Shown here: positions 1-64,000 of the stretch, in pieces
Layout of the letters: each line of letters opens with the position of its first letter
How positions within the stretch are numbered: position 1 is the first letter of the stretch
IMG/VR virus record: IMGVR_UViG_3300031857_000005
Span: 1-64,000 of that record
Reading direction: 5' to 3' (one strand)
Length of the DNA: 64,000 bases
The notes under the pieces: generated by a model
Seen by the model: only the letters and a program-made list of their open reading frames with translations
Told to the model about the DNA's origin: nothing
Databases searched by the model: none
Made by a program: the position numbers and the translations under genes

Positions 1-37
1 AAAAAATATTTCTCAAAATAAAGGATTTTTTTATTAT

Positions 38-361
38 TTGGAAAATAAAACAAATAATCTATATGTTTGGGAATATAACATTAAGAATGCGAATAGAAGT
101 TCCATTGAAAAAAAGACACAAGTCAAATTAATTTATTCCAAACCAAAGAACAATTTGACACTTCCAAAAATAATTGATACGTTTTCAACGTGGTTTTCTG
201 AAGAGGAAAAGTCAAAACTACCTCTTTTTGAGATGAAAAGTAAGGATTTGTTTCCAATAAATGAAACATTATTACCACTTTTCAAACGGAAAGTTATATC
301 TTATATAAATTTAGAAAATTACAACCAAAGAAAAAAAGCGATTCAAATCAAAGTAAATTAA
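38..361 (+). CDS. hypothetical protein
   Basis: 107 aa ORF with TTG start, co-oriented with the downstream operon; no recognisable motif. Confidence 0.5.
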   Translation: MENKTNNLYVWEYNIKNANRSSIEKKTQVKLIYSKPKNNLTLPKIIDTFSTWFSEEEKSKLPLFEMKSKDLFPINETLLPLFKRKVISYINLENYNQRKKAIQIKVN

Positions 362-649
362 TATGGATATTTTAAAAGAAATAAGCAAGATAGTTAAAGA
401 AAATCCAAATGATATGGATTTAGGAAAAAAAATTAGAGTTTTATATACAGAGTTTAAAGAAAAAAAAGATGGGATTTCACAAAAGAAGATTAAAAAAATC
501 TAATATTATTCTTCAAAAAGAAAATATAATTAGGTATCTGAGTGCGGATGCAATATTAATCTCAGATGATTTTTCATACAATGTTTATAAATTGTATAGT
601 GAGGGTAAATCGGAAGAAGAAATCATAAAATATATTAACGAAAATCAAG

Positions 650-1855
650 ATGAAGATTAAATTAGAGTACTTGTGGTTGGACGGATATAATCCAGAACCA
701 AATCTTAGAAGTAAGGTAAAAATTGTAAATTATAATGACGTAAAAAACGCATTTTTAGATGGTAATTTCCCCGAATGGAATTTTGACGGTTCATCAACAC
801 AACAAGCGGAAACTGGTAGTTCGGACTGTATATTAAAACCTGTGAGACATTATAGTTCAGAAATTTTGCAAACTGTGTATATAATGTGTGAGGTTATGAA
901 TCCTGATGGGACTCCACACAAAACAAACACAAGAAGTAATATCGAAAGTGATGATGAAGATATGTGGTTCGGATTTGAACAGGAATATTTCATCTATGAT
1001 AGAAATAATAAATGTATTTTAGGTCACAATGAAAATAATCTTGAACCACAAGGAAAATATTATTGTGGTGTTGGACAATATGTTGCTGGAAGAGACTTTG
1101 TAGAAGAACATTTAAATATGTGTTTGAATTATGGTTTAGATATAACGGGAACAAATGCCGAGGTTGCGATTGGACAATGGGAATACCAAGTCTTTTCAAA
1201 AGGAAAATTAAAGGCTGGTGATGATTTATGGGTGTCCAGATATTTCTTACATAAGTTATCGGAAAAATATGATTATGGTATCGAACTTCACCCAAAACCA
1301 ATCCAAAGAGGAGAATGGAATGGTTCAGGACTTCATACGAATTTTTCATCTAAAAAAATGAGAGAAGAAGGTGGTGAGGAATACTTCAAATCTGTATTCT
1401 CAAGTTTTGAAGCAAGACACCAATCTCATATAGAAAATTATGGTTCAGATAATCAACTACGACTGACTGGTAAGTTTGAGACACAATCAATTGATAAATT
1501 CAGTTGGGGTATATCAGATAGAGGAGCATCAATTCGTGTGCCACAGTCAACCGCAAATGAGTGGAAAGGTTATATTGAAGACAGAAGACCATCTTCAAAT
1601 GCAGATCCTTACAAAATTATATATCAAATTTGTGAATCATTGAGAAATGCTGAAACAATAAATGATATTAAACACAAAATGAACTTTAAACTTGATATGG
1701 ACAATCTTAAGACGGATTTCAAAACATTACCCAATGAGGAACTATTGAAAGAGTATTTGAATGATGAAGAATTTGAATTAGACAGTAAAACGATGGTTGA
1801 TAATAGAAATAATATACCAACTGAAGAAATAAATTTTAACTTGAATGGAAAATAA
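650..1855 (+). CDS. glnII: glutamine synthetase, type II (GSII)
   Basis: EYLWLDG, WNFDGSST.QA, GFEQEY, NAEVA.GQWEYQV, HPKP..G.WNGSG.HTNFS, DRGASIRVP, GYIEDRRPSSNADPY motifs; extra acidic C-terminal tail of about 60 aa. Confidence 0.95.
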   Translation: MKIKLEYLWLDGYNPEPNLRSKVKIVNYNDVKNAFLDGNFPEWNFDGSSTQQAETGSSDCILKPVRHYSSEILQTVYIMCEVMNPDGTPHKTNTRSNIESDDEDMWFGFEQEYFIYDRNNKCILGHNENNLEPQGKYYCGVGQYVAGRDFVEEHLNMCLNYGLDITGTNAEVAIGQWEYQVFSKGKLKAGDDLWVSRYFLHKLSEKYDYGIELHPKPIQRGEWNGSGLHTNFSSKKMREEGGEEYFKSVFSSFEARHQSHIENYGSDNQLRLTGKFETQSIDKFSWGISDRGASIRVPQSTANEWKGYIEDRRPSSNADPYKIIYQICESLRNAETINDIKHKMNFKLDMDNLKTDFKTLPNEELLKEYLNDEEFELDSKTMVDNRNNIPTEEINFNLNGK

Positions 1856-2678
1856 GATAAACATTGATGGTTTAATATTTGGAAAGGGTGAGGGTAATAT
1901 TAGTTGGTATCCTGAAAGGGTTCACACCTTACAAGATTTGGTATATCAGATAAAACCAAGAAACATAATTGAAATTGGTTTTAATGAAGGACATTCAATG
2001 ATTTTAATATGTGAGACACTTTTAAAAATCATTGAAGAAAATCCTGAATTTAATCAGAAACCAATAATAGTCTATGTATTTGATGACTGCAAATATGAAA
2101 GCACGTTTAACAATCATTCAATACTTACAGAACATTATAGAAAGTGGAACATACATTTAAATTTAATTCCTGGTAATTCCCTTGAAGTTGTTCCAAAAGT
2201 TTTAGAAACCTCAAAAATCAAGTTTGATTTCATTGAAATTGATGGATGTCATTTTGAAGAATATGTTAAAGGTGACATTAATAATGTGATTAATTTTATA
2301 AACGATAATGGTATAATATATTTGGATGATTACAAATCCTCAAAAGATCCGACAGAAGGTGTTGATAAAGCAGTTGATTCATTTGACTGGTATGATTTTA
2401 ATACCTATTATATTGACGGAGTGTTTTGGGCACACAAAAAAGAAAAACAAATGACAAACAAAAATGAACAAGTTAATCACCCTAATCACTATGGTGGCGA
2501 AACAAACCAATACGAAGCCATCAAAGTAATTGATGCTTGGGATTTAGGATTTAGTTTGGGAAATACTGTAAAGTATATCTCAAGAGCAGGAAAAAAGAAT
2601 AAAGATAAAGAATTAGAAGATTTGAAGAAAGCCCTTTGGTATCTACAACATCACATTGAAACATTAGAGAAGAAATGA
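1845..2678 (+). CDS. class I SAM methyltransferase (Methyltransf_24-like) fused to a DUF3310-like domain
   Basis: IIEIGFNEGHS, DFIEIDGCH and IIYLDDY in the N-terminal part; VNHPNHY...FSLGNTVKYISRAGKK..EDLKKALWYL in the C-terminal part. Confidence 0.75.
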   Translation: MENKINIDGLIFGKGEGNISWYPERVHTLQDLVYQIKPRNIIEIGFNEGHSMILICETLLKIIEENPEFNQKPIIVYVFDDCKYESTFNNHSILTEHYRKWNIHLNLIPGNSLEVVPKVLETSKIKFDFIEIDGCHFEEYVKGDINNVINFINDNGIIYLDDYKSSKDPTEGVDKAVDSFDWYDFNTYYIDGVFWAHKKEKQMTNKNEQVNHPNHYGGETNQYEAIKVIDAWDLGFSLGNTVKYISRAGKKNKDKELEDLKKALWYLQHHIETLEKK

Positions 2679-3523
2679 TAGAGACAGGAAAAATTATAAA
2701 TGGTGATTGTATTGAGGTAATGAAGACATTACCAAATAGTAGTGTGGATTTAATCGTCACATCACCTCCCTATGGTGTTGGTATTGATTATGATGTTCAC
2801 GAAGACGATGTGGAATTTGAAGACTATTTGGTGTTTGCTAAAAATTGGTTAACTGAAGCGTATAATGTCTTGAAAGACGATGGACGAATCGCGTTGAACA
2901 TCCCATACGAAATCAACAGACAAAAAAAGGGTGGAAGAATATTCTTTGTTTCTGAGATGTGGCAAATAATGAAAGAAATTGGGTTTGGTTTCTTCGGTAT
3001 CGTGGATTTGGAAGAACAATCACCCCATCGTAGTAAGACAACTGCTTGGGGTTCTTGGATGAGTCCAAGTTCACCATATATATATAACCCAAAGGAGTGT
3101 GTGATACTTGCATACAAAAAACACCACATTAAAAAGGTTAAAGGAGAACCTCAGTGGAAAGGGACACCTACTGAAATTGAACAGGAGGATGGAACCATAA
3201 AAAAGAAAGTTGTATATGAAGAACAAGATAAGAAGGAGTTTATGGAACTTGTTTTTGGTCAGTGGAATTACTTTGCAGATACTAAATCACTCACCAAGGC
3301 GACGTTCTCAATGGACATCCCAACTAAAGCGATCAAAATATTATCCTACAAAAACGATGTGATTTTAGATCCATTCGCTGGTAGTGGAACAACATTAGTT
3401 GCCGCTGAAGTATTGGGAAGAAGATGGTTAGGTATTGAGTTATCACCAAACTATACCGAGATAGCCAATACGAGAGTAAATTACTTTAAAACCTTACAGG
3501 AAATAAAAGAAGAACAACTCTAA
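2675..3523 (+). CDS. orphan DNA methyltransferase, N4/N6 family (beta order), probably N4-cytosine
   Basis: DLIVTSPPY catalytic motif precedes the ILDPFAGSGTT SAM-binding motif; GIELS..Y. Confidence 0.9.
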   Translation: MIETGKIINGDCIEVMKTLPNSSVDLIVTSPPYGVGIDYDVHEDDVEFEDYLVFAKNWLTEAYNVLKDDGRIALNIPYEINRQKKGGRIFFVSEMWQIMKEIGFGFFGIVDLEEQSPHRSKTTAWGSWMSPSSPYIYNPKECVILAYKKHHIKKVKGEPQWKGTPTEIEQEDGTIKKKVVYEEQDKKEFMELVFGQWNYFADTKSLTKATFSMDIPTKAIKILSYKNDVILDPFAGSGTTLVAAEVLGRRWLGIELSPNYTEIANTRVNYFKTLQEIKEEQL

Positions 3524-3526
3524 TAT

Positions 3527-3554
3527 AAAACCCACCTTAAAAGTGGGTTTTTTT
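3527..3554 (+). terminator. intrinsic terminator
   Basis: AAAACCCAC-loop-GTGGGTTTT followed by a T run. Confidence 0.85.
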
Positions 3555-3577
3555 ATTTTATGGATATTTATTCATAT

Positions 3578-3886
3578 ATGAAAATAATTATAACGGAAAA
3601 TAAAAGGGACAGACTGGCGTTAAATTGGTTGAATAATAAATTCGGTAATCTAACTAAGGTTGTTAACTATGATAGAACATTTTATGTTAATAAGGATAAA
3701 AAACCGTTATTTTACTATTATCAAGATGATAAAAATAAGTTTGTTTTTATTGATTACACAAGAATTTGGATATTTTTTGAATCCATTTTTGATATGGAAT
3801 ATGAACAAATACAAGATATTCTAAAAATATGGTTGGAAGAAACCTATAATTTGAGTGGATATTTACCTATTGATTACGGACACTAA
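3578..3886 (+). CDS. leader-family protein (MKIIITE type)
   Basis: start re-assigned to MKIIITENK; TATTTAT at 3565-3571. Confidence 0.75.
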   Translation: MKIIITENKRDRLALNWLNNKFGNLTKVVNYDRTFYVNKDKKPLFYYYQDDKNKFVFIDYTRIWIFFESIFDMEYEQIQDILKIWLEETYNLSGYLPIDYGH

Positions 3887-3906
3887 CCTATAATATAAAA
3901 TAAAGT

Positions 3907-4782
3907 ATGAAAATATTTCTTACCGAAAAACAATTAAAATATTTAAAGTCAAATCTTATTTCAGAGTCAGATGAGGTAAATCAATATGGGTTTACACAGG
4001 ACGAAATGAAACGAATTGAAGAATTTGTTAGAAAAAATGTTAAACAACAATATGAATGGTTAAAAAAAGAAGTTGAGGAGGGTGAGGAACATGCGGAAAT
4101 TTTGGAAAAAATAAAAAGTCATATTAAAAATAATCCTGATATACCTGAAAAATATTTTGATTATATGATTAAAGAATATGAGGGTAAAGTAAAACAATAC
4201 GAAAGAAATAAAAAGAACCTTGAAAATTTTGATTTTGAAGAGTATGTTAAAGATGGTATTGATAGAGATATACACGGAGGAGCATATTCAATGTCTTGGA
4301 ATATCAGAAGCGAAAAATGGGAGAAAGAACAATTAAATAGAAAGTTAACAAAAGAAGACATAACTGATATTTTAGTTACCGCTCTTGAGGGTGGATCCAA
4401 TTATTGGTATTTAATTGATTTACCTGAAAATATAAAATCATATGGGCAATCAAAATCTGAAGCGGTTGGTGAATATGTCTTACGAGGTGGGTCAATTGAT
4501 TTCTACGATAAGGAAGAATATTATGATGTTAGGAGAGCATTAAAAGATGGTGATTACAATATTGGTGATAGTGATGATATGGTTGATGAAAAGAGTTATC
4601 AGGAAGACATTGAAAATACTAAACTTGGACATATTGATATGAACAGAATATTAGAGGCAATAACAAAAATAAAAAGTGAATATCCTGAAGTTTGGAAAAA
4701 TATATTATTGGAAAATGCGGATGCTGGAGATGCCGATGTATTCTTACAACTATGTGTAATGGGTGAAGTTGTTTATGGGTAA
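3907..4782 (+). CDS. leader-family protein (MKIFLTEKQ), acidic cargo
   Basis: 291 aa ORF beginning MKIFLTEKQLKYLKSNLISE. Confidence 0.8.
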   Translation: MKIFLTEKQLKYLKSNLISESDEVNQYGFTQDEMKRIEEFVRKNVKQQYEWLKKEVEEGEEHAEILEKIKSHIKNNPDIPEKYFDYMIKEYEGKVKQYERNKKNLENFDFEEYVKDGIDRDIHGGAYSMSWNIRSEKWEKEQLNRKLTKEDITDILVTALEGGSNYWYLIDLPENIKSYGQSKSEAVGEYVLRGGSIDFYDKEEYYDVRRALKDGDYNIGDSDDMVDEKSYQEDIENTKLGHIDMNRILEAITKIKSEYPEVWKNILLENADAGDADVFLQLCVMGEVVYG

Positions 4783-4800
4783 ATAAAAAATTATAAATTA

Positions 4801-4830
4801 AAAACCCCACTCAAAAGGTGGGGATTTTTT
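4801..4830. terminator. bidirectional intrinsic terminator between convergent genes
   Basis: AAAACCCCAC...GTGGGATTTTT between convergent stop codons. Confidence 0.75.
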
Positions 4831-5377
4831 ATTTAAGTGATAACCACTTTGACTTATAATTTTTGTTAGTTCCACAATACCTACCATACTCATTTACAAT
4901 AGGTCTACCCGTGTTATAACAACCACAAACAACATTCCAGTCACCGTATTTATTATAAAGTTTTCGTAGAAGTTTCATACTTGTCCTAATGTTCAACTCA
5001 ATATCAGTCATAATTTTATGATTTGAATATTTTACTTTATTAATTGAATAAGATGTCATAGGCATAATCTGCATCGGACCCAAAGCCCCAACACAAGAGA
5101 TTCTTTCGGGATTGTACCTCCAATCAAAAGGACCTCTGTATGTTGTTTCTTTATACGCCACATTATATGCAACATACTTAGGAATGTTATATTCATCAGA
5201 GTATTTCTCAATACATTCATACATCCGAATAGAAATTGGTGAATTTGGAATACCTGATCCTTCATTCGTGAATTTACTATTAGATTGAATCTCAATCGTT
5301 GACATACCTGATAAGGTAATAATGGTAACAAGACATCCCATCAAGTATACCAATTTTAAAATGTTGGATACTTTCAT
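4829..5377 (-). CDS. SLT-family lytic transglycosylase with N-terminal signal or anchor
   Basis: KET catalytic Glu region, GALGPMQIMP, NIRTSMKLLRKLYNKYGDW, YNTG. Confidence 0.85.
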   Translation of the reverse strand: MKVSNILKLVYLMGCLVTIITLSGMSTIEIQSNSKFTNEGSGIPNSPISIRMYECIEKYSDEYNIPKYVAYNVAYKETTYRGPFDWRYNPERISCVGALGPMQIMPMTSYSINKVKYSNHKIMTDIELNIRTSMKLLRKLYNKYGDWNVVCGCYNTGRPIVNEYGRYCGTNKNYKSKWLSLK

Positions 5378-5383
5378 AATCTA

Positions 5384-5701
5384 TTATTTTGATGTGTCTG
5401 AGAAAATATTTCTAGCGTATAGTTTAAACACCGAAACACCGATTGAATCTTGATAAACTGTGTAATCACCAGTTTTCTTGTCAATGATAATTAGATGGTT
5501 ATGTTCATCTAATGCTAAGTTAACCTGACTACGATTAACTTTAACCATATGGATGGTTGGTTTCTTTGGACCATATTCGTTATTATATGCTGAACCTGCG
5601 TAAAATCCCGCAAACAACGAAACCACAATAAACGACACAACTACCACATTTCTAAATAAAGGTTTATACCTTTCCACGAATTCATTAAATTTCTGTTTCA
5701 T
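5384..5701 (-). CDS. membrane protein, hypothetical
   Basis: single hydrophobic helix; likely start MKQKF; upstream Bacteroidota-type promoter. Confidence 0.65.
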   Translation of the reverse strand: MKQKFNEFVERYKPLFRNVVVVSFIVVSLFAGFYAGSAYNNEYGPKKPTIHMVKVNRSQVNLALDEHNHLIIIDKKTGDYTVYQDSIGVSVFKLYARNIFSDTSK

Positions 5702-5725
5702 ATTTTTAAGTTTTAAAGATTTATA

Positions 5726-5757
5726 CAAACATAAGAATTTTTAAACAATAAGACAAA
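5726..5757 (-). promoter_or_regulatory. Bacteroidota-type housekeeping promoter
   Basis: TTTG-N20-TATGTTTG on the minus strand. Confidence 0.7.
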
Positions 5758-5795
5758 TGGTATTTACATTTTGGATCTGAAAGGTATTTATGGTT

Positions 5796-7202
5796 ATGAG
5801 AAAAAATTTAATATTAGAATCAGGATTAAGGGATATTAACAAATTAGCTAAAAGATACCCTAAAGCTAAAATATATTTTCACCAAGATTTAGATGGTGTT
5901 ACTACCGCACTTGCAATGAAACACTATTTGGAGAATAATGGTATTAAAGTTGTTGATGCCGAAATAATCCAATACGGGGATAAAGAATTTTCAGTTAAGA
6001 AATTAGATGCTGAAGGTGATACAATGCCTGTACTGGTAGATTTTGCCCACGGAAAACCAATGTTTGTTATTCATACCGATCACCACGATACTCAAGCCGG
6101 AGTTGAACAAGGAACATCAACAAGTTTTAGATCATCAAGATCGAATGTTGAAACAATATCTCAAACAATATCACCTAAAGATATTTTCTCACCTGAAGAC
6201 ATTACATTAATATCAACTGTGGATTCTGCAGATTATGCAAAACACGATATCGCACCTGAACAAGTGATGAACTACCTATTCAAATTAGATAAGGATAAAA
6301 CATTACAAAGAAATAAAATGTTAATGGGGTTGGTTGTTAATAAACTATTATTAGCATATAAAAATAAACCAGGTTTTCTTGAAGAAATTGTTTTAACCGC
6401 AAATCCATCATTAATGAGTATCCTGAATAATATTAGAGGACAAATGATGAGTAAAGGATACGCTGAGGTTGGAGATCTTGAAAAGAATAAGGAAATGTAT
6501 GTCCAAACGATGAAGTCACATCCTAATGTTAAAATTGATGACAACATTATTGTACAATATGGTGGTGGATCAATGATGAAACCAGGTTCTTATGATAGAT
6601 ACACCCCATTTAGAAATAATCCTGATGCCGACTTCTTAGTTATTGCTTGGCCGTTAGGATTGGTTCAAGCATCCTGTAACCCATTCAAAAAAGAAAGAGC
6701 ACTTAAAGGAGTTAACTTAGGTGAGATTAAAGATGAAGTATTAGGAAAATGGGAATCACAATTAAAAGATAGGGATATTCCATTATCAACAATTAAGTGG
6801 ATATCAGAATCAGGAAAAGGATTTACACCTGAATCTGTTGGGTTCACATATAAAGATTTTAGAGCGTTATACGGAGATAAATTCAAATCAAAAGACGGTA
6901 AAGATTTTATGAGAGATATTGATACGGCAATGTCAAAATCATTTACCGATTTAACTGATGAAGAGATGAGTTTACTTGATAGTGTTACCGTAACTGCTTG
7001 GGACATTATCCAATCAAATAGTGGAGGACATAAATGTATAACTAACATTTCGGGATTAAATTATATGGGTAGAAGTAAAAGACCACCTCAAGGGAAATAC
7101 AAATATAGTTCTGAAAATGAGGACGCTGCGTATGTGAAATTTACTAAAATGATTCAGAATGAATTTGTTAGATTATTGAAAGAGAAAGTTCAAGAAGGTT
7201 AA
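5796..7202 (+). CDS. DHH-family phosphoesterase-like protein
   Basis: YFHQDLDG, LVDFAH, HTDHHD and STVDSAD motifs, C-terminal GGH; TATTTAT at 5785-5791; starts MRKNLILE. Confidence 0.75.
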   Translation: MRKNLILESGLRDINKLAKRYPKAKIYFHQDLDGVTTALAMKHYLENNGIKVVDAEIIQYGDKEFSVKKLDAEGDTMPVLVDFAHGKPMFVIHTDHHDTQAGVEQGTSTSFRSSRSNVETISQTISPKDIFSPEDITLISTVDSADYAKHDIAPEQVMNYLFKLDKDKTLQRNKMLMGLVVNKLLLAYKNKPGFLEEIVLTANPSLMSILNNIRGQMMSKGYAEVGDLEKNKEMYVQTMKSHPNVKIDDNIIVQYGGGSMMKPGSYDRYTPFRNNPDADFLVIAWPLGLVQASCNPFKKERALKGVNLGEIKDEVLGKWESQLKDRDIPLSTIKWISESGKGFTPESVGFTYKDFRALYGDKFKSKDGKDFMRDIDTAMSKSFTDLTDEEMSLLDSVTVTAWDIIQSNSGGHKCITNISGLNYMGRSKRPPQGKYKYSSENEDAAYVKFTKMIQNEFVRLLKEKVQEG

Positions 7203-7543
7203 TCAAAGTATACTCTATCTCCTTTTGTAATATCATATTCTTCACAGGTTCCGCCCATAACTTCTAATATCATATCACCATTACCAGGATATCTCTTACA
7301 TGGGTTAGAAGTACAAGGTTCACAGTTATGATGTATCTTAACAATAGTATTGTTACTTATATAGATAATATCCAAAGGAATTATACAATCCTTCATCCAA
7401 AAAGAATGTTCACTATCATTCATTATAAATAACATTCCATCAAATGTATCATCAAATTTTTTACCCATCATACCTTGTTGAGTGTCTTTTGATGTCATTA
7501 CACATTTGACATTGAACAAATTGTTATTTATTATTATATCCAT
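7199..7543 (-). CDS. DUF192 family protein
   Basis: QGMMG...GMLF...HSFWMKDCIIPLDIIYI...ILEV.GG; start re-assigned to MDIII. Confidence 0.85.
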   Translation of the reverse strand: MDIIINNNLFNVKCVMTSKDTQQGMMGKKFDDTFDGMLFIMNDSEHSFWMKDCIIPLDIIYISNNTIVKIHHNCEPCTSNPCKRYPGNGDMILEVMGGTCEEYDITKGDRVYFD

Positions 7544-7556
7544 ATACATAAATATA

Positions 7557-7985
7557 ATGGCTAATAGAAAACTAAAAAGATTTTCGGGAATACTTGTCAA
7601 GTGTGGTAATAAATTTTTACTTTGTAAAAGAAGTCCTGATCAGTCTTCACCTAATATATGGTCGGTTCCTGGTGGTGGTGTTGAGTATGGTGAAAAACCT
7701 AAAGAAACTGCAATTAGGGAGTTTTATGAGGAAACTAATATTGATTTAACTAATGAGATTAATGACATAAGATTAGTTGGTACTTTTAATACATATACTA
7801 AAAATGGTGAAGTTAAAGGGATGATGTATATCTACTATTACCAATCAGATGTAGAGATATATCCTGATTTGGATATGGCTAAAGATGGACACGAACATAG
7901 CGAATGTGGGTACTTTAATTTCATGGATTTACCAATTGATGACCATAAAGACCCATTATTTAGATTAATTTTAACACTTTTGTAA
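7557..7985 (+). CDS. Nudix hydrolase
   Basis: Nudix box PGGGVEYGEKPKETAIREFYEETNI. Confidence 0.9.
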   Translation: MANRKLKRFSGILVKCGNKFLLCKRSPDQSSPNIWSVPGGGVEYGEKPKETAIREFYEETNIDLTNEINDIRLVGTFNTYTKNGEVKGMMYIYYYQSDVEIYPDLDMAKDGHEHSECGYFNFMDLPIDDHKDPLFRLILTLL

Positions 7986-8162
7986 AAAAAAATTGTCTTT
8001 TGGTTAACTACAATATATTTATGTGATACAAAACAACATTCCCTTCTAATTTATTGTTGGTTTAACATTAATGAAATCCCAAAAATTTTCGTAGTTGATT
8101 TTTTTTGGGATTTTTTTATGCCGTATCATTTTTATTTGTATATTTGTAGAAATAAAAAACAT

Positions 8163-8495
8163 ATGGGGACTTACATTTACACTTACAAGAAAAAATTTAA
8201 TAAGAACGCAACTCTCAACGGAGAGAAAGTTGTTGTTGGAGAAGCAACATACCTTTGTAGAGCCGATTACAGTAACAACTACACAGCGGTTGAGAATCGT
8301 GAGATGATTAGAGCAACAAAACTTCCAAAAGGTGAACAACCTGACTATATCACTTTTGATGGTGAGAATGTTTACAAAAACAACAAGTTTGGTATGTGGA
8401 ATGATGGTTCAGGGTTTTATAGTGGGATTCATCACGAAAACGATCTTGTTGGAAAATTAAAAAAAGTGGGTAGAAAATTTGTTATTGAGAAATAA
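8163..8495 (+). CDS. hypothetical protein
   Basis: start MGTYIY; TATATTTG at 8139-8146. Confidence 0.65.
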   Translation: MGTYIYTYKKKFNKNATLNGEKVVVGEATYLCRADYSNNYTAVENREMIRATKLPKGEQPDYITFDGENVYKNNKFGMWNDGSGFYSGIHHENDLVGKLKKVGRKFVIEK

Positions 8496-8508
8496 TTTAA
8501 TATCTTTG
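8478..8508 (+). promoter_or_regulatory. Bacteroidota-type promoter, ATG 4 nt downstream
   Basis: TTTG-N19-TATCTTTG-aggt-ATG(8513). Confidence 0.75.
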
Positions 8509-8512
8509 AGGT

Positions 8513-8788
8513 ATGAATAAGACGGCATTTAAAATCAGAATTATTAACGAATCGTTTGGAGAGTTACTAAACGAAGTATTTATTGATGAGACACAATTCA
8601 AAATTTTTTTGAAGATGGTTCACGGGTGTTTGGAACTTGAGAATGATTTAAGATTCTTCAACGGAGATACATTCTTAATTAACATCCCATTCCGATTCTT
8701 GAAAGATTCCATTATTGTGACAGGAACTAAAGACATTGATATGGTTGAACCAATCAAAAGTAAAATCGAGGCATTAATAACAAAGTAA
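8513..8788 (+). CDS. hypothetical protein
   Basis: 91 aa ORF directly after a promoter motif. Confidence 0.7.
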   Translation: MNKTAFKIRIINESFGELLNEVFIDETQFKIFLKMVHGCLELENDLRFFNGDTFLINIPFRFLKDSIIVTGTKDIDMVEPIKSKIEALITK

Positions 8789-8791
8789 TAT

Positions 8792-9241
8792 ATGAAAAAG
8801 TTAATTTATTTTATCACCATTATGTTGGTGATTGTTTCTTGTCAAAAGACTAACCCACCACCTTACCCACCACCAATTCCACCACAACCTATTGTGACGG
8901 ATACAACGGTGATTGATACCGCAACAAACCTAATTGGTGAGACATGGGTTATTGATGGTTACCGAGTTAATGGTATTGGTGCAATTATTACGATTAGTGA
9001 TACACTTGTCTTTAACACAATTAATTCGTATACTTTTAATGGTAATACCGCAACCTACTCGTTTTATACAACCGCATCTGCGTATTCACTAACAATGAAC
9101 TACACACCTTGGGGTAATTTAACTGGACCAATATTTGAAGGTAATTTAACTAGTGGAGTAATTCTCGGACTTAAATTCACCGACATTACAATGGGTTCAG
9201 GGAATCAAACGGATTATTACCTGTGGATGCATAGAATATAA
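8792..9241 (+). CDS. putative lipoprotein with Pro-rich linker
   Basis: MKK-hydrophobic-VSC lipobox-like signal; PPPYPPPIPPQP. Confidence 0.7.
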   Translation: MKKLIYFITIMLVIVSCQKTNPPPYPPPIPPQPIVTDTTVIDTATNLIGETWVIDGYRVNGIGAIITISDTLVFNTINSYTFNGNTATYSFYTTASAYSLTMNYTPWGNLTGPIFEGNLTSGVILGLKFTDITMGSGNQTDYYLWMHRI

Positions 9242-9300
9242 GTTTCCTTGTTTAGAAAAACAAGGTGGTGGTAGATCGATCCGTTAATGGACGACCCAAA

Positions 9301-9330
9301 AAAAAGGAATCAGAAATGGTTCCTTTTTTT
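9301..9330 (+). terminator. intrinsic terminator with GAAA tetraloop
   Basis: AAAAAGGAATCA-GAAA-TGGTTCCTTTTTTT. Confidence 0.8.
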
Positions 9331-9359
9331 TATTTATGATATTTATAAATAAAAAAGTT

Positions 9360-10196
9360 ATGAATATCAGAAGAATTTTAATTTCCGAACAAGAAAAAAA
9401 AGACATATTATCGCAATATGGTGTAAAAAAAGATGTTATCTCTGAACAAACATTGAATGATGATGGAACATATACAATTAAGAATCTTCAAGAGTTTACA
9501 GTACACGCAATTCAGTATGGGGGTAGTGCACCTAGAGTTTACATTAAAAAAGGTGAGACAGTGAAAAAAAATACCGACGGTAAAAGTCTATCCGTAGATG
9601 TTTACTATAAAAAAGAAGACTCAACAGGTAAATTTACAGGTCCTTTGGTTAAATCAGGGTCTAAAGGGAAATTTATTTGTGGTGATTATTTATTAAGATT
9701 TGAAGGTAGTGAACAAACTTACGAACAAATTGTAATGACTGGACAACCATTTAAAACTGCAATGAATAAATTATTCTGTGATGGAAATAAATTAAAATCT
9801 GATAAAGTAGTTGGAGGTGGTGGTGAAGAACAAAAACCAAAAACAGATAATAGATGTAAATTTGTTGAGAAAGAATTCACAAATCAGCAAGTTTGTTATA
9901 TTCCGAATGATAAAACTTGGATGTATGCAAAAACTGATGATGGAAAATGGTACACAACTAAACAAACTGATAAAAAAACATGGTGTGAATTGACGACACC
10001 TAAATTCCAAAAGGCTATTGATAAATTAAATATTGAATGTAAAGGATTGGAACCAATATCAAAGTTGGAACTTAAACCAATTGGTACTATTGAAACTGAA
10101 AAGAATTTAGAATTGGTACCATCAAAACAACAAATGATTGATAAAGGTTTAGAGGCGGCTAAGTTTGTATCAAATCTACAAAACAGACCACAATAA
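9360..10196 (+). CDS. leader-family protein (ISEQEK..IL type)
   Basis: MNIRRILISEQEKKDILSQY...VISE; TATTTAT at 9340-9346. Confidence 0.75.
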   Translation: MNIRRILISEQEKKDILSQYGVKKDVISEQTLNDDGTYTIKNLQEFTVHAIQYGGSAPRVYIKKGETVKKNTDGKSLSVDVYYKKEDSTGKFTGPLVKSGSKGKFICGDYLLRFEGSEQTYEQIVMTGQPFKTAMNKLFCDGNKLKSDKVVGGGGEEQKPKTDNRCKFVEKEFTNQQVCYIPNDKTWMYAKTDDGKWYTTKQTDKKTWCELTTPKFQKAIDKLNIECKGLEPISKLELKPIGTIETEKNLELVPSKQQMIDKGLEAAKFVSNLQNRPQ

Positions 10197-10199
10197 AAT

Positions 10200-10224
10200 A
10201 AAAGGAACTTAGGTTCCTTTTTTT
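10200..10224 (+). terminator. intrinsic terminator
   Basis: AAAAGGAAC-TTAG-GTTCCTTTT followed by a T run. Confidence 0.8.
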
Positions 10225-10252
10225 ATTTAATTCTTTTTCATATCTTTGTGGT

Positions 10253-10642
10253 ATGGAAAATACATTATATATCGTAAGAGGAATACCAGGTAGTGGTAAA
10301 TCAACATTTGCAAAAACTTTAGGTGGACAACACTATGAAGCGGATATGTTCTTCATTGATGAGAATGGTGTGTATAATTTTGATTTCACTAAAATAAAAG
10401 ATGCGCATCAATGGTGTCAGAGTTTTGTTAAATCTGATATGATATTGGAATATCCCAAGATTGTGGTTTCAAATACATTCACACAAGAGTGGGAGATGCA
10501 ACCATACATTGATATGGCGAAAGAACATGGGTATAAAGTATTCACTATTGTAGTTGAGAATAGACACGGAGGTGTAAATGAACATAATGTTCCCGAACAA
10601 GTTTTAGAAAATATGCGTAATCGTTTTGAAATTAACCTTTAA
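10253..10642 (+). CDS. P-loop kinase (AAA_33 / polynucleotide kinase-like)
   Basis: IVRGIPGSGKST Walker A, VVSNTF, HNVPE.V...M; TATCTTTG at 10241-10248. Confidence 0.85.
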   Translation: MENTLYIVRGIPGSGKSTFAKTLGGQHYEADMFFIDENGVYNFDFTKIKDAHQWCQSFVKSDMILEYPKIVVSNTFTQEWEMQPYIDMAKEHGYKVFTIVVENRHGGVNEHNVPEQVLENMRNRFEINL

Positions 10643-11222
10643 CCAAAAACTTTTTAAAATCGGTTGTTGAAGGTTTTTCATTTTTAAAGTAATAAGTTTC
10701 TGTTTTACCATTATAAGTTATTTTCTTATAATATCCATCAGGAACCGTGGCGCCTGATTTGAGTATTGTGGATTTTTTTGAAAATACACAAATTACAATA
10801 ACAGACACCTCATACTTTAATGCCAATTCTCTTTCATACGCTTCTAATAAACGCCAAGTGGTTCTATTGAGATCTTGTTGTTGTAATGTACAGTTAAGGT
10901 AACTAAATGTTTTCTTTAACATAATCTTATCACAATTAAAATCTGCGGCAGGTGCCATATGTCCCTTGTCCCAAATGTTATTTTCATAATCTTTTGAGTC
11001 AGATGTTTTAACAGAATCACAAGTGAAGAAATCCATACCAGATCTTGATGCATTACCTGACGGACAATCCACGGTATAACTCACAGATAAAGGTTGTTCT
11101 AATTTCTCAGAATAAACAACGGTAAAAATATCACTTTTAATGATTACACTATCTCTTAATGGTTTTTGAGATAATAAAATAAAAGGGAAAATAAAAAATA
11201 AGGATAATAAAAACTTTTTCAT
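10632..11222 (-). CDS. DNA/RNA non-specific endonuclease (NucA-like) with signal peptide
   Basis: WDKGHMAPAADF, TFSYLN, LNRTTWRLLE, VPDGYYK; start MKKFLLSLFF; minus-strand TATTTAT 4 nt upstream. Confidence 0.85.
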   Translation of the reverse strand: MKKFLLSLFFIFPFILLSQKPLRDSVIIKSDIFTVVYSEKLEQPLSVSYTVDCPSGNASRSGMDFFTCDSVKTSDSKDYENNIWDKGHMAPAADFNCDKIMLKKTFSYLNCTLQQQDLNRTTWRLLEAYERELALKYEVSVIVICVFSKKSTILKSGATVPDGYYKKITYNGKTETYYFKNEKPSTTDFKKFLVKG

Positions 11223-11250
11223 TTCAATAAATATCAATATATTTGCAATT

Positions 11251-11904
11251 ATGGGATTTAAAAAAATATTAACGACAGGAAAAGTGTTCATCACAAGTGA
11301 TACTCACTATGGACACAAAAATATATGTCGTGGTGTGACAAATTGGAGAACACAAGATGGTGAAGTACCGGTAGATTCTACTCGTGATTTTCAAACTATT
11401 GAACAAATGAACCAACGATTGGTTGACGGTATTAATAGTGTTGTTGGACAAGATGATACCTTAATTATGTTGGGTGATGTTTCATTCGGAGGATTTGATA
11501 ATATTGGAATCTTCCTTGAAAGATTGGTTTGTCACAACATTCACCTCGTACTTGGAAATCATGATCATCATATTGAGAACAACCGTGATTATGTACAAGG
11601 GAGATTCCTGAGTGTACAACACTATTTGGAGGTGAACATCAATGGGAAAGACTTTGTACTTTGTCATTACCCATTACAAAGTTGGAACGGATTGAATAAA
11701 GGTGTTATTCATTTACACGGTCATGTTCACTTACCTGAACACCGTAAATTTGGTAATGGTAAAAGAATGGATGTTGGTGTTGATGGTAACGGTATGGATC
11801 CATATAATATTGATGATATCATTAGAATTATGGGTAAAATACCTGTTGGTTCTGACATGAGTGGTGATCATCATTTGGATGGTTTGGTTGGAGTTGTGGG
11901 TTAA
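11251..11904 (+). CDS. calcineurin-like metallophosphoesterase
   Basis: TSDTHYGH, LGDVS, GNHD, CHYP, LHGHVH, DVGVD. Confidence 0.9.
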   Translation: MGFKKILTTGKVFITSDTHYGHKNICRGVTNWRTQDGEVPVDSTRDFQTIEQMNQRLVDGINSVVGQDDTLIMLGDVSFGGFDNIGIFLERLVCHNIHLVLGNHDHHIENNRDYVQGRFLSVQHYLEVNINGKDFVLCHYPLQSWNGLNKGVIHLHGHVHLPEHRKFGNGKRMDVGVDGNGMDPYNIDDIIRIMGKIPVGSDMSGDHHLDGLVGVVG

Positions 11905-11930
11905 ATCACAACTCCTTTATATTTATATGT

Positions 11931-13181
11931 ATGAAGAAAAATTTAATCATTACTGAAAATCAACTTGAGATTATTGTAAATAATCTCTTACTGAATGAAG
12001 CCGTTGGAGTTCCTGAAGGAATCATTGAATCGGCTGAAGAACTATATGAAATCATATTAAACCTATTAAAAGGTATGGATGATTACGACACAACACAAAC
12101 ATTTACTGAAGATAATTTAGATTTAACAATATCTGATTATAAAATACACGAATTAGAGTTAGCAGTTCAAGTTCACGAAATGGATGAATATGATGGACCA
12201 TTCACTATGATATCAGCCGGTGTTGCAAATCAATTTAATTTTGATAGAAAACTACTAATGAAGGTTCATAAACAGGATAACACAATTGAGTTACAATTAC
12301 ATTTTGCATCAAATGGGGATGATTGGGATTCCCAAGACCCTTATAATTACTTTACTAATGATAGAGTTCAATTAATATCTGTAATTGCTCACGAAATTAA
12401 ACATAAGTTTGATAAACAAAAAAAGACAACTGACTTGATAGGGAAAGATGCTGATTATCAAGCATATGCAAGTCAAGGGTTAAACTTCGGAATTCCGGTT
12501 ATTAGTGAATTTATGAGATATAGTTATTTCATTCAATATGTTGAAAATCTTGTTAGACCAACTGAAATGGCAACAAGAATGAAATTAACTGGAGTAACAA
12601 GAGAAAAGTTTAGAGAATTTTTTGAAAATGATAGTGTTGTTAAAGAACTAAAAGAAATTAGAGATTTTAGTTTTGAACATTTTATGGAAGAATTACATAA
12701 TCAAATGGATCGTGTGGATGGTTTATTAGAACACGCAGATGTGGATTATGAAAATATGACTGAAGAGGAAAAAATAAAGGTAGTTATGGATATAGTTTAT
12801 ATTAATCTTATTAGTGCTAAAAGAGATATTTTTGATAAAATGACGGATAGTGTTGATAGTGAAATGGCTAATTTTATGAGAATGTTAGGTATGGGTGTTA
12901 AGCGTGAGAACGATGAAGGATTGGAAAAAGTTAGACATAAATATTTAAATCAACTTGCCAAATATCGTAATAGAGAAAGTCAGTTCTTTGTTGATGAATG
13001 TGAAAGATTTAACTATGTTGCAACAAAATTAATTAAACGACTTGTAAAAATATATTCACTTATTCCTGACGAAAAAGAACAAACCAACGAATCAATTCTT
13101 AATTGGGAGTTACACCAACAAATAATGGAGAAAAAATACGGAAAAAGAAAAATAGAAAAAGAGTTTAAATTTAAACGGTAA
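11931..13181 (+). CDS. leader-family protein (IITENQ type), 416 aa
   Basis: MKKNLIITENQLEIIVNNLLLNE; TATTTAT at 11920-11926; internal AHEIKH (HExxH-like). Confidence 0.8.
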   Translation: MKKNLIITENQLEIIVNNLLLNEAVGVPEGIIESAEELYEIILNLLKGMDDYDTTQTFTEDNLDLTISDYKIHELELAVQVHEMDEYDGPFTMISAGVANQFNFDRKLLMKVHKQDNTIELQLHFASNGDDWDSQDPYNYFTNDRVQLISVIAHEIKHKFDKQKKTTDLIGKDADYQAYASQGLNFGIPVISEFMRYSYFIQYVENLVRPTEMATRMKLTGVTREKFREFFENDSVVKELKEIRDFSFEHFMEELHNQMDRVDGLLEHADVDYENMTEEEKIKVVMDIVYINLISAKRDIFDKMTDSVDSEMANFMRMLGMGVKRENDEGLEKVRHKYLNQLAKYRNRESQFFVDECERFNYVATKLIKRLVKIYSLIPDEKEQTNESILNWELHQQIMEKKYGKRKIEKEFKFKR

Positions 13182-13186
13182 AATAT

Positions 13187-13214
13187 AATCCTTCACTTTT
13201 GTGGAGGATTTTTT
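13187..13214 (+). terminator. intrinsic terminator
   Basis: AATCCTTCAC-TTTT-GTGGAGGATT followed by a T run. Confidence 0.8.
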
Positions 13215-13226
13215 ATTATTCATAAT

Positions 13227-13595
13227 ATGAAAAAACTATTATTATTTATTCCACTAATTACACTATTATCATTTAAATCATCAGAAAAAATCTACACAGG
13301 AACCGCATCTTATTACGGACAACATTGGACAGGTAGAAAGACATCATCAGGAGAACTATTCCACAAAGACAGTTTAACTGCGGCTCATAAGTACTTTAAG
13401 TTCGGAACAATTGTGAAAGTAACAAACACAAGTAATGATTCTGTTAGATATGTTAAGATCAACGACAGGTTACCAAAATCATCAAGTTTTGTGATTGATT
13501 TGAGTTACGGAACCGCAAAGGAACTTAACTTCATTAGAAAAGGAATCACCAAAGTGACACTTGAACCAGTTGACACAGTTCCGATTAAGAAATAA
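13227..13595 (+). CDS. rlpA: RlpA-family (DPBB) lytic transglycosylase with signal peptide
   Basis: GTASYYG, TSSGE.F, TAAH, FGTIVKVTN, KINDR.P, IDLS. Confidence 0.9.
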   Translation: MKKLLLFIPLITLLSFKSSEKIYTGTASYYGQHWTGRKTSSGELFHKDSLTAAHKYFKFGTIVKVTNTSNDSVRYVKINDRLPKSSSFVIDLSYGTAKELNFIRKGITKVTLEPVDTVPIKK

Positions 13596-13602
13596 ATTTT
13601 AC

Positions 13603-13634
13603 AAACCCCACTTCAAATAAGAGTGGGGTTTTTT
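13603..13634 (+). terminator. intrinsic terminator
   Basis: AAACCCCACT...AGTGGGGTTT followed by a T run. Confidence 0.8.
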
Positions 13635-13667
13635 GTTTAATCAGATATTTATTAATAAATTTGTAAA

Positions 13668-13964
13668 ATGAAAAAAGTAATAAGACTAACCGAATCAGAC
13701 TTGACAAGAATAATCCAAAGGGTTATTACCGAATCCAAAAAGAAACAAAGTAAATCTGAAATATTAAAGATGTCAAAAGAAGAATTGGAAGATGTTTATG
13801 GTGAATTGGAAATAAAGGGTGAATACCATGGAAAAAAAGGAACATTCCACCATTTTAAAAAAGCTATGTTTGATGTTGTTTGTAGTTTTAGAACTGACGA
13901 TACAACACCATCAGGTTTAAAAAGAAATACAAAAGGAATTAAAGTTAAAAATTTAGATATTTAA
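13668..13964 (+). CDS. leader-family protein (LTESDL type)
   Basis: MKKVIRLTESDLTRIIQRVITE; TATTTAT at 13646-13652. Confidence 0.8.
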   Translation: MKKVIRLTESDLTRIIQRVITESKKKQSKSEILKMSKEELEDVYGELEIKGEYHGKKGTFHHFKKAMFDVVCSFRTDDTTPSGLKRNTKGIKVKNLDI

Positions 13965-13968
13965 TGTT

Positions 13969-14301
13969 ATGAAAAAAGTAATAAGATTAACCGAATCAGA
14001 TTTAACAAGGATTGTTAAACGAGTGATCAATGAAAATAAGAAAAAACCATCAAATGAAAAAATTGAGGATGTGTTAAAAAAACTTATGGATGATTACATT
14101 GGTGAGGATGAATGGAAAGGTGGTTATAAAGAATCGTCAGATAAACCATATGACAGATTTATGGTTAGTTTTAAACAATCGGGGGATGACACCGAAGAGA
14201 TTGCTGAAGAAATCATTGAGAAACTAAATAATAAATTTGAAAGTAACTTATTTAAACTTGGTAACGCAAGTAAAAACTCATTTTGGTTTTATATAAAATA
14301 A
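13969..14301 (+). CDS. leader-family protein (LTESDL type)
   Basis: MKKVIRLTESDLTRIVKRVINE; cargo unrelated to neighbours. Confidence 0.8.
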   Translation: MKKVIRLTESDLTRIVKRVINENKKKPSNEKIEDVLKKLMDDYIGEDEWKGGYKESSDKPYDRFMVSFKQSGDDTEEIAEEIIEKLNNKFESNLFKLGNASKNSFWFYIK

Positions 14302-14305
14302 TGAT

Positions 14306-14653
14306 ATGAAAAAAATAATTAAACTAACCGAATCAGACTTGACAAGAATTGTTAATCGTGTGATTAAAGAAAATGAATCTAAATCTGATTTATTAGACTT
14401 AACCGTTTTTCAGTTGAGAAAAAAATTGGGTTTACCTAGTGGGTGTAAGATTGAGATTAAAAAGGGTGATGTTTCAGGAAAGAAACTTAAATATACTAAA
14501 TATGTTAAATACATTATTACTCAATTACCGTCACCTGTTGACGGTAATCGTGAAAAAATAATGGATAAAATAGAATCATTAGAATCTAAAGATATTAATT
14601 CTCATGCATCACCCAATTTTGGAAAGGGAGTGACTTGGATTATTAAATACTAA
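14306..14653 (+). CDS. leader-family protein (LTESDL type)
   Basis: MKKIIKLTESDLTRIVNRVIKE. Confidence 0.8.
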   Translation: MKKIIKLTESDLTRIVNRVIKENESKSDLLDLTVFQLRKKLGLPSGCKIEIKKGDVSGKKLKYTKYVKYIITQLPSPVDGNREKIMDKIESLESKDINSHASPNFGKGVTWIIKY

Positions 14654-14677
14654 AAGTATAACATATAAAAAATATTT

Positions 14678-14709
14678 AACCTCCCTTCAGAAATGTTGGG
14701 AGGTTTTTT
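14678..14709 (+). terminator. intrinsic terminator overlapping the next -33 element
   Basis: AACCTCCC...GGGAGGTT followed by a T run. Confidence 0.75.
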
Positions 14710-14738
14710 GTTTTATTAAAAAGTAATTTGTATATTTG
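14707..14738 (+). promoter_or_regulatory. Bacteroidota-type promoter, ATG 4 nt downstream
   Basis: TTTG-N20-TATATTTG-tgtt-ATG(14743). Confidence 0.8.
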
Positions 14739-14742
14739 TGTT

Positions 14743-16214
14743 ATGAAAAAACCCTGTAAAGAATGTCCTCATATCGTCCGTAATCGTCATAATGATATGA
14801 TTGTTGATTTTGCTGAGAGAACCGGTAAGAAACACAATTGTCATATGACGGAAGGAAAAAAAGATTTGTGGAATGTAACGGATAAAAAATTGGAGTGTTA
14901 TGGTATTAAAGTTAAATAAAGATGTTGCTGGACACGTATACGAAGGTAAATACGGACAATACGATGTTAAAATTGAAAGGGGGGTTTCTAATAAATCCAC
15001 TTATTGGTATCCGTATATAAATGTGGGAGGACATTGGAAATTGTTATCTTACTTCCCAACCCTTGAAGAGGCGAAAAAAATTCTTAAAAAAAGAATTGAT
15101 AATGTAAAATAATATGGAACTACTAATTTTAATAGGATTTATAGGATTTTGTTTAGGTAATATATTTCAAATACTGATAAGAGATTATTATTTTAAACGC
15201 AAATGAAATTTTTTAAATATTTCATATAACGTCCGATGATCAACAATCGTTTTAATGTTGTTTATTTTTTGTCATATTAAAAAATAATTCTTATATTTGT
15301 GGTATGGAAAAAACGACAGATAAAAACGGAAGGGACATCAAAGTGGGTGACTATGTTAAGGTAGTTAATAGAATTACAGGATCTGTAGAAGATTCTGGTG
15401 TGATTACCAAAATTGAAGGTAGACAAGTTCATCTTGGTGTTGAATCTGTAAATGGTGTGTCATTTGATAACATTTATTTAAGAGGGGATGTAATTAAACA
15501 ATATTAATGTTATGGAAACAATAGATAATACAAAATTGAGCACCGATAAGTTAAAGGTGTTTGTTGATAGATTGAACAAGATTGGTATTGAAGTTAAACT
15601 TTCAGGAAATTTCCCGTGGATTTATATTAATGAGATATGTGGTATAAGAGTAACTGAAAAGTTTGAAGCAAATCACGGATTTACTGTGATGTTTCTTCCA
15701 GGTAGAAATGACTCACCACCATCCGAGTTTACAGATATCACCGAGATATTCAAATTGATTAGAAAATATAATAGAGAGTCTCTTTTAAGAAAAATAATGG
15801 AAGATGATCAAAAAAACGGATTGTATGAAACTGAATGAATTAAGGGTGGGTAGTATTGTTACCCACCCACTATTTGGAACACCAACAGAAGTTAGAGCAA
15901 TCGCATTTAACGGACTATACATAGGAACGGAAGATGGATTACCGATACACATTGATGACTTCAAACCCGTTGAGATAACTGAAAAAATACTAGACTTACT
16001 TCATTTTGTTGAAATGTCAGATACCGCACCTGGTATTGGTGAATTTCATTGGTGGGAAACTGAAAGTATTACACTAACACACCTTTATAAAGGTTTATAT
16101 GGAATTCAGGGTTTTAGTGATATTAAACCTATGAGATATGTTCACCAACTACAAAATGCTTGTTTTGTCATTGATGGTGAAGATTTGAACACAACAGATT
16201 TGTTAATGATGTAA
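14743..16214 (+). other. run of short hypothetical ORFs (14743-14919 Cys/His-rich, 14900-15112, 15304-15507, 15512-15838, about 15825-16214)
   Basis: co-oriented, abutting ORFs after host-type promoters; no recognisable domains. Confidence 0.65.
15268..15299 (+). promoter_or_regulatory. Bacteroidota-type promoter, ATG 4 nt downstream
   Basis: TTTG-N20-TATATTTG-tggt-ATG(15304). Confidence 0.8.
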
Positions 16215-16216
16215 TT

Positions 16217-16543
16217 TTAGAATCTTTTATTATGATAAAATTTGTATAACTGTTTAATCGTGTCCTCAAGCATATCAGAAACTTCTGTCACAAAGTCTAT
16301 TTCCTCTTGTTCTGGTAAATCCTCCCACCCAAGTTCATAATTATTCCACATAATTGATTCTACCGCTCTTAAAGTTAAGTCATATTTAAAACCTCTATAA
16401 CTTTCAGTTTCGTAATACACTTGTTGTGCATTAATTGAAAGTAACTTCTTAACCTCATCTAAATCAATTCTTCTACGGAAGAACTTTGTTTCATTCAATA
16501 ATTCTTCCCTCAATATTCTTCTTATGTTTTCTTGTAGGTTCAT
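16217..16543 (-). CDS. leader-family protein (MNLQE..RRILREE type)
   Basis: MNLQENIRRILREE followed by an RRR-type module. Confidence 0.8.
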   Translation of the reverse strand: MNLQENIRRILREELLNETKFFRRRIDLDEVKKLLSINAQQVYYETESYRGFKYDLTLRAVESIMWNNYELGWEDLPEQEEIDFVTEVSDMLEDTIKQLYKFYHNKRF

Positions 16544-16545
16544 AT

Positions 16546-16995
16546 TTAATATTTTATTATTTCATAATTTTCTAAATCCAAGTTTTTCAAGGTAATCTCT
16601 TTTTCATAATTAAAAGTTAAATTTTGAATTATTGTTTGATCTAAATTAATATTTGATTTGTGTGTTTTTATTCTGATTATTTTAGCGTTATCATTTATTT
16701 TAACATCGGATAAAAACAACCAATCCGTATCGTAAAATAAATATTCATCAGAGGTTCTTATCCAATGTATATTTTTATCCTTTTTAAATTCCCCAATAAT
16801 ATTAACTAATCTACTCAATTCAATATATTCAGGTATATTCATCAAACCACCATCATTAAAATCTTTATTAAACAGATTATCCCAATTGTCATCAAACCCT
16901 TCCATGTTACCATGAAAATTAATATATTCTTTTTTATATTTATCTTTTATGGTTTCTTCCCTTAATATTCTTCTTATGGATTCTTGTAGGTTCAT
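16546..16995 (-). CDS. leader-family protein (MNLQE..RRILREE type)
   Basis: start re-assigned to MNLQESIRRILREE; minus-strand TATTTAT at 17002-17008. Confidence 0.8.
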   Translation of the reverse strand: MNLQESIRRILREETIKDKYKKEYINFHGNMEGFDDNWDNLFNKDFNDGGLMNIPEYIELSRLVNIIGEFKKDKNIHWIRTSDEYLFYDTDWLFLSDVKINDNAKIIRIKTHKSNINLDQTIIQNLTFNYEKEITLKNLDLENYEIIKY

Positions 16996-17053
16996 ATTAA
17001 AATAAATATCCAAAAATATTGTTTGGTAAATATAAAATGATTACTTTTGTAAA

Positions 17054-17590
17054 ATGAAAATGGACTTAACTAAACTTACAATGGACGAACTTATTTCTTT
17101 AAGAAATAAAATTGAAGGACTTATTCATTCATATGATGATGGGTATTTGTATATCTGTTCTGTTCGTCAGTTCGGTAGTGTGTGGGAAGAAAGACCAAGT
17201 AGTTTACATTCTTTAAAAGAACTTTGTGGTGAATACAATGGAGACAATGGTATTGTTGATGTATATACCAACAACCCAAATTTGAAATTCCCTGAGATGG
17301 ATTTTTATAATTATGGTGATGTTATGTATATCAAATCCGAAGATGATTATAGACAATGGAATAAGTACAATAAGGATAAAAACCTAATTGAGGATGTAAC
17401 ACAACGACTTGAAGATTGGGAAAATAAAGACAATGTTCCGTTTAGTTACCGTCCACATTTTGCTCCATTTTGGACAAGAGAAGAATTGAATGAATGGATC
17501 ACAGAGTTTGAAAACACTGTTTGGGATTTCACCCCACCAGTTTCAATGAAAGTAGATGAATATTATGATGATGAAAATGAACAAGATTGA
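17054..17590 (+). CDS. hypothetical protein
   Basis: TACTTTTG-taaa-ATG. Confidence 0.7.
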   Translation: MKMDLTKLTMDELISLRNKIEGLIHSYDDGYLYICSVRQFGSVWEERPSSLHSLKELCGEYNGDNGIVDVYTNNPNLKFPEMDFYNYGDVMYIKSEDDYRQWNKYNKDKNLIEDVTQRLEDWENKDNVPFSYRPHFAPFWTREELNEWITEFENTVWDFTPPVSMKVDEYYDDENEQD

Positions 17591-18182
17591 TAACATAGAT
17601 TTAATAAAACCATTATTGAATTTTTCACATTATGGTGACTTCTATATGTTATATGTATTTAAACGAAAGAAGGATCAACCGGAAGGTGAAAGGGATAATC
17701 ACCAATCAGTAAGAACAATTAAAACTTATTGTATTGAGTCCATCCCATATTTGGAAAAAAGATATGATGAGATTAAACAACTTTGTGAAATGTTTAAGGC
17801 TCGTGCATATATCCATGTCCAAAAACAAAACCACAAAGATGTGTCATTAAATATGTTGGCAATACTTGCCGAACGGATTAGAGACGGTGTATCAAACCAA
17901 AAAGGTTTATTTGATTCAGTTGTTGGGCAAATTAAAACTCAAGAGAAACGGTGGATTGTGGATATTGACGTAACCGATTTTCATGCCGTTACTGAACTAT
18001 CACAATTTATTAATTATCTTAAACCTGAAGGTAAAAAAATTGAAGCGGTTATACCAACAAAGAATGGGTGGCATTTGATAACTGGTAAGTTTGATGTTAA
18101 GACTTTCAAGGAGAGATTTCCTGATATAGACATCGCTAAAAAAAACCCAACATTATTGTATTATCCTGAAAGTTTGGGGTAG
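17577..18182 (+). CDS. conserved phage protein, possible AEP (primase-polymerase)-like fold
   Basis: WIVDIDV (DxD) followed by TKNGWHLI (S/TxxGxH-like); similarity judged by eye only. Confidence 0.4.
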   Translation: MNKIDNIDLIKPLLNFSHYGDFYMLYVFKRKKDQPEGERDNHQSVRTIKTYCIESIPYLEKRYDEIKQLCEMFKARAYIHVQKQNHKDVSLNMLAILAERIRDGVSNQKGLFDSVVGQIKTQEKRWIVDIDVTDFHAVTELSQFINYLKPEGKKIEAVIPTKNGWHLITGKFDVKTFKERFPDIDIAKKNPTLLYYPESLG

Positions 18183-18220
18183 TGTTGTGGTATAAAAAAA
18201 TTATTAATATATTTGTCAAA

Positions 18221-18481
18221 ATGGAAGTAGAAAAATTTGAACAAGCAAAAAAAGTTAAAGAAGATCTTGATAGATTGGAAAGACAGAAGTATAAATTAGA
18301 ATCTGCGCTTAAATCTTGTGGTTTGAGTGTCACGATTGGATTTACACACTCTGGAGGTTTCAACGGAAAAGGTGAGGTTAGTTTCTATAACAAAGAGATT
18401 ATTAAAGAAATGATAACCAAAGAACTTGAGAGGTTGAATGAAGAAATAGATTTGGTAAAAGAAGAATTTGAAAAATTGTAA
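18221..18481 (+). CDS. hypothetical coiled-coil protein
   Basis: TTG-N20-TATATTTG(18208-18215)-tcaaa-ATG. Confidence 0.65.
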   Translation: MEVEKFEQAKKVKEDLDRLERQKYKLESALKSCGLSVTIGFTHSGGFNGKGEVSFYNKEIIKEMITKELERLNEEIDLVKEEFEKL

Positions 18482-18584
18482 AAAAAGAAAATATGATAGT
18501 GTATCTTGTAGGAGGAATTTGTATGGGTGTAATGTTGAGACCATATGTGGATAAATTAATAACAAATTATGTTAATAGAAAATA

Positions 18585-19715
18585 ATGGAAAATCAAAATA
18601 GCGTAGCATATGTTGGAAAAATAGGTTCAGTAGTTGAAATACCAAATGCTGACAACATAGAACTTGTACTTGTTGGTGGATGGCAGGCGATAACCAAAAA
18701 AGGTGAATACCAAGAAGGAGATAAAGTTGTTGTTGCAACCACTGATGCGGTAATACCACAAGCATTGTCTGACTTGATGGAAGTGACTAACTACCTTCGT
18801 AAAGGACAACGAGTTAGAACCGTAAAACTTCGTGGATTTTATTCCGAATGTTTGTTAATACCATTCAAGTACTTGGCACCAAAATCATTGGTGAACAATG
18901 TTAATGAAGGTGATGATATGATGGAAATACTTGGAATAACCAAATACGAACCACCGGTTAAAATGGTTACTTTGGGTGGAGGTAAGAAAGTTAGATACCA
19001 CCAAAATCCAAACTTCCATATCTATCACAAATTCCCAAACATGAAGAATGTTCCTGATATGTTCACCGAAGAAGATGAGGTTGTTATCACCCGTAAAATA
19101 CACGGAACTAATGCCAGATTTGGAATAGTTAGAAAGAAAAAACTTTCTTTGTGGGATAGAGTGAAAAAGTTCTTCGGTAATGAGTGGGTTGAGTTTGAAT
19201 ATGTGTATGGTTCTCATAATGTGGAGAAAGGATCTGATTCTCAAGGATTCTACGATACTGATGTGTGGAGAGAAGTTGCCAACAAATATGACATACGAAA
19301 AAAACTTTGGGATCATGTTAAGGATACATATTACCCTGAATCTTTGGAACAAGGACTTACTATCTATGGGGAAATCTATGGTAAAGGAATCCAAAAAAAC
19401 TATGAATATGGTTTGGAGGAAATAAAGTTTGTTGGTTTTGATGTTGAAGTTGATGGTGTTTATCAACCACACCTTGAAGAAACCGTTCATTTTGATTGTT
19501 TGGAACTCCCACAAGTTGAAGTATTATATGAAGGAACTTGGAGTAAAGAAGAACAAGATAAATATGTCTTCGGTAATTTTATAAAAGGAACCAAAGTTCC
19601 TCACGAAGGTATCGTTGTTAAATCTGTGACTGGTGATCGTCATAAAGTTGCAAAGGTTATCAATCCTGATTATTTAATATATGGGGAGAAAAATAATGTT
19701 GGTGACTCCCATTGA
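18585..19715 (+). CDS. RNA ligase, DRB0094 / Rnl2-like family
   Basis: N-terminal OB-like IPNADNIEL..V.GW; TRKIHGTN adenylation motif; YGEIYG.GIQ, FDV, HEGIVVK, KVIN..YL. Confidence 0.85.
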   Translation: MENQNSVAYVGKIGSVVEIPNADNIELVLVGGWQAITKKGEYQEGDKVVVATTDAVIPQALSDLMEVTNYLRKGQRVRTVKLRGFYSECLLIPFKYLAPKSLVNNVNEGDDMMEILGITKYEPPVKMVTLGGGKKVRYHQNPNFHIYHKFPNMKNVPDMFTEEDEVVITRKIHGTNARFGIVRKKKLSLWDRVKKFFGNEWVEFEYVYGSHNVEKGSDSQGFYDTDVWREVANKYDIRKKLWDHVKDTYYPESLEQGLTIYGEIYGKGIQKNYEYGLEEIKFVGFDVEVDGVYQPHLEETVHFDCLELPQVEVLYEGTWSKEEQDKYVFGNFIKGTKVPHEGIVVKSVTGDRHKVAKVINPDYLIYGEKNNVGDSH

Positions 19716-20022
19716 TGGAGTCATCATTTTTTCATATAATTAAAAAAAGAAATTATGAGTAGTGTTAGAGTTTATGTGGACCTTGATGATGTCTACGATG
19801 AGATGGATAGAAGTGACAAAAGAACTATGGCTCAGTGGTTACACGATGACGGCATATTAGAATCACACCCAAATCCTGAAATAAGAAAAGTTGTTAGAGG
19901 TGATATAGAATCTCAAGGAGAAAAAGAATTAAGAGATAACCTCACAAAACTATGGAACAATTATTACCTACTAACAAACGAAGAAGAAGAATTAATTAAA
20001 AAACTTTCAAGTAGATTTTAAT

Positions 20023-20442
20023 ATGAGACATCACGCAAATTTCTTCATTAACCGACTTGCAACTGAATGGTTAAAAAATGGTAAATTGATTATTGGTTGT
20101 GATCTTGATGACACAATAATTCCATATAATGAAGAATTAAAAGAACATTGTCAAAAAGTTGTTGACTTGATTTTGGAATGTCAAAAAGAAGGTATTATAT
20201 TTTTAATTAATACTGCAAGAAGTGAACGACAATTGGAAACCGCAAAAGAACAAGTTGAAAAGTTGGGTATTGAAGTTCATGGGGTAAATCAAATGCATCC
20301 TGAGTGGGATAAACCATATGGGATGAATGGTAAGATATATGCAAACATATTCCTTGATGATAGAGGTGGAATAAAAAGTACATATTGGGATTTAAGTGAG
20401 GTTTTATCAATAGTAAAAAGAGAAAGAAGAAATGAAAAATAG
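20023..20442 (+). CDS. HAD-superfamily hydrolase-like protein
   Basis: CDLDDTI, NTAR, KIYANIFLDDR. Confidence 0.7.
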   Translation: MRHHANFFINRLATEWLKNGKLIIGCDLDDTIIPYNEELKEHCQKVVDLILECQKEGIIFLINTARSERQLETAKEQVEKLGIEVHGVNQMHPEWDKPYGMNGKIYANIFLDDRGGIKSTYWDLSEVLSIVKRERRNEK

Positions 20443-20681
20443 AATAGAAACAAGACAAATTATTTTTGGTGTGTATGAAAAAGGACACGGATGTGATTCA
20501 TATGTGGGTTATTTTAAATTTGAAAATGATGCAAAAAAAGAACTCAAATCTCAGATGAATCGACTTAAAGAAGAATATGGGACTTCAGATCTTGAGTTGA
20601 AAAACGATAGAGTTGTTAAGGTTGATGGTAGAACAGAAGAAATATTTTTTATTATTCATCCAATTGTATTAAGATAAAATT

Positions 20682-21656
20682 ATGGGACTAAAACATTTAA
20701 AAGAACAGAATCCTGATTTGAATATCAATTTAATTGATTTGATTTCCAAATTGGATCCGACTAAAACAAAAAAGTTAACACCTTTATTAATTAAGATGTT
20801 AAAAGATGGTATTGAAATTCGTAAAAATGATATGTATTGGGGCGGGAATGAAAATGACTCACCAACAGTAAAAATAATTAAAGAATTACCCGATTCAAAA
20901 ATGACACTTTTGAATTGGTTGTGTGTAAATTATTTCAATGTGGAAAATTTGGATAAACTTCCCCTATTTACAGAATATCTTGAAAGAGGATTGGTGGAAA
21001 ATACGGACATATCAACATATAAAGATTTCAACGACATAATTAGGGAAGTTGGAAAGGCAGCAACTAAAGAGATGTTGAAAAAATCCAAAAAGGATATTAT
21101 GATTGTTCACGACGACGATGAATGGTTATTCTTTAAACCATTAACTCACGATGCTGCGATTACATATGGGTTTGGAACAAAGTGGTGTACATCAATGAAG
21201 AACGATGGTGAGTACTTCTATAGATATTCGGCACAAGGAGTTTTGATTTATGTAATAAATAAAAAGACAAACAGAAAGTTTGGTATTCATAGTAATAATG
21301 AGGTTAAAATTGGTATATATGATGAAGTTGATAATCATATTGATTCATTTGAAACTGGTTTACCTAATGAATTGATTAAAAAACTTTTTGAGTGGTTGGA
21401 TGTTAAAACTAATCATACTAATTATGACTTGTTCTCACCTGAAGAAAAAATTAAGAGTCGTAAACATTATTTCAATGGGAAAGACGAAATTATAGAACTA
21501 ACCGAACAAACTATGGATGAACTTCCAATTCCTGTTGAGGATATGATGATGGAAGAGCCAAGATTGGTACCAAGAATGGCACCAAGGTTAGTACCGATGA
21601 CTATACCAATGAGAAATTATCCTGCAATTTTAAGAGATTTTGACGATTTACCATAA
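20682..21656 (+). CDS. conserved phage hypothetical protein (GTKWC motif)
   Basis: PLTHDAAITYGFGTKWCTS...FYRY...G.LIY.I; low-complexity PRLV/PRMA tail. Confidence 0.6.
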   Translation: MGLKHLKEQNPDLNINLIDLISKLDPTKTKKLTPLLIKMLKDGIEIRKNDMYWGGNENDSPTVKIIKELPDSKMTLLNWLCVNYFNVENLDKLPLFTEYLERGLVENTDISTYKDFNDIIREVGKAATKEMLKKSKKDIMIVHDDDEWLFFKPLTHDAAITYGFGTKWCTSMKNDGEYFYRYSAQGVLIYVINKKTNRKFGIHSNNEVKIGIYDEVDNHIDSFETGLPNELIKKLFEWLDVKTNHTNYDLFSPEEKIKSRKHYFNGKDEIIELTEQTMDELPIPVEDMMMEEPRLVPRMAPRLVPMTIPMRNYPAILRDFDDLP

Positions 21657-21661
21657 ATAAA

Positions 21662-21693
21662 TTTGTTTTAATTAAAGTCTTTTACTATATTTG
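21662..21693 (+). promoter_or_regulatory. Bacteroidota-type promoter, GTG start 4 nt downstream
   Basis: TTTG-N20-TATATTTG-caaa-GTG(21698). Confidence 0.8.
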
Positions 21694-21976
21694 CAAAGTG
21701 AGATTGGGTAAAAGAAAATATAGGATGGTTCTTGATGAACGAAACAAAAGATTCATAATTGAAAAAAAAGTGGATCTTTTGTTTATTAAATATTGGAGTA
21801 GAAGATATCTACGAAACAATAATGATACTTTTTACCATACTGAAGAACATACTTTGGCAAGAAAGATTGTTAACATATTGAATGGGAATGAACATCTTAT
21901 TTAAAAATAAAATTTTAGTTTACTATTGACACAATAAAATAAAAAACCTAAACTTTCACTTATAAAAAATAAAGTT

Positions 21977-22411
21977 ATGACAATTAAACAAGCGTTAAAA
22001 GCAAAAAATAAACTCGTCAAAAGTATTGGTGAGAATACAAAATTAATGCAACAGTACAACTCTGTTGAAGTAGGTAACCAACGACCATATAGCACGGAAG
22101 TATTATTCAACCAAATCAGTAAAGACACTTTAGAGTTGGCTGAATTAAAATCTAAAATCCATAAGGCAAACACTCCGGTGTTGGGGGACATTTTTTATAT
22201 GTCAGAATTGAAGTCAATGATTCAGGCTCTTAAGAAAATGGATTGTACCGAAGGTAAATCAAACAAAGATAGATACCGAATGGAGAGTGAATTGGTGATG
22301 ACATCTGAAATTTCATTGGTAACAAGAAATGAAATGGTTAAGTCAATGGAGGATAGAATTGAGAACATCCAAGATAAGTTGGATATTTTCAATGCAACCA
22401 CTGAGATTTAA
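21977..22411 (+). CDS. DIP1984-like helical protein
   Basis: M...QALK.K..L...I...L.ELK..IH.AN...I..LQ.KLD.FNATT pattern recalled from DIP1984-family proteins. Confidence 0.5.
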   Translation: MTIKQALKAKNKLVKSIGENTKLMQQYNSVEVGNQRPYSTEVLFNQISKDTLELAELKSKIHKANTPVLGDIFYMSELKSMIQALKKMDCTEGKSNKDRYRMESELVMTSEISLVTRNEMVKSMEDRIENIQDKLDIFNATTEI

Positions 22412-22591
22412 TATGGTTTGGGGATAAGGTTAAAAGTATTGGTTTTTCTAACTATACGATCGGCTGATTTGATAATTGATTATGATATAGAAATAGTCCA
22501 CTAAAATTGAACATTCAAATACTCAACCTGCATTTTATTAAAGCTTAAAACTCTTTTTTTGACCTATTTTAATCTTTGAAACAAACTATAT

Positions 22592-22624
22592 AAAACCCCC
22601 AATGTAAGTTGGGGGTTTGTTTTA
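22592..22624 (+). terminator. intrinsic terminator
   Basis: AAACCCCCAA...TTGGGGGTTT. Confidence 0.75.
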
Positions 22625-22647
22625 TATAAAAAAAATTATTATATTTG
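22616..22647 (+). promoter_or_regulatory. Bacteroidota-type promoter, ATG 4 nt downstream
   Basis: TTTG-N20-TATATTTG-tgat-ATG(22652). Confidence 0.75.
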
Positions 22648-23070
22648 TGATATGGGATTATTGTTGTTTGTATTATATACATCATTAGTTTTATTAATTG
22701 CGTATTTTTTTAAACACAAAAAAAATATGTAATGAATGTTGAAGAATTAATTGAGTATTTTCGTGAGGTACACGAAAGTGAACATAAGATATGGTTCACA
22801 ATGGAAGAAATTGAAAAAATAATTAAAGAATATGGAAAAAAGAAGTAATCACTACGGAGATGTTGCAAAATGGATTGAAAAGGTTATTGACTCTTGTGAG
22901 ACATACCAACAAACTTTTACTGCCAAAAAATTGATTAGAAATTTTAATGATCAACTAAGGAGAGACACTCCTGACAAGTATTGGGGAGATTATCAGTATA
23001 GTGTTATTTGGCCACTTGAGGCAATGGTAACATCCAAACGACAATCATTCATAAACAAAATTGAGGGGTA

Positions 23071-23652
23071 ATGAAAGTTATATTTTTGGATCACGATGGA
23101 GTTATTTGTCTTTCCAATAATTGGGGAGGACGAACGAAAAAATGGGCAAACTATCGTAGTGAAAACCCTGATAGTAGTAAGGAAAAAAAAGACGCTCCAG
23201 TATCTTTTCGTTTTGATGATTTTGACACTAAGTCGGTTAAAGTTCTTAATGAAATTCTTGAAGAAACAGGAGCTGAGATTGTGGTATCTTCAGATTGGAA
23301 ACTACACGCTACACTAGAAGAACTTGGTGAGTACTATGAGTTACACGGAATAAGTAAAAAACCAATATCATTAACACCAAACATAGGTACGTGTACAGTT
23401 CATGGTAATTTATTTATTTGGTCCCCACGATGGGATTTAGAACAAACACGAACAATTGAAATTAGACAATATCTTCATGATCACCCTGAAGTAACTCATT
23501 GGGTCTCTATTGATGACTTGAATATGGGTAAAATTGGTGAACCCTGGAAAGATGAGTGGGCGATAGATAATTTTGTATTGACACCAAAATCAAACGAAGG
23601 TATTAAACAATCTGGGGTTAAAGAAAAGATATTAAAATATTTGAAAGATTAA
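23071..23652 (+). CDS. HAD domain protein, Swiss-Army-knife RNA-repair type (HAD_SAK_2-like)
   Basis: VIFLDHDGV, IVVSSDW, WVSIDDL, EGI. Confidence 0.75.
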   Translation: MKVIFLDHDGVICLSNNWGGRTKKWANYRSENPDSSKEKKDAPVSFRFDDFDTKSVKVLNEILEETGAEIVVSSDWKLHATLEELGEYYELHGISKKPISLTPNIGTCTVHGNLFIWSPRWDLEQTRTIEIRQYLHDHPEVTHWVSIDDLNMGKIGEPWKDEWAIDNFVLTPKSNEGIKQSGVKEKILKYLKD

Positions 23653-23838
23653 TAAAATGAAGGATATAGTTGGGTGTGCTGATTATGATAGTATGGGGAA
23701 TCACGGGAGATTCCCAAAATCAAAATATAAAGAGATGAAAACATTTAAAAGAGGAATTCAAAAAGTTATTTTATGGTTTTCATTTAAGTTTACCAAAAAA
23801 AGAAAAAAAGATATTTGGGAATTGTAAAAAATATTGAT

Positions 23839-26800
23839 ATGACTAAAGAAGAAATGAATAAATACCTTGAGTCCATAGGCGGACTTGAGAATGGGTATTA
23901 CACAGACAGACCACCGATTACAAAATGTGGATTCTTTGGTGTTGATAGTGGTTGGTACCCATTAATTAAAGAATTAATTGAGGATTTAATTAAACTTGGG
24001 TGGAACAAACAAACTTGTCAAGTTAAAGAAAAATTTGGTGGTCTTAGATTTTATATTAATGAAGGTTCTAACGAGATTTATGAAAGAATTGTTAAAGCTG
24101 AAAAAGATAGTTATGAAATCTGTGAAACCTGTGGTGAAAAGGGTAATATGAGAACAGATATTGGTTGGTATAGAACATTATGTAATAAACACTATGAAGA
24201 GTATATATGAAATATTTAAAGGTAATGAACATCTAATAGATTTACATCCTGTTGAAGAGTTAATTGATTATACTCAAGAACTTGAGGGTATGATATTTGA
24301 AAAAAATATGGAGAAAGATAAAGAACACATCTTCAAATCAATGTTAGAGGATATACTTACCAGTTGTAATGAACTTGAAGAAAATAAATTACTTGTGGAA
24401 AGATATCCTGATTTGTATAAAAAAATGGATGCCGATATAATAGTTGAAAGTCTAAAAAAGTTTATTTTAGAAATGAACAGAAATCATAGATTAGGGTTAT
24501 GAAAAAAATTGAAATTAGTGAGGGTTGTTTTGGACCTGATGTTATGGTGGATGATGAGTCTTTATTCATGCACGAATATGATAACAGGAAACCTGAAATG
24601 ATTACTGACTTACAGGACGAATTAATTGATGAATTAAAATCATTAAAGGATAAACTCGGTATGAATGATTGGTATCAGATTGCTGAAATGGTTGTTACTA
24701 CTTCTGAAAAATACGAATACGATACGGAAGAATCTGATGAAGGAGATTCTTGTGGACAATGTGGAAATTATAATTGGAAATACATCTATAAAAAAGTGGA
24801 AAAATGAGAAAAAGTGTAAAGTTGGTATTGGTTGATCCAAATGAGTTACCGTATGTGGTTGCAAAACAACCAATAATGAAAAATGATTTATATCTAACCC
24901 CAAACAATGAGATTAAAACTTGTGTTGGTGGTGAGACAAGAAAAGAATTAAGTGAATGTCTAAAAATAATGGCAACACCTAATCAAGTACCTAATGATGA
25001 GAATTCATTAAAAAAATTAACAGAGATACTAAGTAGTGGTGGAGAGTTTGAATTGGAGATGGAAGATGAATTCACTAACCCGAAAGCATTTGAAAATGTT
25101 GGATGGGGAGATGGATTACCACAACCTATTTTAGTTGATAATAAAATAGTAATATAAAGAAGTATGTTAAGTATTATTGAACAAGTTATGCATTTATCTG
25201 TAATTGGTTTAACCATTATAGTTATTACCGCACAAATAATTTTTGATGTTTGTTGTAAAGATTAAGTATTATGTTAGAAGAAATTGTGGAGTATTATCAA
25301 GATGAGGAAATCCTGAAGGCGGATGGATTTGACGATGCGGTAATTGGAATTGATGAAAAATCAATGAGATTAATTTATTCTGTGAGAAAATGTATTGAAA
25401 TCTTAATCACCGAAGAAGATATGACTTTGGAAGATGCCTTAGAACATTTCAGTTTTAATGTTAGTGGATCCTATGTTGGAGAAAAAACACCAATTTGGTG
25501 TGAAGATATGTTTGAGAATTAAAAATTTTTATTATATTTGTGAAATGAAGAATCCAAAGATTAACACACCAAAGGGTGTTGGTGAAATTGAAACAGTGTA
25601 TATTTCAGAATTAGGGTTCCTTATGATTCGTGTTTATTATGAGGACAAGACTTATGTTTCTTATAACCTTGGTAAACACGATGTTAATGAAAATGTATTC
25701 ACAGATAAAATTATGAATGATGTCAGATAAACCTTCTATTATTGATCAAGAATTTAAAATCACATTTACTCAGGACAACGATTGTTGTTCAAATGAATAT
25801 CAATTCATTACAGTTAAAACACAGAATGGTGGTGGTGGAGACTTCTTTGTTATTGAAACTCAAAGATGGGCATTTGATTCTATTGAAGATTTGGTAAGGA
25901 TATTATATCAATTTAAAAATAAACACGACAGAATTAAAATTGAAGAAAAATGTTAAGACTTTGGGATTGGATGAGAATGCACATTCCTTATATGTTTGAA
26001 TTGGATCATTACATTAAAGGAATAATTATTAAACGAATTAAAAAAAAACTTAGAAAAAATGACTGAGAGAGAACTAATACTTTTAGGGTTTAAAAGTGAA
26101 GAAATTATTGATTTTGAAGGACAAGAAAATCCTGATTATTACTATGCGTATGATGTGGTAAATGGATTAACACTTATTACACCATCCAAAGGAGAATTGG
26201 TAGGTGAAGAATGGTATGTTGAAATATTTAATACTGATCCATCTATTAGATTTTATAAGATGGAAAAAGTTCAGGTATTAATTAACACATTGGAAAAAGC
26301 GATAATTAAATAATGAAAAAACTATTGTTTATTGTTGGATTAATCTCTATTCTTATTGGGTGTAGAACAACATATGTTGATGTTTATTATCTTGAAAAGT
26401 ATCCTGTTGAATGGTCTGATACATTAGTACAACAACCCGATCATTGGCACTACCATAGTAGTGATGGTTGGCTTTGTTTGGAAATACCCGCAGACACCTT
26501 CTGTTTAGATATTAAAGATACTATTATCGTCCCAACATATATGGGAACATATAAAAAAAAAGAATATGAAATAAAATGGAATCTAAAAACATTAAACAGT
26601 TATGAAGGAAAAAAATGTCATTGAAGTTTGTTTTGGTGTGGGAATGAATCAACTATTTCCAGAGACAATTAAAATTGTGATTGAAAGCGTTAAAAAACCA
26701 ATTAAAGAAAAAGAAGAAGATAGGGATCATGATAAATACATTTATTATTAATTGTGATTAAGGATAATTTTACATATTCAGAAGTACTTGAATTACTTGA

Positions 26801-27017
26801 AAAACTTAACGGTAATAAAGTAGAAAATGTTAAGTATTGGTTTGATGAAACTTTGGATGATGGGTTAAGTAATGTTGAAAAAATTTCTTATATCTGTGAT
26901 AATGAGTCAAAAATATTGGAGGCAATTATGAAAGGACATAAGGCTTGTGATAATGACGAGTTTCAAATTGCAAGAGATAAAATGAAAAAGTATAGAAAGG
27001 AGTTAGGATTAATATGA
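23839..27017 (+). other. run of about 10 short hypothetical phage ORFs
   Basis: abutting co-oriented ORFs incl. a QVKEKFGGLRFY family (23839-24210), an ADGFDDAVIG family (25271-25522) and a lipoprotein-like ORF (26313-26624). Confidence 0.65.
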
Positions 27018-27643
27018 AAGGTTATTTAAAATATTACGAACCATTTGAAGATAACGGATATACATCACCAGGTGGGTGGTGGTTAAAGACAACAAAAGAG
27101 TGGGATGTTAATGGACAATCATTTAGTTTATCTGATGAAAGTAAAGAATGGGTTAAAGAAACAAATCCACCCAAGTTAATGGAAGTAGATTTTGATGTAA
27201 TACCTGTTTGTTACTATGATGAAAAAACTCAAAAAGGGTATCATAAGTTTGTTGGGAAAATAAACATACCAAACAAACCTAAATCAAAAATATTCTTGAT
27301 TGACATTGATGGAACAATTTGTGATGACATTAAGAACGAGGACTCTCACCTATACCCAACTGCAAAAGTTATTCAGGGATCATTGGAACAGATTAATAAA
27401 TGGGCGGAAGAAGGACACACCATTACTTTTTTTACCGCAAGGGAGGAAAAGGATAGAGTGGTTACATTAAAATGGCTTTGGGAACATGGATTCAAATTTC
27501 ATCAATTAATTATGGACAAACCAAGAATTAGTGATAATCAAGAATATGTTTGGATTGATAATAGAAAAGTAAGGGCGGTAACATACTTAGGTACTTGGAC
27601 GGATTTAGTTGAGGTGAATGCAAAGATCCAAACATTTGGATAA
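27014..27643 (+). CDS. HAD-like phosphatase with unrelated N-terminal domain
   Basis: FLIDIDGTI, ITFFTAR, MDKPR, WIDN. Confidence 0.75.
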   Translation: MKGYLKYYEPFEDNGYTSPGGWWLKTTKEWDVNGQSFSLSDESKEWVKETNPPKLMEVDFDVIPVCYYDEKTQKGYHKFVGKINIPNKPKSKIFLIDIDGTICDDIKNEDSHLYPTAKVIQGSLEQINKWAEEGHTITFFTAREEKDRVVTLKWLWEHGFKFHQLIMDKPRISDNQEYVWIDNRKVRAVTYLGTWTDLVEVNAKIQTFG

Positions 27644-27879
27644 TTCAAATTTTTTTAGTAGTATTGTAATCAATATAAAAAAATCAGTATGAAATATTTT
27701 AAATTATTTTTGATGTGGTTGACATTTATTGTCATCGCATCACTTTACGGTGAGTATGTCGTAAGTAGAAATGTTAACGGGTTCCTCCAACTTTTAGGTT
27801 TCGTTGGTATGGTAGGGATCTTTGGAATAATGGGAAACGAAACAATAAAAATTTTAACAAACAATAAGAAAGAAGAAAA

Positions 27880-28830
27880 ATGATTAGTACAGTAATTTTT
27901 GTAGTGTGTTTGATTGCGGCGGTAGTATTCGCAATGAAAACAAGAGGTAATATGTATGTAACAAGTACAGACAGATGGGGAGATAATAGAGAAAAGTTTA
28001 ATGCGGCGTGGTTATTTAAACCACTTGGTATTTTTGTCTTTGGAACTCTTGTATCGTTATTCCAACCATTTGCGGTTGAAAGAATTGATGCGGGACATAA
28101 GGGTATTATTGTAAACTTAACTGGTGACAACAGAGGTGTACAAAATTACCAATATACAACAGGGTGGGTTATGTATAATACTTGGTTTAAACAAGTTCTT
28201 GAGTTCCCAACTTACCAACAACATATTGAGTATGATGATCAGGTGGTAATTACAAAAGGTGGATTCTCAGCAACAATTAAACCATCATTTAACTACTCAT
28301 TAAAACCTGATGCGATTGGTGATATGTTCGTTAATCTTCGTCTTGAGGTTAAAGATATTGAACAAGGATGGTTGAAAAATGCAATCGTTGGAGCAGTTAA
28401 TGATGAAGCAAATAAATGGGAAGTTGATAGTATCTTTAGTAATCGTCAACAATTTGAGGCGGCAATCGTGGCGGAATGTAATAAACGATTGACAAAATGG
28501 TTTGATGTTTCACAGTTGAGAACGAATATTACACCACCTGAAGCGTTACAAGAATCAATTATCGCAAAGACAAAGGCGATACAACAGGCTGAAGCGTCAG
28601 AACAACAGGCAATCGCAGCAATCGCGGAAGGTAAAAGAAAGGTTGCGGTGGCAAGAGCGGATTCTGCTGAGACAGTTATTAATGCCAATGCCGCAGCACT
28701 TGCAATCAAGATTAAACAAGATAGGTTAACACCGTTGTATATTGAATATTTGAAAGCAAATTCGTGGGATGGGAAGTTACCAACAACGGTGGCAGGTAAT
28801 TCAGGAATGTTCTTAAACTTGAATAAATAA
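27880..28830 (+). CDS. SPFH / band-7 / prohibitin domain membrane protein
   Basis: two TM helices, VERIDAGHKGI.V, LRTNI..P..LQESI.AK..A.Q, coiled coil, WDGKLP. Confidence 0.85.
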   Translation: MISTVIFVVCLIAAVVFAMKTRGNMYVTSTDRWGDNREKFNAAWLFKPLGIFVFGTLVSLFQPFAVERIDAGHKGIIVNLTGDNRGVQNYQYTTGWVMYNTWFKQVLEFPTYQQHIEYDDQVVITKGGFSATIKPSFNYSLKPDAIGDMFVNLRLEVKDIEQGWLKNAIVGAVNDEANKWEVDSIFSNRQQFEAAIVAECNKRLTKWFDVSQLRTNITPPEALQESIIAKTKAIQQAEASEQQAIAAIAEGKRKVAVARADSAETVINANAAALAIKIKQDRLTPLYIEYLKANSWDGKLPTTVAGNSGMFLNLNK

Positions 28831-29117
28831 TGGTTAAGGGATTATTTGGGATGGTGATAATAGTTGTTACCATCCTATTTCTAACAGGATGTGGTTGTAG
28901 TGATGAAGAATATTACAAACGAAAGTTTAAATTTAGTCCAGGTGACTTTGTAACACATAAGGTTAGTGGTGATAAAATTTTAATCACCGATACCTCAAGG
29001 TTTAACTCTGAATGTGGTTGTAATGTGGTGTTAGAATATTATGGAGTAAATTCCGCAGAAAACAATAATCTTTACGAAGAAATTGAATTAACAAAATAAA
29101 AAAGATTCAAAATACTT

Positions 29118-29145
29118 AACCCTTCCTTAATCGGAGGGGTTTTTT
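29118..29145 (+). terminator. intrinsic terminator
   Basis: AACCCTTCC...GGAGGGGTT followed by a T run. Confidence 0.75.
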
Positions 29146-29573
29146 ATTTCATATTAATTTCTTATTATTAGAAAAAAGAATTATGAGAGAAACAAAATTT
29201 AAGGTAGGAGACAAGGCGTGGAAACCAAAAGGTTATAAATTCCCCTGTACAATAATTGGGGTATTTGAGACAATCAAAGGTGATATCCGTGTTGTAGGTG
29301 AAATGGATGATTACGGATTATTACACATCTTCAACGAAGAACAATTGGATCATTATGGAGAACAATAATATACAATCACCAGTAGAATGGTTGATAGACG
29401 AGGCAATGAAATTAATGATTCAATATATGACAGGAACATTAAATGAAGACACTATTGAAGATGATGTTTATAGAATTGGAACTAGAGCAAAAGAAATGGA
29501 AAAAGAAAGATTGGAATCCCTTAAGGATTTTGATACTTGGAAAGAATGGAAAAACTCTTAATATATTTTAACA

Positions 29574-29831
29574 ATGACAACAAAATACCCAAAACCAGGA
29601 GAAAAATACCAACATTACAAAGGTGGACAATATGAAGTCATTTGTATGTGTAATCACACGGAGACAAATGAACCACTTGTTGTGTATCGTTCATTATCAT
29701 TTGGATCACAATACGCTCGTCCATTTAGTGAGTGGTACGAACAAGTTAGTACTGTAAAAATAGGTGCGTATGATCAACCAATATATAGATTCCAAAGTAC
29801 TGAAGAACCTAATTATGTAATTCACAAATAA
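29574..29831 (+). CDS. DUF1653 family protein
   Basis: YQHYKGGQYEV...HTET.E..VVY.SL...ARP. Confidence 0.8.
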   Translation: MTTKYPKPGEKYQHYKGGQYEVICMCNHTETNEPLVVYRSLSFGSQYARPFSEWYEQVSTVKIGAYDQPIYRFQSTEEPNYVIHK

Positions 29832-31481
29832 AAAAGGTTATGTATAGAATTAAGATTGAAGAAAGAAACAATGGAGAGAAACGATATATACCACAGAAAG
29901 GTTATTTACACATTTCAGGTGGATGGATTAAACGACAAGAAATAAGATGGGATAATTTATTTTGTGGTTCATTTAGTAGTGAATCTCTTGCTTTGGAAAA
30001 AATTGAAGAATACAAAAAACTGGTTGAAAAAAGAAAGGGTGAAGAAGTTAAATCCACAACTTATAAAATGATTGATTGATGAAAGCAAAATTGATTAAAA
30101 CAGAAGTAAACTATATCCTTGAAGATGACAAGGGGGTTGTTATCGCGTCAACATCATTGAATAAAGAAGGATTATCATTATCTATTAAAAACTGCCAAGT
30201 CATTGAGAATGGTTATGATTTGGATGAGTTGGCTGAAGAATTAACAGGGCAATATGCAACATTAAATCCAAAATCATTTAAAAGAGGTGTTTTATATGGT
30301 TTCCAAAAAGCACTTGAGTTGATGGGTGATAATAGGTTTAGTGAGGGGGATGTTATGTTAGGGTGGGACGCTGGCGTTATGTCACAGGTTATATGTCACA
30401 CCACTAATTTTGGTTTAAAACGAGAAGATGAACTTAAAAAACATAGAGAATCATATCAAATAGATTTAAAACCAGCATCACTACAACAAACTGAATGGGA
30501 TGTTGAGATTGTGATGAAAAAAGTTATAGATGAAACTAAAATAATTGGTGCTGTAAAAGGTGTAAAAGGGAGTGGAAATAAAATAACAACATATAAATCA
30601 GTCCCAAAACTTGATGTTGATGGATGTTTAATACTTAAAAGAATTTGATATGGAATGGATTGCAATATCAATGTGCGGTGGAGCTTTATTCTTATGTATA
30701 GTAATGTTAATTGAAAACAACAGATAATAAGATGAAAAATAATAAGGAAGAAACACTGAAAAAGTGGGGAGAGTTGTTAGACAAAATGGGTTTAAATGAT
30801 ACGTCAACAACAAAAATAAATATTGCCGAAATGATGGAGGGTAAAGCATCAAAACTATTGAAAGAAGATATGAATAAAGAAAGATATAATCAAATTATTG
30901 ATGAGGTGTATGACAAATACCTAACCAAGTATGTGGGTTATGATGATGTCCCCTCCAAAGAATTGATCCTGTTTGAGATTAAAAACAATACAGAGTTCTC
31001 CGAAAAGTGGGGATTGAAGATTGAGGAAAAAGAATTGAGTGAAAATGAGAGATATAAAATATTTGATGAAAGAGGTTATGAATTTAGAATGAACAATTGG
31101 TCTAAAGAAGAACAATATGATAAAGCAAACATTCCAACCAAACTAATCACACTTGAATATAACCAAGAAAAAATATACATTTATGAATGAACAAGAAATA
31201 ATCAAAACACAACAGGAGTTAATTGATTTGTTATACTCACAAGTTGTGGACTTATCAATGATGTCCAAGGTTGAATTGGGTGATGATGTAATTGAGGAAA
31301 TTAACCGATTAAAAGGATTGTTGAATGGATGATAAAAAACTATCAAAGGAAGAGATTGAAGATATTGAATACCTCCAAAAAAATATAATTAAATCGTTAA
31401 CACTCCCAATACATTTACACGGACTGAAGGAAGATGATGTTGTGGGTGTGAAATCATTGGAAATAACAAAACAAAATAAAG

Positions 31482-32315
31482 ATGAATAAAGCCGACAAAT
31501 ATTATATTCAAAATCTACAAAAGATTATATCAGAAGGATCTTGGGATGAAAATCCAAGACCCAAATATTCTGATGGAACACCATCACACTCAAAGTTTAT
31601 AACACAAGTGTTTGAAGAGTATGATATTTTAAAAGGTGAGTTTCCAATTACAACATTAAGGAATACTGCAATCAAAACAGGAATTAAAGAAATACTTTGG
31701 ATATACCAAAAACAAACTTCATCACTTGAGGTTGCTCGTGAATTGGGAATTAACTGGTGGGAAGAATGGAATATTGGTGATAATAGTATTGGGCAAAGAT
31801 ATGGTGCAACAATCAAAAGATACAATTTAATGAATAAATTACTTGATGGGTTAGTTAATGACCCATTTGGTAGGAGACACATTATTAGTATGTATCAGTA
31901 TGTTGATTTAAAAGAAACAAATGGTTTATTTCCTTGTGCATATGAAATCCTTTGTTCCGTTAGAAAGGTAGGTGAAGATAAAGTGTTGGATATGACATTA
32001 ATCCAAAGATCAAACGACTACTTGGTTGCAGGATATATCAACAAGATACAATATTTAGCATTACAAATGATGATTGCAGGACATTGTGGTTATAAGATTG
32101 GTAAGTTTTGTCATCTCGTTCAAAATCTTCATATATATGATAGACATTTTGATGGTGTTTATGAATTATTAAATAGAACACCATTGGAAACAGATTTACC
32201 ATACATTGAGTTAACGGAAAATAAAAACTTCTATGATTATACTATTGACGACTTCAAAGTCCGTAATGTAGATAAAATAACAAAGTTAAGTTCAGAATTG
32301 GAACTTGCAATATAA
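31482..32315 (+). CDS. thyA: thymidylate synthase
   Basis: IGQRYG, DPFGRRHI, LFPCAY, QRSND, N.IQY..L, VQNLHIYDRH. Confidence 0.95.
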   Translation: MNKADKYYIQNLQKIISEGSWDENPRPKYSDGTPSHSKFITQVFEEYDILKGEFPITTLRNTAIKTGIKEILWIYQKQTSSLEVARELGINWWEEWNIGDNSIGQRYGATIKRYNLMNKLLDGLVNDPFGRRHIISMYQYVDLKETNGLFPCAYEILCSVRKVGEDKVLDMTLIQRSNDYLVAGYINKIQYLALQMMIAGHCGYKIGKFCHLVQNLHIYDRHFDGVYELLNRTPLETDLPYIELTENKNFYDYTIDDFKVRNVDKITKLSSELELAI

Positions 32316-32577
32316 AATTAAAAAACTATGGAAAGAGACACATCGTGGGATGATCCACAACTATCAGATGGTGATATGCCAATCAGACAACAGAACGCAC
32401 TTAAAAACACATTTCCTGATATGGAAATCCAAAAAGAAATTAAACCACAATCACAACTTGAGGAACTTGATGACTATTTGAGAATGTTGGCAGATATGGA
32501 TAAGATTGGAATTAGAAGAAAGATTGTATTATTGGAAGGATATATTAATAAGATTAAAAACCAAATAAAGGATTAAA

Positions 32578-32958
32578 ATGTCCAATAAAAAACCTGATAA
32601 TGTTTCTGACAATCCTGGCATATTACCTTATGGTAGTAATGTCGGGGCACCAGCAATTATTCAAGATAACATTGATGAGTGGAAATTGATTAAAGTAAAT
32701 AAGGTTAATAAACAATTTGAAAGTAAGTTTTTGGAGATTAAAAAAGAATATGAAAAACTTATTGAAGAATATGAATGGAACGAACTTGTTTATAAATCAA
32801 AATTCAATTTTGAACCTGTGATAGGTGAGACATATCATCTTTATTATAACAAGATGGGAAATACATTCTTATCTATTATTGAACCAAACCAATGGAATTA
32901 TGATCTAATTGGTTCATTCATATATAACCACGATAATAAATGGATAAAAAAGGGTTGA
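32578..32958 (+). CDS. DUF2452-like protein
   Basis: LPYGSNVGAP.I, VY.SKFNFEPVIGETYHLY, FLSII.P..W. Confidence 0.65.
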   Translation: MSNKKPDNVSDNPGILPYGSNVGAPAIIQDNIDEWKLIKVNKVNKQFESKFLEIKKEYEKLIEEYEWNELVYKSKFNFEPVIGETYHLYYNKMGNTFLSIIEPNQWNYDLIGSFIYNHDNKWIKKG

Positions 32959-33007
32959 AGTTTTAATTTTCAATATTAATATATATTAAGAAAAACAAAT
33001 TAAGGAT

Positions 33008-33400
33008 ATGAAGAAAGTAAGTTTTGATTTTGATGGAACCATTTCCCGTCACTTTGGCGGACAACCAAATCCATTTGAGGATGATGTTAGAAATATGGTT
33101 AAACGATTAATAAATGATGGGCATGATGTTCACATTATAACAAGACGATATGGAAATCCAATGATGACAGAAAATCGTGTTGTTTATGATGTTGCGGAAA
33201 TGTTGGGAATAAATCCTGAGAATATTCATTTTACCAATAGAGAATGGAAGTTTAATAAAATTAATGAATTGGGTATTGAATATCACATTGATGATGATAT
33301 GACAGATATTGATTATATTAAAAATAATTGTGGTAATACAAAAGGATTTTTATTGAATAACAATGGACCTGAAGGGTTTTATAAATTGATTAACCAATGA
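33008..33400 (+). CDS. HAD-like hydrolase
   Basis: SFDFDGTI, HIITRR, HIDDD. Confidence 0.7.
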   Translation: MKKVSFDFDGTISRHFGGQPNPFEDDVRNMVKRLINDGHDVHIITRRYGNPMMTENRVVYDVAEMLGINPENIHFTNREWKFNKINELGIEYHIDDDMTDIDYIKNNCGNTKGFLLNNNGPEGFYKLINQ

Positions 33401-33867
33401 TAATACATATTTTACCTGAAGAATTTGAGGAAGGATTAAAGGATCCTTGGAAAGCTGGTTTAATTAAAAATCCTTCTATTGATTATGCAACCAACTGTGT
33501 TCACGGATGGTTTGAGGATCAAGATGTGATAGTGTTTAGATTCAAACCATATGGATTTATAAATGACAATAGATACAATTCATACGAAATCTCATATGGA
33601 ATGGCAGGAATAACAATTAATATTACTGTATAATGAAAACAAGAATCCATGTTAATCAACATTATATTCGATCCAATAAGACAAAGGATACCAAACTTCC
33701 TGTTATAACAATCAAACAAGGAAGAAAGAACACCTATTGTAATGAGGTTGAGATACTTGGACCAAGTAGAATTGTTTATTGTGGAAGTGGGGATAAAAAA
33801 CCAATATTAAGTTGTGGTGCAAGGGTTGTGATAGAAACTGAAAGTGAAATTAAAATTATAAGTTAAT

Positions 33868-34623
33868 ATGAAAAGAATAGAAAAAATATTATTTAAAATA
33901 ATTGATAAGGAAATTACTAATGTTGACACATACTATAATTCTGGTTCACTTTGGTTAATTTTTACTGATGAGAAAAAGTGGGTTGTTGAATTTACTGACA
34001 GTGGTGTATTATGGTTTAATTATTCTTTTTTTAATGATATTTTTTCTTGGATTGGATTAACTGATAAAAAAGAAGAATACATTAAAAAATGGTTTGAAGA
34101 AAGATTTTTATTTAAACCAAAGGTTGAAGATACCATCCAAAATGGGGTGAAGAACACCAAAATGATAGGAATTTGGAATCAAACTCGTGTTGAAGATACC
34201 ATTCAAAATGGGGTGAAACACACCAGTTGTCTAGAGCTGCGTACCCTAAAAATAGTTGAAGATACCATTCAAAATGGGGTGAAGGACACCCTTCCTTGGT
34301 CAAACAATCCGTTGCAAGCAGTTGAATATACCATTCAAAATGGGGTGAAACACACCTTTAAAGGTAACCTCCGTTTTAACGATAAAGTTGAGGACACCAT
34401 TCAAAATGGGGTGAAGGAAATATATAGCACACTACGACGAACTATTCTTGGGGTTGATGATATCCTTAAAAATGGGATTAAGGAAACCAAAAGTATGGGT
34501 GGAAAAAGAAATGGTAGAGTTGATAATACCATTGAAAATGGGGTAAAACATTGTGAAGATGGTGATTGGTTAGATGGAGACGAAAGAATTGATAAAATTG
34601 TTGAAAATGGTTTGAAAGTATAA
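33868..34623 (+). CDS. phage protein whose C-terminal two thirds are 22-aa VEDTIQNGVK repeats encoded by a CRISPR-like array
   Basis: open frame runs through 8 repeats and 7 spacers; stop codon falls at the end of the last degenerate repeat. Confidence 0.75.
   Translation: MKRIEKILFKIIDKEITNVDTYYNSGSLWLIFTDEKKWVVEFTDSGVLWFNYSFFNDIFSWIGLTDKKEEYIKKWFEERFLFKPKVEDTIQNGVKNTKMIGIWNQTRVEDTIQNGVKHTSCLELRTLKIVEDTIQNGVKDTLPWSNNPLQAVEYTIQNGVKHTFKGNLRFNDKVEDTIQNGVKEIYSTLRRTILGVDDILKNGIKETKSMGGKRNGRVDNTIENGVKHCEDGDWLDGDERIDKIVENGLKV
34123..34623. CRISPR. CRISPR-like array: 36-nt repeats with 30-nt unique spacers, type VI-B-like on the minus strand, no cas genes in window
   Basis: repeats at 34123, 34189, 34255, 34321, 34387, 34453, 34519 and degenerate 34588; consensus GTTGAAGATACCATTCAAAATGGGGTGAAACACACC; six 30-nt spacers and one 33-nt spacer; internal palindrome CCATT-CAA-AATGG. 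Confidence 0.65.
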
Positions 34624-34903
34624 AAAATGTTGTATATTTGTCATATGAATTTATGGGAAAAAGCACATTCTGAAATATACAACTCTAAAGAAGGAGATTC
34701 TTGGGGTGACATTAAAGTAGTTAAACGAACTCCAAAAAAAATATATTTGGAATCAGGTTTAATTATAACAATAAAAGATAGTAAATACGGGTTTCAGTAT
34801 CTGACATCCAAAAGTATAAAAAGGGGAACAAGAAGTTACCCATTGGTTGATCAAATATTGAGAGACATTGAAGGTTATTTAATTTACAAAATACACTCAA
34901 AAA

Positions 34904-35602
34904 ATGAAATACAAATTAACAATAATATCTGACACACATAATAAACACAAAGTGTTAAATGGGGATTTACCAGGTGGTGATATTCTACTTCATGGTGGTG
35001 ACATATCCTCAATGGGATATGAACACGAGATTGAGGGGTTTGCCAAGTGGTACGACAAACTTGATAACTACGATCATAAAGCGTTCATTGCAGGAAATCA
35101 CGATTGGGGATTCCAAAATAATGTAGAAAAGATTAAAGGTATTTTGACAGGATATAAATCAATTGATTATATTCAAGACGAGATGATTACCATCCAAGAT
35201 GGTGATAAACCTGAGATTAAAATTTGGGGTAGTCCTTGGCAACCTGAGTTTTATGATTGGGCTTTTAATTTACCAAAAAATGGTGAAGAGTTGAAATCAA
35301 AATGGGACATGATCCCTGAAGGTATTGATATCTTAATTACACACGGACCTGCTTGGGGTATGTTGGATGATGTTGAAGGTAGAAGAGGACAACATTTGGG
35401 TTGTGAATTACTTGCGGAAAGAATCAAACAAATCAAACCAAAGATTCATATCTGTGGACATATCCATAGTGGGTACGGACACTATTATGATGGACACACA
35501 CATTACTTCAATGCGTCAGTATTGAATGAACAATACTTATATACACATACTCCTTGGAATATTGAGTGGAATCCAATAACAAATGAAATTAATTTTTTAT
35601 GA
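34904..35602 (+). CDS. metallophosphoesterase (MPPED-like)
   Basis: ISDTHNKH, HGGD, AGNHD, LITHGP, HICGHIH. Confidence 0.9.
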   Translation: MKYKLTIISDTHNKHKVLNGDLPGGDILLHGGDISSMGYEHEIEGFAKWYDKLDNYDHKAFIAGNHDWGFQNNVEKIKGILTGYKSIDYIQDEMITIQDGDKPEIKIWGSPWQPEFYDWAFNLPKNGEELKSKWDMIPEGIDILITHGPAWGMLDDVEGRRGQHLGCELLAERIKQIKPKIHICGHIHSGYGHYYDGHTHYFNASVLNEQYLYTHTPWNIEWNPITNEINFL

Positions 35603-36049
35603 TGGAATTAGAAGTTAGAACATTAAATATGACTCAATTGAAATTAATTAGATTTGATTTTGATATGTCACAAAGAGAATTGATAGAAGAATTATTTGGT
35701 TCTATGACAAGAGAAGAACAAGTATGGGCTCAAAAAATGAGTTTAACCATTCCAAATATTAGTTCTGAGGAATTTGATAAGGATGTTTGGGACATTGTAT
35801 TGGTGGATAATTATTTACTTGATTGTATAGAATATATACTAAATAAGTACAATACAAGATATACCGTGGCTGACATTAGTGAAAATTATTATCATCGCGA
35901 TATCTTAATTGAAGAGTTGTTATCTACCAGCATTGATTCATATCTTGATGAATACCTAACAATAGACATGGTTCTTGATAGGATTAATGAAATTGGGATT
36001 AATGGGATTAATAAATTTGAAAAATCTTTTTTAGAAAGATACAATTCAA

Positions 36050-36081
36050 TTTGATTATTCAAAAGTAAATTTATATATTTG
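36050..36081 (+). promoter_or_regulatory. Bacteroidota-type promoter
   Basis: TTTG-N20-TATATTTG upstream of ORF 36115-36366. Confidence 0.7.
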
Positions 36082-36370
36082 TATTATTGTTAAACTAAAA
36101 ATAAAAGAAAAAAAATGGCAACAAAATCAGGATTAAAAGGAAGGTACATTTGTAAAGTTGGACACTTGGATGTTTACGCTAAAGACACAATGAAACCAAA
36201 GAAAAACCGTAGACCTGGATCAACAGAAACAGAAGTTGGATCGACGGTATACAATGTTTATCATTCTAAGAAAATGGTTGAGAAAGGTATGAAAACCAAA
36301 GACGAGGCGATTGTTAAAGCAATTGAGGCTTTGGGTAATAAGTACCGAGCAATTTATAATTTGTAAAACA

Positions 36371-36397
36371 AAAGTCGGATGAAAGTCCGACTTTGTT
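36371..36397 (+). terminator. hairpin, probable terminator
   Basis: AAAGTCGGA-TGAAAG-TCCGACTTT. Confidence 0.65.
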
Positions 36398-36409
36398 GTA
36401 TTTATAAGT

Positions 36410-36829
36410 GTGAGAAATATTATTAGACAGATATTAAAAGAAGAAACCAAAATAGCTGACAGAATTAAAAAAATGATTCAGAGGTTATTTCCTGATACAT
36501 TAGTTTATACTGATTTTTTTTACGATAATTATGATGACGAGGATGTTGAGTATAATATAAGAATAACTTATAGATTGTCAGAAAAAACAAGAATTAGTGA
36601 GGATGAATATGGTGGTGTTAAACCATATGAAGGAGTTATAGTTTTTGATATTCTAAAAATTGAGTCAACAACATATGATAGTCGTGATGAATATAAAACT
36701 TTCTATTATGACGATGACTTACCTGAAGTGGTTTGGGATGTGTTCCAAGAATCCTTATATGAAAAGATTGAACCAATTACACCATTCTTATATTCCTATA
36801 TAAGTTTTGATATTAATACAAGAACATAG
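36410..36829 (+). CDS. leader-family protein (IRQILKEE type)
   Basis: GTG start, MRNIIRQILKEE; TATTTAT at 36399-36405. Confidence 0.75.
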   Translation: MRNIIRQILKEETKIADRIKKMIQRLFPDTLVYTDFFYDNYDDEDVEYNIRITYRLSEKTRISEDEYGGVKPYEGVIVFDILKIESTTYDSRDEYKTFYYDDDLPEVVWDVFQESLYEKIEPITPFLYSYISFDINTRT

Positions 36830-37823
36830 ATTGAAATGTGTTAAACGACATTGGTTGTTTAACATTTGGATTATATTTAAATGATACATTCATATCAACA
36901 ACAGGTCTTCTACCTAATGGAATTGAAAGTCCCCTACTAACCTGATACTCCAAAGATTCTTTAATATCGTCCTCACCAACATTTGGCATTTCACCTTTAA
37001 AGAATTCACCATCACCTTTAACAACTTTTCTTTCTTCCATCTTTTGAACATTTGTTACTAGTACATCAACAATCGCTCTATTCTCAATAACATCAAATGA
37101 TGTAATCTTAAATGTGACTTTTATTTTACTGTCACCCCATCCTGAAGTTATAAATAAGTTTTTGTTTTCAACCTCTGAACTTGTTAATGATGATTTAAAA
37201 TGCTCTTCTTTCTTTGATATTAATTCATCTAAAGTAATTCTACCCTCAATAATTTTATTCATTTCTTCTCTTGATACTGAAATCATTTCCTCACCAATTT
37301 CTCTATTATATCTGGTAGGACGAGAATGACTCATATGTTTGGAAGTTGATGAAGAATAATTATAATCTACGGCAAACCATTTACCAAATTTGAATGCGTA
37401 TATTGGATACCAACCATATGATGAAACAACATAAACCCATTCATTATCACGACTATTCTTCCAATTACCCTCCAAGTTAGAACCTTTAAATGGTATTTTG
37501 TCGGCAACATAAGTTGAGGATAATGTATTACTTGTTCTTTTTTGATTTAAGAACCTTTTTGGATCCTTGTAATTAGATTGAGTTACATTCTCATAATCAC
37601 CATCAGGACGATAGTTTAATGTGTAGATATTATAATATTTACGAGCTTCATTCCTTGGAATATTAAATGTGGATAATGAGTTCTCAAAGAAGTCTAACAT
37701 CTTTTTTTCAGTTCCCAAATCTCTTTTAAATTTATTAACAAATTTAAAAAGACGAATCTCCATCGGATTGAAGATACTTTTTTCAGTTTCTTCCTTTATA
37801 ATGTATTTAATTAAATCTTTCAT
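36813..37823 (-). CDS. leader-family protein (MKDLIKYIIKEE)
   Basis: minus-strand TATTTAT at 37830-37836; YVVSSYGWYPIY...YSSSTSKH module. Confidence 0.8.
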   Translation of the reverse strand: MKDLIKYIIKEETEKSIFNPMEIRLFKFVNKFKRDLGTEKKMLDFFENSLSTFNIPRNEARKYYNIYTLNYRPDGDYENVTQSNYKDPKRFLNQKRTSNTLSSTYVADKIPFKGSNLEGNWKNSRDNEWVYVVSSYGWYPIYAFKFGKWFAVDYNYSSSTSKHMSHSRPTRYNREIGEEMISVSREEMNKIIEGRITLDELISKKEEHFKSSLTSSEVENKNLFITSGWGDSKIKVTFKITSFDVIENRAIVDVLVTNVQKMEERKVVKGDGEFFKGEMPNVGEDDIKESLEYQVSRGLSIPLGRRPVVDMNVSFKYNPNVKQPMSFNTFQSMFLY

Positions 37824-37883
37824 CTCTTAATAAATATATCTACAATAATGTTTTGATACATATTATAATTAAATAAAAAGAAA

Positions 37884-38237
37884 ATGGCACATCCAATAAT
37901 CCACGCAAAAAGCTCGGCAAAACAATTCGGAGGGAATTGGGAAGAATACATACATCTACACGAATGGATGGATCAAACTAAATCATGGGTAGGACATTCA
38001 GATCATAGAATGTTTCTACATCATTCGGAAGGTATTTTTATAGGGGAGAAAACCTTTGGGACACACTTCAAAAATAGTGAGGATAAAATAGTATACACCA
38101 GATATGTTTTAGAACAACATATAAAAGAAGACTGTAATAATTACATTCCGTCTGCAAAAGAATGGGTTACGGCAATGAAAAATCACGACAAACCATTATG
38201 GATGATTAAAACGATGAAGTTAGATTTCAACGATTAA
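37884..38237 (+). CDS. DUF6915-like protein
   Basis: MAHP..HA.SSA..FGG, HR..LHH..GIF..E..FG, EQHI.ED. Confidence 0.65.
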   Translation: MAHPIIHAKSSAKQFGGNWEEYIHLHEWMDQTKSWVGHSDHRMFLHHSEGIFIGEKTFGTHFKNSEDKIVYTRYVLEQHIKEDCNNYIPSAKEWVTAMKNHDKPLWMIKTMKLDFND

Positions 38238-38261
38238 TACTATTTATTAATAAAAATTAAG

Positions 38262-38945
38262 ATGAATAGACAACTTAAATCATTATTTGACTTCCTAAAA
38301 AGAATGGGTGCAACCGAAGGAAATATAAACTTTGGAATTTGGGATGATAATATTGAATATACTGATCAAAATATCACAAATGAAAATGGGAAAAACATCC
38401 CAATACCACCACCACTTGATAGATATCTTGAAACTATTGTTGATGAGCATATGGATGAAATATATAAAGATAAAAGGGAAGAAGATACGGGGTATAGAAG
38501 AGTGTATATGACATTTGATTTAGATAATTATAAAATCAAAATGGAAATTGAAGCTCAGTTTTATGATAGTGAGACTGACGGAAGTTCGTATGATTTTAAA
38601 GATGAAAAACCTAATTGGGGTAAAGTTGTTAACGAAGTATTTGATGAATTAGATTACAATGGTGTAATCATTTTAAGTTATGAAGGTGGTGGAGATAGTG
38701 GATACATACAATCTGAAATGAGTTTAACTGATAAAGGTGAAGAGGTTCCTATTGACGATAGATTAGAGGACATTGGATATTTTATGTTAAATGGTTCATT
38801 TAGTGGTTGGGAAATTAATGAAGGTTCTCAAGGACATATGTACTTCAATAGACAAGAGGCTTGGATTGAACATACTTGGAATACCGAAAAAGACAGAGAA
38901 TGTTATAATGATATTATAATATCTGCGAATGACACTACCGACTAA
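38262..38945 (+). CDS. DUF6878-like protein
   Basis: YEGGGDSG, GWEINEGSQG; TATTTAT at 38241-38247. Confidence 0.55.
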   Translation: MNRQLKSLFDFLKRMGATEGNINFGIWDDNIEYTDQNITNENGKNIPIPPPLDRYLETIVDEHMDEIYKDKREEDTGYRRVYMTFDLDNYKIKMEIEAQFYDSETDGSSYDFKDEKPNWGKVVNEVFDELDYNGVIILSYEGGGDSGYIQSEMSLTDKGEEVPIDDRLEDIGYFMLNGSFSGWEINEGSQGHMYFNRQEAWIEHTWNTEKDRECYNDIIISANDTTD

Positions 38946-38993
38946 TCAAACAATGACATATTTATAATAAAATAAACAAATAAAATTTTAAAT

Positions 38994-39590
38994 ATGTCTT
39001 ATACTAAAGAACAAGTTGAAACGGCAGTAAAAGCCAAAGGGTATGTTTGGTTTGAAGATACCAACAATAAAGGTTATGATGTTAATATTGTAGGAATTAG
39101 AAATTCTGCAACAGGTGATAAAGTAACAAATCTTTTTGATGATTATCTAACAATTTCTTACAAAGAAAATGGTGAATGGAAATTCCATATTTGGGCAGCA
39201 ACAACTGATCCAGGAACAAAAGGTGTAATGCAATATGGTAATAAAGCTGGTGTTGCAAGATTGGTTGAGGGACAATATCGTGGTTCACACACTATGAGAC
39301 TTCATGCTGGTAAATATGAGGCTTTAGGGCAAAACAAACCTGTGAAAGTATTTAGAGATCCTAACAAGGATATGAAATATGATGAAACCAAAATTCAGGA
39401 AGGAGTTTTTGGTATTAATATTCATAAGGCAGGTGCCGACTCAACTTATGTTGAAAACTGGAGTGAGGGATGTCAAGTATTTAAAAAATCAAAAGATTTT
39501 GAAGAATTTATGAATATTTGTAGAAAGGCTAAAGGGATTCACGGAAATTCATTTACATATACTTTAATTGAAACTGCGGATATTAAATAA
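38994..39590 (+). CDS. putative L,D-transpeptidase (YkuD)-like murein enzyme
   Basis: GINIHKAG...WSEGCQVF His...Cys catalytic pattern; TTDPG; TATTTAT at 38959-38965. Confidence 0.55.
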   Translation: MSYTKEQVETAVKAKGYVWFEDTNNKGYDVNIVGIRNSATGDKVTNLFDDYLTISYKENGEWKFHIWAATTDPGTKGVMQYGNKAGVARLVEGQYRGSHTMRLHAGKYEALGQNKPVKVFRDPNKDMKYDETKIQEGVFGINIHKAGADSTYVENWSEGCQVFKKSKDFEEFMNICRKAKGIHGNSFTYTLIETADIK

Positions 39591-39889
39591 TGAAAATTAT
39601 TATCACTGAAAAACAAATGTCTAAACTTGCGGGTAACAAAATTACCTGCAAGTGTGGACATTCTTGGGTAAAAGAAGATGGTGATGAACACCCATATTTA
39701 TGTCATTCTTGTGGTTGGGATCAAGACCAAGGTAAGTATGATAAAAAAGAACTTAAGAAGTTTTGGGATAATTATGATGGAGAAATAAATGAAAAGTGGT
39801 CTGAAAAATACAAACAATCAATAGATTGTAATAATGCAAAAGGATTCTCTCAAAGAGCACATTGTCAAGGAAGAAAGAAAAGAAAATGA
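39590..39889 (+). CDS. leader-family protein with Zn ribbon and KWS..YK.SI.C..GFSQ.AHC module
   Basis: MKIIITEKQ; CKCGHSW...CHSCG; INE-KWSEKYKQSIDC. Confidence 0.7.
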   Translation: MKIIITEKQMSKLAGNKITCKCGHSWVKEDGDEHPYLCHSCGWDQDQGKYDKKELKKFWDNYDGEINEKWSEKYKQSIDCNNAKGFSQRAHCQGRKKRK

Positions 39890-40431
39890 AACTAATCTTA
39901 AATGAAAATCAAATTACCAAATTAGCAATCCAAGGAAACAAAAGGATTAAGAATGCGATATTCAAAATATGGAATGATATCGGAGATAACGATATGCTTT
40001 TTGCTCAAACACATAATATATTAGGGTTTTCACCTGAAACAATTGAACAAACCACAGGTTTAGGACGCACATTATCAATGTATTATTTAGAATGGAAAGG
40101 TGGTGTTGATGAAAACGGGAATTTAAATTTTTCAAAATTGGAAGAAGAGTTATTTAAGCCAAGAACTATTACCTCATCTCATTTGAAAATTAAATTAAAT
40201 TATGAACCATTTGATTATGAGATTGAGAATGACAAAGTACCATATGACATTCTTGTTAAAATAAAGATTTGGGAGAATTGGGGTGCTAAATTTAAGGAAT
40301 ATTATGATGATTTTGGTGATGATAGTCAGGTAGTTCATGATGTTTTATATGATATTTATGAAGAACTAAATGCCGAAATATACAAAAAAACAGGATTTTT
40401 CATAATGACTATTATGGAATTTGTTGATTAA
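39886..40431 (+). CDS. leader-family protein (MKLILNENQ)
   Basis: ATGA overlap with the previous stop codon. Confidence 0.7.
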   Translation: MKLILNENQITKLAIQGNKRIKNAIFKIWNDIGDNDMLFAQTHNILGFSPETIEQTTGLGRTLSMYYLEWKGGVDENGNLNFSKLEEELFKPRTITSSHLKIKLNYEPFDYEIENDKVPYDILVKIKIWENWGAKFKEYYDDFGDDSQVVHDVLYDIYEELNAEIYKKTGFFIMTIMEFVD

Positions 40432-40451
40432 TAATTTTATTCTTATATTTG
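40420..40451 (+). promoter_or_regulatory. Bacteroidota-type promoter
   Basis: TTTG-N20-TATATTTG upstream of short ORFs 40.5-42.2 kb. Confidence 0.7.
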
Positions 40452-42190
40452 TAAAAAATATAATTTTATGGGTAGTAAAGATGTTAAAAATTTAATTCTA
40501 ATTGCGTTTGGGCTTTTTTTAATTTTCAGTTATATTTCAGGAACCTTAGATCCATTTGAATCGGGTAAATTTGCAAGATTTATTCAGGTTTGTGTATTTG
40601 GATTTATTGCTTATTTGTATTTAGATTCAAAAAGTAATTGATAATCTAAGAATTTATCTGTATATTATTACAGATGAAATTTAAAATAGAAGAAAATACT
40701 AGACCAATACAAACGCAGTATTATGTTTTGTACAAGAAGAACTTTCTTTCAAGATGGAAATATACTAAAAATAAACTCGGTTTGACGGCATATTGGGTAA
40801 CAAAAAAAGGTGCTGAAGTATATATTCAACAAGAAAAAATTAGATTAGGTTTAATTAAATAGTAATGAAAAGTTATAGACAAAAATTGGCAATTTGGGTT
40901 GATGAAAAAATTAGTCAAACTGAAAATCCTGAAGTATTATCCGTTTTGAATGATGTTAAAAAACAAATCAAAGGTATGGAAACTGAGGAAGAGTATATGG
41001 TAAATAAATCATACGATAAAGGTTATACTGACGCATCACAAAATAGAGGTAGAAGTTCTAATTATTATAAGACATTATATAAGTTAACAGATTATCTTAA
41101 ACGAAGTGTTAGTAAAAAAGTTTAGTATGTTCAAAAAGTTAAAAAACTTACTATATGGTAAGTTACCTGAAAGTAAGTTTGAAAAAAAAATAGTTTTAGT
41201 TAAGTATCCCCCAGTTTGTATTACCTGTGAAAAAGAAATGGATTCTTTGAGAATGAATCGTCCATTTTGTGATGAATGTCTTAATACTATTAAAGATGTT
41301 ATAAATAAAAAAAATAAAAAGAATGAGAGGAAATCTAAAAAAATATAGTGATGGGTGGTTTATTGAATCCATAGTTGACGATAATGGAATTAAGTTACCA
41401 CACCCAAGTAGAATAAGAGTCCATCCTGAACAATTAACTAATGATGATCCTTATCGTACAAAATATGGTGTTGATGATGAGGTTTATTTTGAAGTTAAAA
41501 CTATTGCCTTTGGTGATTCGGAGTTCAATGTAATGGATGAGGATGTTGCGATGATTATTGAAACTAAAACTGATACTTCAGAAAAAGAAGAAGTGGAAAC
41601 TGAAGAAGAAGTTAATGTTGAAGAACCTGAATTTAATTTTGAAAACAACTCTAAAATGGAATACAGAATTGCGGTTGGTACGGATCCATTGAAACTTATT
41701 ATTTCGGTGAACGAACTTTTACAACAAGATTGGATACCTCAAGGTGGAATGTGTGTTGACGATACTTATTTTTATCAGGCAATGGTTAAAATAAATTAAG
41801 TATGTCTTTGTTTAATATACAACCAAGATATTCAAATCCTGTAGAAAAGTTCGGTTATAAAAAACTTGATTTAATACAGAGGTTTTTAAAAAAATATTTT
41901 AATGATAATCAAATCTATATCAGAAATATTGAAATTCAAAAAAAACTTGAATTACCTTCATTTGCGAGTGTGACATTTAGTACCTCTGAAACGATAACAC
42001 CAATAGAAGTAACTACTTTAATTATAAATTATTATAGTTCATCTATTAATGGTTTATATTGGAATATATCAGTAAAACCCGAAGTTGAAAAAATGATTGT
42101 TGATATTTTTACTTTAAAAAATCAAGGAATTGATGAAGCTTTATTAAAAAATATTGAGGAAACTGAAAGAAATTATTTAAGAGAATTATA

Positions 42191-42319
42191 TTAATTCTGA
42201 CTCTTTAATTCCGTAGTTAACTTATTTAATAATACTCTATTATTCTCAAGACGCTTTAAGTTCTTGGTTAAGTTTCTTCTATTTTTTTTTCCTTTACCTT
42301 CTTTTCTTGCTTTTGCCAT
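42191..42319 (-). CDS. small basic protein, 42 aa (not in ORF track)
   Basis: MAKARKEGKGKKNRRNLTKNLKRLENNRVLLNKLTTELKSQN; minus-strand TATTTAT at 42356-42362. Confidence 0.55.
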   Translation of the reverse strand: MAKARKEGKGKKNRRNLTKNLKRLENNRVLLNKLTTELKSQN

Positions 42320-42374
42320 TGTTATATGTTTAAATTTTATTAATTAAAGTTGTATATAAATATATTTATGATTA

Positions 42375-43985
42375 ATGAAAGATCTAATCCGACAAATATT
42401 AAGAGAAGATATAAGTACAAGTTTACCAATTAAACTTAGTGGTAGTTATAGAGTTCCAAAAAATATACCATCACGAGGAGATGCATTACACGCATTCAAC
42501 AGAAGAAAATCTGATGGGTTTGGTGGATATATGTTAACAGGTGGACCAATACCAAGTCAATGGAGCGGTTATGTTACACTAAATCAAGGGAAAGGTATTA
42601 ATCAAGTTTTAAGAGAGTTAATTGACAAAGGCGTTAAACCTGATGTTACAGATATTACTATTAATATTAATGATTATACTGTTAATTGGAGTGCAACTAT
42701 TGATGAGAGTAGTGATGGTAAATCATATTATGGTGTAGGATCAAGAGGTTCTGCTGGCGGAAATGCCGATTCAAGAGCGTTAGGACAGATATCAAAATTA
42801 AAATCTAAAAATCCTGAGTATTGTAATTGGAAAGAAGTGTTGGATTTAAATGTAACAACACCGTTTAAGATTAGACAATTCTTTTTAAAATACACTAAAT
42901 GTAAAGAAGGTGAAGAAAATGATGTTGATAAACTTTATGATAAATTAAAAACTAAAGGAGGTAAGAATTTAGAAAATAAAGTTAAAGATTGGATTAAAGA
43001 TACTGGAATTGAAAGTAAATTCAAATCATTCAAAGACATTATCAACTCAAATGAGTACAAGGATTTGTTAAAGTTTCTTGAAGTTAAGGAATCAATACAA
43101 CTAAAGGAAGAATCTAACATACAATCAAGATTAATTTCTGTAATGAAAAATGCAGGATTTAAAACCGCCGCAGATTCCGTTGGGGGAATTGAGAACCTAT
43201 TCAGAATACTTGGTAGGGATAAAGAAATTACTATGAAATATCTTCTTAGTCATTTTAATGATTTAAAACTTGAAAAGTTCGGAAATGGATTTTATTTGTC
43301 TCAGGGTTATAATGCATTTTTAGAAAAGGATTCACCATTTTGGGGTGGAAATATAAAAGTATTTGATGATTACTTTTCCCATTTCTTGCATGACATACCT
43401 TATGAATTATACCTTGAATATAGAAAAGATTTACTGAGAGAAATAATAAGTAGATATCCTGAATTAAATGATGGGAGTCAAGTAATCGTATATAAAGACA
43501 GAGGATTATATCAAATATTAGACAGGTTTTATGTAAATGATGAGGTAATTACCGAAAGCACTTCAAGAAAAGATAGAACCATTTCAATGATAGATGACAT
43601 CGGTATTTTGGATACAATACAATTAGTAGGAGGTATTGATAATCTAAAACGAATTTTAGGTAATGATTATTTTAATAAACATAAAAAAATTGAAGTAATT
43701 AGTGAAATTGCAGGTCATTTTGGAGGTAGAGGTGAAATACATTTTAGTGATTTTGATATTGATGTTAGTTTAGGTAAGGATGTTTATAGTGATGGAAGTT
43801 ATCAAGAGACATTTGTACATTATGTTGATGATAATGAATATTTTTACCATAAAACATGGATGTTTGATGAAGATGGATGGATGTTGGATGAACCAATTGA
43901 TGAAGGATATATGAATTTATATAGTTTGGTGGATTATCAAATTGATGAAATATTTAATGTATTAATTGATAAATTTTTAATTTAA
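42375..43985 (+). CDS. multi-module leader-family polyprotein-like ORF
   Basis: MKDLIRQILRED; two internal VGG..NL..ILG modules each preceded by LKEES or ITES. Confidence 0.8.
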   Translation: MKDLIRQILREDISTSLPIKLSGSYRVPKNIPSRGDALHAFNRRKSDGFGGYMLTGGPIPSQWSGYVTLNQGKGINQVLRELIDKGVKPDVTDITININDYTVNWSATIDESSDGKSYYGVGSRGSAGGNADSRALGQISKLKSKNPEYCNWKEVLDLNVTTPFKIRQFFLKYTKCKEGEENDVDKLYDKLKTKGGKNLENKVKDWIKDTGIESKFKSFKDIINSNEYKDLLKFLEVKESIQLKEESNIQSRLISVMKNAGFKTAADSVGGIENLFRILGRDKEITMKYLLSHFNDLKLEKFGNGFYLSQGYNAFLEKDSPFWGGNIKVFDDYFSHFLHDIPYELYLEYRKDLLREIISRYPELNDGSQVIVYKDRGLYQILDRFYVNDEVITESTSRKDRTISMIDDIGILDTIQLVGGIDNLKRILGNDYFNKHKKIEVISEIAGHFGGRGEIHFSDFDIDVSLGKDVYSDGSYQETFVHYVDDNEYFYHKTWMFDEDGWMLDEPIDEGYMNLYSLVDYQIDEIFNVLIDKFLI

Positions 43986-43992
43986 TGAATGA

Positions 43993-45363
43993 ATGATTAC
44001 AAAATTGTTAAAAGAAGAATTATTTAGAATACAAGACTTAATGAATATTAAGAGAACTATTCTTAATGAGGAAAAAGCCGCAACCTCTACAGTTGAGGGA
44101 AAATGTTTAAATCTTAAAGATTATTCAAAATCGTTTAGTGCCGCTCAGGCAGCAACTGATTTAAGAGCACAAGAATTTATAAATGGTATTTTAGAGTATG
44201 TTAAGACAACTACACCTGATTTATATAGTAAATGGCAATCAGGAACATTTTTAAGTATTAGTAAAGTAACATTAATTGGATGTGCATCAAATAGGGTGAC
44301 AAGTGATAGAGAAAAAAAATATGTTCAGTATTCATCTACTGGTGGTAGAGCAGTGTTACCTACTATGGATAATAATTATGTGGTAAAAACATATAATAAA
44401 GCTTCTTATAATACTGTGTTATCAGGTTCGGGAATAAGTGATTTAAATTATCCAGAATACCAAGTATTTTTTGATGATAATCTTAAATATGCGTCAGACA
44501 GAGTAAATAACTTATGGAAAACAATGAAAAACCTCTTAACAAAAAACAGAATTGTGTTTATAGACACACCAACAATAGAAGCTCATATAGTTAATACGGG
44601 TGGAAGGTTAGATGAAAATAGAGACACCGCAAGTTACCCTAATCCAGGACAAATAGTCTTATTCAAAGGTACAATCTGTGAATATAAAGGAGAAAGAAGT
44701 CCTGATTTATCTTGTATTAAAGGGTTAACGGTTGAGTTTAACTATGATGAAGTTGTTGAAGCAACGGAAGGTGCCGCACATTGTTGTAATAAAGGTAGAT
44801 TTAACTTAACACTAAATGGTGAACCAATAGTTAGAGATGATGGTAAATTATACGCAAGTGTTAACAACGCGAGTGCAGAACAAGAAGAAACAGGATATGG
44901 AAATGAATTTTACAGAACCACGAAAGACTCCAAAGGAAAGGATGTTTTAAATAAAAATGTTTTTGGAAAACTTGGTACTATGGATATACAAGTTTTACCT
45001 GATAAAGAACAGTTGACAAGTGTTAGATGGAATAGTACACACAAATGTTGTGAAACTACTAAAAACCAAGGAAATATGAAAAATAAAGATCGAAAAACCG
45101 CTTGTTTTCCTGCGGGAAATTATAGATATAATGTCTTTACAATTGATGATGAAAAGGCTAAGGCAATATATGATAAGGCAGTTGCAAATAATGATAAATT
45201 TTTGACTTTAAAAAGTAGTACTGATCATCCTGAAGCTCATAAAGAATCCGTAAGAGTTTTAGTAAAAAATGCAAACGGGGAAACCGTTTATGATGTTATT
45301 GGTAGTCCATATGGACCGTTTCAAATACCATTCTGTGCTAAACCAACCAATATAGTAGCGTAA
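43993..45363 (+). CDS. leader-like Cys-rich protein, possible OmpA-C-like segment
   Basis: MITKLLKEELFRIQDLM...ILNEE; VTLIGCASN...YASDRVNNL; several CC pairs. Confidence 0.55.
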   Translation: MITKLLKEELFRIQDLMNIKRTILNEEKAATSTVEGKCLNLKDYSKSFSAAQAATDLRAQEFINGILEYVKTTTPDLYSKWQSGTFLSISKVTLIGCASNRVTSDREKKYVQYSSTGGRAVLPTMDNNYVVKTYNKASYNTVLSGSGISDLNYPEYQVFFDDNLKYASDRVNNLWKTMKNLLTKNRIVFIDTPTIEAHIVNTGGRLDENRDTASYPNPGQIVLFKGTICEYKGERSPDLSCIKGLTVEFNYDEVVEATEGAAHCCNKGRFNLTLNGEPIVRDDGKLYASVNNASAEQEETGYGNEFYRTTKDSKGKDVLNKNVFGKLGTMDIQVLPDKEQLTSVRWNSTHKCCETTKNQGNMKNKDRKTACFPAGNYRYNVFTIDDEKAKAIYDKAVANNDKFLTLKSSTDHPEAHKESVRVLVKNANGETVYDVIGSPYGPFQIPFCAKPTNIVA

Positions 45364-45375
45364 TATTTTTATTAA

Positions 45376-45723
45376 ATGAAAGATTTGATTAAACATATAT
45401 TAAAAGAAGAAACAGAACCAAATGATATTGATAAAAAACTTCTTAATTTTTTATTGAGAAGAGTTAGAATTGAGGAAAAAGATTTGGGAACCGATTGGCT
45501 TGATAATAGACCCTTAAGAGTTACAGAATATAGATTTGAGGGATTACCTGGTTATGGATTTAATAGTTTTAATAATAAACCAACAATGGAATATAAAATT
45601 ATTGAAATGTTATATGAAAATGACATAACCGAATATGTTTATAACATGAATGAAAGAAATCCTGAAAGAATAAAAATAATCAAAACCATAAGACATTTTT
45701 TAAATAATCTATTAACAAAATAA
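45376..45723 (+). CDS. leader-family protein
   Basis: MKDLIKHILKEE. Confidence 0.75.
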   Translation: MKDLIKHILKEETEPNDIDKKLLNFLLRRVRIEEKDLGTDWLDNRPLRVTEYRFEGLPGYGFNSFNNKPTMEYKIIEMLYENDITEYVYNMNERNPERIKIIKTIRHFLNNLLTK

Positions 45724-46130
45724 TGAACTTACAAGAAAATATACATAGGATTAAATCAATGATGGGTTTATACGAACAAACATCTGAGATTAAAGTTAAG
45801 GCATCTATTGAGGGACTCATTAATTTCTTTGATCCTGCAAATAAAAAAGTTTACAGGTACCAACTTCAAGCCAAAGTGGATGAAAAAACTTCAGTTAATA
45901 TATTTGTTAAATCAATTGATGATATAACTGGTAGTTTAACTTATATTAATCCTGAAGATGATACTGAAGAAACACAACAAATACCTGTAGATGAATTAAA
46001 TAAAATTAAACTTGATTCACCAAAAAAAATGGATATTAATAATATCTTATCATTTAGAAAATATCTAAAGACAATAGAGATTAATTTAATATTTGTTGAG
46101 GAAAAACAGTTACAAATTGTTAGTCATTAA
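45723..46130 (+). CDS. leader-family protein (RIKSMMGL type)
   Basis: MNLQENIHRIKSMMGLYE. Confidence 0.75.
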   Translation: MNLQENIHRIKSMMGLYEQTSEIKVKASIEGLINFFDPANKKVYRYQLQAKVDEKTSVNIFVKSIDDITGSLTYINPEDDTEETQQIPVDELNKIKLDSPKKMDINNILSFRKYLKTIEINLIFVEEKQLQIVSH

Positions 46131-46420
46131 TCAACACCTCTTTTTTATTAAAATTACTTTTTGTATTATTAATATATGTCAGTGGTATATGTTAAAATAT
46201 TAAATTACGAGAATGGTGTTACCTACACCAAACAAAAAGTATGTACAATACTTGATGAGGATCAGTATGGTAATGTTACCGTTAAAATTTATAACGATGA
46301 TATTAAAGATTACGAATTAAGAGTGTTAATGAAAGGACAATATTCAAGTCACCCATACTTAATGGAGTTTGATTAAAAATTAATATACTCATAATTAAGA
46401 TTCTTCATATTTATAGTAAT

Positions 46421-47200
46421 ATGAAAGAACACATAAGACATATCTTAAGAGAAGAAACCTCAAGACAAACCAAACTCATTCATATGATAACTAATTTGGG
46501 GTTAACCAATACCGCAAAAGCCGTTGGTGGATACAATAGATTAGTTAAAGCATTAGAAGGTACCCATTTTTTTTTAACTCAAATTGATATAACACCAATA
46601 GATATTCGTTATTATTTGTCTGGTAGTAGAGGACAAGGTAAAGGTAATCTTTTTTATAGAATTATTATGGACCCTTATGATTTTTGGGATAGTTGGGAAG
46701 ATTATGACACATACCAATTAATGGAAGAATTAAATGAGGAAAATCTTAAAAATGTAAGAAAAATATTATCTGAAGAGGAAGGTGAGGATTTATCGGATAT
46801 ACCTTTAAATGAATTACTTTGGTATGATCAATCTGATCGTATTGGTAACGCTTTGAGAAATTCGGCAAATATTGTTGATGGAGATGCTTATGGTGATCAC
46901 TTATATAAACAGATGAGTGATGCTCTTGAAAAATACGGAGGAAAAGTATTGGAGTTCAATAACGAAAACATATCCTTCACCGTAGATATGGAAACCTATA
47001 TCTCAGAATTAAATGATGAAACAATTGATTATATTATAGAAAGATGTGGACTTGATTTCTCTTGTTTATTTGATGAGTTAAAGAGTGATGGTTGGATAGA
47101 TAAACCAAAACCGAGATTCAATGAGGATTGGTACAATAATAACTTTGATACCAAGTACTTCAACGAGGTATTTTCAGACAATATAGGCGAATATTTATAA
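46421..47200 (+). CDS. leader-family protein with VGG module
   Basis: MKEHIRHILREE; AKAVGGYNRLVKAL; TATTTAT at 46408-46414. Confidence 0.8.
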   Translation: MKEHIRHILREETSRQTKLIHMITNLGLTNTAKAVGGYNRLVKALEGTHFFLTQIDITPIDIRYYLSGSRGQGKGNLFYRIIMDPYDFWDSWEDYDTYQLMEELNEENLKNVRKILSEEEGEDLSDIPLNELLWYDQSDRIGNALRNSANIVDGDAYGDHLYKQMSDALEKYGGKVLEFNNENISFTVDMETYISELNDETIDYIIERCGLDFSCLFDELKSDGWIDKPKPRFNEDWYNNNFDTKYFNEVFSDNIGEYL

Positions 47201-47204
47201 TAAT

Positions 47205-48242
47205 ATGAAAAAACTCATAAGACATACACTAAAAGAAGAAACAGGAATACAAAATAGATTAAATCAATTAATCAAACAAAGTGGTATTATAAATGCATCA
47301 AATGCGGTTGGTGGTTTTACTAATTTAGTGAAGATATTGGGGTTAGAAATGAGTGATTTAAAAACCCAAGAGATGTTAGTTAAAAACTTTATTTATTATG
47401 TAGATATAGAAGATATTGATATATCACATTTAGAAATTAATAAAGATAGATCAGATAAAGTAAGAATTAAAATACATTTTGAGACAAATAATCCTGCCAG
47501 TAATATGGAATCTTGGCTTGTAAGGACTTTATGTGATGAAATGAATAAGTTTTTTCCATTTAAAACAGCAGCATCCTGGGAACCTGCATTTGCTGGCAGA
47601 GGTGTAACGGTAATATTAAATTCTGAAAGAATAGAGGAAACTGATGAAATAAATGAATCATCATATATCCGTCCTGAAATTAGACGAAGAGTACGAAATT
47701 TAGATAGATTGGTTAATGCAATTCTACCTAATCTTTATACTTGTGACTATCCCAATGGAGAGACATTTATTCAAGGAGTTGTGGATGAGATACGATGGTT
47801 ATCTTTTGAGGATGATTATGGTTTACAGGATTTAAAATTTGAAGAACTTTCAGATTTCGTTTTTAATTATATGGGTGATGAATTGATTGAGTATTATGAA
47901 GACAGATGTAGTGGTATGATGGAAAGTAGAAAGATTATTAAAAAAGTATTAATGGAGGAAGAAATTAAAAAATTACCATCATTCTTTACAAGAAGAATCG
48001 ATCATCACAAGTTTGAGAAGATGATGAGAAAAGGAATACCATATATATTTCACGATTCAAACTCATTAGAAGAGTTTAAATATAAATTGGTTGAGGCAAC
48101 ATTAGAAAACTATATACACTATAAGTATGAAATAAATATTGATGAACTACCACAGGAAGATAAAGACACATTCATAAAATATATGATAGAAGTATATGAT
48201 CCAGTATTAACGGCATATTATAGAAACTTTTATAAAAGATGA
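47205..48242 (+). CDS. multi-module leader-family protein
   Basis: MKKLIRHTLKEE; VGG module; INE-SSYIRPEIRRRV module; internal IIKKVLMEE leader remnant. Confidence 0.8.
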   Translation: MKKLIRHTLKEETGIQNRLNQLIKQSGIINASNAVGGFTNLVKILGLEMSDLKTQEMLVKNFIYYVDIEDIDISHLEINKDRSDKVRIKIHFETNNPASNMESWLVRTLCDEMNKFFPFKTAASWEPAFAGRGVTVILNSERIEETDEINESSYIRPEIRRRVRNLDRLVNAILPNLYTCDYPNGETFIQGVVDEIRWLSFEDDYGLQDLKFEELSDFVFNYMGDELIEYYEDRCSGMMESRKIIKKVLMEEEIKKLPSFFTRRIDHHKFEKMMRKGIPYIFHDSNSLEEFKYKLVEATLENYIHYKYEINIDELPQEDKDTFIKYMIEVYDPVLTAYYRNFYKR

Positions 48243-48568
48243 AAGAACTAATCAGATATATATTAAAAGAAGAAGTTAATCATAAAAAACTAAATATGAT
48301 TAAGAAATATGTTGAGAAATATATTGATAGTAACAAAAATCTTAAAGGTAATGTGTGTGAGGTATCGGCTCAAAGTGATAGAGGAACAATTGTTGTTGAT
48401 ATTTATATAGATGATGATCATTATATATCGTTAGATTATGAATATAACTTGTATTTTTTACAAAAAAATATTGAAAGTAAAATAATGGAAGCATTTGGGA
48501 TTAAAAATAGATATGACATTATTGTGTACACAGAAAAATGTTCATCAGATAGACTTACATATGATTAA
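48239..48568 (+). CDS. leader-family protein
   Basis: MKELIRYILKEE. Confidence 0.75.
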   Translation: MKELIRYILKEEVNHKKLNMIKKYVEKYIDSNKNLKGNVCEVSAQSDRGTIVVDIYIDDDHYISLDYEYNLYFLQKNIESKIMEAFGIKNRYDIIVYTEKCSSDRLTYD

Positions 48569-48610
48569 AAGTAAAAGAGTTAATTAGATATTTATTAATA
48601 AATTTGTAAA

Positions 48611-49135
48611 ATGAAAAAAATTATAAGATTAACAGAATCAGATTTAACAAGAATTGTTAATCGTGTGATTAATGAAAATCAAGAAGAAGTTGATCGCATA
48701 TTAGATAAAATAAGTGATGGTGGATATGGGTCTTTAAGTATTGATGAAAAAAGATACTTGAACGCATTTTCTAAACACGAAGGACGACCTGATGATTTTG
48801 TTGACCCATCAGAACAATATGATGAAAGTGAAAAAGAAGGTGAAAAATTCACATCATCATTTAAACATATACCCACAATAGAATTTGTTGTTACTTCAAT
48901 AGAAAAAAAGACAAAGAACTTATATATTTTATATGGTACTATACAATTTAACAATAAAGAATATATAGGTGGTTTGTATTTGAATAAACTTGGTAAACTT
49001 ATTGATTTTGATTTTTATGAAGAACCAAAAAGTATTCATGACGATGTTAGTATATTCAAAGATGATATTGAAGGTATTGAACACGAGGTTACGATGTTTT
49101 TTAAAGATGAGGTTATACCATCTTTAATAAATTAA
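48611..49135 (+). CDS. leader-family protein (LTESDL type)
   Basis: MKKIIRLTESDLTRIVNRVINE; VDRILDKIS..G..SLS..EK.YL module. Confidence 0.8.
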   Translation: MKKIIRLTESDLTRIVNRVINENQEEVDRILDKISDGGYGSLSIDEKRYLNAFSKHEGRPDDFVDPSEQYDESEKEGEKFTSSFKHIPTIEFVVTSIEKKTKNLYILYGTIQFNNKEYIGGLYLNKLGKLIDFDFYEEPKSIHDDVSIFKDDIEGIEHEVTMFFKDEVIPSLIN

Positions 49136-49146
49136 AATCTATTTAC

Positions 49147-49178
49147 AAACCCACACTTTAACAGGTTGTGGGTTTTTT
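49147..49178 (+). terminator. intrinsic terminator
   Basis: AAACCCACA...TGTGGGTTT followed by a T run. Confidence 0.75.
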
Positions 49179-49681
49179 GTTTGCACCATATCTTTGTAGA
49201 AACGATAAGAGATATGAAAACCAGAGAAGAAATTAAAAAAGACATTTCAATTATTATTATTAACATGCACGATCAAAAACACAATAGTGATGATATTTTA
49301 AGACGATTGGGTGCGATTGAAGGTATGTTAATAATATTAGGTAAAACCAAAATGCACGAACCATTACCGTTTAAAGAAACGGAAGTAACTATTACTGGGT
49401 TTTGGGGTAAAACCACTACAGGTGTTGAAACAGAGTCGTACAAAGATTGTATTTTAAGATTGGCTAAAGAAGTTATTAATGAATAATAAACAATAAGAGA
49501 TATGGAAAAACATACACAAATAGTAAAGATGGATAAATCAATCCTTGAATATTTTAGAATGGTTATGGATTTTGATAACCAAAGTAAGAAATACAGAGAA
49601 GTTACCGAAAAAGAGTTTATCAATGAATTAACCAAGTCATTGAATTGTTGTGTAGGAAACAAAGAAATTGTTTGGGTGTAA

Positions 49682-49713
49682 TTTGTTTAATTAAAAATAG
49701 TTTTCTATCTTTG
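49682..49713 (+). promoter_or_regulatory. Bacteroidota-type promoter
   Basis: TTTG-N20-TATCTTTG, GTG start at 49719. Confidence 0.75.
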
Positions 49714-50175
49714 TTTTTGTGAGAGATTTAACAAAATATATTGAGTCCATTTTTAAAACCAGTAACCATTACACCCTTATAATGGAAACTCCATATGTTA
49801 TTACATATGAAAACGGAGTTAATGTAATTACATTTCATGTTGATTATAAGAATGATGATTTTATTTTTGAAATCTGTAATTCAGTATACCGTGTTGGGTT
49901 AAAAATAGTTTGTGACGGATTATTAAAACACCTCCCAAAAGGTTCATATATTTATAAATTAAACGAAATTAACATACCAATATCAAATATTGTCAAAGAA
50001 TATTTCATAATATGAGAAAGTGTAAAGATTGTGAAAGTGATGAGGTGTTTGTGGAGTGTAATTATCCCAATTTAGATTATCCATTATATCAATGTTTCGG
50101 TTGTTATTGTGAAGAATATGATTATTATGTTTTTGGTGGAGATGATGAAGAATAAATAAGTGTATATTTATTTGT

Positions 50176-50934
50176 ATGAATCTAAAAGAATCAATAAAAA
50201 AAGTATTAAGGGAAGAGAGGAATCATAGTAAATTAATAGTTAAATTATTAAATAGACTGATAGTTTCAAAATACGAAGATGTATGTAAGATTGAAGTTGT
50301 TCATCCTTCTGTTGATTCTGATTACGATTTTTATAGAGTGTTTGTTTATTTTAATCAGCATGGAAAAAATGGGTCTAAATATTGGGAAGAGAATATACTG
50401 AATGAAGTTTGGGAATATGTTCACGATACATTTGGGATTTCACCAGCTCTTCATTCAGTTCGTGTACCATCTTGTAATGATAATAAACTTAATGAAAATA
50501 GTGTGGATACAAGATTTAACAGAATAAAATCAATGGTTGATGAATTTGGCGTATTTAATACCATCAAAGCGTTAGGTAGTTATACCAAGTTTAAAAAAAT
50601 ATATGGTGACAATCTAACAAAAGATGAGAAAGTTATTTTAATAAGGGAACTTGTAAAAGAATATGGTGAAGACGGAGATTATATTGATGTTATGCCATAT
50701 GACATTTTTGTTGAAATTGATTATAATCAAACTGATTCATACGATTACACCACTGAAGTCATATATGTAAACAAGGGTGGTTACTTTAATTTTAGACAAT
50801 ATAGTTATGATGATGAACTTGATGATTATGATTGGGAAGATTATCATAATGGGAGTGAATATTTGTTTGTATTATCTGAATCAGAGTTAGAAAATATTAT
50901 TCGTGTTATATTTGAGAGGGTAATTCATAAATAG
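50176..50934 (+). CDS. two-module leader-family protein
   Basis: MNLKESIKKVLREE; internal LNE then FG...TIKALGS module; TATTTAT at 50165-50171. Confidence 0.8.
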   Translation: MNLKESIKKVLREERNHSKLIVKLLNRLIVSKYEDVCKIEVVHPSVDSDYDFYRVFVYFNQHGKNGSKYWEENILNEVWEYVHDTFGISPALHSVRVPSCNDNKLNENSVDTRFNRIKSMVDEFGVFNTIKALGSYTKFKKIYGDNLTKDEKVILIRELVKEYGEDGDYIDVMPYDIFVEIDYNQTDSYDYTTEVIYVNKGGYFNFRQYSYDDELDDYDWEDYHNGSEYLFVLSESELENIIRVIFERVIHK

Positions 50935-50992
50935 ATTCTTTCTTTACAATGAAATTAAAAAGAATTATACTTCAGGGTAAATAAAGAGAATT

Positions 50993-51622
50993 ATGGAATT
51001 ATTAGAATCACTACAGTGGAGATACGCCACCAAGAAAATGAATGGGGAGAAAATCCCACAGGACAAATTAGAAAGAATCCTACAAGCAACAAAACTCGCA
51101 CCAAGTTCATACGGACTAACTCCGTATAAAGTAATTGTTGTAGAGGATCAGAAACTAAAAGAAGAACTACAAGGAGTATGTTACGGACAAACACAGTTAA
51201 CTGAATCATCGGCAGTACTTGTATTTGCAACTTGGGATGATGTAACTGAAGAATCCGTGGATACATATATGAAAGAGATTGCAAGTCAAAGGGAAGTTCC
51301 TGTAGAGTCATTAGAGGGGTTGTCAGGAATGATTAAAGGATCACTATCCAATATGACACAAGAACAAAAGATTTCATGGGCACAGAGACAAGCATATATT
51401 GGTTTAGGATTTGCTCTAACGGCAGCAGCAACAGAACAAGTAGACAGTACACCAATGGAAGGATTTAATCCTGTTGCGGTAGATAGAGTACTTGGATTAC
51501 AAGATTATGGTTTAATGTCAGTAGTTGTATTACCGTTAGGATATAGAGATAGTGAGAATGATTACCTTTCAAATCTAAAGAAAGTAAGAAGAGATGATGA
51601 AATGTTTTTTATTAGAAAGTAA
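50993..51622 (+). CDS. NAD(P)H-dependent nitroreductase (NfsB-like)
   Basis: LQWRYATKKM, LAPSSYGL.P, QAYIGLG, DSTPMEGF, LPLGYR, KVRR. Confidence 0.9.
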   Translation: MELLESLQWRYATKKMNGEKIPQDKLERILQATKLAPSSYGLTPYKVIVVEDQKLKEELQGVCYGQTQLTESSAVLVFATWDDVTEESVDTYMKEIASQREVPVESLEGLSGMIKGSLSNMTQEQKISWAQRQAYIGLGFALTAAATEQVDSTPMEGFNPVAVDRVLGLQDYGLMSVVVLPLGYRDSENDYLSNLKKVRRDDEMFFIRK

Positions 51623-51662
51623 TATGTTTTTATTAAAATGTGATATTTATAAATAAAAACCC

Positions 51663-51926
51663 ATGAAAAAAGTTATAAGATTAACAGAAAGTGAATTAAC
51701 TCGTCTGATTAAAAGAATCATTAAAGAAAATGAAGATGATATAGATATGTCTAATTACTCAAACGATGACAGACTAAAAGGACTTAAAGATCAAATTATC
51801 ACTTATTTAAATGATAATGGGGTTTATCCTAATGAGGAATCTGATGATGATATTCTTGATGAATTATATTCCTTATATAGTCAAAGAGATCCACAAGCAA
51901 TTAGATTTGTAAGAAGATTAAGCTAA
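51663..51926 (+). CDS. leader-family protein (LTESEL type)
   Basis: MKKVIRLTESELTRLIKRIIKE; TATTTAT at 51644-51650. Confidence 0.8.
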   Translation: MKKVIRLTESELTRLIKRIIKENEDDIDMSNYSNDDRLKGLKDQIITYLNDNGVYPNEESDDDILDELYSLYSQRDPQAIRFVRRLS

Positions 51927-52001
51927 ATTCTTTTAAGAATATTAAAAGAATGTAATATGTTCTTTATTAGAAAATAATAATTAAAGAAAAGATTTAAGAA
52001 T

Positions 52002-52028
52002 GGGGATATAATAAATGTCCCCTTTTTT
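52002..52028 (+). terminator. intrinsic terminator
   Basis: GGGGATAT-AATAA-ATGTCCCC followed by a T run. Confidence 0.7.
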
Positions 52029-52048
52029 ATTTTGTGGTATTTATATAT

Positions 52049-52780
52049 ATGAATTTACAAGAACAAATATCAAGGATCCAATCAATGATGGGACTGAATG
52101 AAATATCAAACCCATACTCAATTACTTGGTTAGAACCAACAAAAGAATATTTTACTCAAGAGTTAGACGAATTACTTGGAAATGATATGAGGTTCAGCAA
52201 AGATGAGTTCTTCCATCCACAAAATTATGATTTAATGTATTCATTATTTCCACATACATTTAAACTTATTGCGGAACACGCAAAAGGAAGTGAAGTGGAT
52301 GATGAACAAGAAATTAAAGACATTCTATTAGATAAAGAAATATCTGATTTAATGAATGATTGGGACGATTTCAGAAAGGTTCTATTAAATGATAGACAAT
52401 CACAAAGGGAGGGGTTTAATCTGTTTAATAAAGGAAGAATGAAAGAGTGGGATGATAATAAAATCAACAACACATTTTATATGGGAAAGTTCTCAAAAGA
52501 GTTTCCAGGAATGTTTAAAGATACAACATCGTCAGGTTTAATTAAACAAATGAAAAGTGATGATGGTGAAGTTAATCCACACCACAAAGGATATTTTGAT
52601 AATATAGAAAACTTAAGAAACGAAAGACACAGAGAACTTCCATCTCCATTTGTTATGAAATTACCGTCAGGTGGGAGAGAAGGAAATGAATATACATTAA
52701 TTGGTGGACACAAACGCTCAACAATTGCTAATCAACTAAATGTACCAATATCTGTTTGGTTTATAGATTTATCGGAATGA
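52049..52780 (+). CDS. leader-family protein with ParB/Srx-like C-terminus
   Basis: MNLQEQISRIQSMMGLNE; PFVMK...LIGGHKR; TATTTAT at 52038-52044. Confidence 0.65.
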   Translation: MNLQEQISRIQSMMGLNEISNPYSITWLEPTKEYFTQELDELLGNDMRFSKDEFFHPQNYDLMYSLFPHTFKLIAEHAKGSEVDDEQEIKDILLDKEISDLMNDWDDFRKVLLNDRQSQREGFNLFNKGRMKEWDDNKINNTFYMGKFSKEFPGMFKDTTSSGLIKQMKSDDGEVNPHHKGYFDNIENLRNERHRELPSPFVMKLPSGGREGNEYTLIGGHKRSTIANQLNVPISVWFIDLSE

Positions 52781-53511
52781 ATTCACAAGAAAACATATTA
52801 ATATTAAAAAGTATCGCCAAAAAGATATCAGATAAACTTCATTGTGATAGACACGGATCCTGTGTACATTTTGCGGAAATATTTGTTGAGGAAGTTAATG
52901 ATAAACATCCTGAATTATTAAATGATTTTGATGTTATTGAGGGATATGTTAATGTAAAGTTTGGGAATGGAATACCTCAAGAACATACTTGGATTAGATT
53001 AAATAATGGTGAAATTATTGATCCAACATTTTCACAGTTTGACAAATACGATAAAAACGCACAGTACAGTAAAAAAAGAACTAAAGTTTATTCAGGACAA
53101 GAATATTATGATGAGGGTAAAGAAGGATCGTGGTTCTCCGAAAGAAGAAAAAACCTCCCAAGTTCAGTATTCAAGGAAGGAAAAAGAGAGTCTATAAGAA
53201 AGGTATTAAGGGAAGAAACCAAATTACCATTAATCATTAGGAGAAGGATTAACACCTTGGAGGATTTGTTATACAATCATATGGCAACATCATATGCTCC
53301 ACACAAAGTTTGTAGATATAAAAACGAAGATGACTTACTTATGTATGTTATTGCATCGGTAATAGAAGATATGTATTATAGATACTTTGATGAAGAGATT
53401 AGTGATTTATCAAAAGAGTGGGAAGATATGTATAGATTAATGGAAAAATACATTACGGATGAATTTGGGGATAAAATAAAAAATTATTACCACATCCACT
53501 GTGGAGATTAA
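52777..53511 (+). CDS. transglutaminase/papain-like (Cys-His-Asp) domain fused to leader-plus-RRR module
   Basis: GSCVHFA...EHTWI...IIDPT; internal ESIRKVLREE-TKLPLIIRRRI. Confidence 0.6.
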   Translation: MNSQENILILKSIAKKISDKLHCDRHGSCVHFAEIFVEEVNDKHPELLNDFDVIEGYVNVKFGNGIPQEHTWIRLNNGEIIDPTFSQFDKYDKNAQYSKKRTKVYSGQEYYDEGKEGSWFSERRKNLPSSVFKEGKRESIRKVLREETKLPLIIRRRINTLEDLLYNHMATSYAPHKVCRYKNEDDLLMYVIASVIEDMYYRYFDEEISDLSKEWEDMYRLMEKYITDEFGDKIKNYYHIHCGD

Positions 53512-53522
53512 TGAGTAATACT

Positions 53523-54218
53523 ATGAACCTACAAGAACATATAAGAAGAGTATTAAGGGAAGAAAAAAGATTCTCACCATTTATCAGTAGAAGATTACCA
53601 GAGGATGAGATAAATACATACTTCAATGAAGTTAAGAATCGTTTAATGGGAATGATAACAAGTGATAAGTCATCTATGATGGAAAAAGATGAATTTAAAC
53701 AATTTATCATTACATACACAATTAATTTCATAATGGAAAACTATTATGATACATTTCCTGAAATGACGGACTTCTATGAAAAATTATTTGATGATTTATA
53801 TGAATATTATAATAATGAAATGGATGAATCTTATGAGAGTATAAATAATATGAACCTACAAGAGAACATAAGAAAAGTATTGAGGGAAGAAAATAATATA
53901 CCGTCATATATTAGAAGAAGACTCGGTATTTTACAGGAGTATATGGATGATTTGGATCCAAACGATATTTGTAAATACTGGGATTATGATGAGGTTGATG
54001 GATTCACAAATGAGGTATTATCAGAGATAGTTAGAATTATAGTTAATAGTATTCCTGAAATACATTCAGAAGATTGGTTTAATGCTTATGATGAAGTACT
54101 TGGTGTGTTAACCGATTTAAATTACCACTTGGAAATTAACGACTTTTTTATTCACACACTTGATAATTGTGATAATTATGTAAATGAATCAATAGATAGA
54201 AATGAAAGAATTAATTAG
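53523..54218 (+). CDS. fusion of two leader-plus-cargo units
   Basis: MNLQEHIRRVLREE at 53523 and MNLQENIRKVLREE in frame at 53850. Confidence 0.8.
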   Translation: MNLQEHIRRVLREEKRFSPFISRRLPEDEINTYFNEVKNRLMGMITSDKSSMMEKDEFKQFIITYTINFIMENYYDTFPEMTDFYEKLFDDLYEYYNNEMDESYESINNMNLQENIRKVLREENNIPSYIRRRLGILQEYMDDLDPNDICKYWDYDEVDGFTNEVLSEIVRIIVNSIPEIHSEDWFNAYDEVLGVLTDLNYHLEINDFFIHTLDNCDNYVNESIDRNERIN

Positions 54219-54636
54219 ACATATAATAAAAGAAGAAACATCAAGAAAAACTAAACTATTAAAAATGGTTGATAGTATTGGGGTTCTAAACACGGCAGAT
54301 GTTGTTGGTGGGGTGGAAAAATTATTTGATATATTAGGAAACGAGTTCTTCACCGACTCCAATAAGATTGATATTATTAAAGAAATTATAGAATCAAATA
54401 ATGGGGAATATATCTCATTGAGTGAACTAGGTGAAGAACCAATATTGGTAGATGATGACGGTGTAGAGTTTTCACAAATAGAAATATTATATTCAACAGA
54501 TGTAATGTTATATCATTATGAAAAAGAAACAGGAAAAGATCATGGAGAATCATTTATGGATTATGTACAATTACGAAGTTATATAATAGATGATATCTTT
54601 AATATGTTGGTTGACTATTATATAAATAACAATTAA
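54202..54636 (+). CDS. leader-family protein with VGG module
   Basis: MKELIRHIIKEE; TADVVGGVEKLFDILG. Confidence 0.8.
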   Translation: MKELIRHIIKEETSRKTKLLKMVDSIGVLNTADVVGGVEKLFDILGNEFFTDSNKIDIIKEIIESNNGEYISLSELGEEPILVDDDGVEFSQIEILYSTDVMLYHYEKETGKDHGESFMDYVQLRSYIIDDIFNMLVDYYINNN

Positions 54637-54641
54637 GTGGA

Positions 54642-55073
54642 ATGAAAGAATTAATCAGACATATAATAAAAGAAGAAACCAACCGAAAGACAAGGATGGT
54701 AAAAATCATTAATAATATGGGAATTGATAAAACCATAGAGATGATAGGGGGATTTGATAAGTTTGAGAAAATAATGGATATAAATGATCCGATGGATTAC
54801 CTACATCTATTTAACGGAATGGATGAAGTCGAATCAAAACAATACGAAAAATCTTTTATATATCGTTTTAACCCAAAACGCAATATAATGATGGTTAACC
54901 CTAATATAGAAAGAGTATATATCAATCAATATGAAATATGGAATGTTCTAAGGCGTGAATTTGATTTAAATAATAATGAAGCTCTTGATGCCGTAAATGA
55001 ATGGTTAAAAGATGAATATGGTGTAGAAGATTTTATGTTATTAGTTTCAAGCGCTTTAGATACAATTAAATAA
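54642..55073 (+). CDS. leader-family protein with IGG module
   Basis: MKELIRHIIKEE; TIEMIGGFDKF. Confidence 0.8.
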   Translation: MKELIRHIIKEETNRKTRMVKIINNMGIDKTIEMIGGFDKFEKIMDINDPMDYLHLFNGMDEVESKQYEKSFIYRFNPKRNIMMVNPNIERVYINQYEIWNVLRREFDLNNNEALDAVNEWLKDEYGVEDFMLLVSSALDTIK

Positions 55074-55531
55074 TGAAAGAATTAATTAGACATATATTAA
55101 GGGAAGATCAAAACAGAGAAGAAAGACTCAGGTTAAAAATTATCTCCATTATTAGAGATGCAGGACTTTCCCAAGCAATAAGTGTGATAGGAGGGGTTAA
55201 TAATTTGATTAGAATATTGGGGGTAGAAAACTCAATGAAATTTCTCAATTTGTTTAATGATATGGATGAGATAATTTTTGTTGATGAATACAATGATGAC
55301 GATGAGTATACATTATTTAGATTCAGGGAAGGATTAAATTATTTTGTCCTAAGAAATGATACAGGAACATTATTCATCTCCAAAGATATTATGGATGTAT
55401 TAAAGACTATGGAAAATGATGATTATTTCTATATTTATCTATGGATTAAAAGATGGGTTAAAAATCAATACGGAATAGAACCAAGAAATATCTTAACAAC
55501 TGCTGGCGGAGATTTAGAAACGATGGGATAA
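55073..55531 (+). CDS. leader-family protein with IGG module
   Basis: MKELIRHILRED; AISVIGGVNNLIRILG. Confidence 0.8.
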   Translation: MKELIRHILREDQNREERLRLKIISIIRDAGLSQAISVIGGVNNLIRILGVENSMKFLNLFNDMDEIIFVDEYNDDDEYTLFRFREGLNYFVLRNDTGTLFISKDIMDVLKTMENDDYFYIYLWIKRWVKNQYGIEPRNILTTAGGDLETMG

Positions 55532-55532
55532 C

Positions 55533-55880
55533 ATGAAAGAATTAATTAGACATATAATAAAGGAGGAAACAAAGTTACCGGCATTAATCAGAAGAAGGGT
55601 ATCTGAAGATGAGTTAGAACGAGAGTTTAAAGAATCGTTAAAAGATGCATTGGCAATGATTAAGAGAGGAAAAGACGATAGTTTACAATCCTTTACATAC
55701 CAACGAATGTTAGAACATCTAATATGGGTAACAATTAGTATGTTAATTGATTCGATCCATTATGAATTATTCTCAACAATCCCTGAAAATATAAATTGGT
55801 ATGATGAAGTATTCAAAATGTTAGAGAAACATTACAGAAGTAGAATTGTTGATGAATACATGAAACATTTTAGATTATAA
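55533..55880 (+). CDS. leader-family protein with RRR module
   Basis: MKELIRHIIKEE-TKLPALIRRRV. Confidence 0.8.
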   Translation: MKELIRHIIKEETKLPALIRRRVSEDELEREFKESLKDALAMIKRGKDDSLQSFTYQRMLEHLIWVTISMLIDSIHYELFSTIPENINWYDEVFKMLEKHYRSRIVDEYMKHFRL

Positions 55881-55888
55881 TTAAGTAT

Positions 55889-56302
55889 ATGAATATACAA
55901 GAAAACATAAGAAGAATATTAAGGGAAATGAGTGATGACTTATATGTTATACAGGATGAAGATAATCTTTTTTTACAAAGTCTTCCTCGTTCTATTAAAA
56001 GAAGAATAACCCATAAAGATTTAAAATGGTTTGATAATAGAATTGATGATTATATTCGTACAGTAACACACAAAGTCGGTTATAATTTATTTAAATCAAT
56101 GGTTCTTGAGGGTATTATCAATGAATTTGTAACTGTATTTAAACTTAATGAATTTTCAGATGAACAAAATGAATGGGGGTTTTTTGAGTATGAATCAGAA
56201 GAATCAAAAAAGGCATTTGATTTGTTTTCTAAATTAAAACCATTTCTTGATGATAAATATGGAAAAAGAATACGACAAGGATGGGAACAAAAAATGAGAT
56301 AG
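55889..56302 (+). CDS. leader-family protein
   Basis: MNIQENIRRILRE; LPRSIKRRI. Confidence 0.8.
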   Translation: MNIQENIRRILREMSDDLYVIQDEDNLFLQSLPRSIKRRITHKDLKWFDNRIDDYIRTVTHKVGYNLFKSMVLEGIINEFVTVFKLNEFSDEQNEWGFFEYESEESKKAFDLFSKLKPFLDDKYGKRIRQGWEQKMR

Positions 56303-56549
56303 AATTAAAGGATTTATTATAATAAAAGAGTATAGACTCAAATCATTCATTCCATCTTACCGTTCGTAAACTCACTACAGATTCCATTCATAATTTTATC
56401 CTATACTCTTTGTTTACAGTAAACAGGTTAGTGTAAACAACTATAACCAAATAAGGATACAACCTTATAATCCATCATTATAAGTCTCCTACCTTATAAT
56501 GTAAAATACTATTAACATTATGTAGGGTATTTGTAAAAAGTATTTCCCC

Positions 56550-56612
56550 CATTTAAATCACTCCACTTCGTTCCGTTCTCCCTCATTTAAATCACTACAC
56601 TTCGTTCCGTTC
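56550..56612. repeat. 29-bp direct repeat x2 in the long non-coding region
   Basis: CATTTAAATCACT(C/A)CACTTCGTTCCGTTC at 56550-56578 and 56584-56612. Confidence 0.9.
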
Positions 56613-57178
56613 CCCATATATAAAAGACAATAGAGTAACACATATAGAAATCCATTGGTGTTCACTAAAAGAGAATGTTCACGGATCGTGAACAAAGGAA
56701 AATAATGAACAGATGAGGGGATTAGTTTTAGTAAACATAAGTGTCATCATATTAGTAAACGTAGTTTATAATGAAATGATGAGGTGAAATGTTATTTACA
56801 AGTGTTGTAAGTATGTCTAAATTTGGAGGGGATATTACTGAAGGATTCCTTAACGGATTCGTTGAAGAACTATTCTAACGACATAAATGTCTGTCCCCCG
56901 CTAGTGGATAGTAACCTTACATTTTTTGCTGGATTTTGTATATAGTAAAAAAAGTGTTGTTCTTGGTACCGATAGAGGGGAAAAATTGACGCCAGACATA
57001 GTGTCAGGGACATTTTGTCAGGTAAATTTAGTTGATTGTGGGAGAGAGTGGGAACATCAAAACCCTGTGAGGGGATTGTCCCGTGTTTAACTCTCGACTG
57101 ACATTTTGACAAAAACAAGTTTTTTAACATAAAAAGTTATTAACAATTCCCCTCTGACGGGGTTAACAAATGTAAATT

Positions 57179-57490
57179 ATGAAAGAATTATTAGATGAAT
57201 TTATATGTACCGTTACTGAAGAAAACCGTACTATAACCCTGACATACTGTCATCCCACTTATTCCCACTCAGGAACTTGTGTATTTGAGTCACACCAAAT
57301 GAAGGGAACCTCCAAACCAATTGTTCAAAAGTTTTTAATCATGACGGGATGTGACATGGGGGATGTGATAGAATATATCTATCAGACAAGGGGATTATCA
57401 GAAAAAGATTTTGATGAGGTGAATATGATTATCAGGGAACACTCAAGGACTATAGTTGAGAAGGAGGATCCAGATCCTCATCAGTCATAA
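57179..57490 (+). CDS. hypothetical protein lacking alanine
   Basis: 103 aa ORF with no Ala, in the GC-dinucleotide-free zone. Confidence 0.55.
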   Translation: MKELLDEFICTVTEENRTITLTYCHPTYSHSGTCVFESHQMKGTSKPIVQKFLIMTGCDMGDVIEYIYQTRGLSEKDFDEVNMIIREHSRTIVEKEDPDPHQS

Positions 57491-57808
57491 TATGTTTTCT
57501 AATATAATTGGACACACAACCATTGGGGAAATACTTCAACATAAGGGAAGATACCAAGATGACAAGGGGAAAGATAATCCCCAATAGAAATAAAATGTAG
57601 AACATAACTAATCCTTAAATAAATAAATGATAAGTCCTGATATGATGAGGGATATGATACACACAACCAACATCCCCACGGTAACAACAGACTTCAACAA
57701 CATAACATAAAGATACAAAACAATTTGTGTTATTCCAACATCTTTTTATAAAAAGATTAAATGTGTGAAACAATTTAAATTACTCCGATATTTATTGTTA
57801 AAAAGATT

Positions 57809-58630
57809 ATGGGAAATTTATTTCAACAAATAAAAGATTCAGTAAAAGGACAGAAAAGTGATTTCTGTTCAAGATCCACAAGGGTTACACTACTAACTCA
57901 AGGTAGAGTTGAGTCAGATGAAATCACATATACAAACTGTTATGGAGTTTCATCAGGGATTACCTATTCTGACATACAACTAAATAATAACTATATCCCC
58001 GACTGTGTTAGAGGGGGAAGTCCAATTGTTTCTAAATCGGGGTATAAATATTTTGTTCAGTATGGAACAACCAATTGTGAAACTCCACCATCAGGGGAGA
58101 ATAAAATATTATTTCCTTGTGCAGGTTTAGGTGAAGTAGTTGTTGATACAACGGGATATAATCTAACACAAGGTAGTATATATGAAATGACACTTAATCC
58201 ATTAAATCCTGGACCAATACCTAGATTACAATGTTTTACAGTTGGAGAACAAACAAATCAACAAGCTGAGTATAACATTATGGGAATCAAGGGAACTGTT
58301 GAAGACTGTAATGTATGTGGAGGTCCACCAAAACCAACTGTAACATTCCCAACTTCAACACCAACACCAACTCTACCTACATATTTTTCATATATAGTTG
58401 GTGATACATCATATAATAATCAAATAGATGCTTGTACGCCAGGTGGGGGAACAATTACTGTTTATTCAAGTACTAATGATCCAATTGTTAATTCAACATT
58501 CTTATATAGTGATATACTATTAACAATACCATACAATTCAGAAGGTTTTGTTTATTACTCAGGAAAAGGAGACTCTGTAATCAGTACGGGATCTGATGGT
58601 AAACTCACAAGTTTTAGTCTTTGTACTTAA
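57809..58630 (+). CDS. Cys/Thr/Pro-rich protein, possibly virion surface
   Basis: paired Cys modules and PTSTPTPTLPT linker; TATTTAT at 57789-57795. Confidence 0.65.
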   Translation: MGNLFQQIKDSVKGQKSDFCSRSTRVTLLTQGRVESDEITYTNCYGVSSGITYSDIQLNNNYIPDCVRGGSPIVSKSGYKYFVQYGTTNCETPPSGENKILFPCAGLGEVVVDTTGYNLTQGSIYEMTLNPLNPGPIPRLQCFTVGEQTNQQAEYNIMGIKGTVEDCNVCGGPPKPTVTFPTSTPTPTLPTYFSYIVGDTSYNNQIDACTPGGGTITVYSSTNDPIVNSTFLYSDILLTIPYNSEGFVYYSGKGDSVISTGSDGKLTSFSLCT

Positions 58631-58634
58631 ATAC

Positions 58635-58668
58635 AATCCCCCACATTACATGGGGGATTTCTTTTTTT
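58635..58668 (+). terminator. intrinsic terminator of ORF 57809-58630, possibly bidirectional
   Basis: AATCCCCCA...TGGGGGATT followed by a T run. Confidence 0.8.
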
Positions 58669-58742
58669 ATATAAGCAGGTTGGAGTCCACCCTCTTAGAG
58701 AAGAACCTGTTTCCCTGACCCGTCTTCGGACTGAACCACTGA
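58635..58742 (-). ncRNA. putative ~100-nt structured small RNA
   Basis: promoter TTTG-N20-TACCTTTG (58778-58747), predicted +1 near 58742; stems UCCG-AAGA-CGGG and CAGGUU...AACCUG; ends in the AATCCCCCA/TGGGGGATT hairpin. Confidence 0.5.
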
Positions 58743-59084
58743 CAATACAAAGGTACGGATTATAATTGACACCACAAAACATTCCCCCATATATTTTATG
58801 TGAGTTATTAACAATGGGGTTGTTTACATATGTAAACTGATAGGGGGAGGTATTACTTATGAACATATGTTAATAACTTAATATCCCCTCCCTCAGATAG
58901 TGGCATACCCCCTATATTGGGGATTACCCCCTCCCCCCTCCCGTATGCCCCCCATATATGACATTTTGACAGGTAAAAAGGGGGGACAATCCCAAAAACA
59001 AAGTATTCGTAAAAAAAATTTTGGAAAAAATTTTTGGTATTTTTCCATTTCTATATTATAGGAATTTTTTATTATATTTGTATT

Positions 59085-59585
59085 ATGGAAAAAATCTGTA
59101 AAAAGTGTGAAACAGAAAAAGAATTGTCTTACTATAGAAAGGGGAGGACTACTTGTAAATTATGTGAAAATAAAATTAGGTATATACAAAAACAGGAAAG
59201 AAGAAAAGTGGATCCCCAATATGACAAAGAAATTAAGTCATATGATGTAATGAGAAAAAGGAAAAAAGAGAAGGAGAATCAACTAACGGGGTTTATTCAG
59301 AAGATGAGACAATCCATTAGAAAATCATTCAAAAGACAAGGGTATACAAAGAACTCAAGAACATATGATATACTTGGGGAATCTTGGGGGAATGTGAAAT
59401 TATATTTTGAGTCTTTATTCCAAGATGGAATGACATGGGATAATCATGGGGAATGGGAGATTGATCACATTATTCCATTATCAACATCCAATTGTGAAGA
59501 AGATGTTATTCGTCTATGTCATTACTCCAATCTTCAACCCCTATGGAAAAAGGATAATAAATTGAAGGGGTGTAAAATTCTGTAG
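59085..59585 (+). CDS. HNH endonuclease with N-terminal Zn finger
   Basis: CKKC...CKLC; GMTWDNHGEWEIDHIIPLS...HYSNLQPLW..DN..KG; TATATTTG-tatt-ATG. Confidence 0.85.
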   Translation: MEKICKKCETEKELSYYRKGRTTCKLCENKIRYIQKQERRKVDPQYDKEIKSYDVMRKRKKEKENQLTGFIQKMRQSIRKSFKRQGYTKNSRTYDILGESWGNVKLYFESLFQDGMTWDNHGEWEIDHIIPLSTSNCEEDVIRLCHYSNLQPLWKKDNKLKGCKIL

Positions 59586-59978
59586 TGTTGTTTATCCCCC
59601 TATATATGTAAAAAAATTCTGGAAAAATTTTTGATAAAATCGGGTATTATGTATATCATTATGATTATGTCTAAACAAAAAAATAAAAAAAGAAATATTA
59701 GGATAGGGGATAATATAATAAGGGTTCCTTCTAAATCAATTAAATTTACTGACTTATATAATGAGTTTGAATTTGCTACTACCAAAGTGGGGGATAAACA
59801 TTATATATTTGAATCATCTTCAGGATATGTAATTGGTCAAGGGGATAGTTACACAAGAGCAAGAAATAACTCAAAGGAATTTCTTAATAGGACTAATGGT
59901 AGATTTTCAGAATTGATTAATTATTTTTTAACCCCTCCAACTAAGTAGGGTTTTTTATTTCCCGTATATTTATCTTAT

Positions 59979-60275
59979 ATGAAAATTATTATCACCGAGA
60001 ATCAAAACGATTTAATAAGACGATACCAATTATTCAAAGATGAGGTATATAAACAAATGGGAACTTCAAACCCTTGTTATTATAATGATTACTTTGATTT
60101 TGACAGATACAAACGGGATATGATAAATTCCTCAATTAATGAGGTTGTTGGTGATTTGGGTATTGATGAAAGAATATTGACAACATTCAAAGGTGAATTA
60201 TTAAATGAGTTACTTGGTATTATTAGAAGATACTACAATAAATTCCTTAAGGAGAACTGTCGTCCAAGATGGTAA
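59979..60275 (+). CDS. leader-family protein (MKIIITENQ)
   Basis: TATTTAT at 59967-59973; LIRR...PCYY module. Confidence 0.8.
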   Translation: MKIIITENQNDLIRRYQLFKDEVYKQMGTSNPCYYNDYFDFDRYKRDMINSSINEVVGDLGIDERILTTFKGELLNELLGIIRRYYNKFLKENCRPRW

Positions 60276-60293
60276 TGTAATATATTTATCTAT

Positions 60294-60620
60294 ATGAAGA
60301 TTATTATAACGGAAGAACAATATGACAATTTATATTTAAGGAGAAGATTGTCTGATATAATGGATGAAGGATTATTCTTAATTGATAATGCCCATAATCT
60401 TTATAGGGGTACTGACTTTTGTGAACATTACCCCACTCTTAAGATATTCATGGAAGGTTTTATTGAGGACATTATAAATCAATATTATAATATGACTGGT
60501 GATGATATACGGGAATTTATCTATGATTATATTGGGCAAGAAAACTTTATTGATATGTTGCTTGATGTTCATGGTGAGGAGATTGAAACCTTATATAATG
60601 AAATAACAAAAGATTGTTAA
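60294..60620 (+). CDS. leader-family protein (MKIIITEEQ) with RRR module
   Basis: TATTTAT at 60283-60289; LYLRRRL...FCEHY. Confidence 0.8.
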   Translation: MKIIITEEQYDNLYLRRRLSDIMDEGLFLIDNAHNLYRGTDFCEHYPTLKIFMEGFIEDIINQYYNMTGDDIREFIYDYIGQENFIDMLLDVHGEEIETLYNEITKDC

Positions 60621-60719
60621 TATAACATCACCCCCCATCTCTAATTTATCCCCCATATCTCAAAAAAAAATTTCCAGAAAAATTTTCAGAAAATCCGAGT
60701 ATTTATAATAAAAGATACT

Positions 60720-61058
60720 ATGAAAAAATTTATTATAACAGAAGAAGAAAAAAGTAGAATCTTGGGTATGCACAAATCATACGCATCAATGATTAACGAA
60801 CAAGTGTTAACCGATGAAGAAGTACAAAATCGTTTAGCGGTTTTATATATAATGAAAACACAAAAATTAGATAAACTAAAGTCAGAAAACTATTTAAAAA
60901 ATGAGGGTGGTTATGACAACTTTATTACAGGATTTGATGGACAAAATGAGCCTTATATGGATTGGTTAAAATCTATAGGGTTAGAAAGAGGTGATGTTTA
61001 TATTGATGGTGGTAATAGAGATCGTGTTTTAACTAAATTAAAAGAACTTGAAAAATAA
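60720..61058 (+). CDS. leader-family protein (ITEEEK.RIL.MH type)
   Basis: MKKFIITEEEKSRILGMHK...INE; TATTTAT at 60700-60706. Confidence 0.8.
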   Translation: MKKFIITEEEKSRILGMHKSYASMINEQVLTDEEVQNRLAVLYIMKTQKLDKLKSENYLKNEGGYDNFITGFDGQNEPYMDWLKSIGLERGDVYIDGGNRDRVLTKLKELEK

Positions 61059-61081
61059 ATAAAAGTCATTTTATAATTATT

Positions 61082-61107
61082 AACCCCTCCAGTTAGAGGG
61101 GTTTTTT
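61082..61107 (+). terminator. intrinsic terminator
   Basis: AACCCCTC...GAGGGGTT followed by a T run. Confidence 0.8.
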
Positions 61108-61134
61108 ATTTTTCCATATATTTATCTTTATACC

Positions 61135-61530
61135 ATGGAAGAAAATCTTAAAATAAAACAAACCCTTAAAAGGACATTTGAGAATAAGACATATGAAACT
61201 TCATTTGAAGATGAGGTTAATAGTTGGAATGGGGAAAGTGATTATGAGGAATATGTATTCAAATACTATATTGAGGTTGGGAAGGTAATTGGTAAGGGTG
61301 GTAATACCGGTGCTGGAATCAATGTGGTTATCACGGATATTCATAGAGATGGTGATGACTATTATTATGATTGGGCTGAATCTGATTATAGTGAAAACGC
61401 TTGGTATATTGATAAATTGTCGGATATCTTATATGACGAAATAATTTCTATGTATCCATTCTCCATTTATCCCACTTTCTATGGTTATGATGAATATGAG
61501 AATTTATCTGACAATCAAAAAAATATTTAA
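61135..61530 (+). CDS. acidic hypothetical protein under TATTTAT
   Basis: TATTTAT at 61119-61125. Confidence 0.7.
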   Translation: MEENLKIKQTLKRTFENKTYETSFEDEVNSWNGESDYEEYVFKYYIEVGKVIGKGGNTGAGINVVITDIHRDGDDYYYDWAESDYSENAWYIDKLSDILYDEIISMYPFSIYPTFYGYDEYENLSDNQKNI

Positions 61531-61546
61531 TTGATATTTATTTAAT

Positions 61547-61861
61547 ATGAAAAAGATTATTAAATTAACGGAATCAGATTTAACAAGAATTGTTAATCGT
61601 GTAATTAACGAGGATTATTCTTCTAATTTTAAAAGAAGGTTTAAATCAATTAATGATGAAATATTGGAGTTGATTGATAGTGCTAAGGATGAGGTTGATG
61701 AGGATGATTTTGATGACTATTATGATTATTTGGAGGGTCTTGTTTATTGGGTTGTACAAGAACTACAATCAAGATATGGAGATGATGATGATTTTTGGTA
61801 TGATGACGAGGACGAAATAATTGAGTACATTAAAGATAAGTATGATGAGTACTTGGAATAA
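61547..61861 (+). CDS. leader-family protein (LTESDL type)
   Basis: MKKIIKLTESDLTRIVNRVINE; TATTTAT at 61535-61541. Confidence 0.8.
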   Translation: MKKIIKLTESDLTRIVNRVINEDYSSNFKRRFKSINDEILELIDSAKDEVDEDDFDDYYDYLEGLVYWVVQELQSRYGDDDDFWYDDEDEIIEYIKDKYDEYLE

Positions 61862-61873
61862 ATAAAATAAGTT

Positions 61874-62413
61874 ATGAACAGAAGCTATAGTAAAATCAGG
61901 CATATACAAGAATCTAATTTAAAATTGGAAAAAAGATTCTTAAATGAACAAATAACAACGGGAACAACAACGGGAACAACAACGGGAACAACTCAAGTTG
62001 ACATTAATGAAGAACAAGGTATAACTCCTTCGTGGGAATCAAAATACACCGAATGGGCGAATAATAAATCAGGCAATCCCGAATTGGCAATGAAACTAAT
62101 GTCAAGATATTGGGATTTAAAAAATCATCCTGAAATGCCTGTTAAGTACAAAGATTTTAATAATTTAACTGACGCTAACGAACTACAAGATCTTATTGAT
62201 GAAATGGAAGAGGCGGTAATAATTAACAAACTGAATCAAGACATTACAAGAGTAAATCATTTTGGGGATTATCATGATGGTAGATATCAATCCGATTATC
62301 ATAAAAAACATGATATAAGTGTTGGTCCTGAGGCTAAAAAAGAGAGAGAAAAAAGACAAGAAGAAAGAAGACGAGAAGAAGATAGAAAATGGTTTGAAAG
62401 AATGAGACACTGA
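61874..62413 (+). CDS. leader-family protein (SKIRHIQESN type) with TTGT repeats
   Basis: MNRSYSKIRHIQESNLKLEKRFLNE; 12-bp unit ACAACGGGAACA x3 at 61955-61990. Confidence 0.75.
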   Translation: MNRSYSKIRHIQESNLKLEKRFLNEQITTGTTTGTTTGTTQVDINEEQGITPSWESKYTEWANNKSGNPELAMKLMSRYWDLKNHPEMPVKYKDFNNLTDANELQDLIDEMEEAVIINKLNQDITRVNHFGDYHDGRYQSDYHKKHDISVGPEAKKEREKRQEERRREEDRKWFERMRH

Positions 62414-62550
62414 ATATGAAATAAACATTACCCCCATTCCTAATAAGAGTGGGGTTTTTTGTTTTCTGCCTTTTATGTGTTTTTTTGTCCCGTTCCCGAC
62501 TTCGTCGGTTATTTTTTGTTTGGATGATATATTTATAAATAAAATTAATT

Positions 62551-63357
62551 ATGAAACATATTTTAAACGACATATCTTTGGAAGACAAGAAGAGAATCCT
62601 TGAACAACATGACGGTGGAAAAAAATTGGTTATTGAAAACTTTAATAAATTGGTTAATAACAAATTGGGTACCGTAAAGGTTTTGGTTGAACAAGATGAC
62701 GAGTTCTTAAAGACTGACTGGGTTCAGACAAGTTATGTAACCCCATTGTTAACCAATGGTTATTCTCAAGTTGCTGAAATAGATCTTCCTGATGGTACAT
62801 ACAAAATGGGAGGTAGTGGATATCAAATTAATATTAACGATTCCACTGATAAAGAAACTGGATATTCATTAATTGTTCAGAGTGGAATTAGAGGTGAATG
62901 GGAAGGTGATATAACAATTACATCAAAAAAACCAAGTAAAAATTATGCTGGTATATTCTTTAAAAATGTTGGATATACTGCACCTGAAAAAACTATTCAA
63001 ACAGGACAAACTCAAACTTTATCAAGTAAGGTATCAACTGAAGGACTTAAAAATGTTTCCGACTCAATGATACAATCCCCACCATTTAAAGGTTATTATA
63101 GTGGTTATGTAATTGGTGGGACTTTTAATGGTGTAAATTATGAATGGGATTTTAATGGTGTTGAGGGTATGTCAGGAGTTAGAGGTATGGTTGATGGACA
63201 GATTATTTGTGATAATAATACTGGTTTAAATAAACAAACAAAAAAGGAAATCACAGATGCTATTAACCCAGGATTTTGGCTTGGTTTTTATAGTTCACAA
63301 TCAAAATTTGTGTGTTATATGACAACAAATAATACCCCTAAAGTGGTGACATTTTAA
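62551..63357 (+). CDS. leader-family protein (EDKKRILEQH type)
   Basis: MKHILNDISLEDKKRILEQH...VLVE; TATTTAT at 62530-62536. Confidence 0.8.
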   Translation: MKHILNDISLEDKKRILEQHDGGKKLVIENFNKLVNNKLGTVKVLVEQDDEFLKTDWVQTSYVTPLLTNGYSQVAEIDLPDGTYKMGGSGYQININDSTDKETGYSLIVQSGIRGEWEGDITITSKKPSKNYAGIFFKNVGYTAPEKTIQTGQTQTLSSKVSTEGLKNVSDSMIQSPPFKGYYSGYVIGGTFNGVNYEWDFNGVEGMSGVRGMVDGQIICDNNTGLNKQTKKEITDAINPGFWLGFYSSQSKFVCYMTTNNTPKVVTF

Positions 63358-63379
63358 ATAAATAAATAAAAACAAAAAA

Positions 63380-63700
63380 ATGAAAAAAGTAATTAGATTA
63401 ACCGAATCAGATTTAGTCCGAATAGTTAGAAGAGTAATTAAAGAAGGGGTAACCGTAGTAAACCCTTGGTCGGATATTGAAAGTGTCGATAAAGGAGATA
63501 CTATGAAAGTAACTTCTAAAGATGGTGCCATTGATCATTTTAAGAATGGAAAAAGATGGACTGGATATATTGGATACAATATTATACAAAATCCAAGACA
63601 GGTACAACTTGATCAATCAGGTGCTATGAATGTTGTTTCATTTGACCCAACAAGAAAAACCGTAACATTCCAAAACGGAGTTGTAATTGGACCGGCATAA
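63380..63700 (+). CDS. leader-family protein (LTESDL type)
   Basis: MKKVIRLTESDLVRIVRRVIKE. Confidence 0.8.
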   Translation: MKKVIRLTESDLVRIVRRVIKEGVTVVNPWSDIESVDKGDTMKVTSKDGAIDHFKNGKRWTGYIGYNIIQNPRQVQLDQSGAMNVVSFDPTRKTVTFQNGVVIGPA

Positions 63701-63718
63701 TAATACAAAAATAATTTT

Positions 63719-63747
63719 AAAACCCCACCTCATCCGTGGGGTTTTTT
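63719..63747 (+). terminator. intrinsic terminator
   Basis: AAAACCCCAC...GTGGGGTTTT followed by a T run. Confidence 0.8.
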
Positions 63748-63769
63748 GTTTTCAATATATTTATCTAAT

Positions 63770-64000
63770 ATGAAAATACAAAACGATGCAATACTATGGT
63801 TTAGGAGACGAATAAATGATCCTGAAATAATGGATGTTCTTAAAGATATTGTTGAGGAGGGGTATGAATATGTTAATCCCTGTGATTATAAGAACAATTT
63901 TAAATCTTATTTAAATGACATTGTTTATGGTTCCGTTCAGACATTCATAAATTCATATGATGAATTGTATAAAACAAAAAGTGATATGAGGGTTCTTGAG
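63770..64000 (+). CDS. partial RRR-module protein, runs off the window
   Basis: MKIQNDAILWFRRRINDPE...NPCDY; TATTTAT at 63758-63764. Confidence 0.7.
   Translation, partial: MKIQNDAILWFRRRINDPEIMDVLKDIVEEGYEYVNPCDYKNNFKSYLNDIVYGSVQTFINSYDELYKTKSDMRVLE

What the first reader, a model, noticed from the sequence alone, without database searches (positions are those of the whole stretch)
56215..60760. A 4.5 kb zone nearly free of the GC dinucleotide, including 1128 nt with none
Seen by manual scan: no 5'-GC-3' between 56993 and 58120 although about 10 CG occur there, none in about 56215-56899 or 58949-59774, and only about 14 in the whole 4.5 kb. Proteins here lack Ala altogether (57179 ORF, HNH 59085, 59979). 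Elsewhere GC seems largely confined to Ala codons (about 13 in the 1.2 kb GS gene). Established: phages such as T5 and T7 purge restriction sites from the DNA that enters the cell first. Inference: this is the first-injected end or terminal repeat, under selection against GC-recognising host nucleases strong enough to alter protein composition.
Basis: partly seen in the sequence, partly recalled or inferred. Interest (0 to 1): 0.7.

Follow-up and report, generated by a model that had tools for sequence, protein, structure and literature searches.

The report
GC-free regulatory island in jumbo phage
A 4.5 kb stretch almost free of the dinucleotide GC is real: it is a conserved, mostly regulatory island in a 300 kb lake phage that avoids GC everywhere, but nothing shows that it is the first DNA injected.

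Summary
Window 56215-60760 holds 15 GC (about 116 expected from base composition, about 50 from genome-wide rates). It contains the longest GC-free gap (1130 nt) and the lowest rho(GC) of the whole 304 kb contig.

Two points change the picture.

1. The whole phage avoids GC at the DNA level. Rho(GC) is 0.54, against 1.0-1.2 in AT-rich Bacteroidota DNA. GC is scarcest at synonymous and codon-junction positions (0.20 and 0.31 of expectation). Ala makes up 3.4% of residues, and none of the 24 tRNAs is a tRNA-Ala.

2. The zone coincides with a compositional island that also has the genome's highest density of GGGG/CCCC runs. It holds the largest non-tRNA non-coding stretch, promoter-like modules found almost nowhere else in the genome, one conserved gene (57179-57490), and swappable ORFan and HNH cassettes. 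The same GC-poor, run-rich island surrounds homologues of that gene in 17 related viral contigs.

Palindromes that lack GC or CG are no scarcer inside the zone than elsewhere. Unitig depth shows no doubled repeat. The large terminase is T4 gp17-like, which suggests headful packaging. The "first-injected end" reading is therefore unsupported and could not be tested on raw reads.

Most likely this is a regulatory, hyperplastic island where a genome-wide purge of GC, probably driven by host nucleases, meets the least protein constraint.

The parts
56215..60760 (.). The GC-poor zone. It coincides with a compositional island: genome minimum of rho(GC), rho*(CG) 0.39, and genome maximum of G>=4/C>=4 runs.
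56303..57178 (+). 876-nt non-coding leader, the largest non-tRNA stretch without a conserved ORF. The minus-strand ORF 56870-57130 has no ORF counterpart of 60 aa or more at the syntenic place in relative L090. The leader holds only 3 GC; 56900 and 56928 lie in columns invariant in 4 relatives, and 56991 is shared only with the closest one.
56545..56612 (+). Tandem 34-nt direct repeat (2 copies, 94% alike).
   Evidence: (family D9)
56848..57010 (+). Conserved non-coding block A. It contains a small hairpin with compensatory changes between relatives and the invariant words TTGCTGG and AGAGGGGAAAAAT.
57096..57178 (+). Conserved promoter-like leader of gene 57179, with core CTGACATTTTGACA followed by an A/T-rich box and TCCCC just before the ATG. 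It is 97% identical to the distant relative G001 and is present at -57 or -80 in most of 17 relatives.
57179..57490 (+). The only island protein conserved across the family (103 aa, no Ala). More than 150 metagenomic homologue clusters exist, all unnamed. The fold prediction is confident (pLDDT 86.8) but has no PDB match.
57491..57808 (+). Non-coding spacer with a G4/C4 hairpin (57566/57579) and a 42-nt direct repeat (57718-57809).
57809..58630 (+). ORFan of 273 aa (3 Ala) with no Pfam or PHROG match. It is absent from the relatives examined.
58635..58659 (+). Terminator-like hairpin whose stem is a C5 run paired with a G5 run, followed by a T-run.
58906..59037 (+). Conserved non-coding block C. 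It contains a C-run cluster (a G-quadruplex/i-motif-type sequence on the other strand, 58927-58953), a conserved C6...G6 stem (58948-58985) around TATAT-GACATTTTGACA, and the first A-rich box.
59014..59033 (+). A-rich promoter-like box, copy 1 of 3. All 3 copies in the genome lie in the zone, each 17-52 nt before a start codon.
59085..59585 (+). HNH / endonuclease VII-like homing endonuclease (166 aa, no Ala, 7 of 9 Gly encoded by GGG). It is absent from co-occurring strain variants.
59596..59631 (+). C-box (CCCCCTATAT) plus A-rich box, copy 2 of the promoter-like module.
59649..59948 (+). ORFan of 99 aa (2 Ala).
59911..59976 (+). Composite of terminator hairpin and promoter-like box (PeSL-like). 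It recurs at 61063-61128, and similar copies lie near 3541, 63710 and 65814.
   Evidence: family D2
59979..60275 (+). ORFan of 98 aa (no Ala). It shares the N-terminal start MKIIITE with the next gene.
   Evidence: family D10
60294..60620 (+). ORFan of 108 aa (1 Ala). It begins with the same MKIIITE start as 59979-60275 (35-nt direct repeat, 77% alike); tblastn found no wider similarity.
60622..60719 (+). Intergenic promoter-like module, copy 3 (C-box at 60651, A-rich box at 60667). This marks the right edge of the island.

Best explanation
The window is the first 64 kb of an uncultivated lake jumbo myophage of about 301 kb, probably with a Bacteroidota host. Its DNA shows no sign of hypermodification. 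The whole genome avoids the GC dinucleotide and short palindromes at the DNA level.

The 4.5-kb zone is the extreme point of that avoidance. It is a conserved regulatory and hyperplastic island with these parts:
- a long non-coding leader;
- a near-invariant promoter-like element in front of the one conserved gene (57179-57490);
- a second conserved leader (58906-59037);
- three copies of a promoter-like module found nowhere else in the genome;
- hairpins;
- small ORFan and HNH cassettes that are swapped between strains at these repeats.

In this island G and C occur almost only as G-runs and C-runs. These appear in stems, in G-run/A-tract junctions, and in GGG, AGG and CCC codons, so G-C and C-G junctions hardly arise. 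The island's poorly constrained little proteins have lost nearly all Ala.

Shown:
- the depletion itself;
- that it acts at the DNA level in all codon phases;
- that it is specific to the phage;
- that the GC-poor, run-rich island is conserved around the same gene in relatives;
- that cassettes turn over between strains.

Inferred:
- that the genome-wide purge is selection by host nucleases on unmodified DNA;
- that the island is the control region for early expression.

Not shown: any link to the order of DNA entry.
For: Genome-wide DNA-level avoidance:
- Rho(GC) is 0.535.
- NGC codons are 2-6% of NGY, the G|C codon junction stands at 0.31, and non-coding rho is 0.48.
- Phase-specific observed/expected is 0.60, 0.20 and 0.31, against 0.69-1.31 in AT-rich Bacteroidota loci.
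- Candidate host-lineage DNA has rho(GC) 1.0-1.2 even at 28-33% G+C.
- ACGT, CTAG, TCGA, GCGC, GGCC, AGCT and CGCG stand at 0.13-0.20 of expectation. ACATGT occurs 0 times against 207 expected.
- The phage has no C5-methyltransferase and no DpdA/TGT. Flavobacterium phage immuto carries DpdA and Que genes and has rho(GC) 0.96 and AGCT 1.31.
- Ala rises with gene length and conservation: 1.75% below 100 aa and 3.98% above 500 aa, and 3.56% in conserved genes against 2.84% in the rest (p=2e-4).

The island:
- It has 39 G4/C4 runs per 3 kb against a median of 5.
- The motifs are confined to it: A-rich box 3 of 3 copies, C-box 6 of 7, GACA-box 3 of 7.
- GGG is 29% of Gly codons there against 11% genome-wide, and AGG is 33% of AGR against 13%.
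- Conserved non-coding blocks are shared with relatives.
- In the complete relative G001 the syntenic island is again the genome minimum of rho(GC) (0.29 against a median of 0.62) and the maximum of runs (58 against 12).
- In 17 relatives anchored on the homologue of 57179, median rho(GC) is 0.27-0.35 inside against about 0.5 in the flanks. Runs number 10-19 inside against 2 per 1.5 kb outside.
- Strain variants skip 58971->59610 (the HNH cassette), 59632->60725 and 59995->60660.
Against: - No host is known, and no restriction or methylation data exist. Nuclease selection is therefore an inference.
- Across 62 related loci, Ala% does not track off-frame GC avoidance (Spearman -0.29, and -0.12 for the sheath loci alone). 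The step from GC avoidance to low Ala is not shown.
- Weak protein constraint alone does not reach the zone's level. Small and non-conserved genes have a median rho(GC) of 0.39-0.45, against 0.13 in the zone.
- Why the island is built from G-runs and C-runs, and why its synonymous sites share that bias, is not explained. A locus-specific mutational or selective force, including early exposure to nucleases, could account for it.
- Promoter function is inferred only from position, repetition and conservation. There are no transcription data. The RNA-library contigs only show that the conserved blocks occur in relatives.
Confidence: 0.5

Rival explanations
1. The zone is the leading (first-injected) end or a terminal repeat. 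It is exposed to host nucleases before any phage protection is made, and so it has been purged of GC-containing sites more strongly than the rest.
For: - The zone is the genome minimum of rho(GC), and CG is also low there.
- The dip is conserved in relatives, which points to selection tied to the locus.
- A cluster of unique, conserved promoter-like elements, small ORFans and high variability is what leading regions of some phages look like. PMC12455610 reports this for Autographiviridae, and T5 and T7 are known examples.
- The island's synonymous sites share the compositional bias.
Against: - Palindromes without GC or CG that are avoided genome-wide (CATG 0.30, CTAG 0.14) are not scarcer in the zone.
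- Unitig depth is not doubled across the zone.
- The zone is not at a contig end. The contig ends are an 81% diverged duplicate, and relative G001 closes on itself.
- The large terminase is of the T4 gp17 kind, which usually means headful packaging without a fixed end.
- In relatives CG is not depleted in the island.
- No recognisable anti-restriction gene is present.
Confidence: 0.12
2. The island is a cis-acting nucleic-acid element, such as a replication origin primed by an R-loop or a long structured RNA or leader. Its G-run/C-run architecture is the selected feature. The lack of GC and CG is then only a by-product of that architecture.
For: - Non-coding blocks are better conserved than the flanking genes.
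- The C6...G6 stem and the AGAGGGGAA...TTCCCCTCT pairing are conserved in all 4 genomes.
- A G-quadruplex-type C-run cluster at 58927-58953 is conserved.
- The 876-nt leader folds better than shuffles (z = -2.9), and 9 of 45 predicted pairs show compensatory changes.
Against: - There is no Rfam match.
- The second non-coding stretch folds no better than shuffles (z = -1.2).
- The strongest conserved pairs never vary, so they say nothing either way. Only 4 sequences were aligned.
- The run enrichment also covers coding DNA of non-conserved cassettes.
- It does not explain the genome-wide GC avoidance.
Confidence: 0.15
3. A mutational cause. Cytosine methylation at GpC by a host or phage enzyme is followed by deamination, or a locus-specific mutagenic process erodes GC without selection.
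For: - Relatives differ in which dinucleotide is low. Some have CG at 0.37-0.40 with GC at 0.8, others GC at 0.53 with CG at 0.85. Different methylation regimes would produce this.
- The depletion affects all codon phases and non-coding DNA.
Against: - The phage has no C5-methyltransferase.
- The lost GCs are balanced by GG/CC (1.37), not by GT/AC.
- At GC sites that differ from relatives, the replacements are a mixture (AC, GT, TC, GG, GA) with only about 40-45% transitions.
- Candidate host DNA is not GC-poor.
Confidence: 0.08
4. A protein-level or translation-level cause. The phage avoids alanine, for instance because host tRNA-Ala is limiting or is attacked during infection. GC is then rare only because GCN codons are rare.
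For: - Ala is 3.4% of residues.
- There is no tRNA-Ala among 24 phage tRNAs.
- About 82% of coding GCs are Ala codons.
Against: - GC is most strongly avoided where Ala is not involved: phase 2-3 at 0.20, the codon junction at 0.31, and non-coding DNA at 0.48.
- 6 of the zone's 15 GCs, and most of its deficit outside genes, are non-coding.
Confidence: 0.03
5. Chance, or an assembly or chimera artefact.
For: None beyond the fact that this is a metagenome assembly whose two ends are diverged copies of each other.
Against: - Poisson 9e-9.
- The zone is the lowest of 1200 windows.
- An identical sequence occurs in an independent contig and in many runs.
- The feature is conserved in 17 relatives.
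Confidence: 0.01

Closest known systems
Avoidance of restriction sites and short palindromes in phage genomes (classical; from my own knowledge)
   Same: 4-bp palindromes stand at 0.13-0.30 of expectation and ACATGT is absent. The bias is absent from candidate host-lineage DNA. It is also absent from a Bacteroidota phage that carries DNA-modification genes.
   Different: The avoidance extends to the bare dinucleotide GC in non-palindromic contexts: GCTA 0.21, AAGC 0.33, AGCC 0.36. It goes with a low alanine content. No host enzyme is known that would explain a 2-bp target.
Leading or first-injected regions cleared of restriction motifs (T5 first-step-transfer DNA and the T7 early region, from my own knowledge; Autographiviridae, PMC12455610)
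   Same: A variable region of small genes with its own promoters and a local minimum of potential nuclease targets.
   Different: No terminus or terminal repeat is shown. The terminase is of the T4 gp17 kind. Palindromes without GC or CG are not further depleted. No anti-restriction gene is recognisable.
Hyperplastic regions of T4-type phages with PeSL terminator-promoter cassettes (PMC2839356, PMC4122927)
   Same: Small ORFan genes are separated by repeated composites of stem-loop and promoter-like box. Differences between strains are insertions, deletions or replacements bounded by those repeats.
   Different: The phage is not a T4-like virus; its terminase is 24-28% identical. The motifs are unrelated in sequence. 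The compositional signature (no GC or CG, many G-runs and C-runs) and its conservation across the family have no counterpart that I know of in T4.
CpG depletion in vertebrate RNA viruses under ZAP, and short-site enzymes of chlorella viruses (R.CviJI RGCY, M.CviPI GpC) (from my own knowledge)
   Same: These are examples of defence or modification acting on 2-4-nt words, strong enough to shape a whole viral genome. All four RGCY words are at 0.14-0.36 here.
   Different: These are analogies only. No such enzyme was sought or found in a host, and YGCR and RGCR words are depleted too.

Membership tests
Restriction-site / palindrome avoidance | Short palindromes are under-represented relative to base composition and to lower-order words. 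| tested here: met
   ACGT, CTAG, TCGA, GCGC, GGCC, AGCT and CGCG stand at 0.13-0.20 (0.22-0.79 against the Markov expectation). CATG is at 0.30. ACATGT occurs 0 times against 207 expected.
Restriction-site / palindrome avoidance | The avoided words are recognition sites of the host's own restriction systems. | not testable with these tools
   The host is unknown. Only a lineage hint is available: glutamine synthetase best hits are Saprospiraceae at 55-58%.
Restriction-site / palindrome avoidance | The bias is specific to the phage, that is, not a shared mutational background of the host lineage. | tested here: met
   AT-rich Bacteroidota loci have rho(GC) 1.0-1.2 and off-frame GC 0.69-1.31. 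This is indirect, because these are candidate lineages and not the host.
Leading (first-injected) region / terminal repeat | The genome has fixed physical ends, and the zone lies at one of them or inside a terminal repeat. | tested here: inconclusive
   Only contigs of the runs are held, so read starts cannot be examined. Depth is not doubled across the zone. The contig ends are elsewhere and are 81% alike. The terminase is gp17-like.
Leading (first-injected) region / terminal repeat | Every kind of nuclease target avoided in the genome is depleted further in the zone. | tested here: not met
   GATC, CATG, CTAG and GTAC stand at 0.49 in the zone, which is the genome median. 6-bp palindromes without GC or CG stand at 0.82 against 0.64 genome-wide.
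Leading (first-injected) region / terminal repeat | The zone encodes recognisable anti-defence functions. | tested here: not met
   Pfam and PHROGs match nothing except an HNH / endonuclease VII-like protein. 57179 has no fold match. The ORFans could still be anti-defence genes.
T4-type hyperplastic region with PeSLs | Composite terminator stem-loop plus promoter motifs are repeated between small genes. | tested here: met
   (families D2, D3).
T4-type hyperplastic region with PeSLs | Differences between close genomes are indels or replacements bounded by the motifs. | tested here: met
   Joints 58971->59610, 58993->59610, 59632->60725 and 59995->60660 appear in co-occurring strains. Synteny with L090 is patchy.
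T4-type hyperplastic region with PeSLs | The phage belongs to the T4-like myoviruses, and the promoter is the T4 early type. | tested here: not met
   The terminase is only 24-28% identical to gp17. PolB is nearest to those of Salinibacter and Nostoc phages at 23-25%. The motifs are unrelated to PeSLs.
HNH homing endonuclease (59085-59585) | Sequence match to an HNH / endonuclease VII family, and presence/absence polymorphism between strains. | tested here: met
   phrog_1035, E = 6e-19. Variants lacking the cassette appear in 2 runs. Cleavage activity is not testable here.

The most novel reading that the evidence does not exclude
A defence of the (Bacteroidota?) hosts acts on words as short as GC, for example a CviJI-like RGCY nuclease or a set of GC-core enzymes. 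It has driven a whole family of unmodified lake jumbo phages of about 300 kb to purge GC. The purge has gone far enough to cut alanine by about 40% and to make a tRNA-Ala dispensable. The conserved GC-free, G-run/C-run island around gene 57179 would be the most exposed DNA: the early control region, and possibly the leading region. It would be written in a sequence grammar that supplies G+C without ever placing G next to C.
Probability: 0.2. Interest if true: 0.75.

Novelty: new variant of a known kind. Interest (0 to 1): 0.55.

Why it matters
Phages are known to avoid specific restriction sites. Here an entire 300 kb genome avoids a bare dinucleotide, with an unusually low alanine content alongside. 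One conserved locus shows that several kilobases of genes, promoters and hairpins can be written with almost no GC. If a host nuclease is the cause, this family gives a sequence-only read-out of an unknown defence in uncultivated freshwater bacteria. It also marks a locus where selection is strongest.

Separately, the island defines a conserved control region that no current library recognises. It has a near-invariant promoter-like leader and a conserved 103-aa protein of unknown fold. It is an obvious first target for transcript mapping in this phage group.

Tried and rejected
- **Terminus mapping.** Both read-laying runs returned only Logan contigs, so read starts and true coverage steps could not be seen. 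The RNA-library runs held only short conserved blocks from relatives and do not show transcription.
- **Close relatives among cultured phages.** There is no megablast match. PolB and the terminase are only 23-28% identical to anything cultured.
- **Known RNA families.** Rfam found nothing in 55.5-61.5 kb.
- **Function of gene 57179.** Pfam, PHROGs and the protein atlas gave nothing. The AlphaFold model is confident, but Foldseek against the PDB found no match (best E = 0.2).
- **A specific GC-containing motif.** Spacing between GCs shows only the 3-nt codon periodicity and a deficit of GCGC. On the sense strand both AGC (0.25) and GCT (0.39) are low, so a GCU-specific RNase signature is not seen.
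- **Deamination signature.** Not found.
- **Donor of the HNH cassette.** The nearest relatives are at most 46% identical.
- **Link between Ala and GC avoidance across relatives.** There is no positive correlation.
- **Literature.** A search for GpC under-representation in phages found nothing relevant.

Full report
**What the window is.** The window is the first 64 kb of a single 304,365-bp contig. It is a jumbo myophage from lake metagenomes.
- It encodes a tail sheath, PolB and ribonucleotide reductase, and a Terminase_6N large terminase at 130406-132184.
- It carries 24 tRNAs, none of them for Ala.
- G+C is 31%.
- It has no close cultured relative, but hundreds of related contigs exist in IMG/VR.
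- Many lake-water runs hold the zone nearly word for word, and an independent contig is identical over 20 kb.
- Three things point to a Bacteroidota host: the absence of Shine-Dalgarno sequences before the genes (read), the best cellular matches of its glutamine synthetase (Saprospiraceae, 55-58%), and the nearest cultured terminase (Flavobacterium phage immuto). This is an inference.

**The observation.**
- There are 15 GC in 56215-60760, against 116 expected from base composition.
- There is no GC in 56992-58120, where 10 CG occur, nor in 56214-56899 or 58948-59774.
- Three proteins have no Ala.
- The glutamine synthetase gene has 13 GC, 11 of them in Ala codons.
- The 1130-nt gap is the longest in the genome, where 0.002 of that length are expected.
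- The zone is the lowest of 1200 sliding windows, with rho 0.11-0.17 against a median of 0.53.
- Measured against the genome's own coding and non-coding GC rates, 49.6 are expected (Poisson 9e-9).

**The background is itself unusual.** GC is rare everywhere in this phage, with rho 0.535.
- Conditioned on position-specific base composition, GC stands at 0.60 of expectation in codon phase 1-2 (Ala), 0.20 in phase 2-3 and 0.31 across codon junctions. In non-coding DNA it stands at 0.48.
- AT-rich Bacteroidota loci give 0.87-1.02, 0.69-1.01 and 0.83-1.31 for the three phases, with an overall rho(GC) of 1.0-1.2.
- The depletion is therefore specific to the phage, acts on the nucleic acid, and is strongest where it costs the protein nothing.
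- Ala is 3.4% of residues, against 5.0-6.1% in comparators of the same G+C. It rises with gene length and conservation.
- The genome also avoids nearly every G/C-containing 4-bp palindrome (0.13-0.30) and has no ACATGT.
- It encodes no C5-methyltransferase and no DpdA. Flavobacterium phage immuto carries a 7-deazaguanine pathway and shows neither bias.
- Replacements at GC sites relative to close relatives are a mixture, with no deamination signature.
- Among relatives, some avoid CG rather than GC. This suggests a fast-changing, host-specific pressure.
- I read all this as selection by host nucleases on unmodified DNA, but that step is inferred.
- One test failed to support the last link: across related loci Ala content does not follow off-frame GC avoidance.

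**What is special about the zone.** It coincides with a compositional island.
- It has the genome's highest density of G>=4 and C>=4 runs (39 per 3 kb against a median of 5). Its GG/CC is above the 99th percentile and its CG is below the 1st. G+C is slightly raised.
- G and C are thus present, but almost never adjacent to each other.
- The bias reaches synonymous sites. GGG is 29% of Gly codons against 11% genome-wide, and AGG is 33% of AGR against 13%.
- The island holds the largest non-tRNA non-coding stretch (56303-57178). It also holds further gaps at 57491-57808 and 58631-59084, hairpins whose stems are C-runs paired with G-runs, and a tandem 34-nt repeat.
- Its sequence motifs are practically confined to it. 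An A-rich box has 3 of 3 genome copies there, each just before a start codon. A CCCC-TATAT box has 6 of 7, and GACATTTTGACA has 3 of 7.
- Of the 15 remaining GCs, 6 are Ala codons, 3 are codon junctions and 6 are non-coding. Two of the non-coding ones, in the leader at 56900 and 56928, sit in columns invariant across relatives.

**Conservation.** The island is ancestral and is not a recent import.
- Only one of its proteins, 57179-57490, is conserved in relatives. That protein has more than 150 metagenomic homologue clusters, all unnamed. It has a confident predicted fold with no PDB match.
- Its upstream leader is nearly invariant in relatives whose protein is only 30-60% identical. A second non-coding block (58906-59037) is also conserved.
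- In the complete 322-kb relative G001, the syntenic island is again both the genome minimum of rho(GC) and the maximum of G/C runs.
- Across 17 relatives anchored on the homologue, median rho(GC) falls from about 0.5 to 0.27-0.35, and runs rise from 2 to 10-19 per 1.5 kb. CG is not lowered there.
- The other genes turn over. Co-occurring strains lack the HNH cassette and differ by replacements bounded by the promoter-like repeats. This resembles the PeSL-bounded hyperplastic regions of T4-type phages (PMC2839356, PMC4122927).

**Is it the first-injected end?** Nothing supports this.
- Palindromes that contain neither GC nor CG are strongly avoided genome-wide, yet are exactly as frequent in the zone as elsewhere. 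CATG is, if anything, more frequent there.
- Unitig depth in four metagenomes is not doubled over the zone. Only 57104-58704 is raised, which fits a segment shared by several strains.
- The contig's two ends lie elsewhere and are 81% identical 3.3-kb copies. This looks like an assembly that ran round a circular map into a second strain, or like an old duplication. The relative G001 closes on itself.
- The terminase is of the T4 gp17 kind, which usually goes with headful packaging and permuted ends. This is established knowledge applied by inference.
- Physical termini could not be mapped, because all runs are held as contigs only.

**Best reading and rivals.**
- **Best reading (0.5).** The zone is a conserved regulatory, hyperplastic island. 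A genome-wide purge of GC, probably driven by nucleases, meets the least protein constraint there, and G+C is carried by homopolymer runs.
- **What this does not explain.** The run-based grammar, and why the dip exceeds that of other small-gene regions (median rho 0.39-0.45), remain unexplained. That leaves room for a force tied to the locus.
- **Rivals.** A cis-acting origin or structured RNA (0.15). The leading-end idea (0.12). A mutational cause (0.08). Avoidance of alanine as such (0.03). Chance or artefact (0.01).

**Verdict.** I file it as a new variant of known kinds, namely site avoidance and hyperplastic regions. It has two features I have not seen described: avoidance of a bare dinucleotide, and a family-conserved island free of GC and rich in G-runs and C-runs.

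Noticed in passing
window 1-3269 and G000:C1:301099-304365: The two ends of the contig are co-linear copies of each other at only 81% identity. They include a second, cut-off N6/N4 methyltransferase gene. This is either an assembly that wrapped round a circular map into another strain, or an old 3.3-kb duplication. The true genome length is probably about 301 kb.
   Followed up: partly
G000:C1:102951-114715 (outside the window): A cluster of 24 tRNA genes covers 18 amino acids, with no tRNA-Ala and no clear tRNA-Ser. One odd 93-nt gene (112117-112209) has a long variable arm and a 6-nt anticodon loop. ARAGORN also calls a doubtful tmRNA at 120178-120580. The relative G001 has only 5 tRNAs.
   Followed up: partly
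window 46421, 47205, 53511, 53844, 54202, 54642, 55073, 55533, 55889 (gene starts): A tandem array of small paralogous genes shares a conserved N-terminus (MKELIRHI.KEE or MN.QENIRR.LRE) and a conserved stretch of about 40 nt at the 5' end. In four metagenomes the summed contig depth at 55888-56084 is 20-100 times that of the flanks. This short stretch is therefore shared by very many co-occurring phages and may be a recombination point.
   Followed up: partly
window 59911-59976, 61063-61128, near 3541, 63710; G000:C1 near 65814: A composite of a CCCCTCC...GGGG(T) hairpin, a T-run and a TATATTTATCTT box recurs between small genes across the first 66 kb. It resembles the PeSL elements of T4-type phages.
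   Followed up: partly
whole genome: ACATGT occurs 0 times against about 207 expected on both strands. ACGT, CTAG and TCGA are each at 0.13 of expectation. This points to several distinct restriction specificities in the host range.
   Followed up: partly
window 58927-58953: A C5-T-C6-T-C3-N5-C6 cluster gives a canonical G-quadruplex motif on the minus strand and an i-motif on the plus strand. It is conserved in all four genomes compared and lies directly upstream of the conserved TATAT-GACATTTTGACA element.
   Followed up: no
window 2744-3469; G000:C1:279130-279846: The phage encodes two full N6/N4 DNA methyltransferases (PF01555) but no C5-methyltransferase. Their target sites are unknown and could explain why some palindromes (GATC 0.74, GTAC 0.78, AATT, TTAA) are not avoided.
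   Followed up: no
window 57104-58704: This 1.6-kb unitig (gene 57179 and most of the 273-aa ORFan) has 1.5-2.5 times the word depth of its neighbours in four metagenomes. It is therefore either shared unchanged by several strains or present twice.
   Followed up: no
window 650-1855: A short (401 aa) glutamine synthetase gene in a phage. Its best cellular matches are Saprospiraceae and other Bacteroidota at 51-58% identity.
   Followed up: partly

Follow-up and report, generated by a model that had tools for sequence, protein, structure and literature searches.

Does a GC-rich intergenic stretch on the minus strand of a large phage genome, preceded by a host-type promoter and ending at a strong hairpin, correspond to an unannotated small RNA gene? 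The question was raised by a prediction made from the sequence alone, in a window of 64,000 nucleotides (the whole stretch of DNA analysed here) that forms the beginning of the 304,365-bp IMG/VR phage record IMGVR_UViG_3300031857_000005. By comparing the locus with related phage contigs, we find that it is very probably a real gene for a small folded RNA, although its transcription is inferred and not shown, and that it belongs to an undescribed RNA family found in dozens of phages of Bacteroidota, including one cultured Tenacibaculum phage.

Results

The phage genome has 31% G+C and nearly all of its genes run on the + strand. Shine-Dalgarno motifs are almost absent, with GGAG before only 5 of 344 ORFs, whereas the heptamer ATCTTTG is enriched 3.8-fold in intergenic DNA. 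The promoters of the phage read TTTG-N19-20-TAtnTTTGTa, and many + strand matches to TTTG-N19-20-TAtnTTTG are followed after 4 nt by an ATG. Full promoters of this kind at 13632, 14707, 15268, 22616, 25511 and 34611 (+) suggest leaderless early mRNAs for small ORFs, and 12 of the 23 + strand matches of the genome lie in the first 50 kb. The phage therefore uses Bacteroidota-type promoters and leaderless early genes, and its host is probably a member of the Bacteroidota. Freshwater phages of 200-307 kb with predicted Flavobacteriia hosts have been described as 'moraphages' (PMC12619734). The tRNA T-loop heptamer GGTTCGA occurs 19 times in the genome, 18 of them in intergenic DNA, so that the phage probably carries a tRNA cluster outside the window.

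The original prediction of a promoter followed by a structured stretch holds with small corrections. On the minus strand, the -33 element TTTG (58778-58775) is followed by a spacer of 19 nt, not 20 as first stated, and by the -7 box TACCTTTG (58755-58748), in agreement with the promoter consensus of the phage. There is no start codon at the expected +1 (G58743), which is inferred from the leaderless ATGs that lie 4 nt after the box elsewhere in the genome, and a 74-nt stretch with 51% G+C follows (58670-58743). One G was missing from the RNA as first given, and the sequence reads GAGGGUGG. The hairpin at 58635-58659 is real, but it is first of all the + strand intrinsic terminator of a 273-aa gene (57809-58630), and on that strand it is followed by TTTCTTTTTTT. 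On the minus strand it is the probable 3' end signal of the RNA, which would then extend from 58743 to about 58625 and measure about 118 nt, although the U tract is weak there, as originally noted, and the position of the 3' end is only approximate.

Taken alone, the site is not remarkable. The full promoter pattern occurs 17 times on the minus strand of the genome, against 10-17 in Markov simulations, and the 72-nt body folds no better than shuffled sequences on either strand (z of +0.66 and +0.59). No Rfam 15 model reached its gathering threshold in the window, a local scan up to E=10 found nothing relevant, and 16 related loci gave only one unrelated tRNA. ARAGORN found no tRNA or tmRNA gene in the window and none at the element in 69 loci; a cloverleaf-like minimum-energy fold appears only in some members of the family described below (for example locus L033; L numbers denote loci in other viral contigs), and its 'acceptor' pairing is lost in L047, L026, L059 and L061. 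Neither BLAST nor a covariance model found repeats of the element within the 304-kb genome, and a blastn search of GenBank phages with the 1.8-kb locus gave no match.

The comparative evidence, in contrast, does exceed chance. Homologues of the 273-aa protein led us to contigs in which that gene is only 52-89% identical, and in which the stretch from the terminator to the -33 element is nevertheless kept, with conservation ending exactly there. The terminator hairpin itself is conserved except for one loop base in relatives whose upstream gene is only 52-68% identical. Part of the conservation near 58766-58795 is explained by a + strand promoter, TTGACA-N18-TATATT, that lies back to back with the RNA promoter and overlaps the same conserved block. 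In relatives, TTGAC(A/T)-N17-TAATAT sits 11 nt before the next ATG, and genome-wide TTGACA-N16-18-TAnnnT occurs 9 times in the sense orientation upstream of ORFs and never in the antisense orientation, which suggests a second promoter class in a phage of a Bacteroidota host. The neighbouring region at 58780-59585, which comprises a 300-nt stretch rich in C5/G5 runs and an HNH/endonuclease VII-like gene (59085-59585, phrog_1035), is absent from relatives such as L019 and L021, where the next gene starts right after the divergent promoter, and looks like a homing-endonuclease insertion. Within this clade two RNA types occur, with different P1 and P2 sequences but with hairpins at the same places. 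Between the window and the relatives L012/L016, two substitutions turn an A-U pair of P2 (A28-U47) into G-C, and a 1-nt deletion sits in a loop.

Two exact-pattern scans of viral contigs with clade-specific strings returned only the same phage, but a pattern made from the nearly invariant 3' core (GAG..ACUCCAACCUGCC-UUAUA) hit 54 stretches of IMG/VR contigs with unrelated flanks, many of them from contigs of 150-340 kb, about five of which are chance hits inside genes. Of 45 distinct members, 32 carry a strict TAnnTTTG box (TATCTTTG 21 times and TACCTTTG 9 times) that places +1, usually a G, 45-81 nt before the end of the core, whereas the chance of such a box in a 50-nt window is 4%. The -33 TTTG is present in 22 of those 32, and several of the other members have one-base variants of the box. 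The family is also absent from 185,579 species genomes apart from short contigs of one Bacteroidetes MAG (one hit, on a 1.7-kb contig), and the other genomic hits of a 12-mer of the core are not family members. Short variants of 45-49 nt, lacking P1 and P2, sit in dense clusters in L032, L049, L057, L046 and L063, where convergent promoters on the other strand give transcripts that begin GAUGCCCUGGAG... and would overlap the 3' end of the RNA.

Segmentation of the members by eye and by RNAfold gave a common plan, a 5' hairpin (P1) followed by a three-way junction in which P0 closes P2 and P3. P1 (58722-58743, nt 1-22) has the closing pairs G1-C22, U2-A21 and C3-G20, a purine internal loop, and an upper stem of U6-G17, G7-C16 and G8-C15. 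In an 18-sequence MAFFT alignment (A3), pair 2 is UA in 15 sequences and AU in 3, and pair 3 is CG in 10 and UA in 8. The 5' strand of P0 (GGGU, 58718-58721, nt 23-26) follows directly and pairs with nt 68-71 (58673-58676); across the family GGGY pairs with GCYU near the 3' end. P2 (58697-58716) pairs nt 28-33 (AGGGAA) with nt 42-47 (UUCUCU) around an 8-nt loop, and all 6 of its pairs show changes on both sides across the family. The nearly invariant 3' core (58670-58694, nt 50-74) contains the small P3 GAG/CUC hairpin (nt 50-52 with 59-61), the junction strand CAACCU, the 3' strand of P0 and the UAUA tail, and ends in ...CCUGCUUAUA. In A3 this structure gives 94.1% paired cells, against 80.4% in shuffles (0 of 500 reached the observed value) and 43-56% when partners were slid, and eight pairs carry double changes, with 40 cells with double changes against 13.9 expected. 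A covariance model built from the alignment finds a single copy in the genome, at exactly 58670-58743 on the minus strand (67 bits, E=4.7e-15), and 55 matches in the fetched loci. Their alignment (A4, 54 sequences) gives the same picture, with 89.5% paired cells against 71.9% in shuffles, although this alignment is fitted to the model. P0 is paired in 100% of cells in A3 with one-sided changes only, while in A4 one of its pairs is GC in 24 sequences, GU in 16 and AU in 5. The columns of the 3' core are invariant in both alignments, although one relative, L017 (1408-1512), carries a 26-nt insertion there, a partial duplication with its own small hairpin, and still scores 53 bits. Since P0 and P3 hardly vary, the three-way junction rests on consistency rather than on covariation. 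The stems originally proposed (UCCG/CGGG, CAGGUU/AACCUG and CUC/GAG) are mostly wrong and are not the ones supported by covariation; a pseudoknot between the P2 loop (CAGGUU) and AACCUG is broken in L012, L023 and L041, and an alternative terminator hairpin (RGRGUAG with CUGCYUU) showed no consistent covariation.

Several lines of evidence indicate that the functional strand is the minus strand of the window and that the element is non-coding. An anchor test that uses only the predicted +1 and the first GGG finds the P1 closing stem in 16 of 24 members, against 0-3 of 24 when the partner is slid. The RNA strand folds more stably than its complement in 22 of 27 members (mean -19.5 against -15.9 kcal/mol, p=3e-5), and about a quarter of the paired cells are G-U, which would be A-C mismatches on the other strand. 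Open frames across the element lie in different registers in the window, L012, L016 and L019, and L017 has none, so that conservation does not follow the overlapping 79-aa ORF (58627-58866, minus strand). As for expression, four metatranscriptome runs hold small parts of the locus as Logan contigs, one of them a 178-nt contig equal to 58609-58786 (depth 2) and another a relative's element at depth 12. These contigs are unstranded, and the first reaches 43 nt upstream of the predicted +1, so it cannot be the small RNA alone and may be DNA or read-through. Several metatranscriptome contigs of one run (X3) share only 58925-58970.

Clustering of the ORFs around all copies showed that the RNA is usually syntenic with a strongly conserved protein of about 100 aa ('family 1'; 103 aa in the window, 57179-57490, + strand) with conserved Cys/His positions, which lies downstream of and convergent with the RNA in 25 of 34 copies that have enough flank. 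Starting from distant homologues of the protein, the RNA was found in 4 of 4 loci. Homologues of a 51-aa single-pass membrane peptide with an acidic tail (...TDEDLDP; 57450-57605, minus strand), whose gene overlaps the 3' end of the 103-aa gene, lie on the RNA strand between the two in 18 of 34 copies, while seven copies have neither partner. In the window clade the 273-aa gene is inserted between the RNA and the peptide gene, and the latter has its own box-like TATCTTTA at 57716-57709. The 103-aa protein has no Pfam, PHROG, PADLOC or PDB-sequence match, and a tblastn search of GenBank phages gave none. Its AF2 model is confident (pLDDT 87), with a predicted four-stranded sheet and two helices, but Foldseek against PDB and BFVD and a wide structural search (VIA) gave nothing above Z 5.6, the weak AcrF10 and AcrIIC2 rows at Z 4.5-5 being within noise. 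An 11-nt inverted repeat, AGTTATTAACA / TGTTAATAACT (58803-58813 / 58868-58878), lies beside the RNA promoter, and its only other copy in the genome (57135-57145) lies 34 nt before the start of the 103-aa gene. The 9-mer is found 40-100 nt upstream of the RNA start in 12 of 48 other copies, against 8% expected, and may be an operator.

A blastn search with a typical member touched the cultured Tenacibaculum phage Larrie (ON950054.1), in which the model finds three copies, at 18767-18836, 19396-19470 and 16916-16988. All are on the + strand, in large unannotated gaps (16737-17138, 18606-18904 and 19227-20364) between genes that all run on the - strand, and a further gap, 17383-17751, holds no copy detected at E up to 0.01. 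The first copy has TTTG-N20-TACCTTTG upstream and a clean hairpin terminator about 40 nt after the core. A 634-kb uncultured phage also has one copy.

Discussion

Our results support the core of the original prediction, an unannotated small RNA gene with its own host-type promoter, which host RNA polymerase would transcribe from a Bacteroidota sigma-A-type promoter (TTTG-N19-TACCTTTG). That the RNA is made early is inferred only from the promoter type, and the decoy role suggested at first remains a conjecture. With moderate confidence, we favour a free-standing RNA that acts in trans, with its almost invariant junction serving as a binding surface for a protein (the syntenic phage protein or a host factor) or for a small ligand, and not by antisense pairing to its neighbours. 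In the window clade, a convergent 273-aa gene and a bidirectional terminator separate the RNA from any gene on its own strand, and the fold is still kept by a compensatory change, while the three copies in phage Larrie lie between genes that all run the other way. This reading is inferred, however, and the 100-aa protein has no recognisable RNA-binding fold.

A less likely possibility, which remains open, is that the RNA is a cis-acting leader of a longer minus-strand transcript, such as a riboswitch-like attenuator or a put-like processive antitermination element, which would control read-through into the membrane-peptide gene. In most other phages this gene lies 40-350 nt downstream on the same strand, sometimes 40-70 nt after the core, and the window keeps the same order. 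About half of the members have a U run right after the P0 3' strand, and a three-way junction with invariant junction bases resembles an aptamer. However, in the window clade about 1.1 kb of a convergent gene and a bidirectional terminator lie in between, the peptide genes mostly have their own box just upstream, some copies lack both partners, and the copies in Larrie face genes of the opposite strand. No alternative pairing is supported by covariation.

It also remains open, though somewhat less likely still, that the element is a classical base-pairing small RNA in which the invariant single strand (CUCCAACCUGCC) would be a seed for a conserved host mRNA or stable RNA, or for a phage mRNA. 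An invariant stretch of 12-20 nt next to variable helices is typical of such seeds, and the RNA has its own promoter and terminator. Nevertheless, a duplex scan of the 304-kb genome found no convincing site apart from the RNA's own antisense; the next best duplexes, of about -28 kcal/mol, lie on an untranscribed strand or inside genes, and GC-rich intergenic sites near 103.2-103.8 kb came up. The same scan argues against an antisense, type I toxin-antitoxin-like RNA, since no complementarity to the peptide gene was found, and the RNA lies upstream of that gene on the same strand. The 12-mer complement of the core is present in only 17 of 61 Bacteroidota genomes, so it is not a universal rRNA or tRNA site, and part of the 'seed' is paired in P0 and P3.

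DNA-level signals alone, such as a bidirectional terminator, divergent promoters and operator sites, or a replication origin, are an unlikely explanation. The + strand terminator and TTGACA promoter flank the block, the AGTTATTAACA inverted repeat lies next to it, and A/T-rich palindromes follow the core in many members, but compensatory changes in P1 and P2, strand-specific G-U pairs and a -7 box at a fixed distance cannot be explained in this way. A CRISPR-repeat mimic (a solitary repeat, mini-array or RNA anti-CRISPR) is very unlikely: the 5' 30-35 nt of some relatives look like a Cas6-type repeat, a hairpin followed by (AUU)GAAAC, and L021 reads ...CCCCGAUGUGGGGAUUGAAAC, but the 'GAAAC' is the 3' strand of the P1 closing stem and covaries with the 5' end (GUU/AAC, GUC/GAC, GAC/GUC), the 'spacer' is the invariant part and the 'repeat' the variable one, and there is no second copy or array in the phage genome, host arrays not having been searched with the P1 sequence. 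Finally, the 79-aa ORF, or the small + strand ORF, can be practically discarded as the real gene, since the 79-aa ORF, although open in the window, has no family hit and runs through the promoter and the terminator hairpin, and one-nucleotide indels between close relatives shift the open frames.

Orphan structured RNA motifs with covariation, unknown function and a phage association have been found by comparative genomics in Bacteroidetes and in phages (Weinberg et al. 2010, PMC2864571; Fremin and Bhatt 2021, PMC8040213). None of the 4227 Rfam 15 models matches the element in the window or in the 16 related loci, and no paper was found to hold the core sequence in a relevant context, although a match to an unnamed candidate of those surveys cannot be excluded.

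Small RNAs of phages that infect Bacteroidota are essentially uncharted, and these hosts lack Hfq and Shine-Dalgarno-based initiation. The covariance model obtained here describes a feature that gene callers currently miss or mis-call as small ORFs. As a tentative possibility, the RNA could be the nucleic-acid component of a conserved three-part phage cassette, together with the 100-aa protein of unknown fold and the 50-aa membrane peptide, in which the three-way junction would be a specific receptor, either for the protein (a new small phage RNP) or for a small molecule (a new free-standing or attenuating sensor RNA), and which phages of Flavobacteriia and other Bacteroidota would use early in infection for host takeover or counter-defence. 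The family is widespread, occurring in dozens of freshwater and marine phage contigs from 30 kb to over 600 kb. It carries a strong host-type promoter and keeps a 20-nt core nearly invariant across phages whose proteins have diverged to about 50% identity, which points to an important and conserved molecular partner.
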